NCBI RefSeq assembly: GCF_018977255.1
Contig: NW_024704752.1
Location: 11,780,001 to 11,844,000, forward strand
Source of the DNA: Callorhinchus milii
Taxonomy: Eukaryota
Direction: 5' to 3'
Length of the DNA stretch: 64,000 nucleotides
This document shows positions 1 to 64,000 of the stretch, one piece after another. The translations under genes and the position numbers were made by a program. Numbering within the stretch: position 1 is the first letter of the stretch; every line of letters starts with the position of its first letter. The notes under the pieces were generated by a model. The model worked only from the letters and a program-made list of their open reading frames with translations. It was not told the origin of the DNA and made no database searches.

Positions 1-64
1 TAACGGGAACACAACATGGTCAATTTATTGTTTTGTATAATAGGAAGTCATGCATATGAATTTT

Positions 65-440
65 CTATTTTCTCCTCTCCTGAAGTATGACTCTTTCTGG
101 GGTATGAACAGTAGACCTCCTGGGCAAAGTGTTCTAGGGTCATATCTAACAGTGAAGGTCAACAGACTTTACTACTCTAGACAGCATAACAACTAAGCCT
201 GAAACTCCTCATCTTGATGTCCACTTCTTAATCAGGGCGCCACTGGATAGCAATCAAGAGCAGGAACTTTGGCTGTTTTTTCTCTTTCCAAGTCCAGAGG
301 CACTAAAGTCAATGTTCGTGCTCCAATTAATGCCCTGACTAAGATTAGCTGACTTCTCAAAGACCAAGAGTTGAGCCTGTGATCATCTGATAGGTATGGT
401 TTAGTGCTATGTCAGGTAATACTTTTATCCACTAAGCCAT
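65..440 (-). mobile_element. Ancient tRNA-headed SINE, near full length (unclassified, called 'family A' here)
   Basis: The minus strand starts atggcttagtggataaaa (A-box-like), has a degenerate B-box, and ends ...cttcaggagaggagaaa. The same blocks (ctgagttagctgatctcagc; gttcccactcctgatc..tatccagtgac; gaatagcctgc.gacactcactgtctaggctc) recur in many fragments across the window. Confidence 0.7.
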
Positions 441-649
441 AAGGGAAGACGTTACCTTTATTTCTCATTAGGGCATAGGGCTGTTTCTATCGGGCACGCT
501 GAGTCACTATCATATCTAATCATGGCTGAATTGAAAGCAATTTACTACTATATATTAGGATTTACTCTGTTTGTTATTTATTTGCTTTCTCCCAACTCTC
601 CTGAAGGTACTGATTCCTATTGTGGCTGGCCCTTTGGTGCCTAGGCAAG

Positions 650-860
650 CAACAGGGGAGGTTTCCACTCCTGAATACAGTATTTTCATTTGTGAGTTGA
701 TTCAGGAAAGATGGGATCAATGTCAGCTGTGGTGGCCCAAGGTTAAATATACTGTTTAGGCTCACGCTGCAAGAATGCCTTGGACAAGATATCAGTAGGT
801 GGCCGACAGTCATGGAAACCTAGGATACATGAATACCTTCAGGACAGGAGCAGAGAAAAT
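650..860 (+). mobile_element. Family A SINE, 3' half
   Basis: gtttccactcctga...tgtttaggctcacgctgcaagaatg...ccttcaggacaggagcagagaa matches the family A 3' part. Confidence 0.55.
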
Positions 861-919
861 GGGAAGGGAAAAACATTGCTGATGACATTAACATCTTGTT
901 TGTTTTTAATTCCATTTCT

Positions 920-1147
920 CCAGTTACCCATAGATTTCCCCCTCCAGGATGCTGACTGAAGCAGGGGTCACTGGAGAGTGACCAGGAGCCAGGAACTGAC
1001 TGACTTTTTCCCTTTCCTAAGAGGAAGTCAATTGTTGTGCCCCCAGCAATACCCCAGATGGGATCAGCTAATTCAACACACCTGGAATTGTTCTGTTCTG
1101 TATGACTTAGTACCACATTCATTGGTGCGTTTTTAGCCACTGAACCA
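920..1147 (-). mobile_element. Family A SINE, 5' half
   Basis: ggtcactggagagtgaccaggagccaggaac...gggatcagctaattcaacaca...tagccactgaaccat is the reverse complement of the family A head and body. Confidence 0.6.
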
Positions 1148-2659
1148 TCTAAAGAACCCCTCTCTATTTTTTTGGAAACAAAAAGATCTGTATTTTTTAA
1201 TTTGCATTCCCATTCCACTGAAATATAACTTCAAAAATGTACAGCCTGGACATTTCATTTGATTTGTTTTTGAATATTTTTCATATTACCGGAAGAACCA
1301 GGTGGAAGAAGCTCAGAAGAGAAAATAAAATAAACATTTCAAAGTGGAATAGGCTACCAGCAGAAGACTGAAACCAATTCACTAGTCACTTAAAAAAAAA
1401 GTCAGTTCAAAATAACCTGCTTTTCTGTAACTTCAAACACTCAGGGTGATCAAGGTTGTGTTACTGAACAACACATAGTTTAGCATCATTATCAGAAGAC
1501 TTGTATTTCGCTCTAATTTGGTCCAGGCTTGTTGAGATTCCATATTTTGCTTTCATCAAGTAGAATTTTGACTTGCATAGAGCTATTTTTTATGAAAATG
1601 GTTATGAGGGTGCCAAATCTGCTAAAGGGGTTGGAAGAATGACAAACTGACTTTCAATTCTAAATGCTACTGACATGTGACATCAGACAATTAATGTTTG
1701 TTATAAATTGAATAATACGTTTTAAATTACTCATCAATTTTTCTTCATTTTTGAAAAAAAATCATCCACTCCCGGTAATGTAAACTTCAACGTTTGCAAA
1801 ACTGTCTAATATATATAACCATGTGAAGAGACTTGTGGCCAGGTTATACAGCTCCGGGCAATTTGTTATCACTTCCAGCAGTAAAGCGATTAGGAGTGGG
1901 AAATCTAATTTATATTTCCCGCTCCAAATCAAATTGACTCCGGGCAAAGGAAAGCTCTGTCTACGTACAACTAAGCTCCCCTAGCTGGTCAGGTTTAAAG
2001 CAATTAAGTAACCAGTTGTCTGACTGGCTCTTTAATAAAATTAAAAATAGTTCCTTAAAATTTTAAGTCATACAGGGACCTGTCAACAACATTTACAATT
2101 ATTGAATGGAGCGCAAATTAATCTGTACTGGCTGTATTTAGATTGCACATAGATTTAATGGTGCAAGCATCTTCTTGAGATGACTTTGACTGGCAGGTTC
2201 CAACGTGAATTGTTTCATGCTTTTCATTGCAATTGGATGTTAACATAGCTGAGTTCAGCGAATTAGGGCACTACATCAGTCTCAGTTGGGTACCTGGAAT
2301 GATGTGCAACTAAAAGGTTGCATGATGGATCCTCTCCAGTTTCTATTTACCAGTTCAAAGGAATTCTTATTGGAATCTCACTGGGTTGATCTCCAAGAAA
2401 AATTTGTGTAGACGCACAGAGATCAAATTTAAATCTTTTCATGGGTAAGCTATTAGTTGTCAGCATTGGATAGCAGACTGTATTTTTGATCTTAGCGTGA
2501 ATGGGACATTGACAGTCAGAACTTTTATACAATGATTTGACAAACAGAAGATTGCAGTGGAGAGGGAGAATTTGATCCTACGGGCTAAAACTCTGCTCTA
2601 ACACGCTTGCTCCAAAGCTGGATTTAATTGATTCTATGTCATGAACTGAAGTTTATGCT

Positions 2660-3172
2660 AACAATAACAAACAACAAAATTACATTTGTGAAGCGCCTTT
2701 CACGTCGGGAGGACGTCCCAAGGCGCTGAACAGTCAGGGATCAGGACCTGAGCGTGGGGGCCAAGGGAAGGCAGAGGGGGTAGGAGAGCAGTTGAAGGCA
2801 TGGTCAAAAAGGAGAGTCTTGAGTCATGCCTTGAAGGAAGCAAGAGAAGGAGCAAGACGAAGGGATTGTGAGATGGAGTTCCAAAGAGTGGAGGCAGAGA
2901 GGCTGAAATCCTGGCCATCGATGGTAGGGCAGTGGGGGGCGACCTGGAGGAAACTGGAGCTTGTTGAGTGGAAGGAGCGGACAACTTGATAGGGGGTCAG
3001 CAGGTCAGAGATGTAGGAGGCAGCAAGGCCATGGGCCTTGAAAGTGGGGACGAGGATTTTGAATTCTATCCTCTGAGGAATGGGAAGTGGAGCCAGGCGA
3101 GGCTGGGGTTGGTGGGGTCACGGAGCCTGATGCGGGAGAGGACACGAACTACAGAGTTTTGGATGAACTAAG
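2660..3172 (-). mobile_element. L2-clade LINE, 5'-truncated 3' fragment (ORF2 C-terminus plus 3' UTR)
   Basis: Degraded ORF2 C-terminal motifs (IQNS..RVL, RIEFKIL, RSFHS, PPLFGTPSH in a shifted frame). The 3' tail is cagcgccttgggacgtcctcccgacgtgaaaggcgc...aaatgtaattttgttg. Closely similar to the copy at 52167-52766. Confidence 0.9.
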
Positions 3173-4150
3173 GTTTGGATGCTATGGTTTTGTAACTGAA
3201 ATATTTTGCTCTTATGTAAGATTTAATTTTAGCAGTGAAATTGATATGGTTTCTCCTACACTACTCTGCTGTGCCTGCATTTGTACTGTATTGAAGACTG
3301 TTTTTATATTTTTTTAAATAGATTTTTCTCCTTTCCCCTCCCAGGACTTTCCCCATTCCCCTGCTGAAGTGTGAGTGGATGACCTTCGATGTTTCTCTTG
3401 AGATAGCTTCTGTTAGGAGTGTAAGAGTGGCCTGGGGTTACTCTCCATCCCCACATACAGAAGAGTTAATTCTCAATTCATTGTTCCCTTCTTCAAAGCA
3501 CAATTGAGATGGAAAGATTGTTGTATGGAAATTAAAAGCAAAGTCATAGGTCCAATCACACCATATAACACCATTTTACTCTGCCATTATCCCAGGCGTG
3601 TAGGTTTGATTCCTTAAAAAGTACTATTTATTCAAACAGTTAAGCTGTTGATTAAAAAACAGGAACTCAAGGGAAAAATTCACAATTAATATTGTGAACG
3701 GAGAAAATCTGTGAACAAATAAAGAGAGGTTACACTAAGGAGATATGAGTGTGTTTGGGGGTGGGGATGGAATTGTTGTCAACATTTTTATTAACTGGTT
3801 TTAAAATAATAATTCATTATAGCTCCCTCAAAGCACTTCATGGGATTCAATGTAAAGTGTAGTGACTGACTATTTTGTAGGTTGATTTATTGATTGATTG
3901 AAATGGGAGGTAATTGTTATTTAATCATTGGAATAAAGGATTGATTAACATTTGAAGTAAAATTCATACAATTGTTAAAAGAATTAATAAACTATGACTT
4001 TGGCGGTCTCTGCATCTGTAGCAGCCCATAGATTTCAAATGCTCTTTCCAGTATCCCTATTGAAGGCCATACTATGGAAAGACTTGGCATTGATTGCGTA
4101 CCAAAGAAAGCAGAACAGTCTATGGTGAAGGGAAAACTTGGTGATGTTTG

Positions 4151-4177
4151 TTACAATCTGTGTTCTTGCCCTGGGGG
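4151..4177 (-). CDS. Candidate alternative terminal exon (phase 0: PPGQEHRL*)
   Basis: Very long pyrimidine tract on the minus strand (ccctttctttttctctcttttttgctctttctcgctctcccccacccag|CCCCCAGGG...TAA) in a repeat-free island. Gene not identified. Confidence 0.3.
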   Translation of the reverse strand, partial: PPGQEHRL

Positions 4178-5099
4178 CTGGGTGGGGGAGAGCGAGAAAG
4201 AGCAAAAAAGAGAGAAAAAGAAAGGGTGCAACTACTGCTGTTCTGCCATCACAGCCGAAAAGCAGACACCTCTCCTAAGCAGGGCCTCACGCAGGCTGTG
4301 ACAGACAGATAACAGCAGCCCATGAGACAATTCTTTGTAAATGAAAGGAAGAGCTGGGCTCTGTGACCATGGGATATAACTACTGAGCTCTATCGTTTCT
4401 TCATTCACAAATGATTTTCCAGCAGGGATCACAGAAAGGACCCGATCGCAAGTAATGTCCCAGTTGCTATCATGACAGAGGTCAACTAAGTGAAACTTAG
4501 GGAAACTCCCTGGTCTGTAAGACTCATTTTCATACCAGCAAGTCCACTTGAGAAATGATTCCACAGGGTGTTCAAGTGTAAAACATTAGGACAATGGCAT
4601 TTACACTGCGTAGAGAAATTAACACCAACACAGCACATTCTCCATGCTACGAATTTGCAAATTATTCAACAGCTGCCAGCAACGAGCTTTTCTGGGAGAT
4701 AGTCAAACTAGTGTATGGATTATAAAATGCCTCGAAGAACACAGGCTACTGCATTTTATTTTTGTTTTTGTTTTATTATATGCCCAGCATATAATAATAT
4801 TGTTCTCTGTTCCCTTCTTTTTTTACAACAGCTGTGTTCCTGATGCATTAAACGCCAAAGCAACACTGACATTCTTTTTTTAATCTTGTGCAATATTCCA
4901 CATGTTTACATGTGTTCCAACTTCCTTATTTTCGTTGCATTCAAATTCTTGACCTCACTGTTGATTTTTGCCGTCCCGAATCCTTCTCATCTGCTTTACT
5001 GATGCTCAGAGTCAACCATCGATGACCACTCTTACTTGAGGATTGTGCACCTTTTTTTCTGTTTGTAAACATCAAACCTTTTATCTTAGAACTCCCCTT

Positions 5100-5335
5100 C
5101 CCCTGGCGGCTCAATTGATAAAGCTATTTCCTAATGCGGACCTGGAAAGTCCTTAATTCAATTTGTGCTTGGAACTGAGTTAGCTGATCAATAAGGGTAC
5201 TATAACAGAAGTCAGTTTCCTGAGGTGGGAGGAACAAGTCTGGAGTTCTGATCACTATTACTATTCAATGATTCTTGCTGGAATGAGCTTCTGCGTGGAC
5301 ATGGGACGAAAATAGGATTGATCTTGGTTTTATAA
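5100..5335 (+). mobile_element. Family A SINE, degraded
   Basis: ggctcaattgataaa head; ctgagttagctgatc; ttctgatcactatt..caatgattcttgctgg; gtggacatgggacgaaaataggatt. Confidence 0.55.
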
Positions 5336-5344
5336 CACAATATT

Positions 5345-5580
5345 CCTAGCATTTCATATAGCATGTTGTCTGAAACGTCTCAAAGTCCTTCACAGCATTT
5401 ACTCTAAAGTGTAGTGACTACGTATTTGAGGGCAAATGCAGCAGCCAACAAGCCAATGTCCCACAAACGGTCAAAATGTGAATCACTATTTTTTATATGG
5501 GGAACTCTTGGCTAGGACACCAGGAGAAACTCTCTTCTCGTTTCGAATGATGCAATGGGATTATTAGCAACCATCTAGCT
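5345..5580 (-). mobile_element. Deu-domain SINE with L2-type tail, degraded
   Basis: gcatttcatatagc...cgtctcaaag...gcagcagccaa..aatgtcccacaaac...ggctaggacaccaggagaaact. Confidence 0.7.
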
Positions 5581-6079
5581 TTGATAACCCTCCCCACAAT
5601 TTTATAGTCGCTGACATTTTTAATGGAGCCCCAATTAAACAATACTATATTTAGGAGGATATGTTTAACAAGCTTAGTTATAATACCAGATCAAACATTC
5701 AAAGCCATTTTTGTAGCTGTATTATATCAAAGGATCATTTCAGTCTTGGTCACAATACCATTGCAGACGCTCTTGCAGCCCTGGGCACTTTACAGCATCA
5801 AATAACTATACCAATCTTGCTCGCTGTACCATATCTGAAATCAATATCAGTTTTTGGCCACAATGCCATAAAATGTTTTCCTTCCCCCTTCCCCCACCTC
5901 AAATTGCTGGCTGCTATTTACAGTAGTTTCCTAGAAAATGTATATGATTTTGAAGGCAGGACAATGTAACAGTTAATACCAGATTCAATGTTCAGGACAT
6001 TTGTTTTCTTCGGTTTAATAAAATGGGTTTAAGTGACCAATAAGTTATTTGACTTTACTTTTACAACATATTTTCCTTT

Positions 6080-6350
6080 ATGTCTCTCCTCTTCTGCAGG
6101 CTCACTTGTACAATTCTGCAGCCAATAGCAGTGTTCCAGTACCTCATCCAAATAACCATTTTACATGTGTTAGCCTGACTGGTGAATGCTGGCAGGCTTT
6201 TTAGTCAGGTCTGGTATCAAAACCAAGCACAATTCTTTCTCACCCAATAACTATGCACCGATACTAAGCAACGTCCCTGGATACCAATTGAGAACAGGAA
6301 CCCAGGTTGATTTTTGTCCTCCTGAACTTGTCCTGAGGCAAATATACTCT
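6080..6350 (-). mobile_element. Family A SINE, degraded
   Basis: tctcctcttctgcagg...ccagtacctcatccaaataacc...ctggataccaattgagaacaggaacccaggttgatttt. Confidence 0.55.
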
Positions 6351-9098
6351 ATTGCTATTATTTTCACCTCAACTTTATAAGTAGAATACAGTATATTTGC
6401 TTCATGAACTGTATCTAAACTACTTTCCTTGTCTTTTTGCCACAAACATGTGTTAGCTGCTTAATTACAACAGTTAAATGTCTTTCACTGTGAAAAAGAT
6501 AAGGAACGTAAGGCTAGTCTTCCATTTCTTATTTCTTCATGTGAACATTTTTTCCTCCAGAAAAACATTAGTCAACAGTCACACTTTTGAGGATTTAATC
6601 ATGACATTGAGTCCTGTTTGTTGGATTTCACTCACAAAATATAGTCAATTCAGTTTACAGTATATTCTGTGAAGTGCTTTGAGACATCTCAAAGACATGA
6701 TACTGCGCTATATCAAATGCAGGGATTAATGTTATCATTATGACATGAGGTCTGAGGTACAATTTATCTGAGCCATAATTACATAGAAAGTTAATAGCTG
6801 GTCTGGAGAAAGTCTGATCTTCGCTGAATGCACTAAAGTAAGCAAAGCTGTTAAATGGTCCCTTAGATTGTATGCTTTTTATGTGTCTCTTCCAGCCTGC
6901 CAAATTGTCAATTAGAGATATCTCAAAATCACTGCAATATAACTTGAAATAGCTGGAGATATATTTGAAAGATTTCCAGATGTCTTTGATCCAAATAATT
7001 ATGTCACCAAATACTTTCCATGTTCAAGTACCGGAGTTGAAGTTTTAGAGTAAGATTTCCTATTTAGAAGCACTTGCAAAGAATTACATTGAACTGCCCC
7101 ATCAATTTCTTTTTAAACTCCACTCTGTTTTTCTTTCATTTTTTGCCATGTTTCTCCTCTCTTGGAAGCAGTGACTCATGTTGGGATTTGAGTCCACCGG
7201 TGCTGGCAACCTCCTGCTACCTCCTTCAAGTGGCCATTAGGTTAGGCTACAGTGATTGTTGGCAGACTGTTTAAACGTGTGGTGCTTTCACAACTAGTCT
7301 GATCTTCTGTATTCTCCTTGGGACGTCCTCGCGATGTGAAACGTGCTATACAAATGTAATTTTGTATTCACACGTGCAGGATGGCAGTTAAGAATGAAAA
7401 ATGTAGTTGATTTCTCATCTTTTTGGCTTTGGGATAATTGCACCCTACTCACTTGCTCTCCCCTCTCAGCTGCTCCCAATACTGTCCCAGTTGAGATCAT
7501 CAATCAGTGTACACTTCAACACTACACACACTGCTTCTTTCACAATGAAATATCAAGGGATGGCCTGTGTTGATTTTCGATTATTCCGAAACAGTGATAT
7601 AACCGACCGGTAGCATTGTTGAGGGGGACATAAGCTTCGAAGAGTTATTGAACTCAACAGCTCGAGGGAAGTAGGAACAACGGGAATAGAGACAGAATTT
7701 CCATTTCAAAACAGAGGGCCGTTGAGCTGATGTGAGCCATTCAGGCTCTTCAGGTTCAAACTTCAAATAGCTCTCAAAAAGGTAGGAATTTTTGCAACTT
7801 AAAACTCTCCCAGATGGGGAACAGTTTCAATATCCAGTTACCTATTCCTTAATTGATTTGGAGAAACAGATGAATTCTGTTAAATGCAAGATTTTGTCTC
7901 TTGAGCTGCTCAGCATTATCCTTATAAAGCTCAGGGCAGACTCCATGACTGCCAGATACTGAACTCTATACCTCCCAACTGGCCCCTGTGGAATTTCTGT
8001 CATGCAAGATTCTTTTGAAAGATAACAGTCTCTTCAAGTTAACAGCTAATGTGAAAATAATAGAAACGGACGTTACAGCAGCTGTTTGCAGTATTATGAA
8101 ATACAACCTTGCTCTGACCAAAGCGAGTCTGATCTAAGTGAACGAATTGTTTCAATGTTTCACGGAGATAATGTTTATACACACAAAGTGGGGAAGTATC
8201 GGCAAGTTCTGAACTGCACAACATCAAATCAGGAGCTAACTTCCTGATACAGACCTAACAAACATTTGTTTTTTTTTTTGAAAGATATTTTGAAAGATTT
8301 GCAGATATTGGTAAATGATGATTTGATTCACCTAAAAAAAATAACATTTCAATTGCAATTCATCCAACTCATTCCAGATATATTACAAGTATTTCCCATG
8401 TATCTGGAGATGACCATTTCTTGTATGCTTGATTACACGCTTGTCACTTGTAGAGATTTGCAATTTATTTGGAGATGAGAGAGATCTCAAGTTGCGACAA
8501 TTTTGCCACCCAAGTGAACTTATTCTTTCATACTCTGTTGGAAGCCTGTAAATCAGTTTCAAATCATTTGCAAATTTATCTTAGTTCTGAAGTACCAAGT
8601 ATTTTACCAGCAATGTAACAAAAGATTTTTTTCTTTCAGCTGTGCTGAAATGATTTTAAAATATGAGTTATATGTTCTTTTTGTCAGATAACACACAGTT
8701 TAATGAATAAAGACAGTTTAATCTATCAATTCACCTTTTGGCAGAGTTAGTGCAGTTTCCATTATGACTCCTATTATCTCAATTTAATCTCCTGAGGGAA
8801 AGTTCTGGACAAACCTCAAAAGTTAATATAAAAATGCCACAATATTCACCTATTCTGACTTCTCTATTCCGTGCCGGCCTGCTATTTATCTATTTCTCTT
8901 TCTACCTCCTCCTCCCATAGATATGTTGACCCTTTACAGGTCCCAAATTCCACCTAGAATTAGCCTGTAAAACCATGCTATTTAACATTGTACAGAATTG
9001 TGAAAAATTCTTATACATCATTCGTAATTCGGAAGCTATTTTCCTTTTTAAGAACTGTGGAAAATTGCATTCTCTTTTAAGATTGAATTGAAGATTCA

Positions 9099-9285
9099 GG
9101 GATTATTACCCCTGGAAAAGTGATCCACCTTTCGAGTTACCTACTCACTGCTAGGTAAACAGAGGCATGTAGGGTAAGGATACACAGAACCAGCAGCCTC
9201 TGAGAACTCTCCCTGCCCCGGAATTGAACCTAGGTTCTCTCGCGTGCGAGGCGAGTGCTATAATCACTGAGCTGTAGGACTCCAC
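9099..9285 (-). mobile_element. Young tRNA-derived SINE, head plus central domain, tail missing
   Basis: Minus strand gtggagtcctacagctcagtg (A-box)...ggttcaattcc (B-box)...cctctgtttacctagcagtgagtagg. Homologous to 63081-63397 and 31879-32255. Confidence 0.85.
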
Positions 9286-10778
9286 AACTCCATAGCCAGA
9301 AAGTAGTCTTGATTTGCACATATATTTTCAAAATATTGGCAGAGCTGCAGATTCCACCCTGCAATATTAACAGGGCAGGAGCCACAGAACCAGCAGCCTC
9401 TGAGCACTTATGAACTGACTGTGGTACCTGGAGTATAAAGGTGATTAGGGAACACTAGCTACAGGGCATTTGGCAGTGGGGAACTTGACTACAACCTTTA
9501 AAGAACTGTTCAGTAAGGCCCAGAATGTTTATTGTCGATGAATAATGACTCATTATTTATTCAGAACTTCTCAAGCATAAGAACTTACAAAAGTGGAATG
9601 AAAAAAACACCTGTGATCCAGTTTAATACATACAGTCAATGGCCAGCCCTTTTTATCTCTTGAGCAAAATGAATAACCAAGGGAAAGCCTCCAAGAAATT
9701 TGCACTGAGTGAAATTTAATATCGGTTCCTTAAGGTAATCAGGCAAAAATGCCAGGGAATGAATCCAAAAATATACTTAAATTATTCAGCATTTAGCATT
9801 GCTACAATGTTACTTTCATCATAAGAATGGCAACTCAACCATAAGTCAGCAATATGATCAATGGTAAGCATTTTCCTCCAGATGCATCCCATTTTAAACA
9901 TTTTTTTAAATGAACTGTTATTTTTGATAACATTTCCATTTGATGGTTCTGAATTGGTAATGACACTCTGGACCAGGGAGATTAGACTTTCAATCCCTGA
10001 TGTATGCTGATTTAGCTGATCTCAGCTGCGGCAGAAGTGGTTTCTGTTTCTTATCACTATCCAACGAATGATTTTTCTACAACCATTTTGACAAATCCAA
10101 AGCATCTGGCATTGTGTACATTGCAAACAATTAGCAGCAAACAAGATGATGCAAAATGGAATGATGTGCAACATGTGATACTCTTGGCGACTGAGCTTGG
10201 AGAATTTTGCATTAAAAAAGAAATGGTTCATTGTGCGTCTAGGTAAATTCAATGGAGATGAACTCTCTTGATTGCTACCCAGAAACTCTTTATAAAAAGT
10301 CATTGAGTATGAGCATTGGGTGAGGAAAGGATTACGTTTGGCTGCCTTGACCCTTGCTGTCTGAATGTCATTGCCAAACCTCATATCCTGTTAAGCGAGT
10401 TGTCGCAGGGCAACTTGCAATGATACCCCAGCCAGAGTCAGTGCTTTCAGCCGAGGAGGAGGAGAAAGGAAAACTGGCGCAAAACATGGATATAAAATAA
10501 ATGGCCGTCATGTCATATCAAGGTAATTTCAACGTATGTCACATTACCAGATCCATATCTTATACCGAAATATATTATTTGGTTCTGTTCTTTTGACAAC
10601 TATACCCCACCTCCAAGAATAAAATAATACAAGAATTTACTAACAATGGACTAAGAAAGGTTTGAGTTCATGAAATGATGTTTGCAAATCATTAACCTGG
10701 CAGCATCTCCCTCTAGTGATAAACTTTAGTATTGTAGGGCTGTCTCCTGTGAATTCACAAAGATCGAAAGAGATCGAA

Positions 10779-10855
10779 ACAGAAGCTCCATTAAAGGAAC
10801 TCAGATCCTCTTCACTTTTACAGAGACAGTGGTTTCAGACAATGGCCTTACTTTC
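10779..10855 (+). mobile_element. Relic of an LTR-retrotransposon (Gypsy-like) integrase core
   Basis: 10823-10855 reads ETVVSDNGLTF, resembling the integrase motif P-E-T-I/V-V-S-D-N-G-P-x-F. It is preceded, in another frame, by TEAPLKELRS, which resembles the T..TI..LR.xF helix. Confidence 0.45.
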
Positions 10856-12350
10856 CAGGGATATGCGCTGTTCGCTTATGTGCCTTGAAGTCCAAGTGCA
10901 TCAGGAGTAGCATGCTAAACAGTAAATATATAAATGCACGTTATTATTAATAAAAAAACACTGGTTCCATCTAGTTCGAATTGGTTTACCTGTTCACTTC
11001 ATGAGTTATTTAAAGTGGATTGTAGCACTGTTGCTGATCTGTAGTAAAAATAATGCTTTGGTTTCCTTCCTTCCTCTGGAGGCAGCAGAATTGGAGGCAA
11101 CAAAGTGCATGTGTTTCTGGCCTCGTAAGCATAACTAACCATTACTAATAGTTAGCTGTTGACATTGTTGGCTTTGTATTGATTCTTCCCATGTAGCAGG
11201 CAAGACCCGAGATCAGAATGTATATTTCCAAGTCCTGGGTGCAGTTATTTCCCTGATGTCACTGGTGTCAAATGGATCCATAGCATTGACTGCCTCAGAG
11301 TACTGCTGAGCCTCTGGTATTTAAAGCAATTTCCCCCCCAAATAAACACAACATCAAAAGTACTGCAGAGAGTTCCCCGGAGTTTACAAACAATTCTAGT
11401 CTGGCTTTGCTGAGTTACAATTGTTAGGAGGATCCACATATTCAGTCAATTTGCTTCAAACATTAAATTTTAAAGCCACAATGCACTCAGGGATCCTGCT
11501 TATTCCTCTCTGTGTCTACATGTAAGTGAGAGACCTGCTTAGCCCCAAACTAGGGAATGAATCTGTGATTTTCCTCTCAGGTCCAGTGCAATTGTGTACA
11601 CTGCATGGTGCATTTACAGACCAATTATGTTTTAAATTGGTGGAATATATGCACCAGGAATTACAGAGAGGATTTCCTCCAATACACACGTGGACTGTTA
11701 AGAAGAGTAGCTTTAAATGTATGCTGAGCACCAGAGAGATGCTCAATTGACCATAGAAATGCAGTGTTGGGAAGGTGAGCTGAGACAGTGAAACAATCTT
11801 GAACTTTCTCCTTCCAACTACTTTATCCATTGCTGCAAATCTGGTTCACAGTTTGGCCACTGGTAATTAGGGACCTCCCTTAAACTCACTTGTCCATCCA
11901 GCTTCCTGAATATAAAAGCAACTACTTTGAAAATGATGCCTCCAAATTGCATGCCAGGATTCTCTGGGCAGAATAATTTGAATACATTTTTATCCTTAAA
12001 GCAATGCATCATAAAATGTATTCATTTTGATGAAATGCATAACACATAAGGTGAGTGCAAGATTTTTAATATCCTGGGGTATTCGTTAAGGGCAATGCAG
12101 TGCAGAGGGAGCTTTACCAGACCATACCTGACCTGCATCTCAATCTGCAGAAATGAAATGGAAATAACAAACAAATCTAAATGCATTTGAAGATGGATAG
12201 ATAGGGAGAGGATTAGAAAGAGCAGGAAGAATAACTATCCCATGCCTCACCGCAACCCCCAACCCTAAAAAAAACTTACAGTAGGATTTTATTTAAAATC
12301 ACAAATAAAATATGTGCAACTTTGCTCTCCTCCTTGTCTTGTTCGGCTTA

Positions 12351-12369
12351 AGTCCACTAGATGGCAGCG
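12351..12369 (+). promoter_or_regulatory. CTCF-binding motif
   Basis: agtCCACTAGATGGCAGcg is a full match to the CCASYAGRKGGCRS core and lies outside recognisable repeats. Confidence 0.6.
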
Positions 12370-15132
12370 GAATACCTTATCTCAGTGCAGGTTCAGTTTT
12401 GTTCAGAGCAGAAATTCGTGATGTGCGACAAGACAAGATGGACAAAAAAGTTGACTGTAGAAGAATTGTATTCTTACGAAGTGCACCCACTCACTTGCTG
12501 CTTGCATCCACCCCTACGTTAGACCTTTCGAAAACAATACCAAAATATTAATGCGCCCCATGATCTTCACATTTTGGCCATTTAATAAAAAATATAAGGC
12601 TGGTTATAGGTGAATTATCTGCTGAATTATAAGGCTGTAAACTCGTGCTGAAATTCAAATGATGGTAATATTGATGTCTGACTGCCTCGACAAGATTACT
12701 GCCTTGATTAGGGAGTCTGGATTTTCATGCGTATTAAACTAATTTTATAATTATTTTAATGCCCTGGATATGTTATAACAAGAACAATGAGAATAGAATT
12801 CAAGGGTGTGTTGGACTGACGTGACTTGCAATGGTATCTTTAATTAGCATTCCATCTTCTCTCTCAGGAGCCTTATAATTAGCCATCATCTCTGCAGCCA
12901 TTGTCCACTCACCCTCTCTAACAAAATGGGTGACTGAAATTTATAGCCAGACCTGTCACTTTCAACTCACGCTTCCTCTCTAAACTACCAGGGTAAAACT
13001 GAAAGCCATTTTTCCAGCTTCTGTGTCTTCGTACCTTTTTTTTCCTCTCCCTCTTCACAAAGCAGAACATCTTCAGTCATGTAGAATGGCTCAAAGTGAC
13101 ACCTCTTGTTGCAGATAGAATCTATGCATCTCATTGGTAATCCAAAATAAATCTGTTTCTTGGATGGTCGGTTTTTTCTTTTGCTTCATTTGCTTTTCAT
13201 TAACTTTTATCCATTTCATGGGTTTTACTTTACTCTATACCTTAATTTCCACTGTTATTTCCAGACTTATTCCATGAATTCAGTCACTACACGTGACAGT
13301 AATCACCGCTGCAGTGCTTTGAGACTTCTTGCAATAAAAATGGAAGCACTTTCTCCCATTATTATTTCTCTCCTTATCTCTTCAGCTCTTTTGTTGTCCC
13401 ATCATATACCTCTACCCAGACTCAGATCTGGGGTTAACTCATTGACACAAGCACACTGCTGCGAGTGATCGCAGTGAAGAACAATGCTCCTCTCCAACCT
13501 ACTCTCCAGCCAAATTATGATCACTTTGTGCTGCCAACTCACAGCCACTGAAGATTGCACTGACTGGCTGAATCACTTCACTTAGGTCCTTACAGTCAGC
13601 CATCAGAAAGAAGTTACATTCATTCCATCAGTCCGACAATTCAGTAAATATTAGAATCCCTAAGAGACGAGATGCTGCCAATTCATAAAAGCAATTTCAC
13701 ATTGTTCCAATTATCTTTGAGAAATAGCATTTCGAACATTTTTCAACAGGATTGAAATACGAGTTCTAAAACTTGTGGACCACAAAATCAGTTTTGACAT
13801 AAATATTTCCGAATCGTTTCAAAATCACCTTTAATATTATCCCACTTTTGCTTTCCTCAAGAGAAAAAATCCTGCCAGTTATCAATGCATCCCCTGCTGG
13901 TGCTGAGATCCACAGTGTTTTTGTTTGTTCTGTTTTATGACATGGGTGATATGATATGTAATTTTCAAGAGTGTTGGAATCCAACAGTTCTATCGTAAGT
14001 GGGTATTTTATCTTACAGGGAGTAAGTGGTGAGAAGGGGATAAACGTGCCTTGTGATTTCTTTTACACATGAATTAGTTGGTAATTGTCTAACAGAAATA
14101 TTATGGTCAAGATCACTACACTCGAGTTGGTTCAAATGCAAAGGAAACCTTTCATTTGTTTGTATTGATAAAAAAGGTATGAAAGCATTGCTTTACAAAA
14201 TTGATTTACATGACTCAGTTTAAGAACTATCAAGTATGTGTTATCCAAAACCTGCTGAATGAGACTACATCTACCTTTGGCTATTTGGACAGCTGCATTG
14301 ACATGTGAGACTCTGTAGATAACAGCACCATTTAAAAAATGTACCGTGTGTGCGTTTTGAATTCCTGTGGATCAATTCTAAGAACTCACATCTCATTCTC
14401 CCTAGCTACGCGGGGAGTGAGCCTCTGGGAGATCCAGACGATAGATCATCCAGATTATAAGACTCGAATATCATCACGATTGGATTGTTAGGTTTTATCA
14501 CCAGATTTTGCAATTGGGAATAGTCAATGGAATTTAAATTTTTTTTAAATTAAGAGTGGGTTAAGAAACATTGCTCTACATTCTGGAAGCTTTAAGGATC
14601 ATGGACAAAACATTGCCAAAATTGCATGGGACTTTTGGTCTGATTTCAGAAAAATGAACGTATCTTCTTTCGTTCTTGTTTATTTAAAACTCTTCTTGCT
14701 ATTCCATCACCAGTTCTTATGCAACTCCCTTCTGGTTTGTTTAATTTTCCAAAAACTGATGTGTTGTTAATGATTGATTACCTTCCAGTTGCTGCACTTG
14801 ATGCACAATTATATCATCTCAGAGAGGTAAGATGCAGAGTAGGGTAAAAAAGAAAACAAACGTTTCTTAACAGAAATATACTGTCATAGAAGTTTATGGT
14901 ACAAAAGACTGAGCTCCGAGTTTTCCTCTCCTGGCCTTTTCTAACCACTACTGTGTGACCTTGAGTACCTATGTAGAACCATAAGTACAAGCCAGTGTTT
15001 CACTAACTTGTAACAAGATTCATGAGGCATCCGCCATTGTACCAGGCAACCAACAGCACAGATCTATATAACAAGCCAAGCTTTAACTAACAAGATGCTG
15101 GAAATGTTTCAAAGTCTCAGGTTAATCGTACT

Positions 15133-15370
15133 AATCCTTGCATTTGATACAGTGCCTTATTGTGTTGACGAGACATGAAGCCTTATCAAAGCACGTCACA
15201 GGCTATACTGTAAAGTGTATTTGTGGATAAAACTGCAGCAGCCAATTTGCGCACAGCAATGTCCCACAAACAGCCATGGAGTTGGTGACCAATTTTACCT
15301 GGGGGATTTGTTGGCCAGAACACTGGGAGATACTCATCCGAAGGACAGCACCTCCGACAATGCAACACAC
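15133..15370 (-). mobile_element. Deu-domain SINE
   Basis: aatccttgcatttgata tail; gcagccaatttgcgcacagcaatgtcccacaaacagccatg (Deu core); ttgttggccagaacactgggaga. Confidence 0.8.
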
Positions 15371-16714
15371 AATTCTTAGCATGAGGTGTAGGGTGCTGAG
15401 GTGCTCACCATAGAATATCAACAAATCTTTAGACATGGAACATACCCAATGCGACTGAAGGTGAGCAACATATAATTTGTTGCAAAGAAGTTCTAATGGG
15501 TGTAGATTAAACAATTTATTATTTCCATCTCAGTTCAGAGTCAAGCATTACTGGGAATATTTCAAGCGAGAGTAATCCTTGAGCTATATAATTAGGCCCA
15601 AAAAACAATCCCTCTTTCATTTGCCTGCGTGGCTGTTCAGTATGGAAGTTTTCAATGACAATTACTTACACAATGGGATTGAACATGCAGGGTGCTTGTG
15701 CATGAAGAAAAACTGCTGTCAACTGAAAAATGGTCCCCTCTTTGCAAAGAGTAACTATGGTAAGTTAAGACACAACATGTTCTGACATCCGATACCCGTG
15801 GATGGAAAATGAGCTACAAATTATCAGTTAGAACGAAGCATTGCTCTCATCGGATTTATTGAAGCACTTGACAATAAACTCTATATGCTATTCTCTTTCA
15901 GGTCAGCTATAACATTAATGGTATTTATACCAATTTTTGGAAGATAAAAACAACAGCTAGATGCAGAAATTAGGTACCAAATTATTTCTGGGGAGTTTTG
16001 TAGCTGGTTTCAAATTGCAATATGGTATTTCTGGCTAAATTTTACAGACTGGAACTTGGAGATTAATTCTCAAACATTTATGCTTTGTCATTTATGCCCC
16101 CTTTTAAGTTTCTGATTCCAGTCTTGACAACTGAAACTTGAACCAGTGTTTTTTTTTACCATTTTTATCCTTTTGTATCAAATATTCAAATATGAAATAG
16201 CAGATAGTGAGGAAAGCCCCAGAACCTTGTGCCCAGGTTACAGTCCAGAATGGGTCCGATTCCAACCAACATACACTATACCGAGTTAGATATAAATATT
16301 AGACGATGATTTATTTAAGAGAGGTGGGAGATGGAGTATTCCAGAAGAATGAGAGAAACAATTCGAACATGAAAATAGTGAATAAGGAGGTCAGGATTAA
16401 GACCAGACATTCCAAACTCCTATCTCCTCTCCCTCTGAAGTACACAGGCTTTAAAACATTAGTCCAGCCTCACCAGACTACTATTTCTGATTTTTCTTTA
16501 CATTCTCCTGCTATTTACAACCTTCATCATTTTATAAATAGAAAAATAAAACTAAGAAGGCCCTAGCTCTGCAAGATTAGCTAAATTTAGCTGAGGTGAT
16601 GGTAAGAGTAGCTAAAATGGATTCCAGTGTCCTGGACCAGAGATGGACAGTAAAATGAAGAGAATACACAATGCTCATAAGACTTCAAAAAAGGTATGGC
16701 ACAGGGCAGAAGGT

Positions 16715-16935
16715 TTGGTGCCATGCTCACAAAATACACAGTCAATTCACTTTACAGTATATTCTGTGAAGTGCTTGAGTTGCTTTCCACAACACTATGT
16801 CAAATACAAGTATTATTATTAATTATTTTTAACTATCAAATGCAAGGATTATTATTATAATGATGATATGTTACCCTGGAACGTTACCTTGCGTGAGGGG
16901 CACGACACAAATGCAAGTTGTTGTTGTTATTGTTA
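16715..16935 (+). mobile_element. SINE 3' end with a doubled tail, followed by a separate L2-type tail
   Basis: cagtcaattcactttacagtatattctgtgaagtgc; two tcaaat.caag.attattatt tails; then ...acaaatgcaagttgttgttg. Confidence 0.7.
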
Positions 16936-17539
16936 TCCTAAAACCCCACTGAATTCACAGTCATTTGGGGTTGGCTTTCACTTAAGTGCATAGTCATGGG
17001 TGTGAAGATCTGTCCAATCTGAGAAGTGCAGCTCCTCAAAATGATTGACAGAGGGACAGTCATAACAACTGCGGCCCAAACTATTCCACCTTCCAAGCCA
17101 AAAGAAGGATGACAAGCGATGATAAACCCACAAAAAAATATTTGGAGACACCTTCCCTTTAAGGGGAAAGATCAAAAATACTCCCAAGTTCCAAAAAAAG
17201 GTAAACAACCCGAAAACTGGAAGAGATGTAAAAATATATGTGCTCCCATTCATGGAACTTCTCCAGCTGGAACTTCTGTAGAGCTAATATTTTGACATAA
17301 ATTTTCTGGAAAAGTCTGACCCTACTTTACGCAGAAACATTCCAGTTTCTGCCATAATTGCTGCTTGACGGAAACAAGGAATCCTAAAATATGAGTCCAG
17401 CAGTTTAACTAACATTCAGATCAAAAATAAATTATTCCAGCTTGCTTAAAGGAGTTTTTCTTAAACTAGCTGTAAATACGAAATGAGGTCAACTTCTATC
17501 AGTGGGTTAGCAGAAAAGCATTGTCCACGTGAGGAGTGA

Positions 17540-17660
17540 ATAATAATAATAATATAATAATCCTTGCATTTGATATTGCAAATTATCACATTGTTGAGAT
17601 GTCTCAAAGCGCTTCACGGGATACATTGTGAAATATATTGACTGTGTGTTTGGTGGGCCT
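17540..17660 (-). mobile_element. SINE 3' tail fragment
   Basis: (taa)n tccttgcatttgatat...gagatgtctcaaagcgcttcac. Confidence 0.75.
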
Positions 17661-18077
17661 TTCTCTAGTGCTGTGGTGCACACATCTGACATCTATTGGA
17701 AAGCAATGCATCCCTTCAGTATTATTACATTACAGGGCAAAACACCGACATGCTGACTCTGCTATATTAGAGGATAATGCAGCCCTTCTATATTACATAG
17801 AAAGTAAAACAGTCAATTTAATTTAGAACTGTACCATGTCAGACAATGGAACTCGGCTGATTATTATTTTGTTTTGCCAAAGCAAAAGCTAATTACACTT
17901 GAGGTCAAATCTAATTCAATCAAACTCCGATGAGCTGTAATTATTTGTTTTAAGTGGCTGACTTTCACTGATGTGTTTATTCATTGTGGGAGCCAGTTTG
18001 CCGGGCAGTCCATTCTACAGTTGTGCAAAACAACTGCACTTCAAACTTGGTTTGGAGTTTAAACCTGCTAAAAATTA

Positions 18078-18310
18078 GTCATAATAATCCTTGCATTTGA
18101 TATAGGGCCTTATCGTGTCTTTGTGCAGTCTCAAAGCGCTTTCAGAATATACTGCAAAGTGAATTGACTGTATATTTTGTGGGTAAAAGTTGGCAGCCAG
18201 TTGCGCACAGCAGTGTCCCACAAACAGTCGTGGAATGAGTAACCAATTTTTTTTAAAGGAATTATTACTCCCGGAAAAGCAATCCACCAATCGACTAACA
18301 ACCGGGTTCC
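18078..18310 (-). mobile_element. Young SINE (long subfamily), 5'-truncated
   Basis: Tail, Deu core and ggaattattactcccggaaaagcaatccaccaatcgactaacaaccgggttcc are shared with 31879-32255. Confidence 0.85.
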
Positions 18311-19714
18311 TAATTAATTAATCAATTAAGCTGAAAACTGCAGGAACCACTTCTGTTGTATCAAATAAAACTAAAAGTAAGAAAAAAAATCATGAAGGAT
18401 CTTTTTGTGTTTAATTTGAATGCTGTCTTTCTGAATTTATAACAAACTGAGACAACTGAGAAAGAAAGTGCAGTGACTGGCCAGACACAAAGTGACACAT
18501 GTTGAGATCCAGGTTCAACTTTAACAAGTGCTGAGATGATTTACCAGAACCTTGGAACCTATAAAGGCTTTTAAGACCTTTTTGGGAATACAGGGAAGAT
18601 GTGCAGTCCAGTGCTGCAAATCTTGCAGGGTTCCACTTTCAGCAAATTGATGGGAATCTTCAATATAGCAAGAAAGAGCCAAAACATGCCACAGATAATA
18701 ATTATTATTTCAGGCCTTTAGAATCTTGTAAGAAAACATGTAACAAGGGAAAACAGTTTGGCTCATCAAGTCTGATTCAATATCACGCACACAAAATCTA
18801 CCATATAGCAGGCTGTTCCTCTCCACCAACACACACACGCACACATATCTGATCTACCTTCTGAAGGAAAGCTCTGCAGAGACACTCCCTGAGTCCCAAA
18901 AGCAACAAGCAAAACTTCCAGACAATTCACCTATTGATGTGTCTTCCTCATTCAACCCTGGCTTATACATATTTCCTCTCCCACCCCAGCAGCATAGAAA
19001 TCACTGTACCATATTGGACTATGGCCAACAACATGATAAGGCACAATATGAAATGCAAGCATTATTATTATATTTCCTCAGCTGCCCAAGCAAGATATTG
19101 AGATTCCCTCCCCTTTGCTGTAATATTCCAACAATGTGGAGTACAAGCTGTACATGTGAGAAACATTGAGTACTGTCGACCCTTTGAAGTGTTAGCAAAA
19201 TACTTTCATTTATAAAAAAGGAATTGTTGCAAAAAAGATGGCAAATTTAAGAGGCATTCAGTTGACAATGAATGAATGCATTGTGGAGTTTGGGTTTTGA
19301 AAGTCAGTGAGTGGTTTGAAAGGTACATTTCTTCAAAAGGAAGGAGCCTTGAAGTCTAGCCCACGTACAGTATTTGGTATGAATCCACATCAATAAATAG
19401 ACTGTACACTGATGGGCACCTAAGGCAGAGAACTTTAAAAGCCCCAGGTTCAAATATGGCAGCTCTAAAATTTACATTATCCTTAACATTGCCTTCAACT
19501 CTACAAAATTCAACTAATTGTTGTCATATAAATTAGTTCAAAATAAAATGCTGGCATATATATCACGCTATATAGGAAAAATACCAGGACAAAAAAAATC
19601 ACAATATGTAAAGATCCACTTTTCCATCAGGAAAACCATTGCTGGACATCCAGCATCATAGACACATAGGCAGAGAATGTTCCTATAATGATGCATATTT
19701 ATATATTATAGATC

Positions 19715-19852
19715 TAAATGGTCACTCAATCCACAATTGGCTGCCGAGTTTCACCCACAAAATATACAGTCAATTCACGTGTAGTATATTCTGTGAAGCG
19801 CTTTGATACATATGAAGATGTGATAAGGCGCTATATGCAAGAATTATTATTA
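19715..19852 (+). mobile_element. SINE 3' part
   Basis: aattggctgccg..tttcacccacaaaatatacagtcaattcac...ctgtgaagcgctttg...gtgataaggcgctatatgcaag. Confidence 0.8.
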
Positions 19853-20439
19853 GAAAGGCAAAAAGCTAGTAACCAATCATTCTCACAGTGCTTTGCTTGG
19901 ACATGGCACAGAAATTTAAGAAAGGAAACAGATGCAGAAATGGCATTGGACCATGTTACCAAATCCATATTCAACAGAACTAAAAACTCCAATTAACATA
20001 CACAAGTTCAAAGTGTTTGGACAATTGTATTCCCCCCTCAAATCTCTTAAAGAGAAACTTGTGACTATTTTACAAATGACATGAGTTCTCTGCAAGTGTT
20101 TTTTTTTGCAGAATTACATGGTCCCTTTTAAAAACATTGCTGTAAAGAGTTTCTTATGATATAATAATTAGATAATAATATACAATACAAGAAGGCAGGC
20201 CTCTGTATATTTGGGATGGTTTACCACTCGATAGACAGCTCTAGGATGTGGTGTCACCTCTCTCTAAAGTTAGACTTGCCATCACTGTTGATGGAGACAA
20301 ATTTACTCAAAATTCATTGTTTATCAAATGTTTTACTACTGTCCTGTGTAAGTCATGAACCTTTCAAGACAGAATCATGTGTTCACAGTCCTAGTCCTAA
20401 TACTGAAGGTTCTATGTCATAAATTTTTCTGGAACTCAC

Positions 20440-20720
20440 ATATCCTGTTTCCAACAGGCAAAGCTCAATGATCTCACAGAGTACTGGGTAGTTGATGTAT
20501 GTTCTGGCATATGGGAGGGCTGGGACACTGTGTAGTGATCAGGAGTGGCATCCTGCGATCCTAATTGTCCCCCTACTTAATTCAGGAGTGTTCGGTTCAA
20601 TGGCACTTCACTGCTCTAACTGGTCTCCTGGCTGAGATCCACTAGCTCAGCACAGATCAAAATAAAAGCCACAGCCTTTTGGGTCTGTGTGGCTCAGTTT
20701 CACACAAGGAAGCTTATTTA
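20440..20720 (-). mobile_element. Family A SINE, degraded
   Basis: cactgtgtagtgatcaggagtgg...ctggctgagatccactagctcagcacagatc...ggtctgtgtggctcagt. Confidence 0.6.
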
Positions 20721-20857
20721 TCAATAGGGAACTTGATTGTTGCATTTATTTTCTTTGTTGCAAATTTCTGGTGCCAATTTCAGAAGCAGACAAAATATCA
20801 TAGTCCATAGTATGAATTACACAGGTACAAATCAATGTAGAACTGATTTCCATTCCA

Positions 20858-20904
20858 TTATTGGTAATAATAATAATAAATAATAAATAAATAATAAATA
20901 ATAA
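20858..20904. repeat. (TAA/TAAA)n low-complexity run
   Basis: taataataataataaataataaataaataataaataataat. Confidence 0.9.
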
Positions 20905-21130
20905 TGCTGGGTTTGATTCCCAGCAGGGTGAAACCTTGGGCAAGTTTCCTTACTCCACAAGCCTGATAATAATCCCTCACGAAAAAAACAACAATAATTT
21001 GGTCACTCAATCCACGATTGATCCATGTTTGTGGGATGCTGCTGTGCTCAATTGACTGCCGCATTTCGCCCACAATTATACAGTCAATTCACTTTACAGT
21101 ATATTCTGTGAAGCACTTTGAGACGTCTTG
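20905..21130 (+). mobile_element. Young SINE (short subfamily), A-box lost
   Basis: gggtttgattcccagcagggtgaaaccttgggcaagtttccttactccaca-agcctgataataatccctc...Deu core...ctgtgaagcactttgagacgtc; colinear with 63081-63397. Confidence 0.85.
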
Positions 21131-21881
21131 AAAATGTATGTAAAATCATTTGTAGGCAGGGCTGAAAATAGATGCAACAAGTCATAATCCCAAAATGGAT
21201 TCCGAAGCTTGAACGTAATGGAGAGTTTTGGCAAACGTTCAATAATGCACAATCTGACATGACCTTTCCCTGTGCTTGTACATCATGCAGTAATTAGCAC
21301 TGGAACATTCTGTCTCAACATTTTTGATATAATGCTTTAACAGAAGCAAAACGTGCCCTTTTACCTGTAAGTAATGCTAGATGACTGAGCTGGCACCCTG
21401 AATGCCGATTCTCAGAGAGAACTGAATGGTGGCTATTCACTGTCTGCTCCATTTTTCTTTTCAAGTGTAACCAGATCTTGGTGGAATATATAAGGATATA
21501 ACACTGCTCTGGTATGCCCATATTTCCTTGCACGTAATTAGTTTTTTTTACTCTCTCCAATCCTAAAGGCAGTGACTCATGCTGGCATTTTGTCCGCCCT
21601 AAAAATTCTTCCCCTATCCTTAAATGACCATTCTTCATGGGTGAGCCTTGACAGTGAATATTAAAAGCCAATGTATCACCTCAGAATTAGATCCTGTTCT
21701 CACCCGATGTGCACGTGCACACACAGAACTTCAAGCTGAGCAATTGAGCACAGCAATAATCAGGAGCAGATTTTCCCTTCCCCAGACCATGGAGTGCTGC
21801 GATCACGTGTCTTGTATATAGACTGAAGAAATGGTTCATTTCCCTTTGAGCAGGGATGATAAACACAAGCCTCAAGTAGTC

Positions 21882-21982
21882 AATTTTTTTTAAAAAAAAC
21901 CTTGTCCTCATCAAGAAACACAATAGCAAGAGCTCCCTTGGGGTCTGACCCATAAACAAATTAATATGTGACTATAACTTTG
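21882..21982 (+). repeat. Unclassified ~100-bp dispersed repeat, copy 1
   Basis: atcaagaaacacaatagcaagagctcccttggggtctgacccataaacaaattaata closely matches 32279-32375. Confidence 0.8.
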
Positions 21983-22364
21983 TGTAAAATCAGGCTTTAG
22001 ACCTATCTTACTGGAACGCTTTTTTTTAAAGATAATAAGAGGATTTTCCACTTCTTGTTACTACGTGTGACTTTTTGCATTTCTGTCTCTTCACTGGAGC
22101 CTATTTGTAAAGAAGAATTTCCTGAAGTCCTCAAGATCTTCTTGAAATAGTCTTTTATGGGATGGAAGGGATGCATCACAATATTTTGAGATCACAGACA
22201 GAAAGTTGGGGAATCTTTGGGAGTCTATTTATTGCCCAGTAATTTCAACTGCGTTTTTGTGCCTGAAACATCTCAGTATTCACTTTTGGGGAACATTTCC
22301 ACAGCCTCGTTGCAGTGGTCTGGATCCTACCCTTTCTAGGTATGTTTGAAAATGAAATGTTAAC

Positions 22365-22497
22365 TTGCTGTTGCGTTTCACCCACAAAATAGAGAGTCAA
22401 ACCACTTTACAGTATATCCTATAAAGCTCTTTGAGACAGCTCACCAATGTGATAAGGCCCTTCATCAAGCACAAGGAGTATTATTATTATTATTATT
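22365..22497 (+). mobile_element. SINE 3' part
   Basis: gcgtttcacccacaaaatagagagtcaa..cactttacagtatat...gtgataaggccc...(att)n. Confidence 0.75.
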
Positions 22498-24689
22498 TCC
22501 ACAGGAGTTGTGTGTGCACTGCGTCCCACAGTTGGCTTCAGTCAAGTGAAGAAGTGAAAGGATTCAATATACGGCAGTATCCAACAAACTAAAAGATGGT
22601 TAAGACTTCCAACTAACGTGGCAGTGAGCCATCATGACAAATCCAATAATTTACAACAGGGGAAAGAAAAATTCTCACAAGATCATTTCTAGATAATTGC
22701 AAGTTGGAAAGTCTTATTTGTTCCTCAAAAGAATTTATTGTGTCCAGCTGCCAGAAAGCTTAGTAAGAATTCTCCATTTAGTGTATTGGAAAACATGCAA
22801 TAAAGAACAGAAAAATACAATCCAATACTAAAAGAAGCTTGCGGTTGTATCCAGTTAATTAAAGTCAAAAAAATTCATCTGCCTCAATGATTGTTTTAAG
22901 TGGGCCCAACTCCAAAAAGCATTTGGCATCCGGCACCAGAAATGTAGAACGGTCATCAGAGCGACAATATAGTTTCTAAGAAAATAACCATGACATTTTG
23001 AAGAGGTTGGACCATCTGGTTCTAATATTAAACTGCTCAAACGTTAATAGAACAAATTTCTAAGTATTTGTGCACCTTGGCAGTGAGGTAGTGTAACCTT
23101 GAGGGAAATGGCTCACTTCCTCTCAGATGTTTGTTAAACGCCAATGATTAGCAATTAAATATTCACACTTCTTCAGAAATATTGTCAGTTTATCCCAAAT
23201 ACTCATGTGTGCTTCTGATCGCAATCATAGGACTTAGAGTCAACATATGCAATTATATGTTTTTCAAAGGATATAATGCATGGGGGAAGAATGTATAAAA
23301 CAAAGGTCCAGGGACACGGATGATGTCAAACTATAGTTTTTAGTGCACACAACATTCACTTCTCTTACAGTGGCTCAATCAGCTGAGCCTTGATCTCATG
23401 TATGCTGTCAGTTGGGACCGCAGTTAAACTTTTGAGATTTTCACCTTAGGTATGATTTAACCAGGCTGACTGACACCTGAATGATGCAAACTGAGACAGT
23501 AGGGCAAGTCCAATTTTCAGACTGGAATTCAGCTTTAGATGATCTGAACTCCATTTTAAAGTAATTTTGAGAGGATCATTTTTATTTTCCACTCGGGCTA
23601 CTCAAGTTTTCAGGAACTGAAAGTCGCAATGCTATTCACTTTCATTGGAATAAGCAGCTGCAACCATCAACCGATCAAACCACAAGCTACTTACAGATTC
23701 CAAATTTCTAAGGTGAATTAGCTCAACATGTTCGATCTATTCAATACATTCTAGATTTTCCTTTATTTCATATTTCACATATTGTGAAATGGTCACTCAA
23801 GTCCTTCCAACACTCTGAGATGCTGTCTGAGATACTTGTCAAATGAAACTTTTTGTTGTTGTAGTTCCTCCTGAAGAGTTTTACAAACAGTGTTAGCACT
23901 GTAATTTTATGCCGACGACATGTTTCGGACTTCTTTTGCTTTCATTCCATTTTGAATGTCAAAACTGTTTTTCAATCTTTTATTAAATACTTGAGGTATG
24001 GAAACAATTTTTCCAGTATTAGTACATAGTGACAGAACTGTTGAAACATGTGTTTGTGATGCAATTTTCCAGCTTTTTCCAAAGTATAGTGCCCTAGTGT
24101 TACAATTTATGTTTCAGAGGCTTTGCTGCCAACACACAGTTTCAAAGACTGTGAACCACGAAAACCTGAACAAAGATTCCATACAGACTTAAAATACATG
24201 AATGTGTTTAAAGGAGTAAAAAACGGTTCAATTTAATATTTAAAAACTCAACTTCATTGCAATTCATTGCTGTCCCCAGGCTAGAAAAGAAAAAGAAAAG
24301 TAACCTTGGTTTCTGTTCCTGATCATTATCCAAACACCTATATATATATCTATATAAATATATATATATTATAAGACGCTTTTGCATTGAGATATATATA
24401 TATACACACCTTGCCTTTCATGTTGGGATGCTATCTTAAAGGGCTCATAAGATTTTACTATAAAGAGCTTTGGAACATCCTCTCTACATGAAAGATGCTA
24501 TATAAATGCAAATTTGTATTGTATTGTATTTGCAGGTGAATATGACAGTAATGTCCCACAAACAGGCATAAAGTGAATGAACAATCTTATTTGGAGGTCA
24601 GAACACTGGGAGAAACTCCCTTCTACTGGAAAGTGTGAGAGTGTCCACATCAGGCTTAGTTGCATCAAAGTATTTCTCATATCCTGTAG

Positions 24690-24855
24690 GAACTCTGAGC
24701 AAGATACCCAAGTTTGTGCTTTGAGTCTATAGCCATCAGGAATTAGACTATTTTTTCTCTAACTCATTTCAACAGATAAAACCAACCCACAGATAAAGTA
24801 AACTTTCAGCGCGTCAGTATGGGCTTGATTCATACCCAAGTCCCAGAGATGGAGT
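24690..24855 (-). mobile_element. LF-SINE-like relic
   Basis: aactcatttca...cagat...actttca...tgggcttgattcatacccaagtcccagagatg resembles the reverse complement of the LF-SINE 5' half (tgaaatgagtt, gaaagt, gggttcgaatccagccca), compared from memory. Confidence 0.5.
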
Positions 24856-26574
24856 TTATCGAAGAGTAAGAAGTGGTTTTGCTGGTAGTCTATATGATAT
24901 ACCTACTACTCTATGGGAATTTTCGCAGAATATTTCACATTGGGACAAAGATTTTCTATTTTATGCTGATGAATTGTTCATCACTGTTATGCAAGATATA
25001 AATAAGATTTAAAACCTTATTCAATGTAATGTAATTCAACATGTAATTAAAAGCCTAATGTAGTGTAATTAAACATGCGGAGCTATAAACAAGTAGCCCA
25101 GGGCAGGAATACAACAACAACAAAATTTCACGTCTCGAGGACGTCTCAAAGCACTGGACAGTCAGGAGGACGGGGGCGAATCTTTGAAAGAAGTAATAGT
25201 GCCGTCCTGAACAGGAGGAATGTTCATGTCAGTGAACAGGATCTACAGTTCCTTCTTGCTGACAAAATGAGGAACAATGCTCTTTGGAGCTGGCACAATG
25301 TAAAATAAAAAAAAATCTCCTTAAAAGCACAGGCAAGGGTTGCCAGCTGGACAAGTGCCCTCTCAGAGGTGAAGAGAGAAAGAGTGAAACAAAGGATGGC
25401 TGGAGGGGGTGGGGGGTGGGGGTTTGAGATGTTTTACATGTTTTTTTGTTTGCCTCTCATCTTATGAAGGCACTGACTCATTCTGCAGCATACAATACAC
25501 TATAAATGACATTTGTATAGTGCGTTTCACATTGGGAGGAAATGAAAGGAGTATGGACTCATGTAGCGTTCCATAGATCCAATATGCTGGCTGTTATTTC
25601 ACATACGAGACATGCCAGTGAATTTTGGCAGAAAATTTGACCCTGAAAGAAAGGCAGGGGAGTAGAAGACGGGATTAGAACTTCAGTCTGGTCTCGTCTG
25701 ATGAGGGTCGCTAGATGACAAAAAGGAATGGGAACCTAAGTTGATTTTCCCTGTTCCCTAAACCATTTGCAACCTAGATGTGATTAACTAACTCAACGTA
25801 GTCCATGGACAGAGCTTTGGGCTCTCCTAGTCTTATTACTCAGCTACACACTCAAACTCATGGAACCATTGAGTAAGCTGGGCCAAAATGTTTCTTAGTT
25901 ATGACTAACTATTAATCAAATCTAGATCGAGGTCCACCCCTTGGTAAGATTCCTGACACAGCAAAGGAAGATAAAAAAAAAATTTATCCTTTGATTCCAA
26001 AGCATTATTACGATCTCCTGGCAACCTGGGAGAATATTAGATATGACCTGGGCCAATAGAAAAGTGCGACCGCATATTCTCCGCAGAATCCGTTATCAAC
26101 GCTGCACTACAAAACAGCTAAAAATGCAGTTTCTGGCATCACTTGCACGGTGCAAGTGGGAAATGAGCTTTGTTCTGCTCGGAGGCCTTTCATTTCCTAT
26201 CTGGTGCCAGTACTGGATTGTCTTGCAACACAACCTGATAAAATGTTTCAGTCCACAAGTGCAGACTGATGCCAAGTGACTGACACCTGGAGCGAAGGCA
26301 AGCTGGTACTGTTTGCAACGTTATTCCTAAAGAATTAACATTGTTCAAAACTACAGGAACAGATTCTAGTTTGATCGTGCCCATTTTCACATAACCATCA
26401 TTTATGAAATGGCATCTGGAACACAAAATCGAAAGAACACACAATTTCTGAATGTAAAAGTGGCACTTTAAAAGCAAAGCTGTGTCAGCACTGCTGCTTT
26501 TCATCCCTCCATGTCCAGAACATTTAGGCACCAAAAATGCATTGTTCTTAAAAACAAACAAACAATATGTATGC

Positions 26575-26858
26575 AACTGCCAGAGATCCTTGAGGACTTT
26601 ATTCTACTTTGGAAATGATCCTCACTTTGCACAGGAGAGAATAAAACATTGAAGTGTAAAACTGCATTTCTCCTTTACTGTTTGGGAAGTTAATAGTAAG
26701 CAGGACGAGTGCACAGATTGTGGGGAAGCCCAGAATGAGTTAGGTCAGGACGTTGTAGTTGGGGGAAAGATGCTGCTGAGAATATTTGTAAACCGTTGAA
26801 GTCCATGAGTTTTCTGTTCAGACGGTTGTTCCAATAGTGTCATTCACTCCATTTGGAC
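26575..26858 (-). CDS. Candidate terminal exon: coding part 26818-26858 ((G)PNGVNDTIGTTV* in phase 1), 3' UTR and poly(A) signal
   Basis: Acceptor aatctgttccccag|GTCC. AATAAA lies on the minus strand at 26598-26603, followed by GU-rich ttgtttgtttgttttt (26550-26565). Confidence 0.45.
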
Positions 26859-27473
26859 CTGGGGAACAGATTATTGTTGAACATAACAGTGACAATACAA
26901 TGCACCTGCAAGTCCATGTCACACAAGCATAATTCAAGTCTAATGGTTCTTGGCAAAGCAGTTGGCCTTTTTTCAGGATTAAGTTCTACATAACGGGACA
27001 GAAGCCAGCTTATTATCAACCTGTTTGTTGGTGTTTTTCTTGGGTCATGAAAGTTGGATTTTTGGGTTCGTCCCAACTTGTCCAAGGAGGGGTTTCTCCT
27101 ATTTTCTAATATGTATACATAATATAAACCAATGGATCATTTGACTTTGGGCACATTACTCTGAGTGGATTGTAGACCGAAAATATAATTTTAAAAAACA
27201 TACAGAGAACAACAACAAAAACAAAAGTATGTAAAGAGTTCAGAGTCCAGGAGGACTGAAAAAGTCCTGAGAGCAGGATACGCTTGATCTTCCTTAGGCT
27301 TGACATTTCCGCGTTGCAAGTGTTTTTGTTTAAAAATAAAACGAAGGAAGACACGCATGATTGAAAGGAGAGAGAAAGGAGGCGAGAGAAGAATGGTGCC
27401 GTTTTCCATAATGGCATATTCACTTTGGGAGAGAATTGGAGAATGTAAAAGCATGTGGCTATGTGCCACCCAC

Positions 27474-27543
27474 CTGCAGCAGATGCCTTGTGTTGGTTTC
27501 GTGATGCGGAGTCAGTAGTACCAAATGCACACAACAGCAAACT
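27474..27543 (-). CDS. Candidate 70-nt internal exon (phase 0 to 1: SLLLCAFGTTDSASRNQHKASAA-G)
   Basis: Acceptor aattttgtttctttag| and donor CAG|gtgggt. The open frame joins the 26858 exon in phase. Confidence 0.45.
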
Positions 27544-28339
27544 CTAAAGAAACAAAATTATTTCAAAAGAACCTTCTTCAGTTGTACCCACATTGATATG
27601 GAACATGCTGCTGTAGACAATACAGTTAAATAAAAACGAGTATTTCAAGACTAGAGTTGATTTTATCCAAAAGTAGGTCATAGTTTTTTTCAGCCAGAGT
27701 CATGCTGACTTTATTAGAAGTTATTAGGTATCTGTTACTAATGGTTCCTGGGATGGGAGGAACCCACACTTTGGAGAAATATTTCCAATTGCAACTTTCC
27801 AACCACAAACTTCCTGACCACAAAAAATGCCTACAACAGGATCTCAAAAAAACTGGAACAGATGAAGCAGCTATTCTCTATTCTCCCTTTTTATTCTCCA
27901 AACAATCAATTGAATGCATATGTTTCTTTTGATGCTACCACTACTTGAGAAACACACAAACACATAGGCATAAATGAGCTCCAATATGCAAACATGCAAT
28001 GAGAAAGATATCTCTGCAGGTACGCTGCACTATTCGTGACACAATTTTATATTTGCAGCGTCTTCCGTGCAGTTGTAGTTATTCATGTGATTTACGTTCA
28101 AAGTAGAGAATCTTCTCGTACACAAGCATTACCCGAGTGACCCATTTAGAAGCGTGTTTGCAATGGTCAAGCATGATATCAATGCTTAACGACTGCATCT
28201 ACAGGTAGTCAGATTCCTGGGAACTTAGTGAAAACTGGTGTATCTCATCCCTCTTACAGTCTTGTAGGCATTGATATATCTGCTGGTTTCAGCAATCCAG
28301 TCAGCATGTATAAATCTGTAATTCTTGATGATTTCGGCA

Positions 28340-28562
28340 GACATTCCAGTCCATTGATGTGGTGTGTTGCATTGTTGGAAATGCCGGGCTTCAGCGGAAA
28401 ATTAAACTGAGCTCCTGTCTACCTGTTCAGGTGATGTTAAAGAATTAGCTACCGCATTTGCCTACAAATAGTTACTAAATATTACAGTAAATCCAGTGAA
28501 ATGCTTTGAGACATCCTCCTGATATAAAAAGCACTATATCAAATGTAAGGATTATTATTATT
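28340..28562 (+). mobile_element. Deu-SINE, internally deleted
   Basis: gcattgttggaaatgccg...attaaactgagctcctgtctacctgttcaggtg...gctttgagacatcc...ctatatcaaatgtaaggattatt. Confidence 0.7.
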
Positions 28563-29944
28563 TTTTTCTCACTCATCCCTCAGCACTGACTCAACCAGAA
28601 TGGAATCTATAATTATCCCATCACTCAGGGTTCTTAGACTATGTTATTCATAGGTTACATCAGATTTCTCTCAGTGGTGTTAAAATTGTAGAACCTTAAC
28701 TGCTGACCCGTCTGAAATCAGTTACTTTAGTAGAGAGCAGCACTCAAATCTGTGACACTCTGATCCATTTAACTTAGTGCTACATTCACTGGCCATTAAA
28801 AATGAACATGGTAGTGACTTTTTGCTGTCAATATATTGCCCTGGACTATATGGATTTAGTGTTGTATATACAAATGTTCAGATTCTGCAACTGGAATAAG
28901 TAATGGAATGGTTTTACAATAGCAGCTATTAATATTTTGGCAAATGCCTACAAATGCGATCCATTAACACCCAATCGACTGCACGTTTATTCCGTGTGCA
29001 TTCAAGAATGAAGAATTAGCTAAATGACTAATTTATCAAAATTAAGATTGATGGTTTGGGGAATTCCTTCCATGACATAAATGAGTTAAGAAAAGATGAT
29101 CAGGGCCCTGCTGGATACAGCCATGGCTAATTTACTTGCAGGCATTCAGATGTTATGATAAGGCTAACATTACTGGAAGACAAATAATTCATGATGTGCA
29201 GGTTTGCTCTCACTTTAAGGGGAAGATTGGATTACGTTTCTATCTGTCTGTCTGAAGAGATGCTGCAGAAAGCAAGCGTTTACAGATTTTATGTCCTCAA
29301 ACATGCTTCATTCAAGCAGAAACAACTAATTTGTTTCAGCTCATTTATATTCATGAGGGTCAATGTTACATCGATCACTAAAATCTGCAAACTTTTCACT
29401 ACTTCTTTACAATTACATTTCTATTTACAGTGTAAAGCTGCAACAAAAAATTCACTACTTATTGATCAGTGTATTGCTATTGCTTGCCATTCATAATGTT
29501 GAAGTTTAATCTGAATAATTGTTCATTCAATTGCTACTCAAGAAAAATATTCTTGATGAAAAAAATTTTGCAAAAGGTTTTTGTGTGAAAGGAGGAATCC
29601 GTGTCATTTGTAATTGCGGTGGTACAATTATGTGACTCAATTGATCCACTACCACAATTTTTATTGGCATAAAGTGATTCATGTTACTTGCGAACAATGG
29701 GACAGCAGAGCTAACTACAGTTCCACCATTTTGACTGAAATCAGCTACATTAGATATTTGCATGATACCTAGCAGTGCATGTATTCACTGAGCCTTTAGG
29801 CCATTTCCAATAACTGTTCAATGAAGATGGTTCCCTCCCCTTTTAAGTCGAATTTACTGAAGGTCTGATTTTTCATCATTCCGCTGTTAGCAATCGATTC
29901 CAGGACCCAAAATATGATAGGATGCAAGCGATTATTAATAAAAA

Positions 29945-30310
29945 TAGTAATCCTTGCATTTGATATAGAGCCCTAACAAGTTGTTGAGACGTCTCAAAGC
30001 ATTTCACTGTAAAGTGGATTGACTGTATTTTGTGGGTGAAACAAAGCAGTCAGTTGAGCATTGCAGTGTCCCACAAACAGCCGTGGAGTGAATGACCAAT
30101 TTTTAAAATATATTTGGGGGATTGTTGGCCAGAATGACGCTGAAAGAATTGAACTGACCCAAACCCTGGAACTGGCAGCAGATGACATCAAAGAAGATGG
30201 AAGTATACCACTGTGTCAAATTTCAGAGTTTCAGAGAAACTCCTTTCTCTTTTCGAATGGTGTCACAGGATCTTTAACATCCACCCGAAGAGATAGGTGG
30301 GACCTCTTAT
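29945..30310 (-). mobile_element. Deu-SINE interrupted by a ~95-bp foreign insertion
   Basis: Tail at 29945-30010, Deu core at 30050-30100, ttgttggccagaa up to 30134. The SINE resumes at gagaaactcc (~30234) and continues ttcgaatggtgtcacaggatctttaacatccacc. Confidence 0.85.
30134..30227 (+). pseudogene. TXNL1: Captured fragment of thioredoxin-like protein 1 (PITH domain) coding sequence
   Basis: Translates DAERIELTQTLELAADDIKEDGSIPL, then after a frameshift gtc aaa ttt cag = VKFQ. The recalled vertebrate TXNL1 sequence is EAERSEPTQALELTEDDIKEDGIVPLRYVKFQ, giving 18/26 identities plus VKFQ. Confidence 0.8.
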
Positions 30311-30596
30311 AAAACAGAGAAACGTTCTTAAAATCTGTATTTTTTTAACAGTTATTTAAGTCATTTGGTAGGGCAGTTTATGTAATAGTATATCCATATA
30401 TCCAGAAATTAAGAAAAATATGCTTTGAGAAGAACTAGCTCACAGTGAATGTGTTAGAAATACATACATCGAACAAGAAATCTCTTGACCTGTGGTTACC
30501 ATCATCATAAGTTATGGTCTTAAGCAGAGCATCTTGCAACGTTCAACGGGATCCTAATCTTGAGAATACAATTCCAAAGTACGTCATAAAACTGAC

Positions 30597-30622
30597 CTTA
30601 TAATTGAACTGGATGGAAATCT
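30597..30622 (-). CDS. Candidate 26-nt microexon (phase 1 to 0: (E)ISIQFNYK)
   Basis: Acceptor catctctgtttcctacag| and donor AAG|gtcagt. Phase-compatible with both flanking candidate exons. Confidence 0.45.
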
Positions 30623-31644
30623 CTGTAGGAAACAGAGATGTCACAAGGGTACAGTCAGGGGGTGCTGTTGCTCTTCTCAGGTCAGGGTTAAAGTTACATT
30701 CCGTATAAGGGGAGTTCAAATTACAATGTATATACACGTTACTTGCGAGGGAAAGGAATTCTCGAGCTCAAACTGTAAAAATGTTTCATTTCTCAGCTTC
30801 CCTCAACTTAATAAGCACATGTATGCACCAAAAAATGTCCTGATTTCAATCAGAGCATAAAATGACTTGGCAACAACTTTTTAAACGGACAGGTCACTCA
30901 TTGAGTGGCTGAACTGGTTGCAGTCTTACCAGGTGGTTTAGAAAATTCTGAAGGCCGCACATCAGTTGAATTCCTCGTTGGGTACACGGTTTTCCAACGT
31001 GTTGACAAAACATTGGTTCACAAGTCACGAAAACAATTGTGAAGCCAAAAAAATTATTTTGATAAGTAGGGTTAGAAAATAGCTCAAAGGGATGCTTTGC
31101 TTCTCACACTCCAATTTCTTCCACAGAGAAAGATTGAAAGAAAAGCACTTACATTTTTAGAGTCCCTATAAAACTGAAAAGTCTCAAAGCATTTGACTAC
31201 TAATATCTAACCCCACCACAACCCCAACTAGCTGAGATCAACTAACTAGGCACAAACTAGGGATCAAGACTTACTTGCTTGCATATCTCAATTATTTGTA
31301 GTGGAATAGTGCCACTTATCATCACAACTGAGTTTTCATGCAGATAAGCATGATCACTCTTCTTCTATTTGGATAGTGCAAACATGTGGGTGGTACAGCA
31401 TTTTTTCGCAATGTTTATATCTGGTAAAATAGTAAACAGCATACTTTCTCGCAAGGTCAACCTCAATGTGTACAAAAATAGAGGAATGAGCTGCCATTTG
31501 CAACAGTTCTCGTAGAATCTCAACAAGATTTTTCTTTCTCCAATCCAACTGGTAGCAAGTCTGAACTTCAGAAACACATGCCAGTATTACGCCATGAAAC
31601 AAGGCATTAAATTGAAGGAGAATGTCTATCCAGTTCAATTACAG

Positions 31645-31860
31645 CACCCTCGCCTTTACCAATGCTGGTCACCCTCTTCAAGGCTGGTCTCAAGACCCTT
31701 CTCTTTGATCGTGCCTTCAGTCACCCTCCCACCTTTCTGCTTTCCCTCATCCCTAAACCATCCCTCCCCCATGCTCAGGCCCCGACTTCTAACTGTTCAG
31801 CGCTTTGGGACGTCCTCCCAATGCGAAAGGCGCTCTATAAATGTAATTTTGTTGTTGTTA
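31645..31860 (+). mobile_element. L2 LINE 3' end
   Basis: LFKAGLKTLLFDRAF motif, then tail cagcgctttgggacgtcctcccaatgcgaaaggcgctctataaatgtaattttgttgttg. Confidence 0.9.
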
Positions 31861-31878
31861 TACATGCCTAATGCGTTG

Positions 31879-32255
31879 CAGTAATCCTTGCATTACAGTA
31901 ATCCTTGCATATTGATATAACTCCTTATCATATCTTCTAGACGGTTCAAAGCGCTTCACAGAATATACTGTAAAGTGAATTGACTATATTTTGTGGGTGA
32001 AATGCAGCAGCCAATTGCGTACAGCAGTGTCCCACAAACAGTCGTGGATGACGTGACCATTTTATTACTATAAATTTTTTGAAGGAATTATTATCCCCGG
32101 AAAAGCGATCCGCCAATCGACTAACAACTGGGTTCCTACTTACTGCTAGGTAAACAGAGGTGTGTGGGGTAAGGAAACTTGCCCAAGGTTTTGCTCTGCC
32201 GGGAATCAAACCCAGGTCTTTTGCTTGTGAGGTGAGTGCTCTAACCACTGAGCTA
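31879..32255 (-). mobile_element. Young full-length SINE (long subfamily): tRNA head, central domain, Deu segment, L2-type tail
   Basis: tagctcagtggttagagcac (A-box), gggtttgattccc (B-box), ccttgggcaagtttcc, ctctgtttacctagcagtaagtagg, gtttgtgggacactgctgtacgcaattggctgc, ctgtgaagcgctttg tail. Confidence 0.92.
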
Positions 32256-32278
32256 AAACATAGGTCTGTAAGTGACTG

Positions 32279-32375
32279 AATTTTTTTTAAAAATCCTCAT
32301 CCTTATCAAGAAACACAAATAGTGAAAGCTCCCTTGGGGTCTGGTCCATAAGCAAATTAATAACTGTAACTTTTT
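32279..32375 (+). repeat. Unclassified ~100-bp dispersed repeat, copy 2
   Basis: atcaagaaacacaaatagtgaaagctcccttggggtctggtccataagcaaattaata. Confidence 0.8.
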
Positions 32376-34299
32376 TGCATGTGGAAGATAATGCTGAGCT
32401 AGTACAGTATTTCTAGAATCTGGAGTCAATCCAAATCCAAACCCTTTATAGAAGTTTGCACAAGGAGATTTAGTGAAGTAATGCCATCGGGTTTAATTTT
32501 ACGCAAAGTGATCTTGACTGAAATTATATCAGTCTCTCATCCTGCGTCATCCGGGCATGGCACCTCCATTGCCTTGAGAATATGTGACATTTAACACTGT
32601 CAAGTGCTAAACTGGATTGCGGAAAAAGCCAAAATATTAAAAATTGTGAACACAAAAGAGGATGAGCACAAACCATTCCATGTCAACTTGCCCTGATTAA
32701 TTTATCAGTAAATCCACTCTCCAGGGTGAAATTGAATCACAGTTTGCTCATCTCAGACAGCCCGGCAGCGAGGATGCTTCACTTAACTTAATTGTCTTTG
32801 AACTAGCCACAATCCTGCTGCTGATTGCACATATGTGTGTATGGGTGTGGATCAATATATGTGTGTAGACTTTGTCTTGTAACAGAGTATACTAGAGGTA
32901 GTATAGCTTTATGAAATAGATAGCCTTGTTGTTACTACCCAGCAGATTTTATAGCTCTTTGGAATGCAGTAATCTCATGCTTATCATGTGCTGTGCACCT
33001 TAGATGAGGTGGTATTTTAGCCTGCAGAGAAGACTGAGTCTCTGTTGTTCTCAAGAGCCAGATCTGGTGATTATTAAACCTTTTTATCCATGCAAAGTCC
33101 TAAAATGCATCCAACAGCTATTTCAATCCCTTTGGATTCGGTCACTTTTCTGACACAAATTTAATATTCCAACATCTTAATTAGTGATGGTTTATGTTTA
33201 ACAAGTGATCTTTAATTAAGGAAATAAATTGCTGTTGCAAGCATAATGATGTTGGTTTGAGGTTGGAGTGGGATTATGCTGAAGCTGCTTTTACTTTACT
33301 GTATTCAGATGTATCTATGCTCAGACATGCTTTGAGATTAGTACATGTAATGTCAGCCAAATGTCTTGCACCTCCATATTCAAAGCGATGAGAACGCTAA
33401 AATATCCAGTTTATTAATAGGGATCCTTCCCCTCATTCTCATCAATTTTCTCCTCTACCTCTAATTTCCTGAAGGCGTTTCAGTTCTTTTTCGCCTTTAA
33501 TGATGCACAGTCCCATGGTTACTGATAATCGATCCAGATGGTTACTGTGGATAATTTAGCCTGGATGGTGGATAGAACATTCTATTAAGACTTTGAGTGT
33601 GTGTGTGTATGTGTTGGGAGGGGGGTAGTTGGGAAAGGGCCATTGCAACTGAGTTCATTTGGATTCTCTCCCATTGTCCAGATAGAAACTCTGAAGTTGT
33701 TGAATGATCAGAAAGAGGAGGTGATTTCTTTAGGTGAGTTTCCTTCATGGAATCATTTGCAACTAAGACTAATTATTGTGTCCCTAGTGAAGTATAACAA
33801 TCAGGCATCTGGTATGTTACAACAGACATATCTTTACCTGGTCAGATTTAACTCTCACTGAGCTAGTGGGGCAGGAGGGTGGGGGGAGTTCTCTGTGTGC
33901 AGAGCCAAGCTTACACGTAACATACAAGTAACGCAAACACAGTTGGCCACTTACACTGAGGTTAAGACAAGCCTGATATTGGCGCAATATAACTGAGACA
34001 CATGAGACGTGTTTTTTAACATGCGCAAATGTGCAACTTTTTTTTACAATGATCTATATAATTGCATACGTAGAAGGAATGTGGACTAAATTAAGAAGGA
34101 ATATAAACTGGAATGCAATGAAAGTTGAAGCAGAGAACTGGGCCCAGCAGTTTAGAAGGCTCCAAAATATGACACTCACTAAATCATTGCTGAGTAGTCA
34201 TTCCTGGCTAAATGAGCAGGGCAAAGGCAGAGTTCCTCCTTTTATCCAATGTAATATGTGCTATGTTTGAGGATAAAATAAAAAAACTCTACATTTTCA

Positions 34300-34465
34300 T
34301 TGGGCCCTTCACGCAGGATACCATGTCGAAGTGGTACAGTGGCAGGCTGGGACGCTGAGCAAGGGATAAGGGGGAGATGACCATGAATGTGGTTGAAGAG
34401 GTAGATCTTCAAGTGGGATTTAAAGATAGCTAAAGGGCGACTGAAACAGGAAGTTCCAGAGATTA
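34300..34465 (-). mobile_element. Old L2 3' fragment
   Basis: Minus-strand translation IFKSHLKIYLFNHIHGHLP and LWNFL resemble the L2 ORF2 end (FKS.LKT.LF; LWNSLP). Confidence 0.6.
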
Positions 34466-34609
34466 GGGGAATAGTAAGTGTAAAAGTCATAGTAAAATAC
34501 ATTATGAACACTCAACAGTAAGCCATTGAATCTCTCTGCACAAGCAAGATACCACAAGATAACTACCATGTTCAACGGCTTTTCATCCAGTATATGACTT
34601 ACAACTCCT

Positions 34610-34900
34610 CCAATGGCTGAGTGCATAAAGGCACCAATGTCAAATTCTGTTTTGCGCTAGATTAGCTGAAGTCAACCAGAGCAACATTTGGGATATGACA
34701 TTTGACCATATTCTTCTTGGATTAAAGAGAGAAAATCTAATAGTTAATTTTTTCAGTTCTCGATTGCTACCCAGTGACTTATACTGGAAGGTCGATATAC
34801 ACAGATGGGGATGTGATTAGATTTAGCTATGACAATCCGTGTTGCTTAATATATTGCAAATTCTCACCATCAAGGTTCAAACATTAATGCTACTTGGCTG
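34610..34900 (+). mobile_element. Family A SINE, degraded near-full copy
   Basis: atggctgagtgcataaa head; ttagctgaagtcaacc; gattgctacccagtgac; cttggctgaggaaccag. Confidence 0.55.
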
Positions 34901-35588
34901 AGGAACCAGAAGATGTTATCTTTTTTTAAAAAAAACGAAAGTGATTAGTTTATGGCATTTAAATATTAAGTTTATAAATTCAATTCTATTTTCAATATCT
35001 AGAACCCAGAAGTTTTAGTTACATTTTACAATGATTGGCATATGCAACGGATTTTTTGAACAGTTTATGCTACAAATCTCTTCAGTGAATGAAAGTCTTC
35101 TCAAATACATAAACAGCTAAACAAATAATATTAGAATCTGGATGGTCTGGAATTATTCATAATGGGAAGACTTAAAACTGTCCCCACGGATTAAATAGTG
35201 GATTTATCTGCAATCAGGAAGCAGTGCTTTATATTCCAATCATTTTTACTCAGTGACTTTTAAAGAAACCAGCAGTAGAATTTTGTTTTTTTATTTAAAA
35301 AAAGCTTTACTCAAGGAATGTTTTGAATGAAGTTTTGTGACTCAATGCATTTTTTTGTTGCAAATTCAACTTCTTGGTATTTAGCTTTGGAACATTTGCC
35401 AAATTAAATTTTGTAAACATATGTTTTTTTTCTCTCAAGAACAGTTTCATGTTCTCCCTCATGTGGACTGAGAGGACATTCAGTCCTTCAAGGCTGACTT
35501 CCCCCACCACTCAACACTAGATATACAAGCAAAGTTTTCTTTAAGATCACCCACCTTTCAATCCTGCTGAAGTGGATCCAATGCTTAC

Positions 35589-35622
35589 CTGACAAGGTGG
35601 TCAACCACATTGTGTGAGCTGT
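35589..35622 (-). CDS. Candidate 34-nt exon (phase 0 to 1: TAHTMWLTTLS-; or DSSHNVVDHLV- in the alternative frame)
   Basis: Acceptor ctgttttattctttttacaacag| and near-consensus donor CAG|gtaagc. Confidence 0.5.
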
Positions 35623-35739
35623 CTGTTGTAAAAAGAATAAAACAGCATACTGTTCTAGTCGAATTCTGTCACTAATGTAAGGCCAGCATGACTTGTCTTT
35701 TTGTGCCAATAGATTGACCTAGGACTCACGACTTTAATT

Positions 35740-36110
35740 TGAGCTAGTTAATGGCACACTTGACCTCTGGGTCAGAAAGTTGTGGGTTTAAGCATCGCAC
35801 TAAGACTTCAATCCAATATAGTACTGAGAGAATGCTCCATTGTAGGAGATTTCAACCTTTAGGTGACATGCTTGATGTTCTTGTTCTGGTGGTTCAGATG
35901 AACACCCCATAACACTATTTTGAAGGACATTAAAGAATTCTGTCATTTCTGTGCAAGATTCTAATGAATATTCTACCCTCATCTAACCTAAGCAAAGTAC
36001 ATCTTAAATTTGGCCATTCATCTCATGTTGGTTTGTGGGGAAAACTCTGCAGTGTCAGATTAGTTGCTGCGTTTACCAGCATAACAGTACGACACTTCAA
36101 AGTAACCCAT
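35740..36110 (+). mobile_element. Old full-length tRNA/Deu SINE
   Basis: ctctgggtcagaaagttgtgggtttaagc head; gtactgagagaatgct; cactattttgaag; gtttgtgggga..ctgcagtg...gctgcgttt. Confidence 0.65.
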
Positions 36111-36334
36111 AAAGTATAATCAGACCCCCATTATCACGTGCTTCAATATAGTGCAGGTTCATTATAGAACAGGTGTACTGTATAACTATGGTATACTTTT
36201 GGCTTCTAGTGCTGACTGGTCCAGTATGACCCAAATCACAATATAATAATGGATCTGGGGTAATATTAAGATAATTAATTATCGTAAGTATTTATTTACT
36301 GAAAAAAATTACCATTTCCATTTTGCACAATCAC

Positions 36335-36440
36335 ATGTGCATGAAGGAGGCCCTTCGGCCCATCCAATTTCATCTCTCTAGACTAAAACCTCTACTCTAC
36401 CATTTTACCCATCACAGCATCAAGTTGCTTTTAAACGAGC
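36335..36440 (-). mobile_element. CR1 LINE 3' end
   Basis: Reverse complement gatgggccgaagggcctcc is the typical CR1 3' UTR motif. Confidence 0.55.
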
Positions 36441-37094
36441 AGAGTGTCTTTCCACCAGGCATTGTTCAGGACTATCATGAGAATTCCATCTATGTGTGGC
36501 ATGGAGTAAATAATGCTTTTTTGGGTAAGTTTTTAGACCACAACATTTCAGACCACAGATACCAGAATCCGTTCACGGTCTCTCCTGTGAGTAAATCCTG
36601 ATTGCTCAGTTGCTCTCCACTACCTCACACAAGTGACCGTTTCTCATATGCAAGCCTACACCTTGGGACATCCTCCCCATGTGAAAGGTGCTACACAAAT
36701 ATAATCTTGTTCTTCTTCTTGTACACAGTGAGGCTCAGCAGGAAATGTGCGGGGATATGTAGAAATATGTGAGCAGGAAACCACAACACACTCAATTTGA
36801 TTCTGATCTGAAATAATAATTCTTGCATTTGATATAGCGCCTTAACACATTGTCAAGACACCCTAAGCCCTTCACACTATATATTGCAAAGTGGATTGAC
36901 TATATATTTTGTGGGCAAAACAAAGATTAGGAATCAAATTTGGGAGTTCCTTGCTCTGTATGCAAAACGCAGATGGAATTCTGAGCTTTCCCTGAGATGT
37001 ACTCAATCTCAAGTGCATCCCTCCCTCATATTGTTAAAAGTGGATTTTTCCATTTATTTTTCCCAATCAGAAAAACTCTCCAGTGAAGTTAACC

Positions 37095-37290
37095 ATTAGT
37101 GAGATTGGCCATTAGTGCTTAATTGAGAGGGATTTTGTGCCGTGGGTTTAACGCCTGGTAAAAACATCTCTAAGATGTCCAGATTCTTTCACTTGAGAAA
37201 CAACTGATCACAGAAAGACTTTCATGCTATCAATTTGGTCTGGATTTGAACCCAGGTCTAAGATGTTAAAGGTCAACTGCACCACCCACT
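37095..37290 (-). mobile_element. LF-SINE-like relic
   Basis: attagtgcttaattgagagggattttgtg...ctttcac...gactttca...ggtctggatttgaacccaggtc..agatgttaaagg is colinear with the reverse complement of the LF-SINE 5' half, compared from memory. Confidence 0.55.
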
Positions 37291-37339
37291 CCTCTGGCAG
37301 TCAACCTCTTTTGGAAAGTGGTGACTAACTACACGACTG

Positions 37340-37468
37340 CAATTCAATTGGCTGCCACTTTTCGCCCACAAATTCACTTTACGGTACATTCTGTGAAGAG
37401 CTTTGAGACATCTCAACAACGTGATAAGGCGCTTTATCAAATACAAAGATTATTATATATTATTATTG
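37340..37468 (+). mobile_element. SINE 3' part
   Basis: aattggctgcc..tttcgcccacaaattcactttac...ctttgagacatctcaacaacgtgataaggcgc. Confidence 0.8.
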
Positions 37469-37904
37469 TACAATGTGCCCCAAATTCTTTATTTGTATGC
37501 AGGGTGATGCATTGACCTGTGAGCTTGGTTGATTCTAAAAAAAAACTTGGATTTTTCACTCACATGAAAGGATTTCACTAGATCTGTAAATTTATGCAAG
37601 GGTCACAAAAGGTGGTGGGAAAAAATAAAATACTGACAGTGAACATAAATGCAAAATTCTCAGAAATGTTTCTTCTTTTGAATTGCCAAACCCCACAATT
37701 ATCTCAAGTATGTTTGAACAATGGAAGATTGTTTGAAATGTATTAAAAAGAACTCTACTGGCCTAATACATTAACACTGATGTTACAAGTTTGTTGGAAT
37801 TTCAGGCATGCTGTTGGCTGACCAACTCAGTGGCAATACTGTGTATCCGTGTCCCAAATTTTCTAAATATTCCATCAGAAGAGCTGGTAGATTAATTTTT
37901 GACA

Positions 37905-38210
37905 AATAATAATAAAAACCCTTGATATTTGATATAGCGCCTTATCATATCATGATGACATTTCAAAGAGCTTCACAGGATAACCTGTAAAGTGTATTTT
38001 GTGGGCAAAACATGGCAGTCCATTGCACACAGTAGTATCCCATAAATAGCTATGAAGTGAAACACCAATTTTATTTGGCATCTCCAAAAATGCCACAGCC
38101 CCCCAGCACAGTATTGGAGTGTCAGCTTTGATTCTAAGTCTTGACATGGGGCTTGAACCCAGAACCTTTTGACTCGGAGGCGAGAGATCTTCCACTGAGC
38201 CAGGCTGAAG
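37905..38210 (-). mobile_element. tRNA/Deu SINE (SacSINE1-like head), internally deleted
   Basis: Minus strand tcagcctggctcagtggaaga...gagtcaaaaggttctgggttcaagcccc...gctgacactccaatactgtgctg..., Deu core and tail. Confidence 0.8.
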
Positions 38211-38225
38211 AGACAGCTTGATTAG

Positions 38226-38365
38226 ATATAGTGTAAAGTGAATTGACTGTATGTTCGTCCACAAATATGCAGTCAATTCACTTTACAGTATATTATGTGA
38301 AGTGCTTTGAGATATCTAGAAGACATGAAAAGCGCTATATCAAATGCAAGGATTATTATTTATTA
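38226..38365 (+). mobile_element. SINE 3' end with a fold-back inverted duplication at its 5' junction
   Basis: 38226-38252 is the reverse complement (25/27) of 38267-38293; a normal tail follows. Confidence 0.85.
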
Positions 38366-38589
38366 TATTAGTAAATACAATCGAAATATACTCTCCTGTT
38401 GTTTAAGATGTTGAATCATGTTGGGGTAAGGTTTTAGAGATAACAGCCTGTCCCATCCTGTTTCATCGCTCAGTCTTACTCCCAAGTCTAAGTGGCCATT
38501 TCTCGTTTGTGAATATTATCAGGCTGTAAATCTAATTGTCTAATTTAATATTCACAGATACTTTCTCGTGTGCATGTGTGGGAGTGGTG

Positions 38590-38790
38590 GGGTTGACAGC
38601 CATTGGATAGGTATAAGGAGGGGAGAACTCTGGATGACTTTTGCTTCTCTGACTGAAGAACACTGAGACTAACAATAGCATCCTTTCTGCCTTTGATGTT
38701 ATTTCGTACCACAGACTCGGGATCAAACTGAGGTACTTCCTGGTCTGTACATGTTAGTACAATCTCATGTAATACATTTACCCACAGTTC
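38590..38790 (-). mobile_element. Family A SINE, 5' half
   Basis: ccattggatag...gaactctggatgacttt...cacagactcgggatcaaac...ttcctggtctgtac...catttacccac. Confidence 0.55.
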
Positions 38791-41674
38791 AGGGAAGGTT
38801 GAATCATGAAAATACAAAATGAATTAATGTTTGTTTAAGTGTATTTCATGTTTTCACTATTCCCGGAATGCCCTGGCATCTGACAAGATGTGTTAAGTGC
38901 ATAAACACGAAGATCAGTCATGTCTACAATTAAATGCAGGCTTGTAGCATCCTGCAAACATTCAATATTTACTTGTGAGCTGAATAGCTATAAGTTGGAA
39001 AAAATTTCCAAGTGTTTGATAAAAATAAAATGGCTTGTGAGGATGTCCACAACAACTCACAGAGTACAGGCTGAATTTAAGTAACATTAGTACCTGAATG
39101 TTGTTTTGCAACCAGCCCAAAAGATTCAAGTTTCTGCCCTTTGTGGGCTCGTATTTTTACTTTGATATTTCAGGTGACAGGTTGTCAGGCATTTGAAGTC
39201 TAAGCTATGTGAACTATGAACAGAGCATGCCACTCAGATAGCGGTCAGGTGTCCGCTGTTTGATTGAGGGTTGCTCTGGCCTTTCGGTGAACAGTGTGCA
39301 ACAGCTCCAGGTAAAATGCCGTAGGGCATCCAACTGCGCTAAGTATATTCATGTGAAAAGGTGAAATTCCTTAGCTATGAATTATTAAGTGCTGATGTGG
39401 CTGGGAGAATTTGAAGTGTAAAAATGCTTTTCATTTTAGACTGACATAAAAAAGTGGGGGTGGGGGGGAAAAAGTGCTTTGTTCCCTTCAATTTCACCCC
39501 CAACCCCCACTTCTCTTTCCTGAAGATTCTTGCTAGGAAATGGACCAAGGCAGTGCACTCCAGTACCTTGCCAGACTCTCACATATCTTCACATTGTAAT
39601 GCAGTCGAGAGAGTCAGCAGGGTAATGCTGGAGGTGGGGGGGTTGGAAAGGCATCACAGATTGGATGATCTTTTCCTAAAAATTGATTCAATCATCGATT
39701 GAACTTGCACAATTCTTAGTTTATGTGGTGTCTCACTCCAAACAATGTATTTATCGACTGACCCATTGGATTGTAAAAGTGTGGATGGAAAGCGCAAGGT
39801 GATCAGTGCAAAGGATCTTCCACTCAATATTTCCATCTTTTGGTGGAGACACCAAGCCGCTGTTCAGCAATAAGGCTGAGATCAACAAATCAGGCACATT
39901 GATTGGTATCTCAAGAGGCGTTTTCCATCTGTCTAACCATGCAAGTTTTTATGGATCTTGCAGCAACACAACAACTCAACCAAGCTGCTGCTTTGGAACA
40001 ATAATTTTGAAAGATTTTCATCTCGAAAACAGGACACAACTTTGATCAGCGAAAACAAAGTTAGAATCTTATCTTGTTGGAATTGACTGTCCCTTTGAAC
40101 AAATATGTTGCAACTGCGATCATTTTATTTTCTCTCTTGCAGCATGATCTGATTCTGGCGTGAGTTCACCCAGAACAGATTTGCTTACACAATGAAACCC
40201 AAGACTTTTATTGGCGAAATCTCAATTAGGATTTGTTTCAGCTGTGGTTTTCAGGCAGCCCTAACCGCAGAAAATCATCTCCCATCGATTAAAGGCAAAC
40301 TCGAGTCCAACTTTAACCTTACTGTGTAGCAAACATGTGCAGAATAATGCTCTTCTATATAGCAAAGTACAAATTCTGCCCAGTGCAGCAGTAGGCTGCA
40401 CAAACCAAAAGGCTACACTTCAGAAAAGCACTAATATTGGTCTCAGTTATTAAGGAAGAAACAATAGCAGAGTTTTGCTCCCAATTGTTAGCCAGTGATT
40501 CCTAGTCAAAGGTGCATTGTGTGGATATTTGTGCAGTGGGGGAAGAGAGGGGAACAAGAACAGGATAGGACTCAGCTGTGATTTCCTCCAAACTGAGTTT
40601 TATCTGAGCAGGTTAATTTGTTTTTGATCAGCCAGTGACGGATACATGTGTCTTGATTGATATGTGTACTCTCTCCCTGGAGGAAGGTACCTTGTTTACA
40701 AATTCCAGAGAGTATTTGGCACAGGTTGACAAGAGCCAAGGCTTGAGTGCACATTGAAGTATTGCTGAAATTTAACCAACTAAAATCAGATCGCTTTGCA
40801 TTGAAAGCCCTGCCTGGCAAGCTTCCCACTTCTTGTCCAGATGTCCAGATAGAATCATCCCACCTATTAGGGTTTTGGCCTGCAGGGTGAATAGGAGCTG
40901 AGTAGGAAGCACCTCTGGCCCCAGTGATTGGTCTGCTCCTCCATATCCTGCTGATGAGCCAGGCTCACTCGTCTGGCCTTGGAGTACTAACAACAACAAC
41001 TTGCATTTATATAGCGCCCTTCATGCAGGGTAACATCCCGGAGTGCTTACTAAAGACTCACTTAGCTCAGAACCGGACTACTGAAACTGCAAAGGAGGGT
41101 TGATTTGAATCCGACTGTTACCAAGCACATCACCTTGGAGCTGTTTACCTCACCTCAAGGAGGATGGTATAGGAGAGCCTAAATTTGGCAGCAGCTCAAA
41201 CTACAAACTGTGTTTCAGTCAATCCCCTCCTGTATTTAGAAACTTGATTGTAAGCAGAGAACCGTAACTAGAAATTAGTTTTTCTTTGTAACTCCCTTGC
41301 TGTGGAGTATAATTCTTTGCTTATAATCACAACGCAAGGAATTCAGAAATCAAAACCTCTTCGTCGGCTCAGTATTAGTCAGATTGTTTGCTTGTAATTG
41401 AGATTGGTATCTTTGCATTCCCTTGCTGGGCATATCAGTGGTTTTGGTGAATGACCTTTAATATGAGAGAAGGACTAGTCACACTGTCTCTCTTAAGTGG
41501 CAGATATTTTGAAACTGGAATTTAACCAAATCTAGGCAGAACTCCGTGCAGTATTTGCAGAAAAATAGCATATATACATAGCACTAAGAGTCAAAAATCA
41601 GACCAGGGAGAAAGAAAGAGAAAATGGATTGTTGATTTAAAACGCAGCAAACAGTTTGCTCCTGATCAAGGCAT

Positions 41675-42105
41675 GGTGTCAGATTGGCTCAATTGGTTAG
41701 TTCTCCTGCCTTTGAATGTTGTGGCTTGAGCCTCAAATCAGCACTTTGAGCTCACAGTCTAAAGTGGCACTCCAGTGCAGTAGTGGGCGAACACTGTATT
41801 TTTGGCGGTGTCGTCTTTCAGTTTTGACAATTAAACCAAGGTCCTGTCTGCCTGTTCAGGTGGATATTGAAGATCCCATGCCACAATTCAGAAAGAGAAG
41901 GGAGTTGCTCCTGGAATCCTGGTCAACAGTCCCCCAATAAAATTGGTCATCTACTTCATGGCTGTTTGTGGGACATTAATGTGCATAAATTAATTGTCTG
42001 CTGCCTTCGCCTACAAATTACAGTTAATGTGAAGCACTTTGAGGCATTCTCCCTATGTGAGAGACACTATCAAATGCAAGGATTATAATTATTTATTTTA
42101 TTATT
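41675..42105 (+). mobile_element. Full-length tRNA/Deu SINE
   Basis: tggctcaattggttag head; cactccagtgcagta; ttaaaccaaggtcctgtctgcctgttcaggtggat..aagatcccatg; ggctgtttgtgggac; tail ctatcaaatgcaaggatt. Confidence 0.85.
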
Positions 42106-42514
42106 ATTCAACATTAAGCACATGTAATCCAATCATTTTAATAGGAGACAGCAGCTCATTGTAGATATACAACCACATTTACTCGGCCTGTGGGATTGGG
42201 AACCTAGTGTTTAGCACCACATGGTACCACTGTTACCTTGGGTATCCTGAATTCTCCAAACTTTTGCCTTTGTCACTTATTTGCACTACTTGAGATTAGA
42301 TGTGATTGCTAAAACAAAGAACTGAATTTGCACCCTTTGAAGAGAATGTGCCAAATCACAGGTCACCTTTCAAACATCGGTAAATGCATTACCTCCCCAT
42401 GCAAAATAAAACCCTGAAGGAGATGAATAACCAAAAGATAAAGATCACAGAAACAATTTCTCACTGACCTCAAAAGATAATCAATCATGAATTCCACGAT
42501 ATCAATATAACAGC

Positions 42515-42668
42515 ACTGTCTGTGGGACATAGCTGTGTGCAAACTGGCTACTACTGCATTTTGCCCATAAAATACACAGTAAATCCGCTTTACAGTATAT
42601 CCTGTGAAGTGCTTTGAGTCAGCTCAACAATATGAGGAGGCGCTATATCAAATGCCAGGATTTATTAT
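42515..42668 (+). mobile_element. Deu-SINE 3' part
   Basis: tgtgggacatagctgtgtgcaaactggct...ctgtgaagtgctttgag...gcgctatatcaaatg. Confidence 0.8.
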
Positions 42669-45600
42669 GATCAATCTAACATCACAATCCACACCATTCA
42701 ACCCTGACTGACTGCATTCCACAAAAAACATTCCCAGGACCTCAGACAGCATTTGTACAGAGTACTTACAATGTGAATCCCATTATATCCCCTGCTGAAT
42801 TTTTTTAACCATCTGCTTGTTCTGCTGGTTCATGTGCATATCAAAGATACCATGGCACTATTTCAAAGAACAGGGAGTTCTCCTGGTGTCCTAGCTCATA
42901 TTCCCCCTTTGTATTCACCAACGACAGATTAATTGGTTATTTCCCTCATTACTCTTTGTGGGACATTACTAGTGCTTGTTTACCTACATAACAACAGTCA
43001 TTGCACTTCAAAACAAGTTAACTCTTTGAAAGTTGAGGTATTCAAATGTTGATACTTACAAATCCTAGTTGTAAGCTTTTGAATCTGTACATATATGCAA
43101 CAGATAGTTTGCATACACACCTCTTAGTTTATTGAATACTTTGCATAATAGAGAAAATGCCCCAAGGATCTGGCAATGTTTTACAATGCACTGTACCTGA
43201 ACTGGTCAGTGCGTGAAAGCCAACCTGGAGGCGACTTTATTTAAATGCCGGAATTGACCATTAGTGTGGAATTTGAAGATGACTGACAGTTAAGTCTCTA
43301 ACTCCAAAGATTATGTCGGCTTCACTTTGGAACGGTTTAATTCAAATCTTTATTTAAGTAAAGACCTCAAAATTGCAATTTTTTTGAACAGAATCATAAG
43401 AATCCAGCGTTTGGAAAAATGGATGATCTGATGAATGCCTGTGGGCAAGGAATTATTCAAGTAAAATCAAAAAACTATCATGCAGTAAGGATGGGAAAAT
43501 GTATGCTTTCTACACAGCAGATCTGTCTTACTGAATGGCTCTGGAATGACTCCCATGGGATCTCAGTGATAAGCAAGTTATTGCAAAGGTCTCATTTATC
43601 AGTTCTGCTAATTGGGATTTCACTGCATGCCTCATAAAGCACACCGGGAGCACAGATAATGCCACCTCTAATCTCCTCAACCATTCTTATCAAGTCAAAT
43701 CGGTCAGACAGTCGGCATGAGGCTGCAACCACTGCTGGAATGCAGAGGGATAGCAAACTACTGTAGATGCTACAAAGATTATCGGCAGACCACTGGCTGA
43801 ATTCTTTGCAGGCAAGGTTGATTTCAAATCGCATGAAAATGTGGCTTCTTTCACATTACTGGGTTCATTCGTCCTATTAAGAATTGAAACCTGTGCAATT
43901 CCACTGCACATTTCCACATTTACAGTGCACGTGGGAAAATAGAGACAAAAATGCACAAACTGGCAGTTTCATCAAATTCCTCTGGACTTTCATTGTTACT
44001 TATGAAAAGAATGCATTAAACCAACCAGCACAATCTAATTAACCCTATGAGCACTGCAAGTTCCATTTTCAGCCTCCAAGTACAGCATCTACAAACACAG
44101 TTAGCTTACAGCTTTCTGGGGCCAATTATGAAGCACAGTACAGTTATACTGCAGAATTAAGTTTAATACACAAACTCATCTGCTGTGGTGGTGCTGTATG
44201 TGAAGTTGGTTGGGACCCAGAATCATATGAAATCTGACCTTCAAAAATTTAGAATATTCAGACTGATTTAGGGCCAGTGCAAACCATATGCACCCTCAGG
44301 GTGGCTTCATGCTGGTGCGAATTTAAACACATGCCAGTAAAACCTGGATGTTCAATTTCCCCCATTAAACCTCACCACGTTGTTCTGTCCGTCTACATTC
44401 CTTCTCAGAATAGTATTTCCTGAAACCACCCCCCGGTGTGCCCAGCATTAGCTATTGTCTGGTCTCATGTTTAGATCTTAAAAATAAAGTAACGCAGATT
44501 GTTAATCAAGAGGATTACACAATTTGTTATACAATGTCATAATATCAGCCATTCTGCAATCTTTCACACACAAGTTGTGATACCAACTATGTCACTATAA
44601 GAGAAGTAAGAGTGTCAGGCACTTCATTATAAATGAGGGAATATTGTTTTGAATTTTTTCATTGTGTTGCAGAAATAAGAAAATAAAGTGCAGAGAACAT
44701 AATGGTTATTTTCTTCTCTTGTATAACATCTCTTATATAACATCTTGAGTTTAACAAGTTGTTGAATTCTGTCTTAACTTTGAAGCTGATTTTCCGTAGG
44801 TCTGAAATGACTTTACAGAAAACTAGCTTCAAAATTAAGCTCATCTGCCAAATTTTGGATGCTCTAAAATGCTATCATTAACAGAGTAATTCTACACCCA
44901 GGATTCTATTTTAATAGACTAAGGATGGCTCCTGGAGTGAGCTAAGGATGATACCATGGAGCCACACTCCAATATAATTTGACGTCTTCAGGAAAGGAGA
45001 CTAATATTTTGTTTACATTGAAGTGGGCAGTTTTTTGCCTTTAGACGATTATTGTCCAATAACCTGGTGCCAATTTAACAACGCGTGTGATTTTACCTTG
45101 AATCCTTATCGAGAGAATCTGGGTATTTTATATCCCCTCAACGAGGGTAGATTCCAACCCAGTCCATTGCCCAATCCTAGTGAAACTTACACATAATTAA
45201 ATGCTATGATCTAGTTTCTAATATAAATAGACTAGCTTGAATTCCAAGACCTGATAGAAGGCACACAAACCCACCCGAATTCTTACCCTCCCAAACGTTC
45301 CTTCCTCAACCCTCACCTTTCCAATCCTGCACCCCCCCACCCCAACCCACCACTTGCAACTGTTTATTCAATCTTGTTCTTTCCAACATTGTCCCTCTTT
45401 GTTAATCTCAAGTATTTGAGAGCTATGTATTTCCTCCGTGCATTGTTGATACACTGAAACTGGTTACACAGCATCCTATAACATTGTACAGTACATGGTA
45501 ACAATTTTGAAATGTGGCACTTGAATTGGTGAATGCTTGAGCAGATATCTGTGCACATTTTGTTCTCAAAACACTTGTGAAAAAATTATCGCATTCTTGT

Positions 45601-46989
45601 AAAATTCCTGAAGTAGGTGTGGGTGAAGATTTGATGGGAAATGATATGAAACCGTGATGCTCTCACACTTGAAATGCATAATCTCAGAGTTGAGGAGGCG
45701 ATACTTAAATGGAATGATTTACATTAGCCTGGATGTGTTTCCCACCACCCCATCAATGACAAGCTTAAAAGTTCACCTCTTACAAAATGGCTTTTCATTA
45801 GATCAAGTCCCAAAACTCAATCTGCTTTACTCAAAGAGTTAAAGAGTAGGCAAGGGATCCATTTGAAGCCGCATGGGTTACAGCAGACATGTTAAATATT
45901 CATCAAGGACAGTAAACAATTTGTAACATGTTGATCTTCTGCAAAATATGACTTTCCCAGTGAAAGGAGGTGATTTGTCATTCTTTAATACCACAGTGAC
46001 AAGTTGCCCAAGCTTTGCAACCTTGTAGTGTCTTGTATCAGTGATGTGAGGGGTTGCCCTGACCTGTGTAACATCAAGAAAGACACTCTTACAAATCTGT
46101 TGTGTGTTTTTATAGGGGGGGGGGGGGGGAGAAAAGCCAGCAAGGCTAAATATTTGGAATTAATGTCAAGCCTATGAATGTTAATGCTTTTTCAGCTTCC
46201 GCAAATGTTGTGGTGCCACATGTTCTTCCCAGGCATAGCCAACGAAGACCCTTCCTTCTCTTCCTTGCCTTCCTCTGCAGGAAGGACACTCAAAAATAAT
46301 GTGTGATAGATAGAGGTGTCGCCAAATTCTCTGGCAACATTAAATCAGAGTGTACACCAACAAGAGGGTCCATTACATCTCCAATTACTTTTGACTGAAA
46401 TAAAATTTTGAACTGGTCGTTGTTGTGTTAAAATAACCTGAGATGCGTAGCTTGATGCTACAATAGAAGCATGGTAGGGTGGATATTCTGGAAGGATGTG
46501 ATCACCTGGGCCAAAGGGCCTTCTTCATCCAAACTTCTCTTGCTGTTGTGTGAAAGTCAGTCTCATTTATTACTGCCATTGGGTCACCAGATACTGTAAT
46601 TACATCAATGTAGATATCACAATGCCTATGAATTATCAACTGCAGATGTTAAGAATATAGATGTCTTTTGGTATGCATTAGTAATAAAGGCATTGCTTAT
46701 AAGTGTCAAATCATTTGGGTCATTCATCTGCTGTTTGGCAGTGCAATTAAGTTATGAGAAAGACTTACATTGTATAAACTCTATACAGTATTTTAAATGT
46801 GATAACAGTGAAGGTTTAAGGTCAGGTATAGAAGTGGAATGAAGGAAAATTTGCTAAGAGTCTTTTTTTCCACAAATAATGTCCCAAATGACCATTCTTC
46901 ACATGCAACTTCACACTGTGAAGTGCTTTGAGACATTCTCCAGTCATAAAAGCTGCATTACCAAATGTAAGGATTATTATTATTGTATG

Positions 46990-47245
46990 TGAAACCTTTG
47001 AAAAAAAATCCTGTATTAACTTTGTCAATTCTCTCTTGAAATCTTCAAGTGGGTCATATGAAAAGCTCCTCTTTTTACAAACACAGTGCAACTTTCTTAA
47101 CTTTTCCTCATAACTTAGATTCCTTATAGTGAGATCACCTTTATTCCTCACCTCTGCAATCTCCCAAGGGCAATAATAACCTTCCCCAAGGTTAAGTGAT
47201 CAGAACCTCACATGATAATCCAGATGGAATCTGACCAATGTTTGT
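46990..47245 (-). mobile_element. CR1 LINE ORF2 C-terminal relic
   Basis: LSYEEKLRKL (CR1 LSYEERL motif), and ttggtcagattccatctggattatcatgtgaggttctgatcac resembling LVRPHLEYCVQFWSP. Confidence 0.65.
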
Positions 47246-49450
47246 TCAAAAGCAATACACCCCCATTTGTTTTGTAGTGTACCCTCTAGAGGGGCTAATA
47301 TTTTCCTCATGCTCTGAACTCCATTTGTAATGTAGCTCTGAGCATTCAATCCTGTCAAGTGAAAGCTTCTCCAACTATGGTAAAAAAAAGTCTTTGCAAT
47401 GTGAAAATGGCAGGTTCCATCAACCTGTCTGCCTTCTCGACTCCTGCAAAAGACACATATTTCGACTTGAATGTTTTAGTTGTTATTTCCTGAAATTACA
47501 GTTCTGTGAACCACAAGGAATTTCTATTTTCCAAATAAAAAATACTTTTTGCGCACAGGAAGCTGGAACTAATTCTGGGAGTGTGGAAGAAAGACAGGCT
47601 GGTGGCAGGCATTTCATCACTGCAGATTTGGTAATTAGCATTATTACTACTCTTGCTTCTAATGTAACATGTGAATTACCTCTGTGCTGAATGGCCTGAA
47701 TGTGATTATTTCATTGTCTCATTGAAGAATTTCTCCAATTGTCCAGTTCTTTCAACCACTAACTATCATGTGTGAAACCAGGGCTATGCAGATCAGGAAG
47801 GTCCCTGGTGTGCGTTAAGTTGTTTTCAGCAGGGTGTTACAACAGGCTTCAGTACTCGTAAGGCTTGGGTGATGGAAGATATCAGACAATCTTTATGTGC
47901 CTAATTCATTTCCTGTGATCCTGTTCGAAAGCACAATAAAATATGTGCATGTGGAATAAGGACCCCCTACTTCCTTCAACCCACCAGCTCATGTGGAACC
48001 AGATAGATTTCCTATTGATTTGCATTAATATCTGTGTTGGACAGCACCTTCACTGTGTTACGTGAACCCTTTCAAGGGGAGGAACAGATTAAGAGCGTGT
48101 GAAAAATTTACAACAAACACAGGAAACTATTTGTTTTGCGTTCCGCCTTTATCTTTTCAATAATGCTCTGTGAGGTCAGATTTACTGCTTTGCACAATTA
48201 TTTATTTATGGATCTTTCTGATCTTTGTTTCTGTGGGAATTGTGAGCAACTGTTCCTATCGCAGGCAGTAGAACAATGGGCTCTTCTGGCCAGAGTCTGC
48301 AACGTAAACATAGTCTCTGACCAATTAACTCTTTAAAGAGTGCAGCAGCGGCAGGTCAATATGAAACCAAAAATGAGATTACAATATTTCCTCCTATTGA
48401 ATGAGTATTGAATAGAGGCGCCAAATCTTTCTACTGATTCTGTTGGACTCTCCTTAAGGTCAGGTTCATTGAGGATCATTTTCTCCTCACAGTGATTCAC
48501 TAAAGATGCTTCAGTTTATTTGTATCTATCGTCCAATGTAACAGTGATGATCTCTGAATATCTTGTACATCTCAATTATTTCTACTCAAATAGTCTGCCA
48601 TGTGGTCAGACTGAGTGGCAACACCCGAAATTGAAGCACAAAACAGTACGAGTGCAGTTCAAATGAGAGCTCCCTCTAATGAATAGTACTAAATAAACCA
48701 GACATGGACTTAAATCCACAGCTTGTCTCATTTTTATGGATCTCAGCTGAAGCTTTCAATAACATCTCATACATTGAACTCGCATGCTCCATTTACAAGA
48801 TTTCATGTTCCAGAAAATGCAATAAAAAATGTATTACCATTGCTGGACTGAGAACTGCATTATGTTTCAAGACCCTGTAATGTCTACTGTTGCTGTATAT
48901 CTGCAATAATGAACAGTTGTCAATCTCAGACAGAATCTTTTTCAAAGTCTATTGGAACTGATTTAAACACAACTGTTCAGCTTGATTTGACTGATGTGTT
49001 GACAGACATGGCACTATTCAAAAACAGAAACGAGTTTCTTAGTCAACAATTCCCCCCCAATAAAATTGACCATTCACTTCATGGCTGTTTGTGGGACATT
49101 GCTGTGTGCAAATTGGCTGCCGCATTCACTCACAAAAACATATAATCACTACACTTCAGAGGGCAGCTGTTTACTGTCAATCTCGGCTCCAGTGGTTTCA
49201 GGTGAGGAGTGGGGAAAATCAGAGAAGCAAATATATTAATAAAAATTATACATACTTCCTTCTAACATTCCATAAAATGAATCGTCTAGCACATACATGC
49301 ACACTTAATTATAATCTTTGCATTTGATATAGGGCCTTAACACGTCTTTGAGAAATCTCAAAGTGCTTCACAGAATACACTGTAAAGTGAACTGATTGCA
49401 TATTTTGTGGGTGATATAATCTTTTAACAAAATGAGCTTGCTGAACAATT

Positions 49451-49547
49451 TTAATGGGTTTGAATCAATGGGTCACTAGTTATGTAGCATGCCAACCCGA
49501 CTTCTTTGTGGTGTGGAATTTCTGATTGGCACTCTCTAGCTAAGCGG
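49451..49547 (-). other. Candidate exon downstream of a ~135-nt AG-free pyrimidine tract
   Basis: No AG on the minus strand between ~49687 and the acceptor ...tctttctccatcag|CCGC. Open only in phase 2 (RLARECQSEIPHHKEVG...TH*); PLS* in phase 0. Confidence 0.3.
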
Positions 49548-50811
49548 CTGATGGAGAAAGAAGAGACAAAGAATGAGGCAGAGAGTGAGAGAAAGAGAAT
49601 AAGGCAGGCAGTGAGAGCAAGAGGCAGAAGGAGCGATAGATAGAGAGCGAGAAAGGGAAGGAGTGTGTACAAGTGCCAGAAATTCCTAATGTACAAGGCA
49701 CCCTTAACTGCTGATTCTCCTGGCCACTTTCAACAAACCGGCGTTCATATGCCAACCATTTATGGGCAAAAAATCTTCAAAACACGCAGCAGAAAACAAA
49801 GGAACACAACCAATATTTAACGGTCAACTTTTACCAGCTGTTTTACAGAAGCATCTTTCCTGTGCGAGTTGTGGTAAATCAGATAACTTTGTGAGGTGCT
49901 GGGTGTCTTGCTTTAATTGTTCACAAGTATGCATTACCTGCTAAATATAACACCATGACTCCATCTCTCAGGCAGCCACAGTTTGTTGATCTTGGAACCG
50001 AAAATGATCCCAAACCACAGAGCTTGGCGAAGTGTCCAAAAGCCAGCGAGAGGCTGACAATGAAGACATGTAGCTAGCTTCTCCATGCTTCCCAGCTGGT
50101 TGCCATTTACAGAGCAGTAAAACAAATTGTGTTGAACTGACTAGATTTCTCTTTATGAATGTATCGCAATGTCTTTAATGCTGGGATGACCTAAACCCGC
50201 AGACACCAGCAATAAACTCGGTCGAGTCTGTGCATTTCAGTTTTAATTGACCACCTCCACAGTCTTTGCTGGCTGCTGAAGCCATTCGTAGCTGTTAAAC
50301 GATGTCAATGATGGGATGTGGGACATCACAATGTTACAGATTGTATCTGCCCTGTTGATGTCATGCATGGAAATGTAATGGACCATTTAAACCAACTTTC
50401 TGCTACCTAAATAACAGTGGAAATGTGTGTTTGGGACACAAGCCATATTGATTTCTCTGTAGATGTGTGACGTATAGACATATCATTGTCATTTTTGAGT
50501 GTTATTGGAGAGGTGGCAGGGCCTGGAAATCTATATGCCAGGAGCCACTCTTCAATACAGAAAAGGTCATAACATATTGGCTCCACTGGCAATGTGAAAA
50601 GTGGAAAATCCTAGCATTCTGAAAAGTAAATGCTCAACAGTGAGCATCCTATTTTGTACCAAGCACGTTTTACTTTTCAAAATGCTCAGATTTTCCACTT
50701 TCCTTATATATTTCCATTTCATACCAGTTACAGAAGAGCACTGAGTATTCTGGAGGCAGTTAAGCCAAGAGTGAAACCCTTCACTGCAAAAACTCTATCA
50801 ACAATATATTG

Positions 50812-51107
50812 CCTTTGCCATCATTCCTCCAGGTCTCTCGTCCCCCAATACTCCGCTCCACCCTCGGCGGCTGTGCCTTCAGCCACTATGCCCCGAGGCT
50901 CTGGAACTGCCTTCCTCACTCCCTTCGTCTCGCTCCCTCCCTTCCCATTTTCAGGTCCCTGTTGAAGACCTTTCTTTTCGACCGTGCCTTTGGTCACCTT
51001 CCTCCCCCCGGCTCAGCCCCGGGATCCGTTACTGTAAAGCGCTCTGAGATGCCATCCGGCATGGAGGGCGCTATATAAATCAAAGTTGTTGTTGTTGTCG
51101 TCGTCGT
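50812..51107 (+). mobile_element. L2 LINE 3' end (second L2 family)
   Basis: LQVSRPPILRSTLGGCAFSHYAPRLWNCLPHSLRLAPSLPIFRSLLKTFLFDRAF. Tail gcgctctgagatgccatccggcatggagggcgctatataaatcaaa(gtt)n. Confidence 0.92.
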
Positions 51108-52024
51108 CTGAACAGTTAACTGCACCTGGGGTATACCTCAACTGTATGAATGTACAAATGCTGAGGGAATACTCATTGCTCTTCTGCAACTGGTTTTAAT
51201 GGAAATATATAATGTAGACAATGCAGTGGCTTGGTAGCAGCAGCTGCACACTTTATTTGACACAGAATTTTGAAAACTGGAAACTGAATTCCCAGGAATC
51301 ACACCGGCAAATTGTTTGCTTAATAAGCTTAACAGTATTGTTGCCACACTTGTGGAACCTCTGGTGAGAATATTTCTATCCAGAGTCAAATACTCTGGCA
51401 GACCATTTAGATGGGTCACCAGAGAGCTACAAATACTCGTAACTCTGTACCTAAGCAGGAGGTAGTGGCTTCAGCACAGAAGATACCAACACACTGGAAA
51501 AATAGTGTCTGCAATCATTGTAATTTTGTGCATTTAAATCATTTGCTCAGCAAATTAATCGTGTTGGTTGCCAGAATTAATAAACGTCTTTTATCTGGGT
51601 ACGTAGCTGGAGGTACAAGATATTATCTTACTGGAATGTTAAATATACTGAGTAAGAAATTCCTTACATTCTGCGTTGACTATGGTCTGTTGGTTTTAGC
51701 AAGACTATGATTATCAGGAATAAAAAGAATTTTGGAATTATGCAAGAAAACCCCTTGCAGCAGTCTCATGCTGGTGCTGAAACTGCAAAATGAAAGCTGC
51801 GTTCCACTCAAAGTTATTAACCTGGAAAATTCCTCCAGTGATTCAATTTGTTGTCACTGCTCCCGATTAGTATCCAATTGACCTCTGCTGGAAAGTGCAT
51901 GCGTGTAAATCGGGTGAGGATAGGCTTGGAAAAGCCCCCTCATCGAGTAGTCTGCTGACACTCACTGTCTTGTTTCATGCATGATAAATGGATGCTTGAT
52001 TTAGGTACCCCTTAGATTTCTTAA

Positions 52025-52158
52025 TAATATTAGTTACATTTGATATAGCGCTTTATCACATTGTTGAGACGTCTCAAAGTGCTTCACAGAATATGCTGTA
52101 AAGTGAATTGATTGTACATGCGAAACACGGCAGCTAATTACACACAGCAGTGTCCCAT
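52025..52158 (-). mobile_element. SINE 3' part abutting the L2 tail
   Basis: catttgatatagcgctttatcacattgttgagacgtctcaaagtgcttcacag...cagcagtgtccca. Confidence 0.85.
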
Positions 52159-52166
52159 TTTGTTTA

Positions 52167-52766
52167 ACAACAAAATTACATATGTAAAGCACCTTTCACA
52201 TCGAGAGGATGTCCCAAGGCGCTGAACAGTCCGGGATCAGGATCTGAGCATCGGGGGTGGGGTAGGGTTGGGATGAGGGAAGGCAGAGAGGTCGGAGGGT
52301 GGATGAAAGCATGGTCGAAAAGGAGGGTCTTGAGTTGTGCCTTGAAGGAGGCAAGGGAGGGAGCAAGGCAAAGGAATTGTGGGATGGAGTTCCAAAGGGT
52401 GGGAGTTGAAAGCCTGGCAGCCGATGTTAGGATGGGTTGGGCGGGAGACATGGAGCATGCCAGAACCTGCTGAGCGGAGGGAGCGGACAGGTTGATAGGG
52501 GATCAGCAGGTTAGAGAGGTAGGAGGGGGCAAAGCCATGGAAGGCCTTGAAGGTGAGGATGAGAATTTTGAATTCTATCTCTGAGGGATGGAGCCGGGAG
52601 AGGGTAGAGGTGATGGGGTCACAGAACCCGGTGCGGGTGAGTACGCAAGCTGCAGAGTTCTGGATGATCTGCAGGGAAGAGTTGAGGAGGCCGACAAGGA
52701 GGGAGTTTCTGTAGTTAAGCCTTGAGGGGACGAATGCGTGTACAAGGGTCGTGGATTGAATGACCA
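52167..52766 (-). mobile_element. L2 LINE 3' ~600 bp (ORF2 C-terminus)
   Basis: ORF 52237-52767 reads LVHAFVPSRLNYRNSLL...IQNSAACVLT...EFKILILTFKAFHGFAPSYLSNLL.PYQPVRSLRS; then LWNSIP...FKAQLKTLLFDHAF and the tail. Confidence 0.95.
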
Positions 52767-55700
52767 AATTATTAAGAACCTTTAATTATTGTATTTCTAA
52801 AACAAATATGCTCAAGAATGCTTCTTCTGCAGCATAGTTGCTCAACATGCGTTCCTCAGCATATTCAATGTTTTTTTAAAAAATCTGTTAATACCACAAA
52901 TTATACCCTACTGTCTCAGTCCCTTTCACTCTTTTTCCATCAGTCTGCCCATTTGTCTGTCTCTCTCAGTACCTTTTTGGTTTCTGCTTTTGTGTACATT
53001 TCTTGCTGCAAGTGATTTAACACAAAAGCTTTCCCCTTCTTAAAAAATTCAACATCGCTAGTTTCCATAGTACGTGCAGCTTTCAAGCATATGTTTGAAT
53101 ACTCGCTTGTAAAGAACTCCTCATAGAGTTGATGCTTTGCATTCCTTCAATGCAAAGCAAAACAAGAAAACATTTGAACAGAAATTCTTTCCTACAAACA
53201 TGGCCGTCTTTTTCTTCCAGAATGTAAGGACGCATTTTTTCCTTGTAAATCCAGTGCGGGTTAAAGGATAACTTTGTCAGCCAGCTGCAAACTACAAAAC
53301 TCAAACCAATTGAATGTACTTTTGTTTCATGCTTTGTGCCATTTCAAAGTAAGTTCAGATTCGATAAAGCTCTCTCTACACCACTCCAATATGCAACAAA
53401 ATTAAATTCCAAACCTTCCTGGATTATTCTCCTGATATTTCCGTTTCCCAAATAATTTAGTGTTATGGTCTCAGGTGTGAGAAATTTCCCTGTTAATGCT
53501 AAATTACACATTCTAACGAAGAATCAAATTGGTAGTGAGTAGGAAAAGTGCAGAGACCTCTAAACAAATTTCATTTGGACCCTAAATGTTTAAGAGATTG
53601 AGAGAAGATAATATTGTTTTCTGCTCATCAAATATCTCTACATCCCTCCTCTTCTGAAAGCCTTAGGCTTCATATGAGTCTCCAGTATCACCAAAGGAGT
53701 CATTATTCAAATACAAACTAAAAACACTTTTATGTCAAATCAAGGACACAAAATAGCCTGGATGGATTTCCAATGGATTATGTTCCATATCATGGCATTG
53801 CTACAGTTTATGAAGTCTTCTAAGATGGGCAAATAAATGCAGAGACCACTTTTAAATGGAGAAAACTCTTGGCTTTTTTGGCATCTTAAAGGCAATCATC
53901 AAAATGCTCAAGGATATCAAGTTAATGTTACAAACTGCATTTAACCCTGACTAGCTGCATTCCACAGATTGCAATCCCAAGATTATAATGTAACTTGAGC
54001 CATTCAATTCAATGGAATATTTGATATGTACATCTACAAATTTCTGCTGATAAACCTCCATCTTTCCCTTACCAAACATTGAAAATGATTTGGCTGCTGC
54101 CCTAATTAATGTTTATGGGACCTTACAAGCACAAATTAGCTACCACAAATTCACTTCACTTCTAATCAATTCAATCAATTGAATTCACTTCACCTCAAAT
54201 CAATTCAACATGTTTATTTTTAGGTGAAAGGTGCTTTCACATTAATTAACTTGCCCCAATTTTTTGCTGCCTCTTGTAATCCCAGTCCATTTTTCCTGTT
54301 TGGGAATGTTCTCTTGTTCCTATATCTAAAGAAGGTACTGTCTGCTATGCTTCAAATCAATCGCACAATCTGTACTTTCAAAAAGTCATAGAAGCTGCAA
54401 ACAAATCTTAAATTAACCACTTTATCAGCTTTGGTTTAATCAGCTGTTAGCCTGGCCCATATTTTAGTCTCCCTATGTCTCCTACCCCCACAACCCCAAG
54501 TCCTCGAAATTCCTTACAATCCATATTTGGCATTTTCTGAATTATCCCATTTCTCTGCCATTCTTTTCAAACTTTAAAAATGCCCTACTCTACATTTTCA
54601 AGCATTCACCTAGGTACTCAGTTTGAGAAGGCACAATATCATAGCATTGGGGAGACAGAGAACTGGACACAAGCTAAGCATGAATTAGGAACTGAGGATC
54701 TTGCTACTGATGCAACAACATCCCCTTTGAGAAAATAGCTGCCTTCTCTGTGCTAATCATCGCCAAAGAATCTCTGCTGTCTCTCAGAGACAACTTGTGA
54801 CGTACCCGGTTTGAGGGAAGGGAAGATTGTAGGGGGGACAAGGCAACACAACCATTCTCTCTGTGGCAGGGTTCAATATTTAAATTATATTAATGAAATC
54901 AAATGATGTCAACATAAAATATGTAAAGGTCACTGACAATCTTCACATTCTTTTAGCTGGAGTCATTGAAATCAACACATATATTTTTTGTAACTGATAC
55001 ATTGCATCTGGGTAAAACCAGTTTTCATTTAACACAGAAAATGCCAATCTGGTTCCTGGAAGTGATGTGCATTTCACCTGAAGGTCTTTAAGACACTGTT
55101 TTTGTTAAAATGAATACTTTGCTGATAAAATATGAATGTGGGTCAGACTCACTGGATGCAAAAAGAGGAAATGCTCACCACAGTCGTGAACATTTCGAAA
55201 TGCACCATTCCCTGGCAGCTAATGCTATCCTCTGATATGGGCATTCCTCACAGTAAACACCACTTTAAGCTTCCAAAGCTTAAAAATAAGTTAAACTTCA
55301 TAACAGTTTCATAGCACGAAATCAACTGGGTATGACGGGTCACTCAGCTATTATTGCAAAACGTTCCTCAGTAACATTTGTTCATAGCACCACCCTACTT
55401 TTTGGTATTACACAAATCAGTTTGGCAAGGGGGAAATCTCATTAAAGTATCATTCTTAATTGTAAATTGTTTTAAATATCATCCCATTTACTATCCCTTT
55501 TTCCCTTCGATTTTTTTTAAGCGATATGGTTATTTAAACAGTAACAGACTAACTAATACTTTGAGGGATGCAAGTTAATGCCAGTAAATATAATCACTAA
55601 CCAAAGTGCTTACAGCAATTTCTTCAACTGAATCACTGACAAAGAAAGAGCCATACATGGAAAGTTTTATTGCAAAACATTCAATTGAACAAAAGCAGAA

Positions 55701-55954
55701 TAAAAGTGTTCAAAGGTAAAACTGCTTTGACCAAACCCTATGCTTTAGCCTGCAGCGTGTGACTAAGTTCTTCCAGTATGGGATGTTGAAACTACTGAAC
55801 ACTCGTCTAACCATTTCCTCGGACTTGAATCAGCTCCAAAATCCAGTTCCATTCTTAATGAATAATACGAGCCTCATTTATCAGCTAGTGAGCTATTGAT
55901 AATTACCCAGTCAGACTGGCAGCTGCCACAGACAAACCTCTCGTAACGTAACAA

Positions 55955-56135
55955 ATGAGGTGTCGAAGATTATGAAAGAATTTGACAGGGTGGAGCACAT
56001 GTCGACAAGCCCAGAAAGAGGGGGCATAAATATAACATAACCAGCGTTAAACCTAAAATGGAGTTCAAAAGGATCTTCTTTACGCAGAGGGTGGTGAGAA
56101 TGTACAATTATCGCTGGAAGCTGCCTTTGAAACAA
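55955..56135 (+). mobile_element. CR1 LINE ORF2 3' fragment
   Basis: EVSKIMKEFDRV...GHKY...EFKRIFFTQRVVRMYN matches the CR1 FFTQRVV.WN.LP motif. Confidence 0.75.
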
Positions 56136-56516
56136 AAAAGTGGCAGACGTAGTAGCTGGACTATGTACAGTAGTATTCCAAGAACTGTGTTACCTATAAC
56201 AGGCGTCTGTCTGCCTCTAAGGGGTGCAGTACAATGGATGTACAGTTTTACACTGTCTGTTATCTGTGGGGATTGAGTTCCCTTATCTTGCTTCATTACT
56301 GCTCCATAAGGTAACAGCCAAAGAGAGTCCTCGAGTAACACAATAAAATAAAGTGGTTTGGTTTAAAGTGGTAAGCACATTGTCCATGTCCACGACAGTG
56401 GTGGTGTGCGCAATGAGCACGACTTAGGAATGCGAATGCCCCATTCTTTGGAACAGATTGTCTTTGTCGAAGAGGAATTCTTTGCGCATTAGCAAAGGTA
56501 TGTCTGAAGAAGGCAA

Positions 56517-56537
56517 TTAAGAAACACCATCATCTGT
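56517..56537 (-). CDS. Candidate alternative terminal exon start (phase 0: TDDGVS*)
   Basis: Strong acceptor ctcattcacctttttgtctctttcag|ACAG; stops occur early in all frames. Confidence 0.3.
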   Translation of the reverse strand, partial: TDDGVS

Positions 56538-56853
56538 CTGAAAGAGACAAAAAGGTGAATGAGACAGAGGCTTGGCTGTACTGGAAGCCGAGCTCTTCAT
56601 GCCTCTCTCACCATTGGAATGCCGTTGCTAAGACAACAGCTTTGCCTGTTCCAGACTGTTACCACAGCCATTTAACCTCGTCCTCCACCACCATTGATTT
56701 CCTTTGATGACAGTGATGGGAGCTTTCCCTTATGCTTATCTCCATGGGCCGTTAGGATGGGAGTCAAGAGAGCTGACCCCTTCTCTGTGGCTTCACAGGC
56801 CGGGCTGCCATTTACATTGTGACCAAGCTGATGGACCGGTTATACATTGCAGC

Positions 56854-56907
56854 TCAGACACACTCTGATCCAGTTTCCATCACAGTGTATTCTTTGGGGT
56901 CACTTGG
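56854..56907 (-). CDS. Candidate alternative terminal exon (phase 0: PSDPKEYTVMETGSECV*)
   Basis: Acceptor cttttgtgccatctccag|. Protein-like 17-aa tail in a repeat-free island. Confidence 0.3.
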   Translation of the reverse strand, partial: PSDPKEYTVMETGSECV

Positions 56908-57249
56908 CTGGAGATGGCACAAAAGTCTAATTGCAGTGGCTGAGTTGAGCGTGCTCTTCCAACTTCAAGACGGAATTAATAATAGTTAATTATTATCGAT
57001 AATTAATTATTAATAATAATTATTGAACTTCGCAAAAATAGGAAAAATACTCAACTGGTTTATAAGTTACATGCTTTGTGTTCGTCAAAGGGAAATATTT
57101 CAGTGATAGAAAATGAAACAATTTCACACATGAAGCATTCTGCCTACAGGTGTAGCAAGGCCAGAGTATAATTTGCACACTGTCTCATTAAGTTGGACTC
57201 ACATCAGTGACTATATACAGTACAAAGATATACTTTCTCACATGAAAGT

Positions 57250-57800
57250 GATGAATCTTGCTGAGGTAACTGTCACCCACAGGACATTTTTAATAGTCTA
57301 AGCCTAGACAGTGATTGTCAGCAGGCTATTCGACCATAGGAGGGCATCACAACTGAACTTGATCCAGTCTTAACCTGTTATTTGCACCTCTGACATAGTC
57401 AACAGAGAGTGATAAGGACTCAGAAACCATGGGTGATTTTCCTCTCCCTAACCTAGGTTCCAAGGTTGATTGCAACAGTTCAACTCGCATCCCAGCTGAG
57501 ATCAGACCTATCACATTGGCAGGAATGTCATTGCCTGGTTTGAAACCGAGCCAGATCCAGAAGATTCCAGGGTCAATCCTGGGCCATTGTTAAGTTAGCT
57601 CCTATTAGCAGTGAACAAAAAAAACAGTTGAGGTCCCCGCTCTTCCACTCTTGATAGTGTGTGTGAGGATTAAACGAGGAAAAGATCGAGCGTGAATGTG
57701 GTATCTCCTACAGTCTAACAGCCTGTCAACATTTGGTCTCGGCTCATGCGTCAAGAATGGTCACCTGGGTAAAGTGCTGGAAAATGGCCAGTATCTATAG
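57250..57800. mobile_element. Two family A SINE copies head-to-head (57250-57510 minus, 57540-57800 plus)
   Basis: agcctagacagtgattgtcagcaggctattcgacc (57301) is the reverse complement of cagtctaacagcctgtcaacatttggtctcggctc (57711). Confidence 0.65.
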
Positions 57801-58650
57801 AAAGGAATTTTGTTGAGAGGATGTGACAACATTGAAGACGGAAAAAGAAATGGGAGCGAGGATTGAGTAGTGAGAAAGATGATTGAATGCGAGTGGAATA
57901 TTGTGATTTCTGAGTTCCTTGCACTATGCCTTTAGATTAGGAAGGTAGAGAGCAGATCCTGGCTCATTTTTCTCGTTCTAGTCTAAGGTTATCAAGGCTG
58001 GTCTTCTACTACTACCCAGCTGAGATTAGCAAACTCGACCCAGACCAGGGATCAAACCAGCAGCCTCCTTGTTCTCTTTGGCTCATTTGGATAGAGCCAT
58101 CAACACATGAACATTGCTACACACTCAATTCTTCTGTACGCTCAGTGACCTGTGAATCTGTTCTCAATACGTAATTAGATTGTGCAACACTTTTAGCAAA
58201 AACTACGCATTCACAAATACATCATATTTTGACAATTCTCATGGGTAAAAAAATACTATTGCCACCCAGGTGGCCTGAATAAAATTTCACAGAATCCGGT
58301 GACCATAGAAATAAAAACACAGCTAAAGAAACACAGTAATTCAATGGAGAGCAGAGCGAGCAGTACAATAATAAAAATAACTGCACCACTGGGGTTCGTT
58401 TGCGCTTGGTATTTAAACTGCTTAAGAGTGTCCTAAAGGCTTCTACCTTCAACTTGGCTGATAATATAACAGCTAGTAAAAGACCATTCGGCAGTGCTCA
58501 GAAGCTATAACGTTAAGTTTCAATTATTGCTACTGTTTGAGATACAAGGTTGATCGATTTTTTGATTGAATTTATTTAACTGATTTGTTCCTGTGCATAC
58601 ACAAAAGGTGTATTTTAAATGAGATCCGAGAGGATTCATGACAAACAAAC

Positions 58651-58662
58651 TATGTATGTATG

Positions 58663-58696
<34 letters not shown>

Positions 58697-58726
58697 TGTA
58701 TGTATGTATGTATGTATGTATGTATG
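58651..58726. repeat. (TATG)n microsatellite
   Basis: About 19 near-perfect units. Confidence 0.98.
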
Positions 58727-59959
58727 TCATGCAGAATTATGTATAGTTCCAGTACTGAGGATTGCCTGCCAACACTTTTGAGAAATGGAACATTCCGTTT
58801 GATAAACGGTTTGAATAGCTGATGATTTTCCTCTTACTCATTTATTAAACAGCTGACCTTGGGATTCTAGATGCCGTATTACTCTGTATGTTTCAGTGGC
58901 AGAACACGAAAGGAATCCATGGTCCACTACGCACCACCACATTGTTACTGCATTCCAGTAAGGCAAGTCTGAACTTTAAAGCTGGTTGGATCCACAAAAA
59001 TGATTTACTATTGTGTCATGACAAAGTAGAATTTACTGAGCTGACTCAGGCATTCTCTGGTTTTTAGCTAAAAGCTAATGTCTACAAATGCAGAGTTCAA
59101 ATATCATGAACCTTCTACAAGAAGCTCAGATTAAATCAGACTAAATTTTCCCTCTCTCTACACTGCCACCCATCAAACTTTCTCCCAATTTCTTGGCTGG
59201 AGGCAACAAATATTATGCGTTCTAGTCATCCATTTCCTTACTTAATATGAATGTATACATTCTGTTAATTGTACCTTGCATTTCGTATAGCGCCTAATCA
59301 CACCATCGAGACGTCTCAAAGCATTTCATAAGATAAACTGCAAAATGGATTGACTGTATTTTATGGGCAAAACAGTAAAGGTTAACACAAGTTTTTAAAA
59401 AACAATTGCAGTCAAGTTGCTTTACTAGTGACCCTCAGCAACATTCAAAGAAAAAAATATTTGCCTGTCTCTGCCATTTCCATGTGATTCGTTGGATTAT
59501 GTCCGAAAGACAACATTGAACTAAATGGGAATACAGAAGGCCTTTTTTCCTAGTGTTACAAACAAGATATACAAAGTGGCAGGGGGCGGCAAAGGGGGAA
59601 AACGTTTGCTACAGAATCTGATCCAAATATCGTTCCATGTGATAGCTCTCAACATGCATTTCCTATGCAGTTAAAGCAGGAAAGTAAAATGAGTGTGCAT
59701 TGTGAGGTGTTCCAAGCAAATTATTTCCCAGCCAAGGGAATTGCACAACATTGTCAAGCGCTGATGTATTGGATGTTCAGATATTTAAAGAATTTCCTCC
59801 TTTTCCTCTCTTAGTCGTGCGTAGCATTTGGGAATATAATACAATTTCCAGCACAATTTACATTTATATAGCGCCTTTCACTTGGTGAGGACATCTCAAA
59901 GCGCATAGCTGGCTGGGGGAAGCTAAACATGGTGTAGGCTGGAAGATGACCTAAATATT

Positions 59960-60195
59960 TATAATAATAATTCTTGCATTTGATATAGCACCTTACCACA
60001 TCAGAAAGACATCTTAAAAGGATTTCATATGAAATCGAGTGACAGTACAACTGAGCACAGTGCTGCCCCACATATAGTCATGAAGTGAATGACCAATTTT
60101 ATTTTGGGGGATTGTTGCCCAGGATTCCGGGAGAAACTCCCTTCCTTTTTTTTTTGAATAGTGCCAATGGACCTTAAAGGTCCACCAAATAGGCA
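59960..60195 (-). mobile_element. Deu-SINE
   Basis: Tail ttcttgcatttgatatagcacc; gaatgaccaattttattttgggggattgttgcccaggattccgggagaaactcc. Confidence 0.8.
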
Positions 60196-60240
60196 AATAG
60201 TTAAACCCGGTTTATTGTCTCAAAAAGGTTAAATCTTGAG

Positions 60241-60265
60241 GGTGGGGGGGGGGGGGGGGGGGGGG
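60241..60265. repeat. Poly-G run
   Basis: About 22 consecutive G; a similar run lies at ~46114-46129. Confidence 0.95.
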
Positions 60266-61054
60266 CTTTGAAGAGGCTGATATGTGATTACTTCTCACTA
60301 TTTGTGCCTCATACAGAATTTACAGGGGGGTTTGATAAGGTGGACACAAACCATTGTGTTGCCTACATTTGTCAAAATGTCCTTTACACAATATCAGTCA
60401 ACTGATAACAATGCCACCTGTAAGATACCTATGAAACAGATCACAACAAATAAAATGAGGTTTCTTTTTCATTGAATGGTGAAATAATTCAGCAAATCAC
60501 ATAGACCTCTAATTTTTGAGATTTTGGATTTGCTATAATACTGGATATTTCAGTAAACGCACAACTATACCATTGAAGAGCGTTGCAACAAATAGTAACG
60601 GTTGTCCAAAGTAACAGTGTCTAAAATGACCTGTAACCACTGACATGTTCAACTATAGTAGTCAATCGTAGGCCAGTGGAATGATATTGTTTTAGATAGT
60701 TGGGAGTGGTAATAAAGGTTGGCAAGTTGTTCACTGAGTTAAATATGAGCCATAAGAGCAAAGCTCAAATTATGTCATGTGAATGCCTGATTACACTAGA
60801 GCTTATGCTCTCTTTATAATCCATTTTTATAGTATTTGATTAAACATCATTAAAATGAAAACAATGTGAATAAATTAAAAGGAGGGCTGATGCAATGCTG
60901 TTTGATGATGAAAGGACATTGAGGGTTTCAGTCAGAACACTGTCACATAATTCATAGATAAGAAAGCATAGATATGGATTTTTAATTTATAATAAACCTT
61001 GCATAAGGTATAGTGCCTTATATTAACGACACATCCCAAAGAACTTCACGGAAA

Positions 61055-61245
61055 ATGAAGTTTTTCCTGGAGTCCTGGGCAATCAATCCTCCAAATAAAA
61101 AAAATGTTCATTCACATCATGGGTGTTTGTGTGACATTGCTGTGCGCAAATTAGTTGCCATGTTCGCCTCCACATACACGATCACTACACTTTGCAGTGA
61201 AGTGCTTTGAGACATCCTCTTGACATGAAAGGCGCTATATCAAAA
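61055..61245 (+). mobile_element. Deu-SINE 3' half
   Basis: cctggagtcctgggcaa...gacattgctgtgcgcaaatt...gctttgagacatcctcttgacatgaaaggcgctatatcaaa. Confidence 0.8.
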
Positions 61246-63080
61246 TACATGGAAGGCAAAATGCCAGGAAGGAAGGACCTCTGCCCTGAACTAAAATCTT
61301 TATATCTCTGACTCATGCAACATAGAATCACTCATAGCAGTTACAAAATCCTTCTGTGCAAACTACAATAGGTTCCCAAACACAATCCCATGTCACATCA
61401 CTAACACACGCAAGGTAGTTTACTATTAACATCTGCTTCCTAGTTACGATTTGACAAGCACCTGTGATGTAGTCATCAGTCAGTCAAGCCATCAGCTGTT
61501 ATGCTCACAAACTTCAACTTCTGAGTCATTTCCACTCTCTCAATTGGTGCTTATACTTTGAAATTCTGTGGTATAAATTGTGCAGCGTGGTTACGAGAGC
61601 AGGCCCAATTATAGTACAATGGAGCTGAATTAGTTACTCCCAATGGATCTAAGAGAAATGTCCCTCCAGTTGTCCGTTGCCTGGCTTGAAAGTTTTTAGG
61701 GAATGTGAAATCGGACACATTTATATACAAGCATTGTAAATAAATTGATATTAATCTCTTGTAGATTTGAAGCGAGACCCTGGCAGGTAGTGCAGTGTAT
61801 TCATAGAGCAGAATATTTGATACCTCCTGGTGTAGGCTGTCTGTACCGACTTCAGGTATCCCAATCTTTGGGATTTTTGAACTGAATGAGACTAATTAGA
61901 TATCATATCTGAAATTAAAGTGTCATTTCACATTATATTCGTGAGGAATTTGAAAAAATTAATTGATTCCCACAAGTTCAACCATTTTTTAAAAAAAACT
62001 GCAGAGTAGAAATTTCACTTGTGTCTAGATTTACCCTATTTCAGTAACAATTTGTCAAGTTCTTTAACACGGCCTTAATATTGAAATTCTTTTAATTTTT
62101 CCCCAATGCATGTTCCATCCATGAAGATATTGTGTTTCTCTCTCTGCTTTCCAGTGATCAAGGTGTCAACTTCCTTTATTGCCATCATTTTTACCATGTG
62201 AAGAAAGCTCGCAGACTGCAAAGATTAAGTAGCTGCGAAGTAAATGGTTGGGGGTTTTAACCACCTAAGTCTTGTCAAAGGCAACAACAACAAGGTGAGG
62301 AATTCCTGCAATGCGATTTGATTCAGCGTTTTACTCCATACGGCAAAAGTCACAATACTTCACCAAAAGCAAACATGCCATCTGGTACTGAAATCTGGCA
62401 GATATTTGTAGAATGTTATCTAACACCTCCTGAACGAGCAGAGACAGCCTCTTTATCAGCACATTCTTAACAACAGGGATTGAAATTCGTTCTATTTCAA
62501 AGATGGCAAAAATCTGACACTTTGGGTTCTGGGGCCCCTTCAGTGATGCATTTGCACGCTCCTTTGGTTGATTGTCTCACAACACATAGTGAAAACACTA
62601 TAGAGGGTGGATATCCACTGGTCTTAAAAACAACCAGCTTCCAAATTAAAATTCACTTTGGAGAATGTTCAGTAAATCATAATTTTTAATGACATAACAG
62701 CTAACATTAGGTGGAATTTCAAGGCCCAGGATTACAATTAGGAGGTGATGAAAGGTCACTTGTTTGGATCGTAGACAGTCTGACATTAACCCATCAACTT
62801 CTACTGGGCCATTTAAAAATGCAAAGACTTGTGTTCCCCTTTTATAATATCTCAAGTAGCATCTTTCTGTAGCTTTCCAAGAATCTGAAACAATCTTCAA
62901 TTAGATTGTATTTTCATTACTCTGTGGTTTTACACATTAACACATGAGGGCTCAGTGCCAATAGAAGGCCCAGTTTGACAATGGTTTTCTAATAATTCAA
63001 ACACATTTTAATGAAAAGGTTGAGGCTGCACCATAAGCAATGCACAAGTGTCAGCACCACCATGTAATGATCACTCACTG

Positions 63081-63397
63081 TGGAGTCCTGTAGCTCAGTG
63101 GTTAGAGCACTCGCTTTGCAAGTGAGAGACCTGAGTTCAATTCCAGGCAGGGCGAAACCTTGGGCAAGTTTCCTTACTCCACACAGAGCCTAATAATAAT
63201 CCCTCCAAAAATAAAAAAAAACAATAATAAATTGGTCATTTTCAATCTACGACTGTTTGTGGACATTGCTGTGCGCAATTGGCTGCCGCGTTCGCCCACA
63301 AATATACAGTCAATTCACTTTACAGTGTGTTCTGTGAAGCGCTTTGGGACGTCCTCCCGACGTGAAAAGCGCTATATCAAATGCAAGGATTATTATT
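63081..63397 (+). mobile_element. Young full-length SINE (short subfamily)
   Basis: A-box tagctcagtgg (63091-63101), B-box gagttcaattcc (63133-63144), Deu core with intact CpGs, tail gcgctttgggacgtcctcccgacgtgaaaagcgctatatcaaatgcaaggattattatt. Confidence 0.95.
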
Positions 63398-64000
63398 GTC
63401 CTTCAGAATCAATCATATTAATTCATCATTAGATTTGCTGAATTTAAAATAAATGCATTAGAATCAGACTGTCAAGTCCGTCAGCATTGATGGTCCCATT
63501 GTACCACATTGTATCATAAGCTATTATTTTTAAACCATGTGATTATCTTTATCACCAGTCAAATCATGCTTCTACCATTTTATAAACACATTGTTTTCTT
63601 TTTCCTGGTTGATAATCCTTGCAGTTATCACGTTGTTAAATCATCTCAAAGTGCTTCACAGGATTTAACGTAAAGTATTGAATGTACATTTGTAGGCATA
63701 AGTTATTCAGCTAATTCTGTCCTCCTTTGAATTGTCAATGCTGCCCTTGCATCTCCCCAACAAGTAGACATTCCACACATAGCTGCACACAAACCCTGGA
63801 AGAGTATCCTCCACATCAATAGTGACATTAAATTCTTGACATACTCATTGTATGCTTCCCAGAGCTGATACCGATTAGTTAACTCAGTTCTGTGTTCATT
63901 ATCTTGTCAGCTTGATATGCGATTGAATATTAAGTGCTGCTGTACCAGTGAGATAACCTTCAATGCTAACTGCTGGATTAGCCTTGAACTGTGGTCTTCA

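What the first reader, a model, noticed from the sequence alone, without database searches (positions are those of the whole stretch)
30134..30236. TXNL1 coding fragment captured inside a SINE: templated insertion with no poly(A) or TSD
Seen: a minus-strand Deu-SINE is broken at ttgttggccagaa|...|gagaaactcc. Other copies here (5505, 15308, 60112) have only ~6-7 nt in that gap, but this one carries ~95 nt. The insert translates DAERIELTQTLELAADDIKEDGSIPL/VKFQ and runs antisense to the SINE. An 8-nt tandem duplication (tttcagag x2) sits at the right junction, and there is a ~5-nt internal deletion. Knowledge: the peptide matches my recollection of the TXNL1 PITH domain (EAERSEPTQALELTEDDIKEDGIVPLRYVKFQ). 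Inference: a housekeeping-gene fragment was used as a patch in double-strand-break repair, or came from RT template switching. As I recall the human gene, this segment lies within one exon, so RNA and DNA templates cannot be told apart here.
Basis: partly seen in the sequence, partly recalled or inferred. Interest (0 to 1): 0.7.

Follow-up and report, generated by a model that had tools for sequence, protein, structure and literature searches.

The report
Gene scrap patched into dead SINE
A 95-base piece of one exon of the housekeeping gene TXNL1 sits back to front inside an old repeat on another chromosome of the elephant shark, likely the scar of a DNA break patched long ago, a known and probably harmless kind of event.

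Summary
Window 30133-30227 is a copy of nt 57-156 of one 173-nt internal exon of the host TXNL1 gene (elephant shark, other contig; 13 substitutions in 95 nt, one 5-nt deletion, an 8-nt duplication at the right junction). It splits a minus-strand SINE, antisense to it. About 6 SINE bases are lost, each junction has 2-nt microhomology, and there is no TSD or poly(A). It is the only extra copy found in the genome; contigs of other runs of the species hold both junctions. Best reading: a templated repair patch (class 2 TSI / interchromosomal repair-mediated duplication), 0.8. RNA versus DNA template cannot be shown; I lean to RNA. Template switching during SINE first-strand synthesis is disfavoured by orientation. 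The kind is catalogued, and this scan has noted such patches before on other DNA. One oddity remains: the patch equals today's exon over 35 nt, including two lineage-specific Ala codons, yet looks shark-like outside that tract, and a related species appears to share the patch. Later gene conversion between patch and live gene could explain this; unproven.

The parts
29930..30132 (-). 3' part of the host SINE, with an L2-type tail ending near 29935; likely SacSINE1-CM (family name from PMC5499810 and a recalled consensus, not from a library match)
   Evidence: nhmmer model 223-433, E 4e-47; 21 differences in 168 from the majority of 29 copies
30133..30134 (+). left junction: 2-nt microhomology (GA in both SINE majority and donor; the first base is substituted here)
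30133..30227 (+). copy of nt 57-156 of a TXNL1 internal exon (G000:C1:135256374-135256473), sense on +, antisense to the SINE
   Evidence: 13 substitutions in 95 aligned nt
30157..30191 (+). 35-nt tract identical to today's host exon, including two Ala codons where sharks, rays and organism C have Thr at the first and Pro (or Leu/Ser) at the second
   Evidence: P about 0.02 for so long a run (post hoc)
30213..30214 (+). site of a 5-nt deletion relative to the exon, between two CGT repeats of the donor; it shifts the reading frame
30221..30236 (+). 8-nt tandem duplication over the right junction (can equally be placed one base left, 30220-30235)
30234..30235 (+). right junction: 2-nt GA microhomology shared by donor and SINE
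30234..30312 (-). 5' remaining part of the same SINE copy (5'-truncated near 30312)
   Evidence: nhmmer model 140-218, E 5e-19; 12 differences in 71

Best explanation
A 95-base piece of one TXNL1 exon lies antisense inside a SINE copy on another chromosome, likely copied in as a patch when a germline double-strand break in that already-dead SINE was repaired. Shown: the two SINE halves are collinear with about 6 bases lost; each junction has 2-nt microhomology with the donor; there is no TSD or poly(A); the donor exon is intact; no third copy was found. Inferred: a broken end primed on TXNL1 sequence through GA, a polymerase copied about 100 nt, and the new strand rejoined the other end through GA (synthesis-dependent microhomology joining, of the polymerase-theta or endonuclease-independent RT type). 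The template is not shown. The geometry allows direct copying of TXNL1 mRNA from the right-hand end, or copying of the gene's DNA. I put RNA or cDNA at about 2 in 3, because a distant, purely coding donor is much likelier from mRNA than from random DNA (inference). The 5-nt deletion and 8-nt duplication are slippage products made during or after the repair. The event is old, of the order of 100 million years, and the piece is predicted to have no function.
For: Unique donor: the exon as query finds 2 places in the genome, itself and this one. Among the 40 scored of 268 candidates for the insert with flanks, only this place and the gene match the insert part. All TXNL1 exon hits lie on C1; the window fragment is the only TXNL1-like piece elsewhere among 12 matches, and none lies in 464 kb around the site. 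Collinear SINE halves. Microhomology of at least 2 nt at both ends has P 0.022 in 200,000 random donors. The donor start resembles the lost SINE stretch at 9 of 14 bases, P 0.014, post hoc. Same-species contigs match the left junction (X2, 30105-30186, 0 differences, only 28-29 flank bases) and the right one (X1, X2, X3, 30162-30274, 0 differences). In PMC2671141 Table 1, microhomology plus deletion without poly(A) is a listed breakpoint type (9 of 39 proximal, 1 of 12 interchromosomal cases without poly(A)). Loss of function: frameshift, no splice sites carried, and no Pfam hit over cut-off in 140 of 660 candidate window frames scanned.
Against: Two-base microhomology is weak, and the left one needs an assumed substitution. 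The insert's own divergence (7-10 of 95 after polarising with sharks) is not significantly lower than the SINE's (33 of 239; Fisher P 0.13-0.47), so 'SINE first, patch later' is not shown. No empty orthologous SINE was seen in a relative. In PMC2671141, 17 of 29 interchromosomal cases inspected were retrotranspositions, so distant donors are not by default repair events. The dating signals conflict (see full report).
Confidence: 0.8

Rival explanations
1. The chimera formed while the SINE was inserting: the L2 reverse transcriptase left the SINE RNA, copied TXNL1 sequence and returned 6 nt further on.
For: Ages of SINE and insert overlap. SINE and donor resemble each other at the left junction (9 of 14). 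The copy is 5'-truncated about 80 nt beyond the insert, as abortive insertions are.
Against: Orientation: first-strand cDNA would be the + strand, which carries TXNL1 in sense, so mRNA cannot be the template; it needs two jumps and an antisense or DNA template. Point estimates put the insert younger (non-CpG 4-7 of 89 against 26 of 224; P 0.06-0.42).
Confidence: 0.1
2. Homology-directed repair: the broken SINE invaded a SINE copy in the TXNL1 intron beside the exon and copied from there.
For: SINE pieces lie about 130 and 520 nt downstream of the copied piece, and one covers the same site.
Against: There the SINE pieces are sense to the exon, here antisense. No intron sequence was copied. Identity to those pieces (73%) is no higher than to other copies (67-88%). 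SINE hits are dense (186 in 464 kb), so a neighbour is expected.
Confidence: 0.04
3. Remnant of a longer TXNL1 retrocopy or gene duplicate, later overlaid by SINE sequence.
For: The piece is purely coding.
Against: The flanks are two consecutive halves of one SINE; no other TXNL1 piece in 464 kb or among genome-wide matches off C1.
Confidence: 0.03
4. A chimeric SINE subfamily, or an assembly artefact.
For: None found.
Against: Two places only; 13 substitutions and 2 indels against the gene; junction contigs in other runs of the species (these come from one study, which may include the assembled sample).
Confidence: 0.02

Closest known systems
Repair-mediated duplications found as interrupted TEs (Pace, Sen, Batzer, Feschotte 2009, PMC2671141; parts 1-3 of 8 read)
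   Same: TE split by an insert of at least 50 bp found at one other place; microhomology 2-9 nt and deletion 1-15 nt; no poly(A). They list 254 interchromosomal cases in human, and exon pieces among donors.
   Different: Their confident class is donors within 5 kb; this donor is on another chromosome, the group they set aside as mixed. Here the species is a holocephalan and no empty orthologue was seen.
Class 2 templated sequence insertions, TSI/TSIP (Onozawa and Aplan 2016, PMC5110952; parts 1-2 of 4 read)
   Same: Distant donor left intact; size inside the 73-414 bp of experimental TSIs; microdeletion and microhomology; no TSD or poly(A); donors enriched for transcribed sequence.
   Different: Theirs are experimental or polymorphic and near-identical to the donor; this one is 14% diverged and looks old. 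Polymorphism was not seen in the same-species runs laid.
SacSINE1-CM, the Deu-domain SINE of Callorhinchus milii (Luchetti et al. 2017, PMC5499810; abstract and Results part 1 of 2 read)
   Same: The host repeat has a widely shared 3' part and a rarer body, as described for SacSINE1-CM against CmiSINEs, with an L2-type tail.
   Different: No consensus library was available, so the family name is not tested. The parts read mention no captured gene pieces.
Short-template ectopic gene conversion (Steyaert 2026 preprint 10.64898/2026.08.26.747289, abstract, Results part 1 of 3, sections 9 and 26 read; review PMC3924818, passages read)
   Same: The preprint reports a conversion signal for 17-91-bp templates, also between chromosomes; this bears on the 35-nt identical tract.
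   Different: Those are single-base changes between near-identical human k-mers. The review gives about 200 bp as the efficient minimum and much lower rates near 80% identity. Here a tract with several differences would have to convert within a 95-nt homology.

Membership tests
Class 2 TSI / repair-mediated duplication | Insert of at least 50 bp that interrupts an otherwise collinear acceptor | tested here: met
   SINE model 140-218 and 223-433 either side of a 94-nt gap
Class 2 TSI / repair-mediated duplication | One identifiable, intact donor elsewhere in the genome | tested here: met
   2 places only; exon intact and equal to the named host protein
Class 2 TSI / repair-mediated duplication | No TSD, no poly(A) | tested here: met
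   sequence against 29 SINE copies
Class 2 TSI / repair-mediated duplication | Microhomology, microdeletion or filler at the junctions | tested here: met
   2 nt each side, about 6 nt lost; P 0.022 for both; the left one carries one substitution
Class 2 TSI / repair-mediated duplication | Empty pre-insertion site in another allele or species | tested here: inconclusive
   Organisms B and C hold orthologous flanks, but no listed contig spans the site
Proximal RD of Pace et al. (donor within 5 kb) | Donor within 5 kb on the same chromosome | tested here: not met
   donor on C1, acceptor on C11
Processed pseudogene / class 1 TSI | Poly(A) tail and TSD | tested here: not met
   neither present
Processed pseudogene / class 1 TSI | Exon-exon junction | tested here: inconclusive
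   piece starts 56 nt after the acceptor and stops 17 nt before the donor site
RT template-switch chimera | Both parts in the same transcriptional sense | tested here: not met
   SINE on minus, TXNL1 sense on plus
SacSINE1-CM (Deu-SINE) | Match to the Deu domain / family consensus | not testable with these tools
   no repeat library; name rests on PMC5499810 and recall

The most novel reading that the evidence does not exclude
The patch is older than the split between the elephant shark and other chimaeras, and long afterwards a short ectopic gene conversion between this 95-base dead scrap and the live TXNL1 gene on another chromosome homogenised about 35 bases. In its boldest form the scrap was the donor and wrote two amino-acid changes (Thr-Pro to Ala-Ala) into the working protein. 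I put conversion in either direction at about 0.2 and the scrap-to-gene direction at about 0.08.
Probability: 0.08. Interest if true: 0.6.

Novelty: new member of a known kind. Interest (0 to 1): 0.22.

Why it matters
As a repair patch it is one more case of a catalogued process, here in a slowly evolving holocephalan genome, and it changes no view. Its modest value is as a fossil: it keeps older states of a TXNL1 exon that has changed at several residues in this lineage. It would matter more if the mosaic pattern is gene conversion, because a repair scar of under 100 bases on another chromosome would then have exchanged sequence with, and perhaps recoded, a conserved housekeeping gene. That is testable with any chimaera assembly.

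Tried and rejected
Pfam on the fragment: 0 of 2 queries; the PITH family search of the genome missed it too (5 matches, none here), so profile searches are too blunt for such pieces. Protein search with the open frame across SINE-insert-SINE: no hit. Two searches with the exon peptide and two cluster look-ups showed no sequence recognisable as a second chimaera TXNL1 (15 of 28 members of the shark cluster are listed). No RNA holder listed, so expression is untested. Organism D (X15) gave no piece on the insert at depth about 5; no contig of organism C was laid on the insert form: holes prove nothing. Host gene context: nothing over Pfam cut-off in 140 of 660 window frames; in the flanking 400 kb, 61 of 145 picked frames gave only 4 LINE-type hits; the site may be intergenic or in a long intron. 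Reading the two indels as a polymerase-theta signature: not claimed, since the SINE halves carry several indels too. Literature search for C. milii + SINE + Deu + TXNL1: 4 papers with at least 3 terms, none holds TXNL1; this one search is all that stands behind 'not in print'. PMC8421209 (MMBIR templated insertions) was seen in a search listing only. Supplements were not read; the case lists of PMC2671141 are human-centred and unlikely to bear.

Full report
What is there. The window is G000:C11:11780001-11844000. The exon peptide is identical to a protein named TXNL1 of Callorhinchus milii on a contig of the same length as C1, so the host is the elephant shark. Window 30134-30230 has two matches in the genome: itself and C1:135256375-473 (83%). 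That place is an internal TXNL1 exon of 173 nt with AG and GT ends; the other TXNL1 exons lie around it. The exon as query again finds only these two places. The copied part is exon nt 57-156, with 13 substitutions in 95 aligned nt and a 5-nt deletion between two CGT repeats.

The acceptor. A profile from 29 other SINE copies covers 29930-30139 and 30234-30312 on the minus strand as consecutive model stretches. The tail is at the left, so the SINE runs minus and the TXNL1 piece, sense on plus, is antisense to it. Against the majority of the 29 copies, about 6 bases are missing at the break and nothing is duplicated. Donor and SINE share GA at both junctions; at the left one the window has a substitution at a base where both parents agree. 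At least 2 nt at both ends arises in 2.2% of random donors. An 8-nt tandem duplication overlaps the right junction. Among 186 SINE hits in 464 kb there were 3 split candidates: this one, one filled largely by another repeat, and one with overlapping model coordinates that I did not inspect.

Is it real? Contigs of runs X1, X2 and X3 match 30162-30274 with no difference, and X2 matches 30105-30186 with none. The left bridge has under the 31 flank bases that the tool asks for, and the runs are of one study that may include the assembled sample. The 14% divergence from the gene argues against misassembly in any case.

Mechanism. Collinear halves, a small loss, short microhomologies, a unique intact donor and no TSD or poly(A) are the features of class 2 templated insertions (PMC5110952, parts 1-2 of 4) and of the repair-type breakpoints in interrupted TEs (PMC2671141, parts 1-3 of 8). 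The steps themselves are inferred: break, priming through GA, about 100 nt of synthesis, rejoining through GA. During retrotransposition the first cDNA strand would be the window plus strand, which carries TXNL1 in sense, so mRNA could not be its template. A broken minus-strand end at the right junction, however, could prime directly on TXNL1 mRNA. DNA as template fits equally well, since no exon border is crossed. I lean about 2 to 1 to RNA because coding exons are a few percent of such a genome (recalled figure) but a large share of mRNA; this is inference, not a test.

Age. The SINE copy differs from the majority of its relatives at 33 of 239 sites. Of the 13 insert-exon differences, 3 are better placed on the gene, leaving 7-10 on the insert; the two rates do not differ significantly. 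With the rough clock of PMC5499810 (about 1.05e-3 per site per million years) this is about 145 against 75-110 million years, with wide error.

An unresolved pattern. All 14 shark and ray sequences that cover the region have Pro, then Thr plus Pro/Leu/Ser, then Val/Ile, where the host protein has Ala, Ala-Ala and Thr (a 15th is too short). Outside 30157-30191 the insert looks shark-like: CTG, one CpG-type step from a Pro codon, against the exon's GCC, and an Ile codon against Thr. Inside that 35-nt tract it equals today's exon, Ala-Ala included (P 0.02, post hoc). Organism C, with orthologous flanks 8-19% diverged, has a TXNL1 piece that differs from the insert at 6 sites in 30172-30183, giving Thr-Pro, and at 10 elsewhere; the host exon differs at 0 and 10. 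That alone suggests insertion after the split from C, as a snapshot of an intermediate exon. But organism B, which shares most listed flank differences with C, has a contig matching 30187-30232 at 41 of 46 without a gap. The host exon reaches only 27 of 46 ungapped and chance is about 1e-5, so B seems to carry the deleted form, which would put the patch before the split. Against this: it is one 124-nt contig, I could not see its letters, its continuation into the SINE is not listed, and no such piece was laid for C. Ways out are (a) later gene conversion over the tract, in either direction; (b) reversal in C; (c) C's piece is a paralogue; (d) an ancestral polymorphism; (e) B's record is something else. 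Conversion explains all observations at once but has a low prior for 95 nt of diverged homology between chromosomes (PMC3924818, passages), though a preprint reports signals for short and interchromosomal templates. I give it about 0.2.

Function. The piece carries no splice site of its own exon and is frameshifted. An 84-codon stop-free frame runs through it (30058-30312), ordinary among 148 such frames in the window. No host gene was recognised nearby (partial scans). Expression is untested.

Verdict. Observation confirmed; a new member of a known kind. Earlier notes of this scan list similar patches in SINEs of lizard and sharks and one in this genome (unchecked, read after my reading was formed). 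Interest 0.22: the event is ordinary, and the small extra is for the testable mosaic.

Noticed in passing
G000:C1:135236001-135240935 and 135248590-135253527 (L033:1-4935, L034:2590-7527): Two TXNL1 exons appear twice, 12.6 kb apart, in a block of at least 4.9 kb at 99.6% identity that ends at an assembly gap (L033:4938-4962); likely a haplotype overlap in the assembly, possibly a recent partial duplication.
   Followed up: partly
L035:318-490 (TXNL1 exon): The elephant shark exon has several replacements at positions that are uniform or nearly so in 14 sharks and rays, suggesting faster change in this lineage.
   Followed up: partly
window 48960-49140 (-) and 24520-24720 (+): Two other SINE copies have small deletions at or just beside the same site as the insert; the site holds a short imperfect direct repeat and may be break- or slip-prone.
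   Followed up: no
L039:2668-3310: Another SINE copy split by a 446-nt insert whose first 200 nt match many loci, so likely a nested repeat.
   Followed up: partly
L055:7300-9700 (about 10-13 kb before the window): GC-rich stretch with many overlapping open frames and no Pfam hit; may be a CpG-island promoter or first exon.
   Followed up: no
G000:C1621:2774-3082 and 8529-8897: Two weak thioredoxin-like matches (28-30%) on an unplaced contig, one 123 codons long without an intron-sized break.
   Followed up: no
window 29720-29950 and 30340-31100: Non-coding flanks are alignable in organisms B and C, the right flank at about 90% over 500 nt; possibly constrained sequence.
   Followed up: no
window 38226-38293: A 68-nt imperfect palindrome (85%) at the edge of a SINE copy.
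   Followed up: no
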